Assembly: GCA_010356995.1 (NCBI GenBank) | Contig: ML996695.1 | Span: 939,061 to 1,003,060 of the forward strand | From: Trichodelitschia bisporula | Taxonomy: Eukaryota | DNA length: 64,000 bases | Direction of reading: 5' to 3' | Shown: positions 1 through 64,000 of the stretch, in pieces | Layout of the letters: each line of letters begins with the position of its first letter | How positions within the stretch are numbered: position 1 is the first letter of the stretch | Made by a program: the position numbers and the translations under genes | The notes under the pieces: model-generated | The model's input: only the letters and a program-made list of their open reading frames with translations | Told to the model about the DNA's origin: nothing | Databases searched by the model: none

Positions 1-2103
1 CATCGAGCCCGCCGACCGCAATCTTCTTCCCCTCGTTCCTTTCCCACGCACACCGATTCAAGCTGCGCTTCAACCACGCCGCACTCCCGCCCGCGCGCTC
101 ACTCGGCTTCACGCTCGCGACCGGGACCTCGATATCGACGTTCACGTCCCACACCTCGAGGGTGCCCGCACCGTCCACGGCTGCGAACACGCCCGGCCGG
201 ACGGGCGACCACTTCGCGTCGAAGACGAGGTCCTCGCGCGGAAATTCCATGACCGGGCCCTGAACGCTATTCCCGCCCGTCACAGCAGTGCCCAACGCAG
301 CTGGCGGACGCACGCGCCACAGCTTCACACTCCAGTCCATCGACGCCGAGAGGACCAGGTCACCGAGATCGACGGGGCCGCGCGCGGGGTGGAAGTCTAG
401 CGACATGACCGGGGCGGCATGGCCGGTATACCGCACGCGAGCATCGACGCCTGCTTTCGCACCCGCACGCTCGTAGCGGTGGCAGGCGTAAACGGTGCCT
501 TCCTCCGTGCCGGCGAGGAAGTAAGTAGGATCCGCTTGGGGGAAGGCGATGCAGAGCGGGGCGATGTCTTCCGTTTTGGAAGGGGAGGGGGCGAGGAGCT
601 CGAGGTATTCCTGGGGCTGGGCGAGCATGTCGATGGACCAGGAGCAGACTACGCCATCGGTGCTGCAGCTGATGATGTTGTTTGCGTTTTGGGTGCCGAC
701 GATGTCGAGGCTGTAGATTGGGTGGGTGTGGCCTGCGCCTGTCAGGGGCGTTTTTTGTACTGGTGCTGTCGACTTGGAGCGCGTGTCCCAGAGGAGGACT
801 TGGCCGCTGTAGCAGCCGCCGACGATGATGGAGGGGTGGAAGGGGGAGAATTTGGCGGTGAGGATGTCGGAGCTGGCGTGGAAGGTGTATTCGGGTCGAG
901 AAGGCATATGCGCATTCCATATCTGTAGCAGGCCAGACGGATCGTGAGGCGCGGACGGATTCTTGGTGTAGGCCGCAAGTAGCAGCTCGGGGTACTGCAA
1001 TAGTTAGTCAAAGGGAACTGGCGCTGTAAGAGGCACAAACCTTGGGAGAGAATCCAAGGTCGCTGATCATGCGCTTTTTACTCCATCTCTCATCCCAATA
1101 CTGCGCAACCTCCTTTACTCTCCTGCCCTTCTTCACGCGACCCGCTCCGTAACCCTCATCGTCCTCATCCAAGTCGCCTTTGCCCTGGGTGTAGTCGATG
1201 AGGAGGTCGTACTGCTCGTCCAACGCCCTCTCGATGACCTTTGTAGACTGGTCTATGAAGTCTTGGAAATCCCGTGAGCCTGAAACCGCCTCGAGTTCGT
1301 CCGTTGAGAGTGTCCGCGCTGGAAAGCGCTCCAGCTGTTTGGCGTCCGCTGCCGCTTCATCTGCGGGCTTGACGGCAGATTTGACTTCCTCCTCAATCTC
1401 CTTCCTCAGCTCTTGCCGTATCTGCTCCAGCCTATCCTTCTGCCTTCGTCTCCTGGGCGAGCGCCCATCCCCAAGCCAGTCCTCGTCGTCTGAGTCCGGC
1501 TCGTTGTGCCGCCGTTGAGGCTCCCAGTCATCGACCGTTTGCACCGCTTTGCTGTAGGTAACGATCTCGGGCGCTGGCGCCGCGTCTCCAGGGTCCTCAT
1601 AGACGGTATGTAGCGGGGCAACGGAGAGCGTCTGGGTCCCAGAAGCGACGTACGTGGATTCAGACTGCACTGACGCGCCGGCTTGCGACTGGGGCTCATC
1701 GCTACCGCTCGACAGCCGCGGTGTGCTCACCAGGCGGTCATCGCTGAAGGGTCGTGAGCTAACCACGCTCCCGGGTCGACTCCGGCTACCTCCCCGTGGG
1801 CTTGCGGTCTCGCGGGGGCCAACTGAGCTGGAGCGGCTCTCTCCAAGCACACTCGTGAGGATATCGTCAATGTCTCTTTGTCTGGCGGCACGGTTAGGCG
1901 TAGGCTGGATGAGCTATGGAAGCGTTAGCAAGCCAAATGCCAGGAAAGCAGCCGTGGCAGAATAGCAAGCTTACGTCTGCGTGCTCGCCCGACGCTTGCC
2001 GGCTGTTTTGAAGCTCTTGCTGGCGCAGGGCCCGCGTTCGCTTTAGTTCAGCGAGCTTTTCCTTTTTGGCGAGGATTGCCTCGCGCCTGGCTGCGGGATC
2101 CAT
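1..2103 (-). CDS. PAC11: Cytoplasmic dynein intermediate chain (WD40); 3' end runs off the window
   Basis: ATG at 2103 (MDPAARREAILAKKEKLAELKR coiled coil). Introns 1914-1974 and 995-1040 (GT..CTAAC..AG). Conserved IC segments FIDQSTKVIERAL, KRMISDLGFSPKYPELLLAAY, SDILTAKFSPFHP, GHTHPIYSLDIVGTQNANNIISCSTDG. Confidence 0.93.
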
Positions 2104-2678
2104 GGTGACAGCGACTAATGGGTGTTGGAGAAGGTAATGGAGGATTGTTGGCTTCGCATTCAACTGTACACGATGAAGGCGCGCTCCTGGTGGATCATCA
2201 AATGCGGCCTTGGTCCGGGGGGTTGTTTAGGCACCAAGGCTTCAAGGCACGAAGTGAGCGCCAAGGCCAAACGGGGAGCATCCGAATACCAGCAGGATGA
2301 ATTGCGCTTTTGCGCTTCAGAGGGGAAAGATTTGATGGAAACTCGGTGTAAATATTCTTGACGATGAATAAGATAACCTAGTTTGCTTTCGTCTTGCTGC
2401 TACAATGCACTGACTCAAACAAAGTGAGCATCTGGTCCGGGATCAAACAAAACGCTCGGCTGGATCCGCTGCCCGTCTTGCGGGCGCCGCTCGAGCCACG
2501 GGAAAATCGCGGCCAAGCGTCTGGCGCAGAGCAACTTGCAACTTCGTCAATCCTCAAAGCCCAACTTCGCACCTACTCCGTCCGCCCGCGCCCACCTCCA
2601 TTCCCTCACTTAGCTTCTGTCAAGCCATTGATAGAAGGCCAATTCTCCTCCTGGGTTCGGATCCATTCTTAGATCCTC

Positions 2679-3188
2679 ATGGCTTCCACCAGTCTCAACG
2701 TAAGGCCTTTCCTCCTCCCATGCCCACTTCCGGCAGCCCACTCTCTCGGTCCCAATTGGCATCGCATCGCCACGATATCGTCCAATTTGCAGTTGCTAAT
2801 CGCTTCTTTGCAGGTCCTCCGCTGGTCGGCGCTCGGCGTCGGTGTCTTCTACGGCGCCTACCATCAGTCGAAGATCTCGGCACGCGACCGCGCCGTTGCT
2901 GCCAAAGCCGCCTACGAGAACAAGGCCCGCTTAATATCCCAGGCGAAGGCCGAGTACACCAAGAAGACCCAGCCGGCTCATGCTCAGGCTTCGGGATCGA
3001 CTGGCTCAGGATTTGACTGTACGTCCATTATTCTCCTACCCGAGGTCGGGTGATACAAGGGTGAAGGCCGCAAATGTGGCCTTTTGCCGGGGTGTAGCGC
3101 TCTTTGCAGACATATTAACGGTTGGACAGTCACGAAGCAGTCGAGCGGCCCCGATTTCGACTTAGAAGCCTTTCTGCACCTGAAATAA
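2679..3188 (+). CDS. ATP21: Mitochondrial ATP synthase subunit e (Atp21/Tim11)
   Basis: Introns 2700-2813 and 3019-3129 give MASTSLNVLRWSALGVGVFYGAYHQ...AKAEY...PDFDLEAFLHLK*. The N-terminal TM segment with GxxxG is typical of subunit e. Confidence 0.88.
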
Positions 3189-3522
3189 AAAGACTGAGCG
3201 GCGACAGGTGGTGGGATGGCGCTCGGTGGGTTTCATAGCTCATCGGCGGTACATGGTACGAGAGTTCATGAATAGATTTCCTGGGAGGAGCGCCCGATGC
3301 CATAGTAGCCAGGCGGTCGCGAGCTTCTGGTATCATCTGTACCTAAACTGTACAACATAGAGTATTGTCCCTTTCGACCCAGATAATCCCTGGTTTGCTT
3401 CCACAATGAAGTGTCGTGTTGGACGACGAAGCAACTCATAAGTATGTCCACGTCCATCATCACCATCAAATCCCTATCCTACAAAGGCGAGCAGAGCACT
3501 TCCGCAAGCCAACACTGAACGC

Positions 3523-5898
3523 CTAAAAGTGCTCAGAAGAAAACAGCCCGTTCTTCCTCCTCTCCGCGCCCCATTGGTCTGCCCAGTAACGCATCATCTG
3601 TCGACTCTTCGCGCTTCCGGTATTAACTGTCGGGATAATGCGGTCAATATGCAGTGCACAACAAAACATGGTGAGCTCCCGGAAGCTGCTGTGCTCGGAA
3701 TATGGAACCCCAAAGCAGGCTGCCCGCTTGGTACTTCCCCTCTGAGGACCCATGTTGTTCACCGCGTACCTGCTCTTCCAGTTTTGCCCAAAGAGCACCG
3801 TCTTGACCGTGAGGTTAGTCATCGAGCGACCAGTCGGCGGACGATAGTTCCATCCCGAGGGACGAAAGCCAACTATGCTCTGAAAGCAGTCCTGAAAGTC
3901 CTGAAGATAGGCGTCCAGAGTCTGAGGCTGAAGCTCAGATAACGGAGCCATGTGGACCTGAGCCTCACGTGGATTGCTCGTAAGGAGCTCATCCAGCTCC
4001 GGGTCCTCAAGGCAGGCACATATGCGCCGCTTCGGAGTCGAGGCAAAGATTTTGGATTTCAGAGCCTTGGCTATGGCGATGCATATTTTCTCTTTGCCGA
4101 TGCTGTAGGTCCCCACGACGATGAGAAGGCGGCCTTGATTTCGCTTGATGTCACTTTTCCCTCCAGCTAGCGGCGCTGCAGTGTCACCATTCTTGACAAA
4201 CTGAGCCAGGCCGCCTTCTTGTTTCGTGCCTTTTAATAGGTTGCTCGTCGAATTATTCAGAGAAACAGACATATCCACACAGGCCTGGACGACGTCTTCT
4301 TGGGGTGGAAAGGCATATTTAGGATTGAGGTATGTCGTGTCCAGATAACAGACATCAATCTTTTGAAGCTTCGTCTTGCCGCTGGTAGGGCAAGGGATGC
4401 TGGGACACAGATGGGGATGTTCAACGTGAGATCGACACGCTCGAAAATCTCCGCAATGAAGCACTCGCCGTTTCTTCGGGTTCGGACCTTTCCCAAGAGC
4501 TTTCTGGAAGAGGAAAAGTGAGCTGCCAGGACAATGGTTCGCAGGAATCATGATCACGGTAACTCCGCCAGTACCGGGGACTTCCGTCTCCTGCTCAAAA
4601 TCCAGGTCCACAACCCATTTGGGATCGACTCTGAGTTGTTGGCGCACCAGGTTTCCCGTCGCCCGGCTGCAATATATTGGCCCATGGCACCACTTTCCCG
4701 AGAGACCGATGTAGTGATCACTGTGAAAATGAGAAAGGAAGTAGGCCTGGCAACCCTCCACAGCCCCATAACGGAATGCGTCAACACAGATGGCGAACCC
4801 GGGAAGGATCTTGTAAAACGGACATGTACGCTCGAACGAACGCTTGCCACGTGAAGCTTCTTCCGAGGCGGCGGCATTGGCCCAGGCCGCATCTTCGGCA
4901 TTGCTCGCCATCAATTTAGAGAAAGCGGAAGGCTGGCCCGCATGAACGGAATTAAGAGGAAAGGGACTGGGTTGAGCGGGCTTTGGCGGGGTGTGACCCG
5001 GTGGAAGACGCTCCGCATCGCATCCAAGCTGACCAACTGTGGCAGAGGCTGACGTCTTACTTATTGTGGTAGTGATCTTGCCGTCCAAGCACTTGTTGAC
5101 GTGTATTGATACCTGTTCCTCTGAGAAATTGATGAACTGGAGGCCGCAGATCGGGCAATCCGATATGGGAGACTTGCTGAGGCTAAAAATATCGGGATCT
5201 GGTGGGAATTGACTGTCGAGCTCCTCGGGGTTTACTTCACACTCGTCATTCGCTGCCTCTCGGTGTTCCAGCTCTTCGACCCACCTCCTTTCCTGGAACT
5301 CTTCGCCCTCAAGCTCGTTGCCTTCAAAATCCTCTTGGTCTTCGAATCCTTCGAAGTCCCCCTCTGCATCTTCGAGGGCAGAGGACGAGCCTGACCGCCC
5401 ATTAACGCCCTCCACTTGTGTTGCAACCGGCAAATTCCCACCATCCGTCTCGTCTCGTTGGGCAACAGGTAGAGACGGCATAGGGTCGTATCCTCCGATA
5501 AGAGAAGTGGCTGTCTTCCGTGCGTCCTTCGATGGTGCATCTTCATCCTCGCTTTCGGAGTCTTCCGTAAAGGGTCCCTTGACCTTGCGGGCGGTCGGTG
5601 GCGCATCCTTCACGTCCGAAGCCGAAACATTCGTGGGTCCCTTATCGAGGGCTGCAAGTTGCTGGTCTTGAACCGACGGAGGAGGAGTACAGGCTTCGGC
5701 CGGTGATGCAGCCTCATGCGTCAAAGGATCTCTTGTGTCTTCGACCTTTCTCCGCTTGACAGAGGAGTTCTGACGCTCGGGAACAAACAGCTCCGATTCA
5801 GCCGGCTCCGTCTTTTGAAAGAAGCTGAGGATGCTCTTATTCGGCTTTGCCCCTGGGTATTTCGCGATCTTGCTCGCTCGGAAGTTTTTGGGAGGCAT
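3523..5898 (-). CDS. PSO2: DNA interstrand cross-link repair nuclease Pso2/Snm1 (UBZ zinc finger + MBL/beta-CASP)
   Basis: Intronless ORF with CPIC...HVNKCLD zinc finger, FLSHFHSDHY, PANHCPGS, LHCGDFR, LDTTY, GTYSIGKE and VPYSEHSSF. Start taken at MPPKNF (5898); an upstream in-frame ATG exists at 6117. Confidence 0.93.
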   Translation of the reverse strand: MPPKNFRASKIAKYPGAKPNKSILSFFQKTEPAESELFVPERQNSSVKRRKVEDTRDPLTHEAASPAEACTPPPSVQDQQLAALDKGPTNVSASDVKDAPPTARKVKGPFTEDSESEDEDAPSKDARKTATSLIGGYDPMPSLPVAQRDETDGGNLPVATQVEGVNGRSGSSSALEDAEGDFEGFEDQEDFEGNELEGEEFQERRWVEELEHREAANDECEVNPEELDSQFPPDPDIFSLSKSPISDCPICGLQFINFSEEQVSIHVNKCLDGKITTTISKTSASATVGQLGCDAERLPPGHTPPKPAQPSPFPLNSVHAGQPSAFSKLMASNAEDAAWANAAASEEASRGKRSFERTCPFYKILPGFAICVDAFRYGAVEGCQAYFLSHFHSDHYIGLSGKWCHGPIYCSRATGNLVRQQLRVDPKWVVDLDFEQETEVPGTGGVTVIMIPANHCPGSSLFLFQKALGKGPNPKKRRVLHCGDFRACRSHVEHPHLCPSIPCPTSGKTKLQKIDVCYLDTTYLNPKYAFPPQEDVVQACVDMSVSLNNSTSNLLKGTKQEGGLAQFVKNGDTAAPLAGGKSDIKRNQGRLLIVVGTYSIGKEKICIAIAKALKSKIFASTPKRRICACLEDPELDELLTSNPREAQVHMAPLSELQPQTLDAYLQDFQDCFQSIVGFRPSGWNYRPPTGRSMTNLTVKTVLFGQNWKSRYAVNNMGPQRGSTKRAACFGVPYSEHSSFRELTMFCCALHIDRIIPTVNTGSAKSRQMMRYWADQWGAERRKNGLFSSEHF

Positions 5899-6572
5899 GG
5901 GGCCGGGTGAGGAGGACTTCACCCGCGCAAGAGTGAAGGCGAATTGAAAGACGCAGAGGTGGGATGGGCGTATACTCGTAGAAGGTGAGCGAGCGGTGGG
6001 GAAGGAAGATAGGCCTCCGAGAATCAAGAAACCGGTCAGAAGGTTGAGTGTTGACGGCACGTCGAGTCGTGGGCGCAGATTCTGGCGAAGTTTGGGACTC
6101 GGTGAAGTCGGACGCATCGCGGGGCTTGGGTGGAGGAGCGCGGTGTCACGTTGTCGCGTGTTCCGGTGACCGGCAACGTCCCGTAGATCAGTTTGTCACG
6201 AGTATCGTCACCGCTACTTCAAAAGTGCCTTCGATAATAGAATCGTGGTTTCCAACTTTGAGGGCTCTAACTAACGCCTTCAGCGGCAGCTAGACAGTCT
6301 ACTCATCCCTTCCTCCAATTCATACTGTATAGTCCTTCCCAGGTCAGGCGAGCCGCCATGAACCAGAGGGATGGCTACAATAACGACGGACAACTGTGAT
6401 GCAGAACATCATGGGAAAACTTTATGCATGGTACAAGTCAACCTCGCTGCCTGGATATTCAATGTGTGATGTACGAAACTTGAGAAGGAAGCCGAAATGA
6501 TATCATACAGCTCCCACATGTGGCATTAAAACGCGTCAGATAGATCTCTACGAGCATTACCAACCCAAAGCA

Positions 6573-7754
6573 TTACTGACCCTTCTTGTCGGTCTTTTGC
6601 GCATTCGCCTCGGCCTCCCGTCGTAAAAGGTCCTTCATCCCGCGCTTGATCCCCTCCTCAATGTCCACAATGGGTTCATACCCAAGCCTCTTCTTGGCCT
6701 TGTCGATAGAGTAATAGCGCGACATAGCGCTGAAGCGCACCTTGGATCTATCGAGATTCGGTGTCTTGCCGAAGATCCAGAAGATCCACTCCATGATCCC
6801 GGCAATCAGCAGCCCCAGGGAGGTGCTGAGGATCCAGATTTTGCTCGGGTCAACAGCAACCTTGTCGCCCGCTTCCCTCCAGACTGTCCGTGCAAAGTCC
6901 CAGAAGTATACCGGCTGGTCGTTGGTGATGAAGAAAGCCTCACCATCAACTCTCTCCGAGTCCAGCGGGGCCACGGACAGCTTGTGGGTGTGCATGAGGG
7001 CGACCGCGGCAAGCAAGTGGGCGTAGGCAACATTTCCCACATACGTGAAGTCGAATAAGTTGTTGTTGGGCCCGAGTTGGAACTTCGACTGTCCTTTTCG
7101 GCTCGCCGTCAGCATTCCCGGAAGCGCCTGAACATCGCCTTCTCCAAAAATTCCGGCGGGGCGAATGGCACATGTGAGCAATGTCGCTGGCGTGCGATTC
7201 GCTGCAAGCACAGCCTTCTCTGCAAGAACCTGAAATACAATAAGTTGCTGGCATCAAGTACGAATGTAGGGCCTTCATACCTTGGTCGTGGTGTAATACT
7301 CAGGCTGCGCATCGCCATACACAACCGGCCAGCGCTCGTCCGCATTGATGATGTCGGTCCCCACAGGTCCCATAATTGCGCTCGCAGAGCTCGTGTATAC
7401 AAACGCCCTGGTCCCATACTCTTGCGCTGCCTTCAGGAGGTTGTCGGTGCCGACCACGTTCACGCGGTACATGAGTTCGTTCTGGGGCCCGGAGAATACG
7501 GGGCTCGCGGTATGGATGACGACATCGGGCTTCGTTTTAGCGAAAATCTCGCGAACAGTTTCGAGGTTGGTGATGTCGCAATCGTAATAGGAAATTCGGG
7601 GGCTGTCGATTCGGTTGCGGTTCGTGAAAAGGTCCAGGACCGACACCCGAGTCTCCACATTGTGCGAAAGCTGTTGAACGATGTGGTGACCGAGGAAGCC
7701 GCAGCCGCCAACAACAACAACGTGCCCGAGAGAACCCTGGAGTAAATCGGCCAT
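6573..7754 (-). CDS. ERG26: C-3 sterol dehydrogenase / sterol-4-alpha-carboxylate 3-dehydrogenase
   Basis: GGCGFLG Rossmann motif, VIHTASP, FVYTSSAS, YTTTK (YxxxK), IRPAGIFGEGD, FDFTYVGNVAYAH, GEAFFITND. One intron 7230-7280. Confidence 0.92.
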
Positions 7755-8300
7755 TATGTCAATTTTGTTGCAACTTTGACTCGGCGACGTTCCCCGGATT
7801 CTCTGTGCAGGAGGTGTGCGGCGACGATCCACCCCGGTCCCACAAGAACTGTGCAGGGGAAAGGTGGGTGTTGTTTAGTATAGCGCTGGCTGTCCCATAC
7901 CAACAAAACATATCATAAACTTTTGGACGTCAGCCGTCAGCTGGATCGCACGTTCGCGCTGTAATGCATTACTACCGGAACCAGAATCCCAATGAAACCT
8001 GGAAGACATACATCGTTCCGTTATTTCTCGGTGTCATCTTAGCTCAATATATATGCCAACCATGCCGGCAACTTTCATAAACACCAGCACCTCCACCATT
8101 CGAGAAGGACGACAACCTTCAAACGGAGCGTACAGTCACACATTCTCCCATGAACAATTGTTTGTTGCAAAGAATAGGCCGAAAATTGTCATAAAATCGC
8201 ATGCTAGCCCATCCGCCTGCGTCTCCAGCTACCAGAACGCCCCAATCGACGTGGCCATCGTCAGAAGCCTCTGATGCGGCCAAAGAAAACCCCGTGGCTA

Positions 8301-9128
8301 TCACTTCGTAACATCTTTCAGGAACTCTTCCAATATCTCAACGTACCGGTCCGGCTGTCCCCAAAATGGGGCGTGTAATCCACCCTCCAGCTCTACCGTC
8401 TTTCCTTTCCAGAGGTTCTTATACTCAATCTTCTTGACCCAGTCAAGATTCACAAATGGTTCATCCGCTCCATTAACCACTGCAATCGGAACATCGCTCT
8501 GCTTCATGAGCTCCCGCTGGCTGCTGCATTCGCCCTTACCGAAACCGTGAAACATGATGCTGCGTGCTCTTCCATCTGTTCGGACGACCGCCTCCTTCAT
8601 CCAATCTTCATATGGCGGATCTGCTGACCCGTGTGCAAATCCTTCGATCTCCTCCGGTGACAAAACCTCCTTCGCAGCCATGGCATCACGCCATCCTCCA
8701 GGTCCGAATTTGAACCCAAGATCCAGCTCTCCAAGGTCGACGGGTGGTGTGCCGGTAATGACCAGACCCTTGAGACCTGGGAATATCGGGATCATTTCCA
8801 TGCCGATATGCCCGCCCAGGGACCAGCCGACAACAACGGCCTCCTTGACTTCGAGCTTGTCGAGTAGCTGGACCGCGGCATCAGCGTATGCGGGCTGGGT
8901 GTAGTCGGCCTCTAGGTTCGGGGCATTAGACGAATCTCCGTGCCCTGGGAGGTCGAAGGCGATGATTTGGTGAGTATTGGAGATAGAGCTGTTGATGATA
9001 TGGCGGAAGATCTTCTTGCACGATGAATTGCCGTGAATGAGGAGGACAGCCGGACTCCCTGAGCCGATTGTGCTGACGGCCAATGTTCCATGCGTTGTCT
9101 CGACCTTGAATTCCTGAGGCTCAGCCAT
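8301..9128 (-). CDS. Alpha/beta-fold hydrolase
   Basis: Intronless ORF MAEPQEFKVETTHG..., HGNSS oxyanion region, DLPGHG, GWSLGG nucleophile elbow, acid near NGADEP, His in GLHAPFW. Confidence 0.88.
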   Translation of the reverse strand: MAEPQEFKVETTHGTLAVSTIGSGSPAVLLIHGNSSCKKIFRHIINSSISNTHQIIAFDLPGHGDSSNAPNLEADYTQPAYADAAVQLLDKLEVKEAVVVGWSLGGHIGMEMIPIFPGLKGLVITGTPPVDLGELDLGFKFGPGGWRDAMAAKEVLSPEEIEGFAHGSADPPYEDWMKEAVVRTDGRARSIMFHGFGKGECSSQRELMKQSDVPIAVVNGADEPFVNLDWVKKIEYKNLWKGKTVELEGGLHAPFWGQPDRYVEILEEFLKDVTK

Positions 9129-10493
9129 GGTTCTGTTCGTCTGTCTATTCGAACGATCTCGCTGATGTTGGAGTTCAAAATCGGTAACGTTGGACGATGA
9201 TGTTGCAAGTTGCAAAGCTGCTTGTTGACACTAACTGTACAGTAAGTGACGCAAACCCCTCACTTGAGCACGGTTGTGAGAATACCGTATTGTGACTTCC
9301 TGATATGCGCTTGCGTGACAATTGGTTCTCCATCCTCTCAGCCGCTTTCGGTTAAGCGCGAGGTGGGGTAATCCCGCTGCAATCACCTCATTTGGCAAGT
9401 TCAATGTCAATATACATGTCGTCGCTAGGACGACGCTGTGTTGTTTGCGGTCGATTCGCTTTCTGAAATCTATTCCACCATGATATCGCCCATCCTGGAC
9501 ATGTAACAGCAGCCTTGTGTCCTGGACAGCAAGAGGAGGGCCTATTTCGGGAAGGCAATCCCCACGTCGACACGAAGGATCGAAGATGCCCCACGACAGC
9601 GACGCGGGCGTCTTAATCGGGCAAAGTAGTTACGCCAACTCCTACGTTGCGATAAACTTCATTTACCCTGACGCCTTCAACTGTGAGCGGGGCAACGTGG
9701 ACCAATACGCCTCCCCTGAACCATCGACGGACGATGCACATTGGGCGACGCTCATGCACCTGACCAAATGAGGGTGTCACGATGCTTTCGTATTCTCATC
9801 GACCAGCTAATGAAATGCATGAAGCTCGCTAGGTGCGCTCGTGATGCTAGTTACGATATTGAGCAAGATTGAATACTCGCCGAGCTTGGGCTATGGCGCG
9901 GTGAGGGGTATAAGCTCAAAGGAATAGAAAATGGGGAAGGGAATGAAAAAGACCAAGAAGATCTGGAGGCACGAAATGGAAGCATTGCCTGCGGTGGCAA
10001 TGTACCACTATGCCATTCCGACCGAAGGGGCTCTGATACTGTGGGGCCAACATATCAAAAGCCACGCCACGGGGAGGTTGAATATCCAGAGTCGACAGTG
10101 CCTTCACTTCCAAATGCCACGATGCTTACCACATCAAGCAGTCTAAGTGGTGCCTACCCCACGGTTAAACCAATCATCACTTCACCCCACCTTCAAATCG
10201 TAGAATAGCGCGAGTAGTATGCATCCACGTTGGATCTATCGAGGATGTGGTTAGTTGCGAACTTGCAACTCTCGTGGCAGCTGCCAGAATGCAGCAACCG
10301 GTGAGGATTTATACCGGCGGCCTCTTTCGAAATTGTCTGTATGCAGCCATCAGCATCCGCACCCAAAGCCCAACATCCCCATTCGAGGTATGTGCCCTGG
10401 CCGGTTCCCCTCTTGCATTACTTGGAGCCCAACAGGCGTTCGCAGCTGGTCTCGCCATACGTTGAACGACTTCACAACTCTGACATCTCCGCC

Positions 10494-11062
10494 ATGGACT
10501 CCATCACCCCAAGTCAGTCAGCCTCGCAAGCGGCTTCCCGCCCTAAGACACGTCGTCGACGCACCTCGGACAGTGGGCAGAAACGCTCCCGCCGCGGTAG
10601 CACCGACAGCGGTTCCACACAACCCGGTAGATGCTCTTGCGGAGCCCAACTCCACGCATCGCCGGGCTCGCGTCGACGGAAGCGGCGCAGCAGCGGAGAC
10701 AGCAGCGCGGAGAAGGTCGCTGCTGTTCCCCCCATCAGCGAAGTCCCCTTCAGTGAGGTCCCTGTCAGCGAGGATCCGGAAACCGAGGCTCCTATCCCAG
10801 ACGTGGCGGACGGGGTCGAGGACGTCGGCCTTGGTGCAACCGAGATGAGAGGGGGTTCAAGCGCCTCCGACGACGGTCAGTACATGTGCACCTTTGGCTA
10901 CTGTAAGGCTAATGGACAGTAGACGGTCGCCCCAGCAAGCGCATGCGGCGTCGGCTTTCCTGGACGGAAACTCTCAGCTCCAGCAAGGCCAGCAAGTCCA
11001 GTAACAGGATTCGCTTCGGACTATCGCTACTTCAGTTTGGAAGAACTCGAAGGGGCCGATAA
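10494..11062 (+). CDS. Hypothetical Arg/Ser-rich disordered protein
   Basis: gccATG start. Intron 10876-10922 (GTCAGT..GCTAAT..TAG) keeps the frame to TAA at 11060-11062. No recognisable domain. Confidence 0.5.
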
Positions 11063-11899
11063 GCTTACGTCGGGGTGAAGGATGCTCGCGCACTTTTGCT
11101 CTCGTTTTATTTCCTTGATTCATGATACCCGGTGTGCGATACCACGCGGCTCAAGGGCCTGCAGCATCCCCGGCAGGGGATTTTTTTTTCTTGTTGTGTT
11201 TGATACCAGACAAGCTTGTAATCCCCGTGGCCGGCGCCTCTGGGGGTGCAAATGATGCGAGTGGCTCGAAATTGACTTGGATTGTAACCGTGCTGGTCAG
11301 GGGAACTGTTGAGCAGTTGAACTCAGTCAAATCAATGCCAGTCAATAAGCAAATCCTGATCGTGAAAGCGGCCTTTCCCACTAGTCACCAAGGAGAAATC
11401 GTATGAGTGATGAACCATCACCAACCCCTTGATCGTATGGTATCCTTTGTTATACCCATGGAAAGGTATGCAAGGCATAGTGGTAGATATTTGGGGAGAG
11501 TGCTCTTGAGGCTTGGCCGGTGTGGTTCAAGATGGTGACACAGGCCCGTGCGTCATGGTGTTTCCAGATCGACTGACGACAGCTGCTGGCTTGTGAGAGG
11601 CGGAGCTCGCCGGCAACGCCCTCGAGCTTCATCTTCGGGTCACCTTCAATATCGCTTCGATTCATTGAGACCAGAAATCCTTTTGAATTACCGCTTTACG
11701 TCAATAGCGTAACCCTTCGCCGAGCACCTGCTTCCTCTTATTTCCGGGCGTCATGTTGGCCAGCTCCCGAGCTTATTCCCACCTTAGCTCTCGCCCCCGC
11801 TCCAACATACCCGTACCTTAGTATCAGAAGACAATTGCTCTTGCTCTCTCGCTCCTTTACTCCGCTTCACTCCTAAAATTTGCAGCCAGTTCACCTGTC

Positions 11900-12963
11900 A
11901 TGGCTGCTCCCGTCATCCGACGAGCTCTGCTCTACGGTACGCGATCCCTGACTTCTGGCGCCCTTCTAACAATCCGTGACAGTTCCTGGATCTTCGAAGA
12001 AATTCTTGGAGAAGTCAAGAGGTCTCAATGTCGATTGCGCGGCATATGACCTCGAAGACTCTGTGACGCTCGGCAAGAAAGCTGAGGCGCGCTCCGCATT
12101 ACGCCAATTCTTGGAACAACCTCGACCAAGCGGCATCCGCGAGATGGCAGTTCGCATCAACTCTGTAGATAGTGGCCTCGCACTAGCTGATTTGACTGAA
12201 GTGGTAAGTATTGGAGGCGAGAGCTTCGGTTGTAGACTAAGTGTCTCGTCCACAGCTTCAAGCCCCGAACTTGGATGCCATTGTTGTCCCGAAAGTCAAC
12301 TCAGCATCCGATCTCCATTTCGTTACAGACGTTATCCGAGGCGCGCTGCCAGAAAGACATCCCTACACACCTTCCTCCTCTCATCAGCAACATCAACCTC
12401 TTCGGATCATTGCCCTCATCGAATCCGCACGCGCACTCTCCAACCTTTCTGAGATCTGCAAGGCGTCGCCCTATCTTTCTGGGCTCGTCTTCGCGGCAGA
12501 GGACTTTGCGCTCGACCTTTCGCTCACGCGCACGCCTTCTTTAACCGAGTTCCTTTTTGCTCGATCCGCAATTGCGACGGCAGCTCGTGCCCACGACCTC
12601 CCGTCGACCATCGATCTGGTGTGCACAGCCTACAAGGGTGAAGAGGGACGCAAACGCCTCGAGGAGGAGTGTATCAGCGGCAAAGGGCTCGGCTTCAACG
12701 GAAAGCAGTGCATACACCCCACACAGGTGGAAGCTTGTCAGCAGCTGTATTCCCCGAGCAAAGAGGAGGCGGAATGGGCTGTCCGGGTTGTGATTGCGGA
12801 CAAGAAGGCAGACCAACAGGGACGAGGGGCCTGGACTCTGGACGGGAAGATGATTGACGTCCCTGTAGTTGGCAAGGCGAAAGCTATCGTTGCAAAGGCG
12901 GAGCTGTGTGGCTTCGACGTTGACGAGCTTCGCCAGAAATGGGCCCTTCAGGAGCCTGAATGA
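11900..12963 (+). CDS. CitE/CLYBL-like HpcH/HpaI-family acyl-CoA lyase (citramalyl-CoA lyase-like)
   Basis: Introns 11937-11982 and 12204-12255 give [62 protein letters not shown]. Confidence 0.9.
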
Positions 12964-13528
12964 ACGGCGACCTCCCGAGATCGCTCCCAAGCGCGTTCAA
13001 CTCCGGCGCCTAAACGACCCGCAGATTAGGCGTTGCGGAATCGCATCCTATGGACATGTGCATTATGGGGAATGTACAAATCCAACAGTCTACCTATCGT
13101 GACGTCAATTCCTCTGGAAATTGTTACATTTTGTGGCTTGAGTTGTGTACGTCAAAAAGGAAGCATCCACGCTAAAATCTGGCGTGCCGCTGTCGGCCTT
13201 GTTTGCCTACCTCCACAGTCGGTGAAGCTTCGTCGGATGGCTGACTCTGATTGATCCTCGCCCATGCAATATGTAGCAATAAACGCCCCGGAAGGTTTAA
13301 GCCTCTTGGCCGAGGCACCCCACATACGCCGAAGTTGAGGAAGTGTCGACGGCCATGATTACATGAACCATTGTGCAATAAGGGAAAGCGGTATCGCAAA
13401 CCCCGACGAATAAACGGGCAGCCGGCTAGAACAAGATGCCGGAGTAGATAAATAGGGCACAGTCGGCCCCACCTTCTTACGACCCCGCCATCACATAATT
13501 TGGCCTCGCGCTCCGTCCTCCCTCTACC

Positions 13529-14706
13529 ATGGGTTCCAAAGCTGAACACCTAGTTATCCTTCTGCCATGGCCGGAGCCCACCGAACTCCTGGACAAATTG
13601 AAGGAGAAGTTCCCTGGACTTACAATTGCCTACTATGAGATCGCCGGGTGGGCGAACACCGACGGCCAGGCAACGGGAAAGCATATAAAACCAATTCCCG
13701 CAGGTACTTATAACATTGGGAAACTGTCCTGTACTAACACAGCTGTAGATGTTTACAAGGACGCCACCATCATTGCCACCACTTCTCTGTTTCCTGATAC
13801 CCGTGAAGAGGCCCCACATCTTGAACTCGTCCATGTCTTTTCTGCTGGCGCAGATCGCGTCATCGTTTCCCCGCTGTTTAAAGACACCCACGTCGTGTTC
13901 ACCAACAGCAGCGGTGTTCACGGACCCCAGATTGCAGAATGGTCCATCCTAGCAGCGCTGGTGCATAATCACCACTACAACCTTGCTTACGATCGCCAAA
14001 AGGAGCGCAAGTGGTCAAGAAGCAACCTGTTGAGCGTACGAGATTGGGCGGGCCAACGATTGGGCGTTTTGGGATACGGAAGCATTGGCAGACAGGGTAG
14101 CGAGCCTTTTGGCGTGTATATAAGCCGCTAACGCCTTCAGCTGGCCGTGTTGCCAAAGCCATGGGTATGGATGTCATCGCTTACACGGCGTCACCACGGG
14201 CCACTCCTGAGTCCCGCCGCGATGACGGGTACATTGTCCCTGGAACCGGCGACCCCGACGGCTCTATCCCGAGCGCTTGGTACTCCGGCACGGACAAAGA
14301 GTCGCTGCACACGTTTCTTGCTGCTGACATCGACATTCTGCTTGTCGGGGTCCCACACACCCCGGCGACAGACAAGTTCCTTTCTGGGCCGGAGTTCGAT
14401 ATCTTGGCGAAGAGGAACGCCTTTCTGATCAACATTGCTCGCGGAGGTGTAATTGACCAGCCAGAGCTGATCAGGGCGTTAGAAGATGGACGGCTGCGGG
14501 GCGCTGGCCTCGACGTAACTACCCCCGAGCCGCTTCCCGAGGACGATCCACTATGGGACGCACCGAATGTGATCATCTCGCCTCATGTAAGTGGAGCTTC
14601 TGAGGCGTATCTGGAGAGAGGATTGGGTGTTTTGGAGGCGAACCTGGAGAGGAGGAGGAGGGGGCAAGGTCTCATCAACGTCATCGAGAGGGGGAAAGGA
14701 TACTGA
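13529..14706 (+). CDS. D-isomer-specific 2-hydroxyacid dehydrogenase
   Basis: Introns 13704-13748 and 14097-14140. SSGVHGPQIAEW, GVLGYGSIGRQ, INIARG, LDVTTPEPLP, ISPHVSG. Confidence 0.92.
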
Positions 14707-14902
14707 AGGAGAGATGGACATATGGAATGCATTGTAATAGATGGTACATGGCATACAGATCATGAACACCGATCATTAGGCGCATCGCCATGTCGAGACT
14801 GTGAAGAGCGTACTTGAAGCATGAATCTATCCTTTCTCGCAGCAGACCCGCCAACACCGCAATGACCGTCGTGCCGATATCAAAACCAACGCAAGCTATA
14901 CT

Positions 14903-15688
14903 TCAACCTTTCAGAGCCTCCGTCTGCCTCGCAACATCCAGTATCGCATCCACAACCGGCACAACATCCTTGCTCTTGATCGGAACCCTATGATCCCCGT
15001 CCCACTCCACCACCGTGGCCGTCTTCTTATCGCAGTACTGATCCAGCAGCCGCCGATGCAAATGCAATCCCTTATCCGCAAGCCCATGCACATGAATTGT
15101 CGGATACCTTAGCAGATCCGCGCCCTCCACATCCGTAAACCCCTCACTCACCTCCCCCGCCCCCACCATCCCCTTCCTCCCCTTCGACGCCTCACTGAAA
15201 CTAACCAACGGCGCCCGTCCCGCCAACAGTACCGCAAACCGCCAGTTCGTCCCCGCCTTCCCCTTCCCCAACTTCTCCTCTCGCGCCTGCTGGTCATACA
15301 GCAAACTCGCCGCCAGCTTCGCGCCCTGGCTAAACCCCATCATACCAACCCACTCCCCCGTCGCGCCTTTCACGTTGTCGTCGTCCATGGTGCGCCGCAG
15401 CTGGTACCACACCTCGTCCGCGGCGGACTCATCGTCGATCTCAGTGTGCTCCGGTAGCCAGCGGAGCCAGCGGCGGAAGGGCGCGAAGTCGGAGTATACG
15501 GGCTCGATGCCCGGGCCGGCGTCGCAGAGGAAGGGGCCGTCGGCGAAGACGAGCCGGAAGTAGGGGTTTAGACGTGCGATGAGGGCGCGCGCTTGGAGCT
15601 GGAAGACTTCGCCGGTTACGCCGCCACCGTGGAGGCAGAGGATGCGGGGGTTGTGGAGGGTGGGGTCTAGGGTGGCTGATTTGGACAT
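14903..15688 (-). CDS. FSH1/LovG-family serine hydrolase (esterase)
   Basis: Intronless. RILCLHGGG, FADGPF, GFSQGA nucleophile, PTIHVHGLAD, WDGDHRVP. Confidence 0.9.
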   Translation of the reverse strand: MSKSATLDPTLHNPRILCLHGGGVTGEVFQLQARALIARLNPYFRLVFADGPFLCDAGPGIEPVYSDFAPFRRWLRWLPEHTEIDDESAADEVWYQLRRTMDDDNVKGATGEWVGMMGFSQGAKLAASLLYDQQAREEKLGKGKAGTNWRFAVLLAGRAPLVSFSEASKGRKGMVGAGEVSEGFTDVEGADLLRYPTIHVHGLADKGLHLHRRLLDQYCDKKTATVVEWDGDHRVPIKSKDVVPVVDAILDVARQTEALKG

Positions 15689-16551
15689 GGTGGGGTTGTG
15701 AGGGTGAGGCAAGTACTGAAGGAGGAGGTGAGAGATGGCGATGGGTTGGGACGAGGTGCTCAAGGCTATGCGGGCTCGCGATTTCTTCAAGTACGCGAAA
15801 AAGGCCAGTGATATCTGAACTGGTGAGTTAACGTCAGAAGAACAAGAGCAGTTGGGATGGAGCTTTGAATGGACGCAGTGTGGTGGGGCGCAGACAACGC
15901 ACCTCTATCTTTAGAACCGCTCAAGCTCAGCCTAAAATGCAAAGAACAATCAACAGAATCATTTGGAATGCCTCTTAACTGGCGTACAGAGGGATGCTTT
16001 CCCACGAGTTCCTCGCCATCCCATTGAAACAAGCCTCCGGATCCACTCGTTACGAGCTGATGCTTGTACGGTGTGCAGCGATCGATGTACCCCTCCCGGC
16101 CGTGCCAATGTGCGGGGCCGAAAGAAGCGGGGGCTAATCAAAAGGGGGATACCCCTTGATGGTGTCGCCTTGAAGCTTTTAGGCACGACGATAGGCCTCA
16201 AAGGGTTTGACTTTTGTTCTAACCTCCCGTGGTGGAAGCTGTTATTTTACACTGATGCTCATCGCATTGCGGTCTCTTAGTGCCGTCTGTGATGTCCCCA
16301 CAAAGAATGCCTTTCCAAAACTGATCTCGTGTCATCACATCGCAAGGCCCTTCAGGCTCAAAGTTGAATGCTCAGACCTTCCGCCGACCCTGGCACCGGG
16401 GGAAACTCATGCTTCCCTATGGCGTGCCTGTACCACTCAGTTCAAGCGGGGCCGCCTGAACCGGGGGAGTGGAAAAGCACTAGTTGTGGTCCAAGATGCA
16501 GTATCGTCGCTATGAATCTCTACCAACCTTCTTCCCTGCGACTGAATGAGC

Positions 16552-18107
16552 TCAAGGCCGCCTTCGAACCTCGCTCACATTACTTGTATAGGCCAGCAGA
16601 TACTTGCAGCAGGTAAGCATGGACTTGCACGCCTTGGTCCAAGACTCCTCCTGGTTATTCAAGTTCAAGGTACCGAGCTTGATACTATGGTCGCCAATCT
16701 TATCCCGGTCAATCTCATAACGTACGTGAGGAAATTCGACCGTGTTGCCGTCTGCACCTTGGAGCGGTGTTCTCCGCGCATGACTGAGCAATTGGGAGAG
16801 GCATTCGAGAAAGTAGACCATCGCGGTATCGAACTTGCGGTTGAAGATATTGATGCCCAAGGAGAACTCTCCGGAAGAAAACAGGTCATACTCTTTGCAG
16901 ATGAGCTTTGGCTGGTGCGATGGGTCATTCGAGACGGGGGTGCGAGATGACTGGTAGTGCCTGATCTTCGATGTCGACCCCATCGGCACTAACTCGTAGC
17001 CTTTGAAAGTGAAGTTGAGCTTCTCCGCAACAGTCGCCAACAGCAAGCAAGTGTGGCCCCATGCTGCGTTTATTTCGGCCCACTCTACTGGCTTGTCAGG
17101 AAGTCTTCCCAGCCGAAGGCCGTTGATGGTACCGAAGAAACCGTCGTGGCCGATGGAAAAGGTATCGTTATACACATTCGCTCGACGTAGCCGTTCCAGC
17201 TGCTTGAAGTCGTTTTCGTAGCGCTTGTTGATCCGCTCTCTTTCGTTCTGAAATCCAGAGAGCTTCGTCGCAAAGTCATTTCGCTCAGCCCAGAACTCTT
17301 CTTCCTGCTCGTCAAGCTCAAGAGACTGAGCCTCCAAGGACAGAATCTCCTCTTCCATCTTCGCTTTTTCTGCTTCAAGTTGCTTCAGCTCGGCAAATGC
17401 TGCCTTCTCCTTGGCCTGCGTCTCTTCAAGCAGCGTTTTTGCCTGCTGTAGCTCTTCTTCTGATGGTATGTCGGCATTCGCTTGCCTAAGAAACTCGACA
17501 TATGCGTCTCTCTCCTTCGTCGAATTGGACAGACGCTTCTGTAAGCTTTCAACGAGCAGCTCGGTACATTCGACACATATGGGATGGTCGATATCGGATC
17601 GGGCGGAGAGTATTTCAAAGAGTCGTGTAGTCGTCTCCATCTTGTTGGAAAGTTGATTTTCTGGTCCAGTGTCCTGGTCTGGCTTCCTCTGACTTCGCTT
17701 GCGGGCCAGATCGGGGGCATTCGAAGTCGGCTCCGCACGGCTATCCTGATCTTGCACGACCTGGGATTCCGTGAGCATGACAAAGGACATGGCGGGGTTA
17801 TCCCTCGCGGAGCCAGCGACAGGTACCGGTCTGGTGGCATGGCGGTTGGAATTGATATTTCGCTTGATGGCAGGCAAACGAGCATTCTGGGCGACGCGCT
17901 CGTACTCTTCCCGGCGCTCAGTTGAATATGAATGCCGTTCGAAGGTGGACTGATGAGGGGACGAGCCAGCAGAGTCTGTTACTGCGTTAGCTGTGCTCCG
18001 CAGAGTGCTTAGCCCAACATGCCAGTCAACAACTTAAAGGCGGCTGGATTCAGCTCTTCGAGAGAACCATCCAGCTTGAGAGGCGTTCGACACTTTTGGC
18101 AGTACAT
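16552..18107 (-). CDS. ATG6: Beclin-1 / Atg6 / Vps30
   Basis: MYCQKCRTPLKLDGSLEELNPAAF N-terminus joined through a predicted GC-AG intron 17976-18022. MSFVMLTESQ, SDIDHPICVEC, FGTINGLRLGRL, VEWAEINAAWG, WTKACK. Confidence 0.93.
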
Positions 18108-18520
18108 GGCATTACTTTGACGACTCGGGTCTCTTCATACAATAAGGAGGTCTAGTAGAGATGAAGCTGTTTAAAAGGAGCTGATATATGAGGCCGATGG
18201 AAGGTTGTTGATGCCTTCCCGGGTTGACAGCGGTATCAAGTCACGTGAAGAGACGGCGCGTGACAACGACCGGTGACATTTTGGTTCTCTTCACACAATC
18301 GCAGAACTTTCGAACATAAATTATCGAAACTATTTTGGATTGGCTCTTCAATGTAGCTAACAGCTGTTGTCTAGAGCTGAGAAAGCCTTGAGAACGAGGT
18401 CCGAGCGGTCAGCTTCCCAAGCCGCGGGTAGATGTGTGGAACATAAGACTTCTCCACAAATGGGCACTACCGGAATATGCACAGTAAGTGAGTATTATAG
18501 AAGCAATGATGCAAAGCCAA

Positions 18521-20331
18521 TTACACCTTCTCCTTCCTGGTCACCCTGCTGACCGCGATATCATCTTCCTTCTCCGACTCGTCGCGCTCATCAGCAGGTG
18601 CTGCCACTACCATCAACTTTTCCATGTCCTTGCCGGATGTCACCCCTCCATCACCATTTTCCCCATCTGACGTGCTCTTCGCGTCTGGGTTTGGCTTTGG
18701 CTCCTCCCCAGGCCGCACCAAACCTCTGTCCGTTACAAACAGACAGGTCAGGAGGCATATCCCGGCAAGAGGAGCACAGTAGATGAATACCGCCCGACTA
18801 GCTTTCGCATACGCCTCCTGAATCACCAGGCCATCCGCATGGCTGAACTTGGTATAATCCGGCTTTGCATATGTGGTTTTGGCGAGATACTTGTATTGCT
18901 CAGGCAACGAAGCTTTCAACACGTTTTGCAGCACGGCAGCTGAGATGGCAAGCCCGACAGAGCCTCCCAAGCAACGAAGGAAATTCCGGACCGATATCAC
19001 AACGGCTCGCTGTGACTTGTAGCAGTGGGCTTGCAGCGCAATGATCGTCGGTTGGAATACGTTGCCCGTTCCGAGGCCGAGGACCATGAGGATCACGATG
19101 TTCTTCCAGATGGCAGTCTCACGGCCGAAGATCGTGGTAAGACTGATACCAAGGGTGTAAACCGCAAAGCCAAACCAAATCACCTCGCCATACCGTTTGC
19201 GCCGCGAGATGTACTGGCCGGAGCAGATGGACGCAAAGCTTTGAGTAAGGGTCAGAGGAATTGTCAAGAACGCCGATTTCAGGGGCGAAAACTGGCGGAC
19301 GTTCTGGTAGTACAGCGGAAGGTAGTAAATGTAAGTGTAGAACACGGCTCCGAAAAAGAAATTCTGGAGGAGGATGGCCGCAACGGGGGTATTCTTGAAG
19401 AGCGAGACTGCTCGGAGTCAGAGATGAGTCCCCATAGCGAATAGGTACTCACGAGGCATCATGGGCAACGCAGAGACTCGCCATTCAACGTAGATGAACA
19501 AGATAGCGAAAATGCCGCCAATCACAAGCATGGATATTACCATCGGTCTAAGAAGTTAGGGTTGAACAACTTAGAAATGAACATGAAAACGTACGAGTTC
19601 CATTCGAAGTAGGCACCGCCTCCAGAGACCGGAATCAAGAGCAGAATCAAGGAGATCGAGGCCGTCGTGACACCCCAATAGTCAATTTTCTTGACGTTGG
19701 CGCGGAAGTTCTCTGCCGGCATGTTCGAGGGGAGCAGCCACCAGGATACAAAGCCACAGGCGGCGGCGGTTGGGCATAGCATGTAGAAGAGCGTCCGCCA
19801 TGTTGAAGTTTGCCCGAAGAGACCGGCCAGAAGCGGTCCGATGAGGTTTCCAAGTCCCACCATGGACCCAAGGATCCCTTGATACTTGCCTCTCCGCTCC
19901 AGCGTAACAATGTCACTGACAATCATCATGGTCAGGCTGGTAATGCCGCCACCCGCAACGCCAGTCAAGCCACGGAAGACGTAAAGCATGGTGGCATTTC
20001 GAGATACGCCGCACATGAGATCGCTGAAGCAGAGAAGAGCCAGCGCTGACAGATACACGCCCTTACGGCCGAACAGATCTGACAGTCGTCCATAAAGAAC
20101 CTGGAATACCGTGTTTCCGATCAGCGCAGATGTCCCGGCCCAAGATATCGTTTCCGTTGCGTGGAGATCTTTGGCAACTGTCGGTAAAAGTTGTCCAATA
20201 CCGTTCTGATCCACAAAATACACCAAAAGCGTCAAGGCCAGTACGAAAAAGACCAGGCAAAGTTGCTTGTGAGGTAGGAGATTTTCTTGATCATGGAGAG
20301 CGGCCTCGGCCTCATCTTGACGGCGGGTCAT
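18521..20331 (-). CDS. MFS drug:H+ antiporter-type transporter (14-TMS-like)
   Basis: Introns 19548-19594 and 19408-19452. YGRLSDLFGRK (motif A), RGLTGVAGGG, IVSDIVTLERRGKYQG, KIDYWG, RNFLRCLGG. Start codon uncertain. Confidence 0.88.
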
Positions 20332-21227
20332 GATGAGATGACTTTGTGAACGAAAAGTGTACCTGGCGTAGGGAAAGCAGCTCAAGGGGATTTTCAAATC
20401 TCAACAGAATAATCTTTGGACTTGAGAGCCATTTTGAAGTCCTTTCGGCACCAATGTCCCGAGCGGAGCGGTCAAAAAGCAACATGACGGCACTCAGCAT
20501 GCTGCATGCCTGACGATACAGTCCGTTGCCGCGCGAGGGAAGCCAGTTAGAAGCGGAGCATCGGTCGAGTTCATGGCCTGCTCGGTACATAGCGGCTCAT
20601 TGTCGGTTGTCTGCAGGGCGCTTGAGGCAAACACGCCATCAGATCCAGGTACGGCTCGGCTTGAAAATGCCGGTAACCTGGTATCAAAGGACAAAGGATG
20701 ACAGCGTACAGCTTCCCTCGTCGCTGCCGAGCCAGTCGGTCTTAGTTTCGATTGGCAGACCGTTTTTCAAGACCGGGAATCTTGAGTTCGGCATACTGTA
20801 GTAGAGGGCGATCCGCCCAAGCTGGCATGCGACGTTAGCCAGGAACCCGGTACACGAACGGTTCTAGTGGAGCGATATCGCTTCACCGGTCCGTTCCTGC
20901 TTGGCACATGAGCTTATAATCTTGGCACGTTCGTTTGGTCGACGGTGGCAAGGCTGCAAAGCCGATACAGGCACGGAAAGGATGGATACTCCATGGTAGC
21001 TCTTTTGCATCAACGATGTCTGTTTGGAGCCTGGCCGGACAGAAAGAAAGTAAACAAGAGGCCAGCGAGTAAGGACTCTGCACTTGTAAAAAGTACTATC
21101 ACAAGTCAGATTCACATAATTATATGCCGTTCGGCGAGATATCGATAATTCTTGCTGTATGTTCTATGTCTCTACAGCTTAAAGGTCCAGCTGAGAAGAC
21201 GGAGCCTGTCGGGATGTAATTGGCGGG

Positions 21228-22936
21228 CTACTTTGACGGTTTTCCACCAGACGCCTTCCAAGCTGCAGCGCGTTTGGTGCTTCGATTTTTGGGCTTCCCT
21301 CCCTTGCTTTTTGACTTGCCCCCAAGTTTCAGGCCCTTGTTTCCTTGGTTGTTGCTAGCACGGTGCCCTTCAAAAATGAAAGTCTCCGGAGGCTTCACCC
21401 CGAGCTGGGTGGCAAGAACACCCTTCTTCATCTGCGCAGCAGCACCACGGCCGAGCAGTTTTCCAGCGCGGCCCTGCATGGACTTCAACTCGCCCGACAC
21501 TTTCGGATTGAAAATGCGGGATTTGGAGGGGTTCGCCTGGGAGGACGCGTTGTTGGCGGCCTTACGCTTGATGGCCTTCGCTCGCGTGACGCGAAGTTTG
21601 CGAGGCAGCATCGGGGGAAATCTCTTCTCATTGAGATGCAACGCTGCTTCGACGGCATTCTCGTCCTGAATTCTGTTAACAGGCTGCCTGACTTCACTTC
21701 GGACCGACTTACAGTAAACTGCACATAAGCAATTCCCTTGCCGACTCTCGTTTTCCCGTCCCTGATGACTCTAACACTCTCGACCTTGCCAACCTTGCCG
21801 AACTCACGCCACAGACCTTCTTCCGTATCTGAAGGGGTTCGCTTCTTGCCCTTCTTCTGCTTCCCCTCCGCCTCGTTGGCCGCTTGGATGTTGCTCTCGT
21901 CATCGACGAAGCCGAGATTTCCGACGAAGACACACCGACGGTGGTCCACCTTGGCCGGATGCGCAACTTCATCAACACGCACATGGCGATCCAGGACTAC
22001 CGTCCCGTTGAGCTGCTTGGCCGCCTCGCGCGCAGCAGTCTTGGTTGAGTAGACAACATAGGCGTTCGTGCTCATAGCGGTCTCTTCCATAACCTCCTTT
22101 CGGGCGAACGCAGCCTTCTTCGGCAGCTTGGCGGCAAACGGAGTAGAGCGGAAGCGGAGAGACTCCACTTTGTGAGGCGGGTCATGAGCCGGGAGCGAAG
22201 CAAGAAACAAGCCCATGTGGTTGAGGAGTGTCTTCTTAGCCGACTTTGAGGTGACGGCCTTAGTGGAAACGTTCCCAACGAAAACCGTGCGGTTGGCCTT
22301 CTCAAGTTCGACAGACTCCGCCGAAGGGGCAAGGCTTTCGTGCTGCGGGATGTCAAAATCTTCATCGGAGACAGTGTTCTCCTCATTGGCAGTGTCGCTA
22401 TCCCCGTCCGATCCCGATCCTTCTTCCTCTACGACAGCGGAAACCTTTTGGCGCTTTGGCCTTTCGGTTGCGCGCTTCTTATCATCCTTCTCTTCCTCAT
22501 CCGCGAGGCGTTGCAGGTACTCGACTTCCAGGCCTTCGTTTTCTTGCTTCCGCTTGCGCTTGCGGCTCCTCTCACTGGCATTTGCCTCAATAGGCACGGG
22601 TACTAGGAACTCCTCGTCCTCTACATCTCTATCTTCCATATCGGTGTCATCTTGGCCAGATGCAAGCTCCGAGAGGACTTCATCGTCTTCGTTGTCCGAA
22701 GCACCTTCTTCCGACACACTCTTCGGACTCGGTGGATCTGGTATCTGGCGAGGTTTGATTGGGCCAGCCTAGAGATTGTGAGCTAGAAGCAACCAGAATG
22801 AGATCAGTTGAGAACTTACACTGGAGGAAAAAAGCGAGGCCAGACTTGGGTCAATTTTTGTAGCAGGAGCAAATGTCAAGAACGACTCTTGGGCATTGCT
22901 GGCCATAGAGGCCGTTTTGGTGCTTTTCTTGCCCAT
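21228..22936 (-). CDS. NOP12: Nucleolar RRM protein Nop12
   Basis: Introns 22769-22819 and 21666-21712. RTVFVGNV, KVESLRFRS, NAYVVY, RCVFVGNLGF, VESVRVIRD..GKGIAYVQF, FEGHRA, basic C-terminus. Confidence 0.9.
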
Positions 22937-23006
22937 TTTGTTGGATGCGAAAAAGTTGGGGTTTCGTTCGTTATGAGGGGACCAGGAACACGCGCCCTGA
23001 CGCAGG

Positions 23007-23047
23007 AAATTTTGGTGGAGCTTCACGGCAAGGTCAGCCCTCACCGC
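23007..23047 (-). promoter_or_regulatory. RRPE-like (AAAATTT) and PAC-like (GCGGTGAG) elements upstream of NOP12
   Basis: AAATTTT at 23007-23013 and CTCACCGC at 23040-23047 lie about 70-110 nt upstream of a ribosome-biogenesis gene. The PAC-like site has one mismatch to GCGATGAG. Confidence 0.3.
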
Positions 23048-23409
23048 CTGCGCCGGGATTCGGCAGAACCCTCGCTCGATCTCTTGCGACCCGTTCGTTC
23101 ATGGCCCACACAACCCGTTGTCAACCCCATTCTCAGACTACTGAACAATGTAGATACTCCCGGTTGTCGCACATCTCTTTCGCACCTTCAGTTACTGTCT
23201 CGGACGCCTTCGTTTCTCGCTCCATTCTCTCACGCTCAACCTCCCCTAGACTCCCTGCGCAGCCGCCGCTCCTCCTCCCACCTTTCCCTCCATCCGCGCT
23301 CCTTAGGTTGTTCACACGCGATTTTTGCAAGTCAAAGGTCGGAGTAGCCTTTGGGTTTATCGGAAGGACACAGAAAGTCACTGGAGGCACGCCGTCGGGA
23401 TCTCGCAGC

Positions 23410-26069
23410 ATGCTAAAGCGTGCCTCTCGAAGCCGATCACCCACTACCGATCCAGCTTCTCCCGAAAGTAAGTTCTCAAGCGCACACCGGTTCTCATCCA
23501 TCTTCACTTCAGAAGACATATTCCAGCTTTTGCTCGGGTTAGAACGGGCTTGTTGCTCCTCTAGGTTGCCCTCTGACCTCCATGAGGGGTTGCCCTCTCG
23601 GCGCGGACAGGTCACGATCAACTCCCAAGCTTCGCTCTCACTCTTATCGCATTAAATTTTTAAGCTTAAACTATATGTCCGATATTGGCTAACCATTTTC
23701 CTCTGTCACTAGAATCCAAATCCTTGAGCACTGCTGTTACTACGAAGCGACTCGCCGGTGCCAGCCCCCCACGAAGACCAAGCGCTGCGACTCTTCCCGA
23801 AGCATCCTCGAATGGTCACATAAAAGCAATGTCTGCAGTAGCCACTCAAGAAATCTCCAGCTCGCTGGACCCTCTCGCGCGTACACCTCACCCCGACCTT
23901 GGTGCACAAATAGACATTGGCGACGATCGTTCGAGCAGTCTCAGCGACTTGGACGAAAGATCGGAGGGCCGTGCGGACGAATCGTCAACCCACACCGCGC
24001 AAGGAGATACCGTGGAGGTGGATTCAGAAGCTGAGACTGAGCGATTGGAGAAGTCGCCTCGCAAGATGAGCCTGCGCCGAACAGCTTCATCGGTTGCTCG
24101 CAATTCTGCTGAGCGAACCCCGCGCAGTTCTGCGAGAGTTGCTTCCAAAATTCCTAGTGTCGCACAAGGCAATCTGGACGAGGCTACCCTGGAAAGCGAC
24201 GCGGATGGTGAGCAACCCACTCCCTCGCGCCCCGCGTCAACGGAAAGGAAAGGATCCGATTCCGACTCGTCACGGAGAAAACGAAAGCGATCGACTTCTT
24301 TTCCCGTCCCACCAGCGGAGCTTGCTGTGGAAGGGCCGCTGGCGAAACGCAGCCATATCTCCCCGGAGAAGGAAGAGCCCGTGCCTGAGGAGGATGGTGT
24401 TGACGCAGAAGCACCAGTTGAAGTCTCGCCCGAGGAGGACCATGACATGGGTGGCGCGCAGGACGAAGTGGATGCGAATGAGCCGCTCCCGGAGAAGACT
24501 CCGTCCCGTAATAACAAGAAGGGGAAGAAAGGGAGGATCAGAGGGAAGCGGAGTGCTCCTGTCGAAGAGCCCGAAGCTCCAGAACCTCCTGAAGCTGCGG
24601 AAGAGGAGCCAGAGCATGTGGATGTCGAGGTGGAAGAGGAAGAAACGAGCTCGGTCGATGAGGGAGGTAAGTATCGCTTGAGTCTGCCGTGCGGGCATCC
24701 GCTAACGTCAGGGCTTGCAGCGATCAAGAAGAAGACCGCAATAGCGGTGTTGAGTGGCATAGAGAAGGAATTCGTCGCATTCCGTGAGAAGTGAGTGTTT
24801 CTTTCTTCTCTGCGTCTCGTCCTAACAGCGATTTAGGCATCTGAACGAGCAACTGCGCCAAATAACGCACGAGTTGGACATGCTCCGGCAACCTAACTGC
24901 ACACATCCCGATTTTTTGGCGCAGCTTGAGTGCCTCAACATTCGGCGTGATGAGAAGGTACACCATGAGGAGGTGTTGCGGAAGTACCAGATGCAGGCGC
25001 GAGTGAACAAGACAGTCGCGGAGCGCTGCCAGCTGCATAGCCAATACTTCCAGACAGTGCGGGAACTCAAGGACAAGGCTCTTGAGAAAGCATACCGGGA
25101 CCTATACGCCCTACAACGTGACAGGAGGAACTGGGGAACCGATGAATTGAACTGCACTTACCTGTACAACAACAATCGCCAACAGCTGCTCCAACAACAA
25201 GCAGCCTACAACCTGGAGGTTTCTATCCTGTCGGGAATTGCGAAGCACATCGGCTTTCCAGCGGCGCCCGAAATCCGCGGCCTCGACCCGCACGATCTGG
25301 ACGACGATTGGCAGGCGATGGGGGTAAGCAACATGAGCAAGGGGCGCATGCGACTACGATGCTAACTTGCAATTAGCTTCCTGTTCGCACCCCACAAGCT
25401 CAGCCGCGGTTCACAGGTTACATCCAGCCAGAACCCGATCGTATTGCGGAAGAACGCTTCCTCGAGCAGACCCCATGGGCCAACCCGAACCACCCGGTTC
25501 ACTCTCAGATGCACGCGCACGCGCACACGCTCCTCCATCACGCGCAGCAGCCACCCGTTCCTACAGCGGGGAGCGCCAGTTTCCGTACTCCTGCGGCTCA
25601 GCGGCGAACCGCGGATCCCCACGCGACAAACGGCACGGGCTCGACTATCGAAATAATGTCAAACCCCCCGTCATCCGCTCCCGGCACTGGCGGCCCAGCT
25701 TCGGGGCCGCATTTTTCCGAGCGCCGCCAAGCACGTGAGGCTGCTGAGTCCCCGATATCGGCAAGCAAGCGTCTCTCTGGCGGAGCGAGCTTGATGAAGA
25801 TGTCTGCTGCTCATGCGCACCACCTTCAGGAAATTGAAAGGGCGCAGGTTGCGGTACCTCACCAGTTTCATAGTCAGCCGACGATGAACAGAGTTCCGCA
25901 GATGGACGGCCAAGAGCAACACGACGTTGGCGTACATGATGCCGGCGAGAACCAGGCTGCGGTGTCGAAGTTTCGGATTGGGCCAGAGGTCGGCGGCGCG
26001 TTGGTTCAAGGCAGTCATCCTGCGCTGACAGCACCTGTCGGAGGAAGTGCTAGTCGGTTTCCGCCATAA
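23410..26069 (+). CDS. DEP1: Sds3-like Rpd3L complex subunit (Dep1)
   Basis: Introns 23468-23712, 24667-24720, 24791-24836 and 25324-25376. DDRSSSLSDL, DSEAETERLE, IEKEFVAFREK, QLHSQYFQTVRE, YNLEVSILSGIAKHIGFPAAPEI, FLEQTPWANP. Confidence 0.85.
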
Positions 26070-29000
26070 GGCATGACGGATGCAAGACCGCCTGCGTTGA
26101 GCGCATAGGCTGGAGTTAGTGGTCACATTGCCCCGGAGTATTCATGGGTGGGCTGGTTTCGGCGGCGTCGGTGGTTACCGTGGGGTCGGGCGTTCGGCTG
26201 GCGGGCTCTTTTTCTCAGCAGCGGTGTCTGCGAGAAGCTGATACCCTAAGGTTTTCTGCCAGGTTTTTCTCAGATACTCTAGTATCACTTTGTTCTCCTC
26301 CATTCCATCATTCATTTTTGGGTGTTCTGTCTAACCTTTGTATGGCCGGTTTGGTTCGGTTCGTTTGCTCTACGGCGGGCGACAACCACTTTGGACGGTT
26401 GCGCTCCTGTAGATTGCGATTTTGAGCAGGCGTGTCGGCTTGCGTCATTGATTGCCGTGTTTACGGCATGGCGCACTCATACCCTCGGAGAATTCGGTCA
26501 CGACTTTGCTTGATGACGGATGGGTGGTCACGACAGGCGGAAGGGCTTGCTTCGCTTGTTCAGCTCGCAGGACGACCTAGAGACGGCAATGTGTAATTCA
26601 ATCTCAATGTCAGTTGTGCTATTATGCTATGAGGAGCGGAATCTTTCATGCGCCTGGATGGAAACGGATATGAAATCCAGCGGCCTGCCGTGCTTAGCGA
26701 GCGTAGCGCAGATTCAGAGTACTTTGCATTGCACGTGCTTGTGACGTGCATAAAGTTGCAGCGTCGGTTCCCGAGAGTGGTGTCCCGGACTGGTGTGATG
26801 AACGCACAGCATCGATGCGCGTCTGGTTCTGCGTCCCCAAAATCAGAACAATGTAACCAAGCACACGCAAGGCTCGAAGGCAAGCATCAGAGATTTCCCA
26901 GGGCGTACCTTGGATGATGGCGAATCCTCGCGATCGCTGCCCCTTGCAGCTGACAAGACCTCATAGGACTTTTTATATGATATATGGTCAGGTACCTCGC
27001 AAGTAACAGGCGATTAGGCGAGTCCCGTGTACAGCGGCCCGGCCGAAGATCAATTGATCATACGAGCCGATAGGACCGTGGCGGAATTTCGGTGCGGGGA
27101 GGCCACATTCTCGAAGTGCCATGGAAAATTTGATCGATCTACTATCGCCATGATGCAGGTGATTTTCTCTGCCCATCGAGTTCTTCAAAGCCAGTATCGT
27201 TTGGGACAGCACTGACAACATAGTAAGTATCCTCACCGCGGCCTCGGACGTCAAAATCACGTTCTTCAAGAAACATGCTCAATGGGGACATCGCTGCTAC
27301 ATGGTCCATGCCGGACTTGGTACCGTCTCTCGGAGCATATACCGAAGGGGCTCGCTAGGCGATCACGATTTCGTTCCGTCATCCCCATTTGGGGAATCGT
27401 GAATTTCAAGTTGTGCCAGCAAGTCTGGCAGTCATCCTTCATCACGATCCATCCAACGGCCGAATTATGGAATATAACGGCCGGTTGATACTCATTCTTC
27501 TGATGTCCATATGAGGAAGCTCAACTGGTTGTCGCCCACCAGTCAAAGTGGACATAATAGCGGTAGATAAGGTCACCACCTCCAGGGCAAGACCATCACG
27601 ACACGGAGCCGCGCGAGCCCTCAAGCCTCGCCAAGGCGGATTCCGGCAACGGTCAGGAGAATCCCAAGTCGGGAATAACTGCAAGGCTTCTCTGAAGCGG
27701 GGATGCGGAGACGAGGGGCTGGTGCCCTCGGCAGGAAATCTGTGAATAACCGGTGCCAAAATATATTAGAGTGCGCCCACGAGCGGCGGCACCGGCGTCG
27801 GTTCGCAATATATGAACGACCGGGCTACTTGCCGTCAGGTGTCCCAGTCTGCGAACACTTCCAGCTTCCGTACGAAACCACTAGGTTCAGGGGGGGCACG
27901 GCGCGCCAGCCAATGTTTCTAAAATAATCCAGAGGGATTCCAGGGCGGTCCGCAGGACGGGAAGATCGACACTGGTTGGTGGGGTATGGAAGTGGAGCAC
28001 GTGCGGGGATGCAGCTTTTTAGGAACAGACGGTGATACTGTTGGAAGAATATGCGATTTTGGATTAGTGGGCAACGACACATAGATCCGCTGCTTTTGGA
28101 GCTCTGTCAGAAGCTAGCTGTAAGGCCTTTGATAAACTCTCGGTGATGTATGGCCTACCGGGACGATGCCGTAGTACAGTCGCAGTGTACATCGTGGCGT
28201 ACCCAGGCTGTCAGTGGGGGGCAGGTCGAGGGCTCTATAATACAAAGCGAGGAAACCGGCAAGCTGTTGATGCACTGCGTGACGCATCCTACACAAATTA
28301 TCCAACACGTACCGCAAAGGCGGTATGCCCATAGTTATCAGGAACCTAGAGACTTTGGTCGTGGCGTATCCCAGGAAAAGTCACCACATACCAGCAGCTA
28401 TCAACAAACTGCACCGGGGGACAGCCAAGATTCTTCCGGACGCACCGGGGAAGACGCTGTAGCGCCACTGCAGCATTCTGAATTACCGGACGAAGCGTTG
28501 GCCTTATAAAGTCTGGAGTTTGGTGGGCGGTAAGGCGGTGGGTGTGTGAGGTGTGGTCTGTTGGTGGAAGTTCAAGGGTCGGCATACTATGTAGTTCCAG
28601 GTGGCTGTATAAGCATTTTTGCCCCACGGCGCCTCCCTCAGCCACTAGCCACGGTTGTTGCAGATTGATCGGCCTTGCAAGGGCTTGCCGGCAACGTCAT
28701 ATGAGATAGCAACTTATTTATCCGAATATTTGTCCTTCTCAGTCAAGCGTCCTACTGTACACCATCGCATCCTCTCCCGGATCTGCGAATAGTAGCTATA
28801 TAATATGAGGCGGCAAAATTATGGTAGGTAGCATGGAGGCGGGAAGGCACCATTTTGCCTCCTCCTGTAGCCTGGTCCCTCCCCTTCATGTGCAGCCTTT
28901 GAGACCACGCGTTGGAATAGGAAAGTCGAATAGGGATGCGGGAAATGGCCCTTATCTTGGCATACTTGTGCCTTCAGTCCCAGACCATTGCCGTTCTCGT

Positions 29001-29522
29001 CTGGGCGGCGCATTGCGGGAGTTGTGCGCCCTTCAAACCCCCAGAGCCGTCCATACCTGGCCTCTCCCCAGCCATGTGTACCGGTACTGTGACTCTTTGC
29101 TTTGCATGCGTCAAAGAATTGTGATTGATTGCATCCTATCCTTTTGTCTTCCGCGATTTCTGCGTCCTATTCCTCGTGTCGTCCACTTCTCAACCTGCGA
29201 ACCTGCCAGAACGATCAGCGTTTGTTAATAATCAGCCACCATTATTGTTGCTCCTCCCCCGCAGAGTCCCAAGGCGCGTGGGGTACGCCACCCGGTCATA
29301 CGAGTACAGTAGCCTCAATATAATACTGCCTAGGGCTTCTCAACTTGCGGCATCACCTCGCGCGACTTTACCCTTTGTACCCTCCATCCTCCTCATCACT
29401 CACAAAACCGGGGAGAATAATCAATTCCCCACAACCTCCCCTTGCAACGACACCCCCGCATTCCACAGCCCTTACCCTCCTCTCCCCTGTTACCGTCGTA
29501 CGAGGCTCAATCTCGGGGAGAC

Positions 29523-32500
29523 ATGGAGAAGCACGCGGACGCTCAAGGTACCCTCGCACCTCACTCGGGCGGAAGGCCGGCATCGTGGACTACAACAACC
29601 TTGTTCATATCAAATCTACATTGCCCGTCATGTGTAAAAAGCATCGAGCAAACGCTTGGGGCACTAGGAATCCCGCCTGAGCGCATCTCTTGCTCCATCA
29701 TCTCTCACTCGGTCACCGTACAACATCTCACCTCGGTGGCCGCCACAGCAATCCAGGAATCGATTGAAGCGGGTGGTTTTGAGGTCCACAGCATCTTTGA
29801 AGGTACCGACTTGAGCAACGGCAAAGTAACAACAAGTTCGCTGCGCGAACGGTACGGCCAGGAGTGGGCGGACAGCCTCGACGACGAAATCCAGCGCTGG
29901 CGACAGATATGGAGATTGCTTAACAGCAGACACCCACAGTCATTGACAGCGTCACGAGGACCTTCGCGAGACTCCACTCTTTTACGCAACCTAACCGCCG
30001 AGATCGCCGAGGGTTCAAACATGGGGAAGCAGAAGGTGCACGCAGAGCAGTGCTCGGAGTGCCAGGCGGAGGCAGCAGGAGTCGCACACGGGGATCTTGA
30101 CGGCGTACCACTCACACAACTCACTCCGCCGCTAGCACACAGTGATTCGGTCAACACTTTGACATCTTCCGCTCCCGGCTTGACCGCGAAACCTTCCGAG
30201 GACACCATCGCAGTTGATGGCGGCAATGGGAAACCGAAAGCCAGCGTCGTTGTCATGATTGACGATGTCCAGGAACACCTCTACCATGCCGACATTTCTA
30301 TCGTCGGGATGACATGCAGCGCCTGCGTTGCCGCCATCACGCATGCCGTCGAGCCTTTGCCGTTTGTACGCTCGATCAATGTCGCCCTCCTGACGAATAG
30401 CGCCACGGTGGTTTTTGAAGGGAAGGAGCGAGCCGTGGACGTCGTGCAGACCATCGAAGACTGCGGATTCGACGCAACTGTTGAGCACATCGAGGAGGTC
30501 CGACCTAAAGAGAAATCTAAAGCACCGCAAGAATCCGACATGTGGAAGGCTACCTATGCAATAGGTGGCATGACATGCAGCGCCTGCGTTGGAAACGTCA
30601 CCAATTCCCTAAGCCATCACCCATTCATAGAAAAAATTGACATCAACCTCATATCCAACAGCGGCACTGTCATATTCCGCGGCAAGGAGAACGCATCAGC
30701 CATCACCGAAGCCATCGAGGATGCTGGATACGATGCGACCCTGGACTCGATTGTCAACATCAGCACGCAAGCGACGGTGGATATCGAGCGTGAGGTCTTC
30801 CTCAACATCTCAGGCATGTACTGCCACCACTGTCCGAACAAGGTGCAGAGCGCGCTTCAAGAAAAGTATGGCCGTAACATCGAGATCGTCAAGGCTGCTA
30901 CGACGGATGACCCCATCATGAAGATCAAGTACCTTGCGCGGCCACCCGAGTTCAGCATCAGAAACATCATTGCCACGATCGATCAAATTGACGAAGCTTT
31001 CATTACGACCATCCATCATCCGCCAACCATTGAGGACCGATCTCGGGCAATGCTGGCCAGGGAGCGAACTCGCATCCTGTTGCGCCTTGCCCTCTCGGTG
31101 ACAGCGGCAATCCCTGCCTTCATCATAGGCGTCGTCTGCATGCAACTGCTCATGCATCGGAGCGAAATCCGGATGTTCATGATGCATCCGGTGTGGGCCG
31201 GTAGCGTCAGCCGTGCCGAGTGGTCGCTCTTCATCCTTGCGACTCCCATTTACTTTTTCGCAGCCGATACCTTCCACCGACGGGCGCTCAAGGAACTCAA
31301 AGCTATGTGGCGACCGGGAAGCCCAGTTCCGATTCACGAGCGCTTCTTCCGCTTCGGCAGCATGAATATGCTCATGTCGCTGGGCACTACGATTGCGTAC
31401 TTCTCTTCAGTCGCTCAGCTAGCGATCGCAGCAACCCAGGAGCCCATGGAGATGGAGGGCGAGACGATGATGTCGGGAGAGAACTACTTCGATTCTGTGA
31501 TCTTTTTGACCATGTTTCTCCTAATGGGACGCTTCATCGAAGCCTACAGCAAAGCGAAGACGGGTGATGCGGTCGCATCTCTTGGTGCGCTTCGGCCAAC
31601 GGAGGCGATTCTCATTGAAGAGGCGGATGTTTCCGGACGGAAGCTTTCGGTTGACCTCCTTGATGTCGGAGATACCGTTCTCGTGCAGCACGGGATGTCG
31701 CCTCCTTTCGACGGTACTGTGGTGGATGGGTCAACGAAGTTTGATGAATCCAGCTTGACCGGAGAGTCCATGCCGGTGCGAAAGGAAATCGGTGACCAAG
31801 TTTTCTCCGGAACCGTTAACAGGGGCTCTCCCGTGAGCGTTCGTCTGACCAGCGTCTCGGGTACGTCGATGTTGGACCAAATCATCAAGATTGTGCGCGA
31901 AGGTCAGACAAAGCGTGCTCCGGTGGAGCGGGTCGCAGATATGGTCACTAGCCACTTTGTGCCATTCGTGGTGCTTGTCGGTGTCTCGACTTGGATCGTC
32001 TGGCTTTCTCTCGGCTTGGGTGGTGTTCTTCCGGCGCACTGGCTATCGGAGGCACTTGGAGGCTGGCCATTGTGGTCCCTCAAGTTCGCCATCGCTGTCT
32101 TTGTTGTTGCTTGCCCCTGCGGTATTGGACTGGCTGCTCCTACGGCCCTTTTCGTTGGTGGCGGCATGGCCGCGAAACACGGCATACTTGTCAAGGGCGG
32201 TGGCGAAGCGTTCCAGGAAGCGAGTACTCTGGACTGTATCGTTTTCGACAAGACCGGTACTTTGACCTCGGGTGGAGATCCATCAGTTACGGACCATAAG
32301 CTCATTACGGATGATGACGAAAAGGAAGTCCTCGGCATGATTAAACGGCTGGAGGAGAACAGTGGGCACCCAATTGCAAAGGCCATCGTTGAGTTTTGCG
32401 CTCTCCATTCTGACCACGCCTTCATTGCCACCGACATCGGGGAGACTCCGGGCAAGGGTATGATTGGAAAGTTTCGGCTCGACGAGGGTAACAATGCCGC

Positions 32501-33365
32501 CCTAGATGTCGAAGTTATCATCGGCAATGAAACTCTGATGACTGACCACGGCGTGGGAGTTGACGCATCTACCTATGCCACGCTACAGTTCTGGAAGCGC
32601 CAAGGCAAATCGGTCGTCCTCGTAGCCCTGAAGGCGTCGGACCCATTTGCGGATCCCAAAAAAGCACGCTGGATTCTGACGGCCATATTCGCCGTTGCCG
32701 ACCAGCTGCGTCCCGAGGCGCGCCCCACAGTGCAAGCGCTGCGAGAACGCGGCGTAGATGTATGGATGCTGTCCGGAGACAACGTGGACACGGCGCGGGC
32801 TGTTGGAGAAATGGTCGGCATCAAGAAGGAGAACATCATTGCGGGCGTCCTGCCGGATCAGAAAGCGGAACGCATTCAGTGGTTGCAAAAGACGCTCCCC
32901 AAGCCGTCGCGCCGCCCGCGCGCAACGGTTGCCATGGTTGGCGACGGCATCAACGACTCGCCCGCACTCACTATGGCGGATGTCGGCATCGCCATTGGGT
33001 CGGGATCCGATGTTGCGCTCTCGTCGGCAGAGTTTGTGCTCATCAAGTCAGATTTAGAGTCCATCCTCACGCTCATCGACCTCAGCCGCACCGTGTTCCG
33101 GCGCGTATGGTTTAATTTTGGCTGGGCGCTGGTGTACAACTTGATTGCAATGCCAGTGGCTGCCGGCGTGTTCTATCCGATCGTCAGCCAGGGGAAGCAC
33201 GTCCGGTTGGATCCTGTGTGGGCGAGTCTAGCCATGGCACTGAGCAGCGTGAGTGTTATTTGTAGCAGTCTGGCACTGAGGAGCAACCTGCCGTTGTTGG
33301 GCTTCCGGCAGAAACGGATTGTCAAGGATGTTACCCCTACGCTGTCCCCTTCTAACACGAACTGA
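29523..33365 (+). CDS. Copper-transporting P1B-type ATPase, CrpA/Crp1 (export)-like
   Basis: HMA motifs LHCPSC, GMTCSAC x2 and GMYCHHC; LTGES, ACPC, DKTGT, HP, GDGINDSP, YN and MALSS. An alternative upstream ATG is at 29442. Confidence 0.93.
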   Translation: MEKHADAQGTLAPHSGGRPASWTTTTLFISNLHCPSCVKSIEQTLGALGIPPERISCSIISHSVTVQHLTSVAATAIQESIEAGGFEVHSIFEGTDLSNGKVTTSSLRERYGQEWADSLDDEIQRWRQIWRLLNSRHPQSLTASRGPSRDSTLLRNLTAEIAEGSNMGKQKVHAEQCSECQAEAAGVAHGDLDGVPLTQLTPPLAHSDSVNTLTSSAPGLTAKPSEDTIAVDGGNGKPKASVVVMIDDVQEHLYHADISIVGMTCSACVAAITHAVEPLPFVRSINVALLTNSATVVFEGKERAVDVVQTIEDCGFDATVEHIEEVRPKEKSKAPQESDMWKATYAIGGMTCSACVGNVTNSLSHHPFIEKIDINLISNSGTVIFRGKENASAITEAIEDAGYDATLDSIVNISTQATVDIEREVFLNISGMYCHHCPNKVQSALQEKYGRNIEIVKAATTDDPIMKIKYLARPPEFSIRNIIATIDQIDEAFITTIHHPPTIEDRSRAMLARERTRILLRLALSVTAAIPAFIIGVVCMQLLMHRSEIRMFMMHPVWAGSVSRAEWSLFILATPIYFFAADTFHRRALKELKAMWRPGSPVPIHERFFRFGSMNMLMSLGTTIAYFSSVAQLAIAATQEPMEMEGETMMSGENYFDSVIFLTMFLLMGRFIEAYSKAKTGDAVASLGALRPTEAILIEEADVSGRKLSVDLLDVGDTVLVQHGMSPPFDGTVVDGSTKFDESSLTGESMPVRKEIGDQVFSGTVNRGSPVSVRLTSVSGTSMLDQIIKIVREGQTKRAPVERVADMVTSHFVPFVVLVGVSTWIVWLSLGLGGVLPAHWLSEALGGWPLWSLKFAIAVFVVACPCGIGLAAPTALFVGGGMAAKHGILVKGGGEAFQEASTLDCIVFDKTGTLTSGGDPSVTDHKLITDDDEKEVLGMIKRLEENSGHPIAKAIVEFCALHSDHAFIATDIGETPGKGMIGKFRLDEGNNAALDVEVIIGNETLMTDHGVGVDASTYATLQFWKRQGKSVVLVALKASDPFADPKKARWILTAIFAVADQLRPEARPTVQALRERGVDVWMLSGDNVDTARAVGEMVGIKKENIIAGVLPDQKAERIQWLQKTLPKPSRRPRATVAMVGDGINDSPALTMADVGIAIGSGSDVALSSAEFVLIKSDLESILTLIDLSRTVFRRVWFNFGWALVYNLIAMPVAAGVFYPIVSQGKHVRLDPVWASLAMALSSVSVICSSLALRSNLPLLGFRQKRIVKDVTPTLSPSNTN

Positions 33366-34838
33366 TGGATGTTATCCTACTGTTTCACTTTCCTCTTTGT
33401 CTTTATACTACTTGTGACGCTCTGAAGTTGCAGTTTTGAGCCCAGCGGCACTCGCACATATTCTTCCCCTTTTATGTTCGTTGCATGCGTGCATGGCGCA
33501 CGTTTGGTATGGAGTCCGGGGCTTTTGCTAGATGAGGGATACCATGTAGCATAGCATGGCTGCGACAGTCTAGTGGCCGGATAGCATGCAAGCTGGCTTT
33601 GTAGGATACGATGAGAACCGGACTTTCTTGTACACCTGCCTGCCTCAATGTGTACGTCTCACGTGAAATATGTGTTGGGACCCCCGAGCCGAGTTTTCTC
33701 TGAATGATAAACCCCTCCCCGGGTAATGGTTGAAGTCTGGAAGGAGCAGGGCTGAGGTTGCCGATGGATGTCCCTGTCGGAAGCCGGAAGCCGCCAGTCG
33801 GGATAATGGAGTTATAGATGCCTTTGTTTCATGAAGATGCAAGATGGGTGCGGGGGTGCATGGGGCCTCCCAGATCTAGCCCAGGAGAATGCAATGCCGA
33901 GCTGGTCGTGTAGTGACTTTAGAGAATTTCTACCCCTTGGCTTCTGAGGTGCTGAATTGCCTGGTGACTTCATCTCACTTTCACAACGGTTCGGTTAGTG
34001 TTTCTCTCTCAAGGTGGATGATGATGGATAACTTGGAGAACACATCAGCACGAGGGGTGGTGGGACACTCAGGTCCCAAAGGAGAACATTTAGTGGCTTT
34101 AAGCCTCGACAACAGGTGCTTTCGCTAACATCTCCATCATTGCGCTTGACCAACTCTGGCAATTTATCGCGGTCACATGGAAGAGCAGCGAACTCATCTG
34201 GTAAACGTTTCACCCAAATGGACACGTGGGGCTTGCTGTGCCGTGAAACAAAGCTTCTCGAACGCTGAGTGGATCGAAGAATTACCAGTCACTCGGCTCC
34301 TCCACAAGGTGTTGGCGACATCGACATCTGATGCTCTGCAACGCTACGGTACGGGTACGCAAGCAAGAACAATTAATGCGCGTCACCTCCACCATTATTT
34401 GCACGCCATCGACGTCTCTTTCAACCAAGCTGAGTCGGCTAGTGGCGCCATCTTCCGTATCTGCACTTTGTTCTTCAGCTTCGCCGCTAAACGTACGTAT
34501 TGAGTACAGCCAAGGCTGCAGGTCCAGAGTCCGAGCCCCTGCTGGCCACCTTTCAAGTGCTGTCTTCCACAGTTCGCGCGCGCATATGCCGGATGACCTC
34601 AATCCACTTCACCTCTCCCTAACCTAGACATCTCCACTTCCCCTCCTTCTCTACCCAAATACTCCGAGCTTCAACCCTCGTGCTGCGTCCCAAACCGTCT
34701 CTCCTTGTTCCTTTGCATCGGCTCTTTCACGCGCACCCCGCTCGGCTCCGTTGACTCGACCATGTGCGGATCAACCCTCAAGCGCGTGCCACCATTTGAA
34801 TAGTACGAATTAGTCGCCGAGCTCTGCAATATCGGCGA

Positions 34839-37099
34839 ATGGAAAATATCATATACGCAGATTCGCCCCTGGCGGCCTACCTGGAAGGTGAGCAGTCTAC
34901 TTCGCCTTTTCACTGCCATCTATAGCTTCTCCCCCAAACCGCTGCCTTTTGCTCTCCTCTGCCAGTGCTGTGAAGCGCAATGGTTCCCACTCCACCCCTG
35001 CTCCCTCGATGATGCCGCTGCTCTGGCTGCACATCCGCGCCGTTGTCTTTCTGTCGCGAATACTGACTCCGCATCGCGCAAAAGGGGAGGGCAGTGTGAG
35101 CGCTGATGAGACATGGGTGCCCTCGCATACACGCGAAACCTCCGTGTCAAGTGCGCGCTCGTCGTCGCAACCCTACCGCCGCAGACATGCACCTCCGCAC
35201 CCACTCGCCTTCGCACCCACGGGTCGCCCCGCTCTGCGAAATCGCATAAACCACAAGCTCCCACAACCGCTACGTATACGCATCCCGCAGAATGGACCGA
35301 TGGCTAAGATCCACGACGCATGTTCGGTAGGTTGGGTGGTTTCAGCGCATGCAACGCGAACCTGACGAGTTTTAGCGTGCAGTCAACTCTCGCCTCGGAC
35401 GCGCCGATAACTCCAAGTTCCTAGAACACTTTCGCTACATTATTGTCGCTTCACAGCTGCTGAACGAGCAGTATGGACACGGCGGTCTTCGCGCGAGCTC
35501 GCTACCTAGTCAGCTTGCGACTGCGCAGTTGGGAGAATTCAACGTCGCTTCGACGAGCGTGCGCGGCGCCATCGTTACAGCCGCCATCGCTTTCGGTATT
35601 GTCTGGTTAATTCACTGGTCGCGAGGAGGTCGACTGGGTGGCTTCAGTCGTGGGCGCCTTTCCATCATCGTCTCGGTTTTCCTGGTCCTTGCTGTGGTGC
35701 TGTACGCCTATGCCCGACGTCAGTGGTTGCAGTACCTCAGGAAGAATGCGGTTTCTGCTGCATCGACATTGGTCACGAATCTGCAGGCATTTGACAGCTC
35801 ATCGTCTGCTGCCTTGATGCTCATTCAGGAGGTGGAGCTAGTTTCGCGGGGCTACCGGATGTAAGGGTCTCGCCTTATGACGTCGATCACTCCTAACCCT
35901 CTTTTAGTAGCAATCCGTTGCCTCCAATCACTCGTCTCGAGGAAAGAGGTCAAACCCGCCGGTGCGGCCGCCTGCGGAGATGTCTCCGTGGTGCGTTTTC
36001 AACAAACATACCTCCATTGCTAGAAGCATGCGGAAATCTCCGAGAACTGATTTCTGAGGATGATCTGGAGAAATACCTGGATATATATGACATCAATGAT
36101 CAGGATATACAGGAGGCATACCACGGATTTTCGCTTTCGGAATTCGAAGATCTCGAATCCCTTAAGGCTCTACGAATCTTACAGGCGCGACTTACGGTTC
36201 TCCGACGCGTCTTCCTTTGTTCCCTTCTTTCGCTCGAAGCAGATGGCGGCAAGCCGGATTTCGCTCGTTGGCGCACGGCTGTCGATGCGATGGAGAGCAT
36301 GGCCAGTATCTCCGGCTCCTGGGCTGAGAAGATAAATCTCATACTCAACGAAGAGGAGTCATTCAACTTGGTCTCCTCGCCTTCCATCAAGCGACAGTCC
36401 TTCGGATTGTCGGCTGGCGCGTCAGATCGGGACCGTTTCCGGTCCCAAATCCGCAAGCTCGGCACATTATCGTCTGGTATCCGCGGGCTCCAAGCAAAGC
36501 TCCAGATCCTACGCGAGGAGTCATCAAAGGTCTTCGAAGGCGATCCGGGACCCTCCAGTGACACTGCCATTGCAGACCTGGCCCCCAGCGTGCTGGCGCA
36601 ATACGACTCGATCGGTTCGGACCTCAAGTCCCTCCTGCAGGCTTGGGAATCTGGTAAGACGTCACTAGCACTGTCCCTCGAAAAGCACGCCGCCGACCAG
36701 CGTCGCATCTCCGGCGTGGCCGACCTCGCCATGCGCAGTCCGGCTCCGTCTCTCGGTGGCCGAACTGCCGTCGAGGAAGGGGATCCGAATGGAAGTCCGC
36801 TCGATGCTCTCCGTGCTCTGGAGGGCTTGTCTCGCTCGTCGTCCAACCATAGTGCCAGCCACAGCCATGGGTCATCGGACGACGCGGAAGTTTTTGAAGG
36901 AATCGCAATTCCTCGCATCCGCCCATCAAGAGAAGAGCGCCTGGCGCGCATGGCTGAAGACCGCGAGCGCGCGGCTAGTGCGCGCGAACGGCGGGAGGCG
37001 GGTATGAGTCTCATCCGCGAGCTCGAAAATGTCATCTCGCAGCGACCCAGCGCGGTGACTCACCCGCGAGGACCTGGCAGCCGAATTACCTCGATTTGA
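34839..37099 (+). CDS. vezA: Vezatin-family (myosin-binding motif) membrane protein, VezA-like
   Basis: Introns 34888-35084, 35327-35375 and 35861-35907 give MENIIYADSPLAAYLEGEG, FLEHFRYIIVASQLL, two TM helices, LIQEVELVSRGYRISNPLPPITRLE, C-terminal LIRELENVI. Confidence 0.82.
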
Positions 37100-37695
37100 G
37101 ACCCGATATTGCCATTACGATCACTGACACGCGGCGTTCATTCATTTGCCGGTTGGGAAAAGGGACTTTGGAGTTTTGCGTCCGACCTGGGAATTGGCCT
37201 GATAACATTTTGCTTGTGATATCTGCTTTCTAATACCTTATCAGCTCGCAGTCTTCCTTGGCGACAGCTTGGATCCGGAGTTGACATTCGGCCGACCAGC
37301 TGTATTTCTTCTTGTCTATCTCTTGTTTCTTCTTCGTGGCGAGTTCGATGCTCATGAGATACCCGACAGGTTCCCTAATCTCTTTGATGTATGTTGGATA
37401 TGACGGCAACACCTAACGATCACTATGTAGGCACTAGAGTTGGAGTTAGGCCCTTGTTTGGACCTCTTATGGGAACAGTTTTTCGCCGGACCGAGCGGCC
37501 TTAGAGATGTAACCTTATGATCACCCGATTGTAGTTCTTTTGAGATGGGCGGCCGCGGGAGCGCTGTAATTATATTGAGTATGCTGCGATGATTCCCATT
37601 GATCCGCATGCCTCAGTCCACGTTGAACATACAGCAACTCATGACACCTTTTTCATTACAAGTCTATCATGCCCACCCGCGCCACATCAGCCCGC

Positions 37696-39591
37696 CTACC
37701 TCGACAAGCACAAGTCATCAATCTTCAGAATCATCCTGCAAGTCTCGACCGCAAGCTCAATAGCGCTGGTGCTAACAAGCAGGGGCTGGAGCACATTCTC
37801 CTCAGCGATATTGTTCTTCACGCCGCCGGACTTGATGCTCACGCCCGCATTCTTCTCACCCAACGCATGCCTGTGCCGCAAATCCGTCACCACGCGGATG
37901 GAATTCAGCCCTGCGTTCTCCGCCAGCGTAGTAGGGATAACCTCAAGGGCGTCAGCGAAGGCCTTCCAGCAGATAGCCTCGGTGCCAGTGAGGCCACGCG
38001 CACGGGTCGAAAGCTGGTGAGCGATTTCGATTTCGGGCGCGCCGCCACCGGCGACAAGCGCCCTCTTCTTCACCAGGCAGCGCATGACGCACTGGGCGTC
38101 GTGCAGTGAGCGCTCGGCTTCGTCGAGGATGAGCGAGTTGGCGCCGCGGACGACGATGGAGACGGTTTGCACGGCGGCTTTGACACCGGTTACTTTGACG
38201 ATGCGGGCGCCGGAGGATTGGACTTCTTCGATCAGGTCGGCGGAGGCGAGTTTGTCTTCTGTGAAGGAGTCGACGTCGGCGATGGGCTTGCAGCCAGTAC
38301 TCTTGCAAATGAACTCAATCTCGTCGCGCTCGATATCTTTGATGACCAAGATGCCTGACTTGGCCAGGAAATGGAGACTGAGGTCATTGACGGCATCGCG
38401 CAGGATAGACTTCTGGATGAAGAGGACGTTGCACTTGGCCTTCCTAATCTTCTTCACCATGTTCAGCAGGTACGTCCGCTCCTCTTTGAGAATCTTGTCC
38501 ATCTGCCGGTAGTCGTTCACCACAATCTGGTTCTCCATGTCCGGCTTCGGCGGGCTCAGCTGGAACTGTATGAGGCCTATCCGAGCCTTCTCTATCCGTG
38601 TCGGTCCGCCCGCACTCTTGATCACCTGCTGTGACAGCACCAACCCGTCCACCATCTCACTCTCGTCCAGGCTGCCGCCAGGCTTCTTGAGGATACGGAT
38701 ATTGCGCAGGTCCACATTCTCCGCTGACTTGGGGTCTATGATCTTAAGCACCGAGTCGACAGCCATGGGAGCGAGTTTGGGCTCCTGGGCCACGATCTTG
38801 GAGGAGAGCGAGGTGGAGGCTGCCTTGAGAAGGGAGGCACGATCCGAGAGATTGAGCGGGATCGACATGTCGTGTAGAATCTCGACCGCCGCAACGGCTG
38901 CACGCTGGAAGGACTCAGAGATGACGGTGGGATGGAGACCTGGCTGTATTAGAGGTGCTTGTGGCAAGGGGTGCGGGTACGCAGTATACCCTTCTCCAGC
39001 AGCCGGTCTGCGGCGCCCAACAGACTGCCTGTGATAACCACGACTGACGTTGTTCCGTCACCGGCTTCAATATCTTGTGCGTTTGCAACGTCGACCAACA
39101 TTTTAGCTGCGGGGTGCAGGACGGACATGTCCCTGAGCATGGTGTTGCCGTCATTTGTCTACTTGATATTAGGCTGATGTCGGATACGCGTTGGACTCGT
39201 GCTCACGATAATGGTTGCGCCCTTGCCAGTTTGGATCTACGAGTGTTAGCTAGCTGACAGAGCTTTAGGAATGACGACTGTACCATCTTGTCCATTCCGC
39301 GAGGTCCAAGCGACTATCGTATGTTAGCGGGGTCGGCGGCCGGCGGCTCTGGGGCATCCTACAGTCCGGATGGCATCCGCAACAGCTGCAGAGCGGTTAG
39401 AATTAATACGACGAAGCTTTACGGATATGAACTACCCTTTGCGGCTTGAATGTTCGCAGTCCGCACTGCCTGGGGCTTCTCCTTATCCTGCAGCGCATTC
39501 AGTATTCCCGAGTATATTTACAACTGCAGCGAAAACAAACCTTGAAGGCAGAGTTTCCCATAGGAGCACTGGCTACTTGAGCGGTCGCCAT
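37696..39591 (-). CDS. CCT4: Chaperonin CCT/TRiC subunit delta
   Basis: Six introns (39488-39540, 39386-39435, 39314-39362, 39237-39283, 39159-39206, 38940-38989) give [58 protein letters not shown]. Confidence 0.95.
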
Positions 39592-39841
39592 AATGATTTA
39601 TGAGGGGATGTGTATAAGGGTGGTGGTGGTGAAGTAACTGCGGGACAACGTGGGGCAACTCCAACAATTCGCGAGCACTTGACGCGCGGATGGGTTTTCT
39701 GGGATCGCGTCGGCGATTCGTTGTTCCTTGCATCATCGCGAACTGCGAGGTATCGCTCTCCACTGCGAACTGCTCACACCACCCTAATACTGTCTTTATT
39801 TCCTCGTCATTTACTGCTGACTGCGTTCCATCGCATCCGCT

Positions 39842-41164
39842 ATGAAGAAATCCTTCTCCGCACGGCGCGTTCCGCGCAAAATCGGCCAAGATGACGACGA
39901 GCTAGCCGATAGTTCCTCAGCCCGAGCAGAGCCGCAAGGTACGCACGCAGCACCGCTTCTACTTCTCGTATCTGGCTCTAACACCCGATGCAACAGATCG
40001 CTGATGTCTATTCTTACAGAGCCTGTGGTGCGGCGCCCCGGTCTGGCTTCTAAGCCCAAACGCCCATCGTCATTACGGTTATCGTTCGGGCCTGGCGAAG
40101 CACCAACGGAGCAGTCAGATGGCGATGCGCCGGGTCTTGCAGCCACACCGAAGAAGTCTAGGCTGGGAGGAGTCGCTGCTGCAGAGCGCCGGCTTCCCCG
40201 CTCGTCGCTCTCTTCCGAACTCCTCCCGTTCCGAGCAGGACAGGCGGACGATCGCCCTAGCTACAGTAAAGACTACATCAACGAGCTCAAGCAATCGACG
40301 CCCTCCACACCTAAAGACCTGACCGTGCACAATCCTAGCGCAGATGGCACGTCAGGCTCAGCCCTGGATATGGTCTCCAAGTTCGGCCCCCTAGTCTCCG
40401 TCAACGACACCCCCGCCATCCCTACGGACGCCGAAATCAAGGAGAAGAAGGAACGACGCGCTCGCCTGGCAAAGGAAAAGGAGTTCATTTCGCTCCACGG
40501 CTCAGACGATGAAGATGATAATCGGGTACTGCCTTGGGAGAAGCCCAAGTACGCGGAGACTCGTCTCGTTCCCGACGACGAGGATGTCGCCGAAGGCTTC
40601 GATGAGTTTGTTGAGGATGGTAAGATTGCGCTAGGGCGGAAGACGGAGCGGGAGCTGAAGCGCCGGCGACGCGCTGAGATGGCAGAGATGATCGCCGAAG
40701 CGGAGGGCAGTGGTTCGGACCAGGAGACGGACGATTCGGAGTATGAGCGGAAAGCGGCCTATGATGCGGCACAAACGAGAGCCGGGACATACGGTCATCA
40801 CAACCGGGAATTGGACGGTCAGAGACCCAGGACACCGCCAAAAATTACGCCGCTGCCCGAAATGTCGGATGCTGTCGGCCGATTACGGAAGTCTCTGGCT
40901 GCGATGGAAGAAACTAAAGCAGCGAAGTTGAAGAAGCTGGAGCTGCTCAGACGGGAGAAGAAAGAGATAGCGGACATGGAGATCAGAGTCCAATCTGAAC
41001 TCAAAGACACTGGGGAGCGGTTCGAGAAGCTTAGGATTGAAGCGGGGTTAACAGGGGCTAATGGGGCTGAAGTCCAGCCTTGCGACTCCCCTATGGTAGA
41101 CAGAGGGCTGGAGAGTCTGGGGACTATGCCGCTCCACATGGCAAGTGAGGATAGCGATGATTGA
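39842..41164 (+). CDS. NTR2: Nineteen complex-related protein 2 (Ntr2)-domain spliceosome disassembly factor
   Basis: MKKSFSARRVPRKIG, SSLRLSFG, YSKDYINELKQSTPSTP, IPTDAEIKEKKERRARLA, FISL, YDAAQTRAG, PKITPLP. Probable intron 39939-40019. Confidence 0.75.
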   Translation: MKKSFSARRVPRKIGQDDDELADSSSARAEPQGTHAAPLLLLVSGSNTRCNRSLMSILTEPVVRRPGLASKPKRPSSLRLSFGPGEAPTEQSDGDAPGLAATPKKSRLGGVAAAERRLPRSSLSSELLPFRAGQADDRPSYSKDYINELKQSTPSTPKDLTVHNPSADGTSGSALDMVSKFGPLVSVNDTPAIPTDAEIKEKKERRARLAKEKEFISLHGSDDEDDNRVLPWEKPKYAETRLVPDDEDVAEGFDEFVEDGKIALGRKTERELKRRRRAEMAEMIAEAEGSGSDQETDDSEYERKAAYDAAQTRAGTYGHHNRELDGQRPRTPPKITPLPEMSDAVGRLRKSLAAMEETKAAKLKKLELLRREKKEIADMEIRVQSELKDTGERFEKLRIEAGLTGANGAEVQPCDSPMVDRGLESLGTMPLHMASEDSDD

Positions 41165-41987
41165 GGAGTGATGTTGCAGGCATATATATATCTAGGGCCT
41201 ACAGGAATCGAGAGATCTGAAGGGGATCTACTGGTGCGGATCGGTTCAGAAGTGTTGATGGCTTCTAGTTGGGGATGAGGCGCCTGTACTCAGACGCATA
41301 TTCGTTGACGGATTTGAACTTCGAGGGAGAACACTGCATTCATCCAGTACTATGTAGTACATGTTTCGTTAAAGGTGTTCAAAACCGTCAACGAATACCC
41401 ATCAGAGTACAAGCGCTTCAACTCTAACTTAGAAGCATCAATACTACTAAACCTGTCCGCATTAGCAGATCCCTTCCGGATATACCTTTGCACTGCACAT
41501 ATGGAGTTTTTCTGCTTCGCTGGAATGGGATTGAGCGCCTCCCTGCACGAAAAATAAAACGTTAGTGTTTTGTCTCCGTTATTGCTATCCACTGGCGATC
41601 TGAACCATGACTGAAGCCCTGCAGATTCCCATCGTTGGCAACAGGCACCCGGTTTTTAAGAGGTCGGCAACCCTTCAACGTTGCTCACCGACACAGCATC
41701 TAAGCGTAAGTTGAGCCATAGGACTGAGTGCGCGGACGCGCCATCCCGCGTTGCCCTCACCAGCCTCTCGCGACCGCCTTGCGATCAACGCGCAACAATC
41801 AGTACCCAATCAACCGTTTGCTTTTGTATCGGTACCGTAAAAGCCCCGCGCACCGTATCTGACGCCAACATCCAGTATTTTGAAGCTCAGCACGTTATAG
41901 CTGTCTCATCAGTTTGCACTGTCATCGACTCCTTGCATCTGCATCAAGGAGGCTCAACTTGCCAACGGACTTCGCGCTTCTGTAGCC

Positions 41988-43085
41988 ATGGAGCAAAGTC
42001 CTCAAAAATCTCAGGGCGGGTTCAAGGGGGGCTCAAAAGGCATCTTCATTGACGGCCTTTGGTTGTGTACGTCTATATCCTGATGGAACGGCAACACGTG
42101 GACTAACCTACGTAGGCGACTGTCAACCACGCGAGATCGCTCGGCAAAACGAAACCAAAAAGGCCGGCCCGAACCAAGGCCGATTGTGTAAGAGCAGCAC
42201 ATATCATTGCCTACCAGCCAACTAACCCCGCCACAGTCTACGTCTGTCCCAAGCCCATCGGCCAACAACAATGCGGTTTCTTCCTCTGGGTTGACCAAGC
42301 CAAAATCCGAGAGAAAGCAGGCAACAACACGCACCCAAATCTCAAGCCCCCGCCCACTAACAGCGCCCCCTATAACACCAGCTGGCAACCCCACCCCGTA
42401 GCCAATCTGTCTGTCCGGCCGTCGAGCACCACCTCCCCAGCACAGCATTCCACCGCGCAGCCTGGCCTTGAACCCCAAGGCCAGTCGAGCGACGGCTCGG
42501 CATGGTCGGTTGGTAGCGATGAAGAGCAGATGCTCGCGGATGCTGCGGATGCAGCAATGCCGCGCCGGGGAGCCTCGATGGGGTTGCAGACGCCGCGCAA
42601 GGCTAATGCTCAGTGGTCGGGGCCGTTTACCACGCCAGGGAAACGCAAGTTTGCCCAGCTTGACACGCCACCGGGGAAGAATCTCTTTGGCAGTGCGGGT
42701 AGGGCGGGCTCTCGGCAGGGCTCGCCGAGTAAGCGGCCGATTGGGTCGGCGCTGGGAACGCCTACGGCACGGCGGTTAAAGGAGGTGGAGGAGGGCGAGC
42801 TGTTTACGGACATCGTTGACAGCTTGAGGGAGTTTGAGGTGCCTATAAGTAATGCGGCCGCAGAGGATCTGAAGAAGGTGTGCGCCAAGCATGAGAAGCA
42901 GTGGGTTGACCCTTCCCTTGCAAGCTTTCCTTGCTAATCGTGGTACTAGGCTCGAACTACGGAGACTTGTCATCACGGCGAAGGACGCTAAGATCCAAGA
43001 GCTCGAAGGTCGTATCAAGACGCTGGAAGCCGAAGCAGATCTCGCCGAACACATGCGCTCCACTGAAGATGAGAGTCTTGAGTAG
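41988..43085 (+). CDS. GRF zinc-finger protein with C-terminal coiled coil
   Basis: Introns 42067-42115, 42188-42236 and 42901-42949 give GIFIDGLWLCDCQPR...GPNQGRLFYVC...CGFFLW, a disordered TP-rich middle and AKDAKIQELEGRIKTLEAE. Confidence 0.8.
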
Positions 43086-43710
43086 AGGAGCCGATTCCCT
43101 AGCTGCTTGTACAGCGGCATTCTATTCAACGCCGCCTCCACTTAGCTACACTACAGGGCCCGAACTACGAAGAACCAATACCAAATAGGCGTCATATTGA
43201 GCCTGGGAGCAGCCTACTCAATCCCCGGGCATGACGTTGCAAAACAGAGAGATGATCTACCTTGAGATGCCATTACAACGACCAGGATGACTGAGTCAAA
43301 GTGAAAATTAAAGACTTGTAAAAGGGCAGAGGAGTAGGTAGGTTGTCGATGGCTCTTTCACGGCCTTGAAGACAGCGTACCCTTCGTGATGTACCAACAT
43401 AAAGCATCTCAACCGGGAGATGCATTTCGGTAAGAGTCGAGGATAGGGAGTCTGAAGGATAGCCAAATAATGAATCATGACATCAGGCATCAATGCCATT
43501 TTTAGCTGTGTGACTGTGAACCTCTTCTATCAAAGTCCTCGCCCCATCCGATTCACGAGCACGCCCCGATCGTGAAACCTCGTGCCGCATTCCTCGCCGA
43601 ACAGTCACCGAACGCCACCCACTTCCTAATATGGGCTAGCGCACACCACAACGCAGGCACCAGCCTCCCGCGCACCGGATTAACCATTCCCGGGCCCGCC
43701 AGCCAGAGGG

Positions 43711-43718
43711 TATAAATA
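43711..43718 (+). promoter_or_regulatory. TATA box of the U6 gene
   Basis: TATAAATA about 33-40 nt upstream of the U6 5' hairpin. Confidence 0.75.
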
Positions 43719-43750
43719 TGCGTCCTCCCCCAAACCCTCTTCTTCTCCCC

Positions 43751-43851
43751 GCCTTCGGGCATTTGGTCAATTTGAAACGATACAGAGAAGATTAGCATGG
43801 CCCCTGCACTAAGGATGACACGCTCAATCAAAGAGAAGCTCCAAGTTTTTT
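43751..43851 (+). ncRNA. U6: U6 spliceosomal snRNA
   Basis: 5' GCC-TTCG-GGC hairpin, invariant ACAGAGA (43782-43788), AGC triad (43794-43796), ISL ATGGCCCCTGCACTAAGGATGA, terminal T6 Pol III terminator. Confidence 0.96.
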
Positions 43852-44427
43852 CATCGTTTTGCTTTCGCATGTCGGGAGCGCGAAGAAGATGCTGAGGCTT
43901 TGGGGTGCGGGAGGGAGGAGTTGTTTCCGGTGATGTGATGCTGTCTATCAGCGAGCAGGATCAATTACGAGTCGCTTAAAGGGGACGTCAAGCTGGAATA
44001 TGTCATGATGAAGTTCCAACGTGGTGTCTGCTGCGCGAGACGATCAGTACCTCGCAGCGTGCATGAAGCTTCTGTGCATAGGTGAGGAACCCGCTCCGCC
44101 CCTCATAACATGTCGACGAGAATGACCCCGCGGTCATGAAGCTCGTCGGCGGTACAGGTCCACCCTCCGGCACGATGTACATGGCACACAGGCGCAGTCC
44201 TGTTAGCTTGTCTCGCGAGGCAGCCTTGTTTAAACAGTCGCGTACTCAAGCACGCGTCTCGAGGCGTTTCTAATCTGAAGTCTAGCGGTGTACCGGTGAC
44301 AAAAGTCCTCTCATCAAACGTCACTCAACGCCGTACCAGTGTCCCCAGAGCTACACAAGACAGTACATCCGTACAATGAACAGCGCAAGCTCCGCTTCAG
44401 GGTATAAGGCAAGAGCAGCTCATCCCT

Positions 44428-45612
44428 CTATTTCACATCATCACCGTCTCCCTCATCGAATACGTCCCGCACCTGCGCATCGTCGTCGACCTCCTCGTCA
44501 TCATCGCGATACTCGTCATCCCAGGCATCCCTCAGGCTGATATCGTCCACATGCTCCCTCAACGTCTCCGCCGCCTCATATGACTCAGGGTCGTCCGCAT
44601 ACTCCGCCCTGATCTCCTCCTCGCTCTCTACACGCAGCCGCTCAGCCTCTACCTGCTCCAGCTCGCGCGCCCGCTTCTTGGTTTGCCGGTAGATGAACCA
44701 GCCAGTCGCAGCACCAGCGAGTACCCCGACGACGATGCTGATGTAGCTCATAGCCTTCGTCTTGGCATCCATCTTGTCGCCACTCTCAGCGATTTTCGCC
44801 AGCTGCGAGCCGATGAACACATGCAGCAGCAGCTTCGGGCTGACAGCGGCGGTTGCTGCCATAAAAGCGGGCCATCCAACGGTGGGGATGGTGCTTAAGG
44901 CGCCGTTGCTGAGAGAGTATGGCAGCGGGCAGAGGCGAATCATGACGAGCAGCTTGATGCCGTCGTGTTTGAGCGTAAGCGCGAGGGCGGCGAAACGGGC
45001 ATCGCGCTGGATGAGACGATGTACGAAATCGTGTATGAGATAGCGAGAGAGAAGAAACGAGGCGGTGGAGCCGAGGATGGTGGCCGAGGCAACAATGTAC
45101 CAACTGCATCATTTAGTTCCGAGCCGGCTAGTTCCGAGCCTGACATACCCATTAGGGAAGCCGTAGACAAATCCGGCGAGCGTGACACAAGACGAGTATC
45201 CGATGAGCGGAGGGAACGACACAATGAACGTTGCCGACCACAATATCAACCACCCGCCCGGGATGTCTCTCCACTTCGCAGCAATCGGCGCCAGCCAACT
45301 GAAGATCCGCTCATTGTAAATCAAGAACAAGATGCCGACAACCACCGTCGCCAGTCCCGCAATTATGGCACCAGCACGTTGCAAAGCCGAGAGTTTGTTG
45401 TATTCCTTCCATGCTCTCCGTTGTAATCGGTCCGCCTTGCGAAGTACGCGCTGTGCGAAGGGCTGCTGTACAGAGGCAAATGAACTGCTACGGCGATGAG
45501 AGCCACTGGTGCGAAATGTAGGCCGGTTCCAGGCAGGACTGGTCGAGCTCGAGCGAGATATTGGTTCATCGACGGGCATCGCCAGGGCGCGGCCGTCGAA
45601 TTGGTTGGCCAT
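44428..45612 (-). CDS. TVP38: Golgi membrane protein Tvp38 (DedA/VTT, SNARE-associated)
   Basis: Intron 45104-45148. SFPPLIGYS, AGFVYGFPNGW, GSTASF, MIRLCPLPYSLSNGALS, SPKLLLHVFIG, acidic tail. Confidence 0.88.
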
Positions 45613-47690
45613 AGGAAAATTAGGACCGGGAGGCGGCGGAAGGGAGGCGGAGGGTGAAGGCAGCCCCGTGGAGGTCTGGTAGAGGAAGGAATGGATGGAC
45701 TGCGGTAGATAACAATACAAAATCCACGATAAGGTGCTGGAGAATGGCTATCGCATCACGACGTGTGGAGAGGGTGAAGTTGAACAAGGGAAGGAGTTGG
45801 CGTCAGCGCATCAGATGCGGCGGTGCAGGCAGCAGGTATCGCACGGGTAACGGGGGTCAGGGACCGGGCTAAGGGTAAGGCCGCGGGTGTGGCTAGTGAG
45901 GCAGGGTTTCTCGCCGAGCCGCTCATGATCCCGAAATAGTTCGTCTGGATGCATGAAATGTCACAGTACCCGAGCGTTTGAAGGAGCACCGAGATATGTT
46001 GAACGTGGCGGTCGATGCTGACCCGTACCCGTACACAAAATTATCCTGTAGGACTGTTTGAGAAATGTACTGCCTGATAATCTTTCACTGAGGGATGAGA
46101 TATCGACCGCGTTCTGAGCTTCTGACGATTCCTCTACATCCGTATGCAAAGTGCATAATTTGACTGTGCCTGAAATCGACCTAGGTTAGAGCTACTGAAG
46201 AAATGTACGGACCCTTAAGCCGTTCTGCGTGAAACCCTTTAATCATGAAGAGTCGTCCAGACGACTGAGAGGGACGTTTGGCCTCTGAGCATGCGAATAC
46301 ATGAGGAAGCATCCGAGATTCAGGCCTAGCGCATCATGTCAGAACTGCCATTGCCAGAGGTGTGATGTTAAGCCCGCGACTGTTTCTCGAGCTTGAAGTC
46401 CTTGATGCCACCACACCCAGTGCAGTTAATTATGATCCCGAACGTGCGGCACGGTTAAAGTAGCTCCGGCCGTATCCGGAAGCTTATGAAGCTTCTTGGG
46501 AGCGTCCCATGGACGTACTTCCGAAGGAGTAACGGACTTGAGCAGAGAAAGGTTCCAATCAAGCAGGTGTAAGACAGAGATCAAATACTTCCTCCGGGCC
46601 TTGGAAGACAGTCCTTTTTGGGGGCCTATGAAATGCAAGCTCATATCTCTTTGAGTATAGCCTTGGACGCGGGCCTTATGTCGTTAGCCTTGCCAATATC
46701 GAAAGTAGTCAGATCGGGAATGAGCAATGGATTATTAGACGTCAATGATAGTACAGAGACTTGCGATCCGCAAATTAAATTGCGAAGGCAGAGGCTGATC
46801 GAGTTTGGGAGCTGAATGGGTTAGTCGAGGACTTCAATATACTCAACGAATACTCTTACATCTGCATCTTCATCGATTTCAAGACATATCCAGGTCGGTA
46901 CCGCGAGTTCACGATTACATCCGTACTCGGCAACCGGTCATTTACGATTTCTTCAAGGGAGGGCGCCAAGGAAACACTGGGGAAGCGGTACGCAATTTTT
47001 TGCGGGGAATGACCCAGTAAACTGTGGGGGGCACCTGAAGTTCAGGCCCTACGAGGGAGATCGCAGTGCCCTAACCCGCCGGCTGGTCCAGCTGCCGGGA
47101 GGGGGGCACCGGGGAGTAAGGGAAGAGGGACTCTGGTCAACAAACGTGCAAAGACGATCGTGAGATGCAAAGCAAGATCTAGCTTCGATTTATTATTGCC
47201 TTGCACCTTCACTTCACCTATACATACCTTCTCCTCGAGACTGTGTGGCAGACGGAGAGAGCCTCTGGCAACACAGCTTGCAACAGCCCGTGTGCCCCCA
47301 ATTCCCCTAAGCAAGCTTGCTCAGCATCTTTACGGTGAGCGGCAGGATATCAGGTAAGCTATCGATTAGGCGGCCCGTCGTGAATCTTCGGCAGCACCGA
47401 ATCTCGAATCGTCTCTTCAGCTCATCTTCTACTACACGGTGGCAAGCAGCAGCTTTTGTTGATTGATGATTGCCCGCTGCGGTGAATGGTGGAACTGGTG
47501 GCTCATCACCAAGCTTGGCAGCGCTGCACCCCCCTCCCCCAAAGGCTCCTGGCCACCCAGTTCAGCCCTCCGCTACCTTCACGTCCGGACGCCTCTCGGG
47601 AAGCGGTGCAACACCTAGCAACGCGCGCATATATTGCCCCTATGAGTTCGTCCTTCATACCTTCTAACACTCTTTATCCTCTTCTTCAGA

Positions 47691-50061
47691 ATGCTTTCCG
47701 ATGAGCTGTACGACCTCTGTTTGCCCGTCCTCCAGGATGTGGTGCTCGACGATGAGATCAAGACCGAGAAGGTCGAGGAGCTCTTGCGTACCGAAGCGTC
47801 TCTCACTGGCAAGCAACTGGAGAACGCGGTGCTCGATGCCCTCTGGCGCCATCGGAATGCTACCTCAGACAGTGCTTCTCCACCACCTACACGCCATATC
47901 GTCATCCGGAGAGCTTCGCCAGCTCCGTGGCAGATCGCAGGCACACCTACTCCTTCGCAAGCCTCCCCGCGCATGATAAACCCCCCACCGGGCCTTGGGG
48001 CATCGTCACTCGCCTTTGTTCGCACCAAATCCTCGACCGCCTCTCCCTTTACCTCCCCTCGCGCGTCGCCCCGCCTGTCGCTGGCTACCCCTTACATTCC
48101 TCACAGCCCGCGTCTCGATGCATACCAGTTCAGCAACTCGAGTCCCACACAGGAGGTCTACGGAGATTTAGGAAGCGATGCTATCGAGTGGCTTGTTAGC
48201 GATGAGGCTGGGAGCACGTCGTCGTCGCTGCCCGGCGAGGGTGTTCTGAACGGGGCAGCCCCTGACTTTACTCTTTCGCAGGCCATGAATCCGTACGACA
48301 TGCTGCGATCCATTTTGCGCAACGACCGATCCAATGAGGAAATTCAAAAGGCGCTGGATGATAACAACTACGACCTGAGCGCTACGCTCTACGCGTTGAT
48401 GGCCGCGCAGGAAGCTGAGACAGCTCAGGCTGCCGGCAGCACCGAGCCTAGCCGTACGATCCTCGTGGGTAAATCGATGAGCCCCAACGTTCGGCCAGCG
48501 ACCCCGCTCAGCCAGCAGAAATCGACCATACTGTGCAAGTACTATCTGGCCAATGGCAGTTGCGCTCGCGCAGATTGCAGGTTCAGTCATGATGCAAGCA
48601 AGACCGTGTGCAAGTACGTATATACAGGATTTCATGGCACAAGCGACTAATGGATGCAAGGTACTGGCTCGCTGGAAGCTGTCTCGCGGGTGACTCGTGT
48701 GTCTTCTCCCACGACCCTTCGACTCTCGTTGCGCGCATGATGCTTGATGGGGGTGGTACGCCTCCCTTGCAGTCCGTGCAGCCGAATTTCCAGATCCAAG
48801 ACTACGAGGCATTCCCGGCCCTGCAAGCTGCGGGGTACCAGCAGTACTACATGAATGCTGCTGAGTATGGCATTGATCCCGCGTACGGTACCCCACCGAC
48901 GGTAGCACCGCCTCCAGGTCTGAACCCGCTTGCGACCTACACACCAAGCAGTATGAGCCGTAACCATTCTAGACCCACCAGCAGACATACATCTCGTGCT
49001 CCAACTCCTTCCATTCCGCCAGTAGATGACAACGATGCCTTCCCTACCCTGGGCTCTGCAGCGGCTGTGAAGGGCGGCAAAAAGCACCATGGGAAGCGTG
49101 GAGGCCATGGCCATGGTCACAAGGAGAGTCCAAGCACGCTTGCTGAGCTCGTTCGCATGTCACCTTCGCCGAATCCAGTTCAGCTGCGGAAGGGACCTCA
49201 GAAGTCGCGAGCGCAGGGGACCGGCAGCCGTGAGAACAGCGCCGCAGCTCAGGCCATTCCCCCTCCCGAGAACATCCCATGGCTTGCAACTGGTGATGCT
49301 GTCAACAAGGCTTACCTCAAGGCCCGTAGCGAGGCGTTCAAGCATGGTGGATTGAGAAACAAGTTTTTGCAAAGGTCAGTACAACGGTATCCTTGGAATC
49401 GTATTAAGTTTTTTGTAGTGCCGCCCAAGCGTACAACCGCAGTGATTCCCGTGCCGCAAAGGCACTCAGCTTGCGTGGTCAGACGGAGAATACCCTTATG
49501 AAGAATGCCCATCGCGAAGCAGCCCGGATTCTGTACGAAGAGCGGAACAAAGACTTTGGCCCTAAGTCACTTGAACTCTTCGTTGATCTCCATGGTAAGG
49601 ACATCCGGAATTCATTTGACCTCTTTCTCACCCCAATAGGCTTGCATCCTGAGGAGGCTGTGTCGTACCTCAGCAACATCCTTCGTGCTCATGAAAAGCC
49701 CATCCCACCTCGTACTGCTCGGCCCGTGTACGTCATCACCGGTACAGGTCATCACTCGAAGAATGGTAAAGACAAGGTTGGCAAGGCTGTGCGCAACTTC
49801 CTCAACGACTGGCGCTATGCATTCCGAGAGTTCAGCGTTCCTGGTGATCGCAGCAACACTGGCGGTATCATCGGGATCGATCCGACGAGCTGGGACCGTA
49901 GCCTGGAAAAGGGGGGCAGCGATGACAGCAAGAGCGGGGACAGTAAGGACGCAGTGGTTGAGGCGGAGAGCACAAAGGTGCGAATTCTGCGCAAGGAAGA
50001 TCTCGACAGCGGCAATGCAGTCACCACGTCGAGCGATGGCAGTGGAAACAGTAGCTCATAG
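47691..50061 (+). CDS. CCCH zinc-finger + DUF1771/Smr-domain protein
   Basis: Introns 48614-48660, 49375-49418 and 49595-49639. Two C-x7-C-x5-C-x3-H fingers, AAQAYNRSDSRAAKALS, VDLHGLHPEEA, YVITGTGHHS. Confidence 0.9.
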
Positions 50062-50459
50062 ATGCTACCCTCCGCGATATCCGCTCTGTCGTTTTGTCGT
50101 AGACGTAGACAACGGAAATGAATCTATTGCACTCACCCTTGCTCTGAATCTGTGAATCTGTGACTCGTGACCAAGTCATCTAATCCTATGAGGCAATGAA
50201 TTCTCTAAAATTCTATGTCGAGGATCTCCACACCTTTTTGTCCAATGATGGAGATAAAACGACATGATGTCTGTGAAGCTCGCGCCCCTGCAAGCCACAT
50301 CGGCCTTGGCGCAGTGGCGGGGCACCGATTCCACCCATCAATCAGCGTCTGCTCAACGCGTCCCCACGCGTCACCTCTTACATATCTCAGTGCTCCGCTT
50401 TCTCCGCCACCACTCGCATTGCAGCAATTCCCGGGAATATTTCCCACCGCATGCCCGCC

Positions 50460-53400
50460 ATGTCTGGCACGGGAGGGCGGTATGCGCAAGAACACGCTCC
50501 TTTTGACGATCAGGTGAACGACCGCAACGAATACGGCGACCACGATGGCCCCCATGAGGACGAGGGGGTGCAATACAGCGACGGTGATGACCACCAGGAA
50601 GGGGACGAAGCATTCGACAGCGTACCTGCAGCGCTCACCTCTGATGATCTGGCGCAAAAGCGGCACGAGAATGACAAACGGTTGAAAAGCGCATTCGATG
50701 CCATCTACGAGAAGTACGGTCGGGACTTTACCAACGTCGCCGATGAGATTGATCTGGTGACCGGTGAAGTGGTGGTGAACAACGGACATCTTGACAGTAT
50801 GCATGGAGAGCCTTCGGGATTGTTTGTGGATGGGAGCGAGGTGGATGATGAGGATGATGCTCAGGTGGGCGAAGAAGGGAACCTGGAGGATGTTGGCGAC
50901 AACCATAATCAGGCATGCACACTTCTTTATTTCACAACATGTCACTAACAATTGCAGTACCCAGAAGACAACTTCGCCGACGACGACGAGTCTACCGCAG
51001 AGCCTGACAGAGCCCCGCGATTCTCATCTGTGCAGCGCAACTCGGGCTATCCTGGCCAACAAAGCACTGTTCCCATCCCATACCAGGCCCCGCAGATTCC
51101 GATGATGGTCGATCAGTCTGTCGCAATTCAAGCGTTCAGCGCTAGCATTGCTGCTCAGATTGGGACATTTGTCTCTCAGATGACCCAGGCCCATCTTGCT
51201 GCCGCGCTCAATGACCAGCGACAAAGCCAACTTCGGATAGAGAACTTGCAAGAGCGTCGGGAGAACGGCCAGCACCCACGGTTGCCGGACCTTCGTCACG
51301 TACAGGGTCGTGTGCAGACTGTCACGCCATCCACAGGACGTCCTTCAGTTCTACGATCGCGAGAAGCGCCGCAGTATGAGGATGATCCGTCATTTCCACC
51401 GACGCGCGGTCGGAATAGTGGGGGTCAACTTCTTCGGAATCGCCCACAGTCGCAGTTCCGCAATGATGCGCCGCAAGCCACGCCGACCTTCCGGCAGCCG
51501 CCGCGTCCCCGTCCGGCAGCTCAGCGACCAAGGGAGCGATTGCAGTCATACGAGGATGTGTGGGCAGAACCGCTGCCGCGGGCTAGGAGAAGGCGCAATC
51601 ATCTGCTGTCGCAAAACGCTCAAGAGAGGGATACGCAGAGTCGAGTCCGGGCTAATGGTCAGGGCCTCAGCCAGGATTCTGGACAACAACTGTTGGCTAT
51701 TGCTGATCCGCAGACACAAGCCAGTGAACAATCCGCTGGACCAGTCAACATTGCCCCGAGGCCACTTGCACCTAGGCCCCTTGCCCCAAGGCCACTTGCC
51801 CCAAAGCCACAAGCGGATGCTACTCCAGCGGCGCCAGTTGTTATGAGCTCCACCTCACAAGCTCATGCTAGTGTATCGTCATTGGCAACCGGAGTTCCAA
51901 TAGCACAGGCTCTTGCTGATCTATCGACGAAGGCTACAAACGGGACATCGGTACAAGCTCGGGCGAGCACCCCTGTGCCTCCGAATTCTCCCAGGCCCCT
52001 TAGCCATCTTGAAGTGCTAGCCAACCATCGAAACGCACAGCTCCTTTCCGACCAGGCTGTGACTACTGCAACTGAGCTGCCCGGTTTTCCGACTTTAAAC
52101 CAGCCCGTTGTACACCCTGTTCCTCAGGTTACGACTCAGGATGCCACTCCCGTCGACACCCCTATCGCGGACGCTGACAGTGAAAAACGCCGCAAGGAAC
52201 TGAAGGCTGCACAACGGAACGCAATAAGCACGACCGCCGGTAGTGATAAGCGGAGATCGCTCGACGAACTGGCTGCCAACGTGCTTTCTTCACAAGGTAC
52301 ATCTTCTGGGCGCCAGGCTAGGGATGACGGTCACAGGAGCGGTAAACGGAGACGGCTGGATCGACGCGACAGTAACTGGGCTGTTCCTGATTCAGAGGAG
52401 CCGGCGGATCTTACCTTGTCGCAGGGCACGTCGCAAGGAACATCGCAAGGAGCATCGCAAGGAGTATCGCAAGAATCATCGCAAGGGCCTTCGCAAGTGT
52501 CATCGCAAGGGGCATCGCAAGGGACAGTGTTAAAAACTCCTCGATCATCTTTCCGACAGAGACTGGCAGGCTCACTGCAGCAAAGCTCGTTACCCGGCTC
52601 TGGTCGGAAGCGCCCAGTCATTATAGCTGACGGCTCTGATGAAGACGAGCTTGGTCTTCTTGCCCCACCTAGCGTCCGGCGTAGTAGCAGTGCTCTCGGA
52701 AGCCAGCGGAGTGACTCCCGCCTGGAAAAGGGTAAAGACAAGGCGACCCCGTCCAAGGACAAGAGAAAAGCCGCCAATGGCACCGATGAGGATGATGATG
52801 AGTTGTCTCGGAGCCAGAGTCAATCCCGCAAAGATCAGCTGTCGCGCAGTCTGGAAAAGGGCCGCAAGCATCCGAAGTCACGCGTCGCTGAACCTCTCGA
52901 TGAGCAAGCAGACGGCAACGAGCCGCATGACGAAGAGCACCTTCGGGACACTAACCCGATCCGAGTCGAGGAGCAAACTCGGGCCGATGAACCAGCCCGT
53001 GCCGGTAAACAGCGTCGAAGCAGCGAACGCCTTCGGGCCCAGGAGCAGTCTAGCCACAGCGGACATTCTCGCGCATCTGAGCCTTCCCACGTCGAGGAGT
53101 ACGGAACTTCTGACGATGATGCTGTTGACCTTGTTGGTGGTGATGAGGTGGTGCGGACCGGGCGCAACCCGTCTGAAGAGCTCTGCGCCTACGAGGTGCC
53201 CGATTTTCTGCAAGCCCCGGCTCAATATTACGGCACGTGGCTGGAACCGGAAGATTCGGAGAATGTGGGGGGTGTGTTGACTGCGCTGCAGAGAGAGGCC
53301 AGGCAGTGGAGGGCGCAAGGGTCCCAGGAGACCGTCCTGGAAGAGCCTATGCAGGACGAGACCATGAACGAAGAAAGTGACCAAGACGACAGTGGGCACT

Positions 53401-54443
53401 GGGGGGATGTCAGCGGGATGTGGCAGGACGAAAGTGCATTTGAGCAGGCTACTGGGCAGAATCAGGTCACGAACGGTCAGCGCGACCTTCATAGCCGCTC
53501 TGCAAGCTCGGATTCGGATGCTATTTTGCTACTTCCGCACCAACGTCGGGCCTCGAATGCGAATTCGGTCCAGTTGCAACCAGCAACGAGAGATGAAGTT
53601 CCGATTGACCCAGTGCTACTCGCGTGTGCCGAGCAAAATGCACCTGATCGGCAAAATGTATCAAACGGACAAGAGTCATCGAATCGGCAAGACACTTCAA
53701 ACCGGCAAGTTGTGTCGCACCCGGAAGTTGTATTGGCCCGGAAAGATGCGTCGACCCGGCAAGTTGCGTTTATGCGCCAGGATACGTCAAACCAGCACGA
53801 TACATCGACTCGGCATGATGGATCGAACGACCCAGATGCGTCGAACCAGCAAGTCGCTGCACGTCCCCTCTACACGGACCCACGCCAGTTCCCCGACCGC
53901 TGGCAACTCTGCCGCGGCTACGAGCGCCTAGAAGCGCGCTTAGCGCCCCGCAAGCAGGTTCAGGAACAACTGCAAGCAGCCGAAGGCAACACCACAGACG
54001 GCGGCCAAAACACAGGCGCAGATCAGTCTGCCAACGGCCAGTCGGACTCCAACTCGCGCCCCGCCCGCAAGAAGCGTAAGGCTGCTACTTTCACCCCCGA
54101 GGAGGACCGGCTGCTCTGCAAGCTGTTTGAGGAAGATAACATGCCGTGGCTGGAGATATTGTCACACTTTCCCGGCCGCACGATGTCCCAGATGCATTAC
54201 CGGTACCACTTCAAGCTGCGGTATCGCCCCGAGAACTCGCATCTCCAGACTCCTGATGACTCAGATACGCAGCGCCGCGCGGACGATGCGGCGCAGGTGG
54301 AGGAGGCGACTTCCGGTCCGGCTGCGGTCACGCTCAGCCGGTCGCGGTTCCGGAAGCCGGGCCGCCTGCCCACATACCAGCGGCAGGCGGTGCGCGGGAA
54401 GGGTCAACCGGCGGTCCTCCGGGACGCGCCGGATCCGTGGTAG
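50460..54443 (+). CDS. SCM3: Centromeric CENP-A chaperone Scm3 with C-terminal Myb-like domain
   Basis: RLKSAFDAIYEKYGRDF..ADEIDLVTGEVVVNNGHL Scm3 motif and C-terminal FTPEEDRLL..MPWLEILSHFPGRT..MHYRY Myb motif. One intron ending at 50957 (donor probably GC at 50913). An alternative ATG is at 50451. Confidence 0.82.
51753..51812 (+). repeat. 15-nt coding tandem repeat x4 (APRPL/APKPQ) in SCM3
   Basis: Read directly: GCCCCGAGGCCACTT-like units. Confidence 0.85.
52419..52526 (+). repeat. 12-nt coding tandem repeat x9 (SQxx) in SCM3
   Basis: TCGCAAGGRNNA-like units encoding SQGT SQGT SQGA SQGV SQES SQGP SQVS SQGA SQGT. Confidence 0.9.
53646..53855 (+). repeat. Degenerate 18-nt coding repeat (SNRQDT-like) in SCM3
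   Basis: Recurrent TCRAAYCGGCAAG.. units; six-residue periodicity in the translation. Confidence 0.65.
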
Positions 54444-54622
54444 TGCTTTGTTTGGCGTTGGGGGTATAGGTTGTCACGAGGCATGGCGTTTTATGGTTAG
54501 TGATGTGGTATATGGCCTTTGCTGTATAAATGGGTAGGCGTTGTGGTGGGATGCTGCCCTTGGCTGAACGGCTTGATATCCTGGCGTGCGGAGTCGGGTT
54601 CGGACACTTGAGAACCATATGG

Positions 54623-56078
54623 TTATGTATGACTAGTCGGTGGGCTTAGGGATGGCGCCGTTCTGGGAACCGCATTGAGCACTTCGTCCAACGAGGTACC
54701 AGAAGCGTCGGCCACTACCCCGGCTTTGGCCCAGAATTTACTTAGGTGGCGCGCACCTGATGGTTAGCGATATATCGGTGAAATGGAAAGCGCCTACCCG
54801 AGTCGCAGAGCAAAGTGACAATTGTGTGTCCCGGTCCCATCTGCAGCGCTACCTGCGTCGCTGCGACGCCTGCGCTATCAGCGTGGGCGAGTAAAGGGGA
54901 TATAACCGACTTACAATTCACAGAACTTGAGCTCCCAATAAAAATCCCATCCTTCTCCACCAGCCACCTCGCCATAGCAAGCGCCTGCTCATCACTCACC
55001 CTAACCGCATCATCCACCAACTCGCGCCCAACTTCAAAATTGCGCGTCACGCGATTAATTCCAATCCCCTCCACAATCGTATCCACCTGATGCCGCCGCC
55101 TCGTCCCCTCGCGCTCCTTCGCATCGAACATAACCCCGTACCGCACGCGATTGAACAACCCACTGCCCTGTGGATCTGCCAGCACCACCTTCAGCCCCTT
55201 AACCCGTGGCTTGAGAAACAAGGCTACGCCGGAAATCGTGCCCCCAGTTCCCGCTCCGGACACGAACGCATCCAGTTTCCCTCCCGTCTGGCTCAGGATC
55301 TCCGGACCCGTGCCCGCGAAGTGCGCGTGCCAATTCGCCTCGCTCTCGAACTGGTCCGCAAACAAGCCACGCCCGGGCCGCGCGGGATCAGCGGTATGTT
55401 CTGCCGCGAGCCGGCGCGCGAGATTGACGAATTGATTCGTGTCGACGATAGGGGCGGGGGGCACGGGGGACACGGTCGCACCGAGGGCGAGGAGCAGGTT
55501 TGTTTTCTCGGGGGACTGGTCGGAGGGGATGCAGATGTGGGCGTGGTAGCCGCGGGCGCGGCAGATGGTGGCGAGGGAGATGCCGGTGCTCCCGACGGTG
55601 CCTTCGTAGACTGTGTCTCCTGAGTGCGGGGTTAGGAGGCCGGCGGATTCGGCGCGGGAGACTATGTTGAGGGCGACGCGGTCTTTGGGGGAGTTGCCGG
55701 CGCCGTTGAGGAACTGGGATGTTAGGGTGGTGGAGGGACATGTTTATGCGGGAAACGAACCTCGGCTTTGGCGAGGATGGTGCAGCCTGTTGCTTCGGAG
55801 AGGGACTTGATTTTGAATATGGGTGTGTTGCCGATGGTTGACTCTATGCCCTCGGGGTAGTCTGTAGGCTGGACATCGTGTGCGTGGGGATCTGTGGCGT
55901 CCTTCAGTTCGACATTACGTCCCGGTGGGCGAAGTCGATCAAAAATGGAGCCAACCCGGTTTCGGCTCCGCTGGTAGCGCCGTTCTAGGTCTGGGTATAC
56001 GTCCTTGAAGCCGAGGGTGAGAAGGATGCCGGCGAGGAAGCTTAGGCCGACGTAGATGCGGGTTTTGGTCTCGGACAT
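54623..56078 (-). CDS. Cysteine synthase 2-like PLP enzyme with N-terminal membrane anchor
   Basis: Introns 55714-55760, 54870-54914 and 54757-54797. IGNTP, KAEFLNGAGNSPKDR (PLP Lys), EGTVGSTG, FADQFE, GAGTGGT, EGIG, CDSGARHLSKFW. Confidence 0.9.
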
Positions 56079-57577
56079 GGTGGTATTGGGATGATTAGGC
56101 CATAGGCATCACGGTGACGTTCGGCTTGCTTGCTCGTTCGGGTCGCATAAGAGCTGTGCTACGGTGGTTGGGGAGGTGGTTTGTGACGATCACAAAGGAT
56201 GATGAAATTCGACATAAAAAATGATGCCCCAGGCAAATATCTGATATGGTCCGTGCGTTATCACGTCAAGGGACGGCTGTTGCGATATCGCTGGACAACC
56301 TTCAGCCTTTCCTTTAGCATATGGGGTCTGTTCTTGAAGACCAGCCGCGGGACGGAACTACGGAATCGTCACGATGGGTCGCCTCACTCTCAGACCTACA
56401 AGTGGCAAAAAGTACATCCCACGACCACGACCCCCACCACTCCAACGTCCACATATAACAACCCCGATATATCTGCCACCTCAGCCCGTCCAGACCGAAA
56501 CAAAAAGATTGACGCGGGGATCCCGCCCAGCCACGATGCGTTGTCCTCCACCCCATGTTCAAGGCCAACACCACGAACCACTTCCCCCCATCCCCAAACC
56601 CCCAAGCTAGCGCCCACGCCCACGCTCACGCGAACATTCTCGAACACCGAAACCGGGAACGCGGTCCTTTCGCCGTACAGTATCCCACTGTGAGCAGGAA
56701 GCTGGACTACCTTCCCCCGTTTCTCGGTCACCGTTGCCGCGAGATGGTAAGCCTTGCATTGATGCTGCTGCGCCGTACATAATGGCGCGCCTATGCGCTG
56801 GCCGCAGCCTTGTGTGCGCGTGGCAGGGCTGGCGTATAACGGGCTGGCATGGGAGGAGGGGGATCCGCGGGCTCGGGGCGAGCGAATGCCGTTTGAACTT
56901 ACCAGCACAGGTGCAGTGAGGTGCTACCACCGTCGGGCTCGCGAGTGGGTGATTTTTTTCTTCTCTCTCCCGGTCTGGTGGGTGAGCAATGTGAGTGGGT
57001 TCCCAAGGTGCGGGCCGGGGCGAGGCTGAGGCGCGTCGAATTTTCGCTGTGAAGGCTTGGGGGAGAGGAGTGACGCGGTGGCGACTCTCATGTTGACGTC
57101 GCGTCGGCGATCATGGCGGCGGATGTGCAGGGGGCTAGAGGGACAACTCAGCACGCCGATGCAATGACAGCTAGCCTCTGGGGGCTGGCGCTGTCATGCA
57201 TGACGAGGCTGGAGACATTGCGATTACGGCAGCGGGGAGGCTGGATGTCGCGGAACATATTATTCTGGAGTTAGTTGTAGTGTATGTGATGGTGGGGGGC
57301 TGAATCGGCGAAGCATGCGCGGTCCTGTACAACTCTCTCTACACCCGTAATCGAATCTCTTGCACTTTTCTGTGGTTCTCGCCTTTTCTCACCGGCCAGT
57401 TAGATGCTCCGCTTGACGGAAATTAAAAAGGCGGGCGCTCGCCGTCAAATAGAGAGGCGACGTGGCGGGCGCAGCGCGTGATTCGTTCGGAGGCGAGAAG
57501 CGGCTGCGAGTGTTGTTTTGCGGGGGAGAGCGAAGCGGGGAGAGCCGTTGTTGTATGGTGTGTTTTGGGTGGACGTT

Positions 57578-57668
57578 AGAGAGAGAGAGAGGGAGAGAGA
57601 GGGAGAGAGAGGGAGAGAGAGGGGGAGAGAGGGAGAGAGAGGGGGAGAGAGGGAGAGAGAGGGAGAGA
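57578..57668 (+). repeat. Pure polypurine (GA / GGGAGAGAGA decamer) microsatellite
   Basis: About 90 nt containing only G and A. Confidence 0.95.
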
Positions 57669-57942
57669 TAAACAGAGGACTCGTATAGTAAACAGAGGAA
57701 CGGGATGAATGAGTCGCGAGAATGAGATCAGTTGAAACGAGATGAAGGTGAGCAAAATACAAAGGATCTTGATAAACCGAAAGATCAACGCGGAAGACGC
57801 TGCTGCATGCACTGTGAATCCCGTCTGTGCCCTCGGGCAGCTTGTTTCCACAGGGCTTGTAAGTTACCCATCACTCAGCTCTCCATCAGCGTCAAGCTCG
57901 TTCTGTTCTCCCCTCAGCATCTTTCATCACTTCAGCATCATC

Positions 57943-57947
<5 letters not shown>

Positions 57948-57988
<41 letters not shown>
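57948..57988 (+). repeat. (CT)n microsatellite, about 20 units
   Basis: Read directly. Confidence 0.95.
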
Positions 57989-57995
<7 letters not shown>

Positions 57996-58564
57996 GTGAA
58001 GAGGAAGAAAAGTCTTTCGATCAGTTAGCGGCGGTGTCGAGTCAAGCGACAGTGACGCGCATCCGCTTCGTTCTCCGCACACACAGCTGCGACTTTCTGC
58101 GCCAGAGCCCGAAGCCCAAGCTCCCCCCCCCCCCCAAGCAACTCACCCCAGCTTGACCAACAAAATCCACCCAACCACACCACACCCGTCGCCTTCTTCT
58201 CGTTCTCTTTCTCATCATCCCCAAGATCAACAACCCGAACCACCTGCGTCTTCATCAACACAACCGCGACCGTCGCATCTGCTTCGCGCCTCATCATTGT
58301 CGCGGTACCTGCCTTTCAACGCCACGATACCGTCCATCAGCCATTGACCTTCAATTCCCCATCATCGCCGCCGCATCTGCTTCGACGAACGCGAACGAGT
58401 CTTTTTCTCAAATGTACGTACAGCAGCCCAATCACTCAGCCCAAGTTCCTGCTGCAGAGGCGACCCATCTCGCCCTGCACATGCAAGCTTGGGCTTTTTC
58501 TTTCACTCGTCCCCCACCCTCTCTAACCGCCAGGGTGCTGGCGCATCCTCTCTCTTGCTGTCAA

Positions 58565-58696
58565 TCTCTCTCTCTCACACACTCTCTCTCTCTCTCTCTT
58601 GCTCGCTCTCTCGCGCGCGTTCTCTCTCTCTGCGCTGTTCTCCGCCTCATCTCTTGCAATCCTTCGAACACTTCAGCCCCCCCCCCCCCCCCCCCG
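58565..58696 (+). repeat. Interrupted CT/CA microsatellite followed by a poly-C run (58677-58696)
   Basis: Read directly. Further poly-C runs occur at about 58123-58135 and 59770-59780. Confidence 0.85.
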
Positions 58697-59898
58697 ACAC
58701 CCCGCTACTCCGACCCGCCGCGCGACGCATCCTCCCTCCTCCGCCTCGCACCAGTGCGACGCGCTCGCCCGACCCGAGACCCCACGCGACGCTTCAACGG
58801 ACTCTGGTAGCGCATGCAGCCGTGCCTTAGTCTGCATCAGGCGCCTGCTGTTGGCATCATCGTGCACTGGGCTGCCCCGCTGCCTGCCTGCTGAGCAAGA
58901 AGGGAAGAGCTGGCCGCACCGCGCCGTCGCGTGTCATCATCCTGCCTGTTGCTTGCCTGGCTGTGCTCGCTGAGCCTAGTCCCGGAAGCACCGCCCTGGA
59001 AGCTGTAACGTGGCCTTGTCCGCCAGTTCAATCGTCCCTTCGCGGTGGTGGTGCGGATGTCGGGATGTGGTGGCCTTCCTCTCTGAATTGAGAGAGAACA
59101 CTCGCGCCATACCGGATAGCGAAGTGAGTTGCGAGAGAAAAGAGAGAGTGAGCGCAACGCGTGTGAGAGAAAGCAGAAGCGAAAGAAAGAGAGAAAGGGA
59201 GACGAGAGAAAACGGTATGCAAGAGAGAATAGAGGCACTCTTAAAGCGTTTCTTCCCACGGCCCAATTGCGAGGTACATTGCGAGAAGTAACCGTTTCAG
59301 CAGCTCCCGCACATCTCGCGAGGTACACACAGGTAGCACCGCCATTATACCCACCACCGCCTTTTTTTTCCCGCCTGTCCTCCTGTACACCCCTCCACCC
59401 CCACCCCGCCCCAACGCACCACGCAGAGTACGCCATCTTTCGATCCTTCACCGACCTATCGCACTACCCGTCTCACGCAATTCCTACAACCTCTCACATT
59501 TTTCGCCTCCCGCAAATCCTCCCCGCCCGACCAGCAACAGCTTCTCTCTCCCCGCCGACGTGGGACCAACAAGAACCTCACATAAACATTCCCTGAACCG
59601 GATTGCAGGACTTGCAGCTTAGCTGCAGCACGCTTCTACCTTCCAACGCCCCAGTTGCACAAGCCATCCGTGCTGTGCCTTCCGCCATTGCCTACTCCGT
59701 CTTCCTAGTGTTCCCCACCTCCCCCCTCCCCTCCTAAGCCGCAGCTCCCCCACCCCATTCCAACCTCCCACCCCCCCCCCAGTCACGGCCGCAGCCTGTG
59801 ACGTGTATTGCCAGCGCAGGTCAATTTTGCATACCCGGGGCCAACACAGAGGCGGGCAGCGGTAGGCCGTGCGCCTACTGCACGGGGCCGAAATAAAC

Positions 59899-61324
59899 AT
59901 GTCGTCCTCCCCGACGACGAAGAAGGGGGCGGACGGAGAAGTAGTACCATCGGCAGACAGTGAGCAAGGAGGAATGAACGATTCTCACGAAGCACAAGGA
60001 CACGAAGTTGAGGTCAAGGAACAGGACAGATGGCTTCCCATCGCCAATGGTTAGTTCTCAAATGCGCCCCTTTCTGCAATCTCGTCCCCATTTTTTCTCA
60101 TTCCTTTGAACTTTGTGAGGGGGACAAGCAGAGAGAGAAACGTATGCACATGCCACAGCGAAGGCTGCGGTTTCGTACCTGTCGTTCTCCTGCCTGTCGT
60201 TTCCTCTCCCCTCCCCCCCTCACCTTCATTCCCACCAACCACTTTCTTGCTTTCCCTTCCTCAAATCACACGCCTGGCGTTGGCTAGCAGCCGCTTGCTG
60301 CTTGTCCGCCCTGGTCGTTCATTGTTCCCCTACCCCACTCACATCCCCGTTGCTCCACCCCCGCACATCTGCAGAGCATAGCAAAAGCAAAACAGAAAAC
60401 GGCGGGCTTGCATACGGCGACGCCATGTCTGCGTCGCCGCCTTCGCGGCCGCCGTCATCGCTTGCTTCACCTGTGCAGCATGCTCGGTCTGCGTCAGGGA
60501 AGAGCGTATCGTCAAACAATGGACACGGTCACGGTTGCAACTCGGACGCTAACATACGCAACTTTGCTCCAGTCGCGCGCATCATGAAGTCGGCGTTGCC
60601 CGAGAACGCGAAGATTGCGAAGGAGGCAAAGGAATGCATGCAGGAGTGCGTGTCGGAGTTCATCTCGTTTATCACGAGCGAGGGTGAGTGTCGCTGTCTC
60701 AGTGTTTGTGCGCACAAGGCTGAAGGCTTCTCGTAGCATCGGAGAAATGCCAGCAGGAAAAGCGCAAGACGGTCAACGGCGAGGATATACTCTTTGCCAT
60801 GACTTCACTTGGCTTCGAGAACTACTCGGAGGCTTTGAAGATCTACTTGGCGCGGTACAGAGAGGTAAGCATCCCTTATTTGACGTCTTGTCTTTTGTGC
60901 CCTCTTTTCCCCCGTTTCCCCTTATCCCATCCTCATCGCTTGAAAGACAAGTTACTGAACTATCGGTACTGATTGGATCCACGAGACCCTCCTCGCAACT
61001 CAGAAATCCGCCGCAACCGGCGCTGGGAGCACCGGCAGCACCGGGCCCGGCGGGTCCAACAGCGGGGCCGTCGGGGGCCCAGGGGCCGCAGGCGGTGCCG
61101 AACACGAGCCCGCTGGCAATGCCACCTCCGCTGCCGCCGCAGCCGCTGCCGCAGCAGCTTCCGCCGCCGCCGCAGGGCCCGCAGCTGGGCTACCTGCGTA
61201 CGGGCGCGGGGCACCACCACCACCTGGCGCACCAGAACACGCCGGCGACGCGCTACTGACGCACGCCGGCGAGGGTTTTGCGGGGTATGCGGTGCACAAT
61301 GGGAACGGCGCCGGGGAGTATTAG
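59899..61324 (+). CDS. HAP3: CCAAT-binding complex subunit Hap3/HapC (NF-YB)
   Basis: Introns 60050-60572, 60684-60736 and 60865-60985 give [70 protein letters not shown], then an Ala/Gly-rich tail ending HNGNGAGEY*. Confidence 0.95.
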
Positions 61325-62071
61325 GCGTGAATGGGGGGGTTGGGTTTGGCTTGTTTGAGTGTTTTCGTTGTTGTGCATGTGGACTTTTTTGCTTTTGCGG
61401 GGAAGATGGCGAGGGAGGACTGCGGGGACCGTGTGGGGGAGATGATGTGGTGGGTGTAATAGATTGTGTTTGTGGTATGGATCTGGGATGGATATGTGCG
61501 GTGGTAGTGCGAAGGGCAGGGGCAGAGGAGACGCAGGCGTGTAGATTGCGTGCTTTGCAACAGCCGTCGCTCGCTTGGGGAGGTCAATTGATGCTTTATT
61601 GTTTGCTCCTGCGCCGTGCTTTGCTGTATTCAGTGACTCGCGAGGCTGAGATCGGCAGACCGAGTGAGGGGCGCTCGTGACTTCGGGCCTCTTTCGGCTC
61701 GGTCCGTAGAGAGAACCCTGGCCCGACCTGGCCTGGCTGTGCCGCACCGCAACCCCGACACGCTCACGCCCCCGCTCCCCTGACCAAATCGCCATTCATG
61801 CGCCGCCTGATGACGACTTGTGCGACGCGGGCGCAAGCGAGATCGACACGCGGCTCTGACGTCTGCGATCCGATCCTTCAAGGGTGAGGCTGGGCTTGGC
61901 GCCGACGACGTGCCGACTCGGCTCTGTCACAACTCCGCTTCACGGGAAACCACATGGCAAGAAAGAAAGCGTAGATACCAGGCGCCAATTCTCCTATCCT
62001 AACTGCGCCAAAATAAAGGCCTCACAATCCCTGTCCCTCAACCCCACACAAGCCGTACAAACCACCCCCGA

Positions 62072-63582
62072 CTAAGTTTGACTCTTCACCATCCCGATCT
62101 TGAACACCGGACTCTCCATCGCCTTCTCCCAATCATGCAACATGTGCGTATTCGCTATGCTAAGCCTGACCTCCTCCCCGGCTCTCGCTCTCATCTCCCC
62201 TTCCCAAACCCCAACCTCCTTCCCTAACCCCTCCCCCGCCCTCTCTCCCCATCCTTTTACTATAGCCCCGACTAACCCCGCCGCGTCCGCCATGCTGTGA
62301 TTCAGCCCCTGCCCGCGCTGGTAGGTCATAACGTGCGCCGCATCCCCCGCGAGCGTGACCCGGCCCCCCGAGTCCCAGGTGTGTCCCTCGGCGCCGGGAT
62401 CCCATTCTGCCATCCCTACGGCCCAGACGCGCGCATCTTCGGGTAAATTCGCAAACGCCGTGCGCCAGGGCTCGGCGAAGGGCGCCTCACCTGCAAGTTT
62501 CTGCGCTTCAGAAGCGAGAATCTTGGGGTCGGTTGGTGCGGGCGCGTCGACGTGGAGGTTCGTGGTTGGCAGGGTTGGGCGGGAGATGTAGAAGAAGAAG
62601 AGCCAGGAGGATGGATCTTCGGGATCGGCGATGTGCTGCGCGCCTAGGAAGGAGAAGTATCCGCCTGGATGGACGCCGGCTAGATAGAGTGGGTGGGCTT
62701 CGCGGAGCTTCAGGGCGATGGGGGCGGGGAAGGAGGCTTGCGCGAAGGTTGCGGTTATGGGGAGATGGTTTAGTGAGGCCTTTTCGGCGCCTAGGAGGAG
62801 GGAGCGGACGGTGGAGCGCGGGCCGTCTGCGCCGATTATTAGGCGGGCGGAGGCGGAGGTGCCGTTTGTGAAGTGTGCGGTGCTGAAGGAGCGGTCCGGG
62901 GAGTGGGATATGTGGCTCAGTTGGTGGGAGAAGTGGATTGGGATATCGGTCGCGAGGAGCGTGCGCAGGGCGCGGCGGCGGAGGCGGTAGAAGTAAGGTA
63001 TGTTCATTGCGGTGAGCGGGGTGCCGGTTTCGGCGTTGAGGAAGGTGAGGGTGTCGAGGGGTTTCGTCGGGGTGTGAGGGTCGACTTGCGTGGTTTGGAG
63101 AAGGGAGATGATTGAGTCCGGGAGGAGGGATTGCAGGTGTGGCATGCCCCAGTGGAGACCCATGTTCCAGTCTCGCGGGTGGTGGGTTAGGGACGGGTGC
63201 TTTTCGTAGATGGTTACGGGGACGTTGGCCTGGTGGTTGTGTTGTTAGTTGGGGAGGGTGGAGAGGGCGAGGCTGAACGTACCTTCTTCAAGCCCTGCGC
63301 GATCGCGAGGCCCGTTGCACCTATACTCGTTAACACGGCGCAAAAGTCACACAGAGGGACTCTCAACCCACCAGCTCCAATAATGATAACCCTGTCCATG
63401 TCCGCACCTTCATTCTCGTCTACCCTCTCCGCGCCCGCCCCCTCACTCGACTCCCCACTCTCCCTCACCTCCCCTGCCGGCTGCCCCTTCGCCGCCTCCG
63501 CTGCTCCCTCCCTTTGCTTCGCTCGTGATTTCCCGCCGCCGAATAAGCCCATAACCGCATCAAACATGTCGCAGAACACCAT
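62072..63582 (-). CDS. FAD-dependent monooxygenase (salicylate hydroxylase-like group A)
   Basis: Introns 63321-63371 and 63230-63282 give VIIIGAGATGLAIAQGLKK, YEK, RDWNMGLHW, IGADGPRSTVR, VTLAGDAAHVMTYQRGQGLNH. Start codon uncertain. Confidence 0.88.
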
Positions 63583-64000
63583 GGCGGCAAGAAGTCCCCG
63601 CGCGGGGACAGCCGCGGCTTATGAGTGATCAGAAACGGGATGATTACAGTCCGCTGCGGGCGGCTAAAGCAGCTAGCACACTAGCTCTCACGTCGGCGTG
63701 GCGCACGCGGGACAGGCGGGTCGGTAAGCCGGGAGGATGATAACTTCGGGCGATAGCTCGCAGACCTCGGCGGAAGCTCTTCCTTTGCTCAGACGCTGTC
63801 GACAGCTGCAGAAAAGGTCTTCCAACAGCCAAAAACCAGAAAGCAGAAAGCAGAAAGCATGCAATCCGCACGACTCGCGTCCCACCCCAGGATAAATACG
63901 CCTGCCGCTCCTCGCAGAGCCCGACGCTGGGCGGCGGGGAAAGGAGACAATCGCCGCAGGCAATGACAATCGACACACCAAGCAACCGCCTCCTCCCCTC

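What the first reader, a model, noticed from the sequence alone, without database searches (positions are those of the whole stretch)
60050..60572. HAP3/HapC intron 1 hides an in-frame alternative N-terminus that replaces the [10 protein letters not shown] segment
Seen: intron 1 is 523 nt, about ten times the typical intron here. It contains gccATG at 60425, which opens a stop-free frame ([49 protein letters not shown]) running through the branch point and acceptor into VARIMK of exon 2. A CT-rich tract resembling a fungal core promoter precedes this ATG (about 60180-60360). Established: the EQDRxLPIAN segment begins helix alpha1 of NF-YB and contributes to DNA contacts, while the downstream histone fold mediates HapE/HapB binding. 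From memory, and unverified, other Pezizomycotina HapC models also show [15 protein letters not shown], which would imply constraint. Inference: an internal promoter or intron retention yields a second HapC isoform that can still dimerise but binds DNA differently, acting as a built-in modulator of the CCAAT/HapX complex.
Basis: partly seen in the sequence, partly recalled or inferred. Interest (0 to 1): 0.72.

Follow-up and report, generated by a model that had tools for sequence, protein, structure and literature searches.

The report
Intron-encoded second HapC isoform in fungi
The long intron of this fungal gene for a core CCAAT-box transcription factor subunit (HapC) encodes a conserved alternative protein beginning that replaces part of the DNA-contacting helix, which suggests that many filamentous fungi make a second, so far unstudied form of this master regulator.

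Summary
Confirmed and strengthened. The 523-nt hapC intron is spliced in assembled contigs, yet its last 147 nt read from an ATG in frame into exon 2. In loci found with an exon-2-only pattern, 68 of 79 non-redundant genomic loci (window included) end this intron with [13 protein letters not shown] codons. The five codons between branch point and acceptor have pN/pS 0.04 (0.22 over all 79; exon 2 0.05; intron 2 0.91). An in-frame ATG lies 30-63 codons upstream in 66 of 67. This is protein-level selection, seen in five Pezizomycotina classes, and apparently lost in Aspergillus/Penicillium, where the complex was crystallised. New here: upstream of the ATG the intron is rich in one-mismatch CCAAT boxes (neighbourhood rank 1 of 16,384; no perfect box). 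Best model, inferred: an intronic promoter sensed by the CCAAT complex yields a short HapC that dimerises but binds DNA differently, a feedback modulator. Not shown: transcription start, protein, function; 14 of 14 transcript-like contigs were canonical. Not found in ten paper searches. The scan noted the same feature earlier in another genome (e1-7559320).

The parts
58414..59303 (+). 890-nt 5'-UTR intron of hapC; a second leader contig (58714-59333) lies inside it; perfect CCAATCA at 58428
   Evidence: joint and contig pieces; motif position
59899..60049 (+). canonical first coding exon (50 codons, ends [10 protein letters not shown])
60050..60572 (+). first coding-region intron, 523 nt, GT..AG
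60151..60424 (+). candidate internal promoter and 5' leader: ATG-free 274 nt, pyrimidine-rich, with one-mismatch CCAAT-like heptamers at 60235, 60262 (CAAATCA) and 60335
   Evidence: promoter role inferred
60425..60427 (+). alternative start codon (gccATGtct)
   Evidence: conserved in-frame ATG in 66 of 67 loci
60425..60544 (+). variable Ser/Pro-rich tail of the alternative N-terminus (40 codons here; frame kept, sequence free)
   Evidence: codons -20..-11 pN/pS 0.88 without gap alignment
60545..60571 (+). DANIRNFAP codons overlapping branch point (60548-60553) and acceptor; replace QDRWLPIAN residue for residue
60573..60683 (+). exon 2, shared (rest of helix alpha1, L1, alpha2 of the histone fold)
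60737..60864 (+). exon 3, shared (end of alpha2, alpha3, alphaC)
60986..61324 (+). exon 4 coding part, Ala/Gly-rich C-terminus

Best explanation
hapC makes two proteins. The major mRNA splices exon 1 to exon 2 and gives canonical HapC. A second mRNA starts inside the intron, roughly 80-250 nt before the intronic ATG, and gives a protein whose acidic tail and [10 protein letters not shown] segment are replaced by a short Ser/Pro-rich tail ending in [10 protein letters not shown]; everything from VARIMK on is identical. Shown: the segment is selected as protein and has its own conserved start codon. Inferred: (1) expression from an intronic promoter; (2) this promoter carries weak, one-mismatch CCAAT boxes that the CCAAT-binding complex occupies only when abundant or helped by a partner; (3) the short protein keeps the surfaces for HapE, HapB and HapX but loses the proline-capped start of helix alpha1 that normally grips the DNA backbone, so complexes that contain it bind or bend DNA weakly or differently and damp the normal complex: a built-in feedback modulator.
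For: Coding selection: Ile uses ATT/ATA/ATC 31/20/17, Arg all six codons, Ala all four, Asn and Asp both, in 68 loci; pN/pS 0.044, 0.036 in 39 strictly dereplicated loci, 0.219 over all 79 without selecting on the peptide, versus 0.048 for exon 2 and 0.914 for the same positions of intron 2. Start codon: in-frame ATG with no stop between in 66 of 67 versus 21 of 67 and 0 of 68 in the other frames; purine at -3 in 52 of 67, C at -1 in 51 of 67, second codon xCx in 66 of 67. Leader-like ATG depletion in the last 80 nt (28 seen, 53 expected) but not at -200..-120 (65 vs 46.5). The main ATG has A at -3 in 52 of 52, which argues against leaky scanning. Motifs: CCAGTCA, CAAATCA and CGAATCA are the top heptamers (22-23 of 51 loci each, 1.0-1.5 expected); the one-mismatch neighbourhood of CCAATCA ranks first of 16,384 (106 hits, 24.7 expected, 0 perfect; 9.4 per kb vs 1.6-3.9 in five control regions), still first in 39 strict loci while ranking 2030-10103 in controls; both orientations occur (45 +, 61 -) and each of the three heptamers occurs in three or more assigned classes. 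CCAGT and CGAAT variants are measured lower-affinity CBC sites (PMC7144946 passage). A change at the alpha1 cap of the partner HapE (P88L) abolishes DNA bending (PMC7266990 passages). HapX contacts HapC alphaC, which is kept (bioRxiv 2021.07.15.452465 passage). 3 of 33 Logan-only hits have the alternative start joined to spliced exons 2-4 while 30 run into intron 2, a hint of processed mRNA.
Against: No transcription start was seen. 14 of 14 transcript-like metagenome contigs carry the canonical form. The intron-covering contig in run X1 spans the unspliced donor (60020-60601), so it reflects retention, pre-mRNA or DNA rather than an internal start. The CAAATCA/TGATTCG element lies at a tight distance from the donor (19-49 nt in 21 of 23), has a conserved CGCG flank that could belong to another factor, and persists in the Aspergillus-like loci L021 and L103 that lack the ORF. 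In A. fumigatus HapC ChIP tables the peaks listed for hapC lie 768-786 bp upstream, none inside the gene (stored file cut; species appears to lack the ORF). The window itself has only one of the three common heptamers. A TATA-like word occurs in only 8 of 51. Nine near-invariant residues are more than a simple loss of DNA binding needs, and may mean a specific contact. Loci are related by descent, so counts are not independent events.
Confidence: 0.6

Rival explanations
1. The same protein is made, but it is a gain-of-function subunit: NFAP forms a new alpha1 start that changes sequence preference (for instance towards one-mismatch boxes) or recruits another partner, giving a second CCAAT-type complex with its own targets.
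For: Near-invariance of D, I, N, F, A beyond splice needs, at exon-level strength; hydrophobic positions kept (Ile to Phe, Ala kept; alignment to 4G91 chain B); enrichment of imperfect but never perfect boxes; a short Hap3 segment is described as part of the DNA-binding function (PMC6652802 passage citing Xing 1993; original not held).
Against: Base recognition is by HapB, HapC/HapE bind the backbone (PMC7266990 passage). No binding data. Absence of perfect boxes is not below background (0 seen, about 1 expected).
Confidence: 0.2
2. The short protein comes from the normal promoter by regulated intron retention followed by re-initiation or internal initiation at the intronic ATG.
For: A contig covers the whole intron including the unspliced donor in run X1 (mean word depth 21 vs 414-480 on exons) and most of it in X2 (11 vs 172-175). 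Retention stops exon 1 quickly in many loci (first stop within 3 codons in 16 of 51; at once in the window). One conserved element hugs the donor.
Against: Main ATG in strong context and a 50-60 codon upstream frame; 46 of 51 loci have further ATGs between donor and alternative ATG (listing); motifs occur in both orientations; one sample only, and the tool cannot separate RNA from DNA.
Confidence: 0.12
3. An upstream alternative acceptor keeps exon 1 and inserts the intronic peptide in frame, as 11 of 120 database models have it.
For: 11 of 120 hits are modelled this way; a stop-free in-frame YAG exists upstream of the ATG in 22 of 51 loci, in the window at 60393-60395.
Against: 0 of 51 of these acceptors have a CTRAY branch point; only 6 of 51 loci have any upstream acceptor with one; intron length modulo 3 is even (17/14/20); no such joint; the conserved ATG would be unexplained.
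Confidence: 0.04
4. No protein: the conservation reflects splice signals or an RNA structure.
For: Three of the nine codons overlap branch point and acceptor and are fixed at the nucleotide level (GCT 66 of 68, CCA 68 of 68). The window's 5' intron part folds at z -2.4. Some heptamers are mutually complementary.
Against: Synonymous sites are saturated (pS 0.75) while replacement sites are not (pN 0.03); read in shifted frames the ratio is 3-10. No Rfam family. Complementary heptamers co-occur in only 5 and 2 of 51 loci and are predicted to pair with each other in 3.
Confidence: 0.04

Closest known systems
Canonical HapC / Hap3 / NF-YB (PF00808; A. nidulans HapC core, PDB 4G91 chain B)
   Same: Identical histone fold from VARIMK onward; PF00808 positions 6-65 and the PDB chain align.
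   Different: Profile positions 1-5 and the whole acidic tail are replaced; the conserved Pro before alpha1 becomes Asn and the Asn inside its first turn becomes Pro. Aspergillus-like loci and models lack the peptide.
HapE P88L variant of the CCAAT-binding complex (PMC7266990, passages)
   Same: A change at the L0/alpha1 boundary of a histone-fold subunit leaves the trimer formed but alters DNA bending and affinity.
   Different: That is a clinical point mutation in the partner subunit; this is a naturally conserved second N-terminus of HapC. The analogy is structural inference.
Candida albicans Hap31/Hap32 and plant NF-YB paralogues (PMC6652802, passages)
   Same: Two Hap3-type subunits used alternatively in the complex.
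   Different: Those are separate genes; here both forms come from one gene and differ only at the start of the fold.
Fungal transcription-factor isoforms with and without DNA binding, e.g. Trichoderma Xlr2 alpha/beta (PMC11121469, abstract and outline only)
   Same: One gene, long and short mRNA, isoforms differing in the DNA-binding part.
   Different: Xlr2 loses a whole domain and is reported for one genus; here nine residues are swapped by coding sequence overlapping the branch point and acceptor, conserved across five classes.

Membership tests
NF-YB/HAP3 subunit | PF00808 histone-fold domain above gathering score | tested here: met
   54.3 bits for the window's partial form, 89.9 for full alternative form P0035, 99.7 for canonical P0273; cut-off 21.4
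NF-YB/HAP3 subunit | conserved LPIAN segment at the start of alpha1 | tested here: not met
   replaced by RNFAP in the alternative form; met in the canonical form
NF-YB/HAP3 subunit | dimerises with NF-YC/HapE and forms a trimer with NF-YA/HapB | not tested
   alpha2-alphaC sequence is unchanged, but no HapE sequence was at hand and no complex was folded
NF-YB/HAP3 subunit | trimer binds and bends CCAAT DNA | not testable with these tools
   needs binding assays
alternative-promoter (alternative first exon) isoform | own coding segment under purifying selection | tested here: met
alternative-promoter (alternative first exon) isoform | own start codon in initiation context | tested here: met
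   66 of 67 loci
alternative-promoter (alternative first exon) isoform | capped transcript starting inside the intron | tested here: inconclusive
   only assembled contigs available; they cannot show a start; 0 of 14 transcript-like contigs are of this form
alternative-promoter (alternative first exon) isoform | protein detected | not testable with these tools
   needs proteomics or ribosome profiling
CBC (CCAAT-box) binding site | match to CCAATVR consensus | tested here: not met
   0 perfect CCAATCA among 106 neighbourhood hits; the sites are one-mismatch variants
CBC (CCAAT-box) binding site | variant known to bind the complex at lower affinity | tested here: inconclusive
   CCAGT and CGAAT cores are listed as weaker sites in PMC7144946; CAAAT is not in the passage seen
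CBC (CCAAT-box) binding site | in vivo occupancy | tested here: inconclusive
   A. fumigatus ChIP tables list only upstream peaks for hapC; file cut, and that species appears to lack the ORF
Rfam structured RNA | covariance-model match at gathering score | tested here: not met
   best hit 18.8 bits against a cut-off of 60, E 4

The most novel reading that the evidence does not exclude
Most filamentous ascomycetes run two CCAAT-type complexes from one hapC gene: the intron-encoded alpha1 start re-tunes the histone fold so that the second complex prefers one-mismatch boxes (CCAGT, CGAAT, CAAAT) or another partner, drives its own intronic promoter, and controls a separate regulon; Aspergillus and Penicillium lost this layer, and one unassigned lineage replaced it by a different basic N-terminus.
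Probability: 0.2. Interest if true: 0.92.

Novelty: new variant of a known kind. Interest (0 to 1): 0.78.

Why it matters
The CCAAT-binding complex governs respiration, iron homeostasis with HapX, sterol genes and azole response, and is treated as having one HapC. A second form, conserved across Dothideo-, Leotio-, Sordario-, Lecanoro- and Eurotiomycetes but apparently missing in the Aspergillus models, would be an unrecognised control layer. It would mean that hapC deletions, cDNA complementation and C-terminal tags in those fungi confound two proteins, and it explains why many database models have the wrong or a hybrid N-terminus. It is also a clean case of strongly selected coding sequence laid over a branch point and acceptor. 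One ATG mutation that leaves splicing intact tests it.

Tried and rejected
No whole genome held, so other introns of this genome were not measured beyond. No run on record as RNA was listed; the two holders are guessed RNA, one sample. Lack of contig cover at 61624-61925 and in introns 2 and 3 is not used as evidence. Structure predictions were too weak to use: single sequence mean pLDDT 45; with a 20-sequence alignment 50, helices at 34-42, 51-79, 87-96, 100-121, alternative segment below 50; no fold search and no complex job were run. Class assignment by summed tblastn scores was dominated by low-complexity matches and was discarded; one search replaced it (44 of 68 assigned at 60% identity or more, 24 unassigned). 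The lineage of the six GNxxL loci stayed unknown (3 unnamed hits). RNA-stem reading of the heptamers rejected as a general explanation; shuffle z-scores for all loci were not obtained (one search gave no answer). Upstream-acceptor and in-frame-retention models rejected. One search was biased by its query and is used only for names and range; frequencies come. One search stopped before its exon-2 control, which was redone. Xing 1993 and Sinha 1996 were not held. Paper searches found no description of this isoform, with the peptide and five isoform/transcript phrases, returned 0 papers; subscription journals and bioRxiv supplements are not covered.

Full report
Observation. The gene at 59899-61324 is a fungal hapC/HAP3 (PF00808; best PDB match A. 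nidulans HapC 4G91 chain B). The intron 60050-60572, its branch point, the ATG at 60425 and the 49-codon frame into VARIMK are as described. Contigs of two runs of one sample join all three coding-region introns and an 890-nt 5'-UTR intron, so the long intron is normally removed. The window's closest named relative by exon 1 is Venturia at only 49% identity, so it is left unassigned.

Is it more than chance? A protein search with the junction region gave 205 hits; all 120 listed carry DANI[RQ]NFAP before VARIMK, with named members from Dothideomycetes, Leotiomycetes, Lecanoromycetes, Chaetothyriomycetidae and Xylariaceae. 14 were transcript-like and 102 genomic. With the window added, and 4 loci with under 90 nt upstream and 20 near-duplicates dropped, 79 remained: 68 [13 protein letters not shown], 6 with a different open frame ending GNxxL, 5 with none.

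Protein-level selection. Between branch point and acceptor the nucleotides vary freely at synonymous sites: Ile ATT/ATA/ATC 31/20/17, Arg in all six codons (61; Gln 4, His 2, Gly 1), Asn AAC/AAT 50/18, Phe 59/8 (Leu 1), Ala in all four codons. pN/pS is 0.044; shifted frames give 3.0 and 9.7. Because these 68 were picked by the peptide, I also computed it over all 79 loci (0.219), in 39 strictly dereplicated loci (0.036), for exon 2 outside the pattern (0.048) and for the same positions in intron 2 (0.914). Only the codons on the branch point and acceptor are fixed as nucleotides. Upstream of the motif the sequence is free and varies in length (30-63 codons), but an in-frame ATG with no stop is present in 66 of 67 evaluable loci, against 21 of 67 in the second frame and 0 of 68 in the third, which the branch point closes trivially. 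Its context looks like a real start: purine at -3 in 52 of 67, C at -1 in 51, and Ser, Pro or Ala codons second in 66. The one exception is L057.

Distribution. By likeness to named proteins, 44 of the 68 fall in Dothideomycetes (15), Sordariomycetes (12), Leotiomycetes (9), Lecanoromycetes (5), Chaetothyriomycetidae (2) and Thermoascus-like Eurotiales (1); 24 are unassigned. L021, 85-87% identical in exon 1 to Aspergillus and Penicillium proteins, has a frame closed 5 codons upstream, as has the similar L103. A. fumigatus, A. wentii and A. recurvatus models that read through the end of the intron show other residues there (P0211, P0157, P0162). Loss in Aspergillaceae is therefore likely but rests on two loci and three models. 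It would explain why the feature was missed.

How is it expressed? An upstream acceptor is unlikely: 0 of 51 whole introns have an in-frame acceptor with a branch point before the ATG, and 6 of 51 have one in any frame; lengths are not biased to multiples of three. Leaky scanning is unlikely because the main ATG has A at -3 in 52 of 52. ATG triplets are depleted only in the last 80 nt before the intronic ATG (28 vs 53 expected), as in a short 5' leader. This favours an internal start, but none was observed. 14 of 14 transcript-like contigs are canonical. The intron-covering contig in X1 includes the unspliced donor and so fits retention, pre-mRNA or DNA. 3 of 33 Logan-only proteins join the alternative start to spliced downstream exons, which is only a hint because the gene caller is not known. 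The same gene shows a contig beginning at 58714 inside its UTR intron, a possible precedent for an intronic start.

Conserved elements. The three most enriched heptamers between donor and intronic ATG are CCAGTCA, CAAATCA and CGAATCA (22, 23 and 23 of 51 loci; 1.0-1.5 in shuffles); 45 of 51 loci have at least one. All differ by one base from CCAATCA. That neighbourhood ranks first of 16,384 (106 hits, 24.7 expected, none perfect), stays first in 39 strict loci and is unremarkable in three control regions. PMC7144946 (passages) gives CCAATVR as consensus and lists CCAGT and CGAAT cores among weaker sites. Both orientations occur, and the elements rarely pair with each other when folded (3 of 51 loci), so they look like DNA sites. 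Against: the donor-proximal element has a CGCG flank that could serve another factor, it survives in L021 and L103, and A. fumigatus ChIP tables list hapC peaks only 768-786 bp upstream (supplement search; stored file cut).

What the protein does (inferred). The swap is residue for residue: the proline before alpha1 becomes Asn, Ile becomes Phe, Ala stays, Asn becomes Pro. [quoted passage not shown] A short Hap3 segment is reported as needed for DNA binding (PMC6652802, passage citing Xing 1993, not read; that it is this segment is my recollection). The surfaces downstream, including alphaC that HapX touches (bioRxiv 2021.07.15.452465, passage), are unchanged. The simplest model is a subunit that assembles but binds DNA weakly or differently and is induced through weak CCAAT boxes, a feedback damper (0.6 for the whole chain; about 0.93 that the segment is translated, about 0.7 for an internal promoter). 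The strength of the constraint leaves room for a specific new contact (0.2). Predicted structures were too weak to decide.

Novelty. Alternative first exons are a known kind, and the peptide sits unrecognised in databases: of 120 hits, 15 spliced models lack exon 1 (12 NCBI, 3 Logan) and 11 carry it as an insertion. Ten paper searches found no description. An earlier unchecked note of this scan reports the same intronic start in another genome (e1-7559320); I saw it after my tests and it is not independent support. Verdict: real, conserved, a new variant of a known kind; interest 0.78.

Noticed in passing
window 58414-59303 and 58714-59333: hapC has an 890-nt 5'-UTR intron and a second leader contig that begins inside it after a CT-repeat tract; a perfect CCAATCA lies at 58428, and the inner leader holds four upstream ATGs (58814, 59057, 59065, 59217) while the spliced leader has none.
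   Followed up: partly
L043, L065, L008, L045, L004, L108 (and P0244), last 40-55 codons of intron 1: An unassigned lineage keeps an open frame with an ATG but a different peptide with two basic clusters resembling a bipartite nuclear localisation signal (label recalled), ending GNxxL; among three close loci synonymous and replacement codon changes are about equal in number (7/7, 10/9, 10/8).
   Followed up: partly
window 60983-60985: Intron 3 (60865-60985) appears to end in the uncommon acceptor GAG.
   Followed up: no
L078, about 25-45 nt after the intron-1 donor: Two CAAATCA elements form a perfect 18-nt palindrome.
   Followed up: no
L037, L060, L061, exon 1: These Leotiomycete-like loci seem to have an extra small intron inside exon 1 just before VKEQDRW.
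   Followed up: no
related loci, 300-1500 nt upstream of the main coding start: Perfect CCAATCA and CCAATGA boxes are the commonest members of the neighbourhood there (14 and 16 in 34 kb), matching a HapC ChIP peak upstream of A. fumigatus hapC.
   Followed up: partly
window 62072-63244 (-): Convergent neighbour encodes an FAD-binding monooxygenase-like protein (PF01494).
   Followed up: no
window 60124-60148: A CAG followed 10 nt later by a donor-like GTATGC inside the intron could define a micro-exon; no joint supports it.
   Followed up: partly
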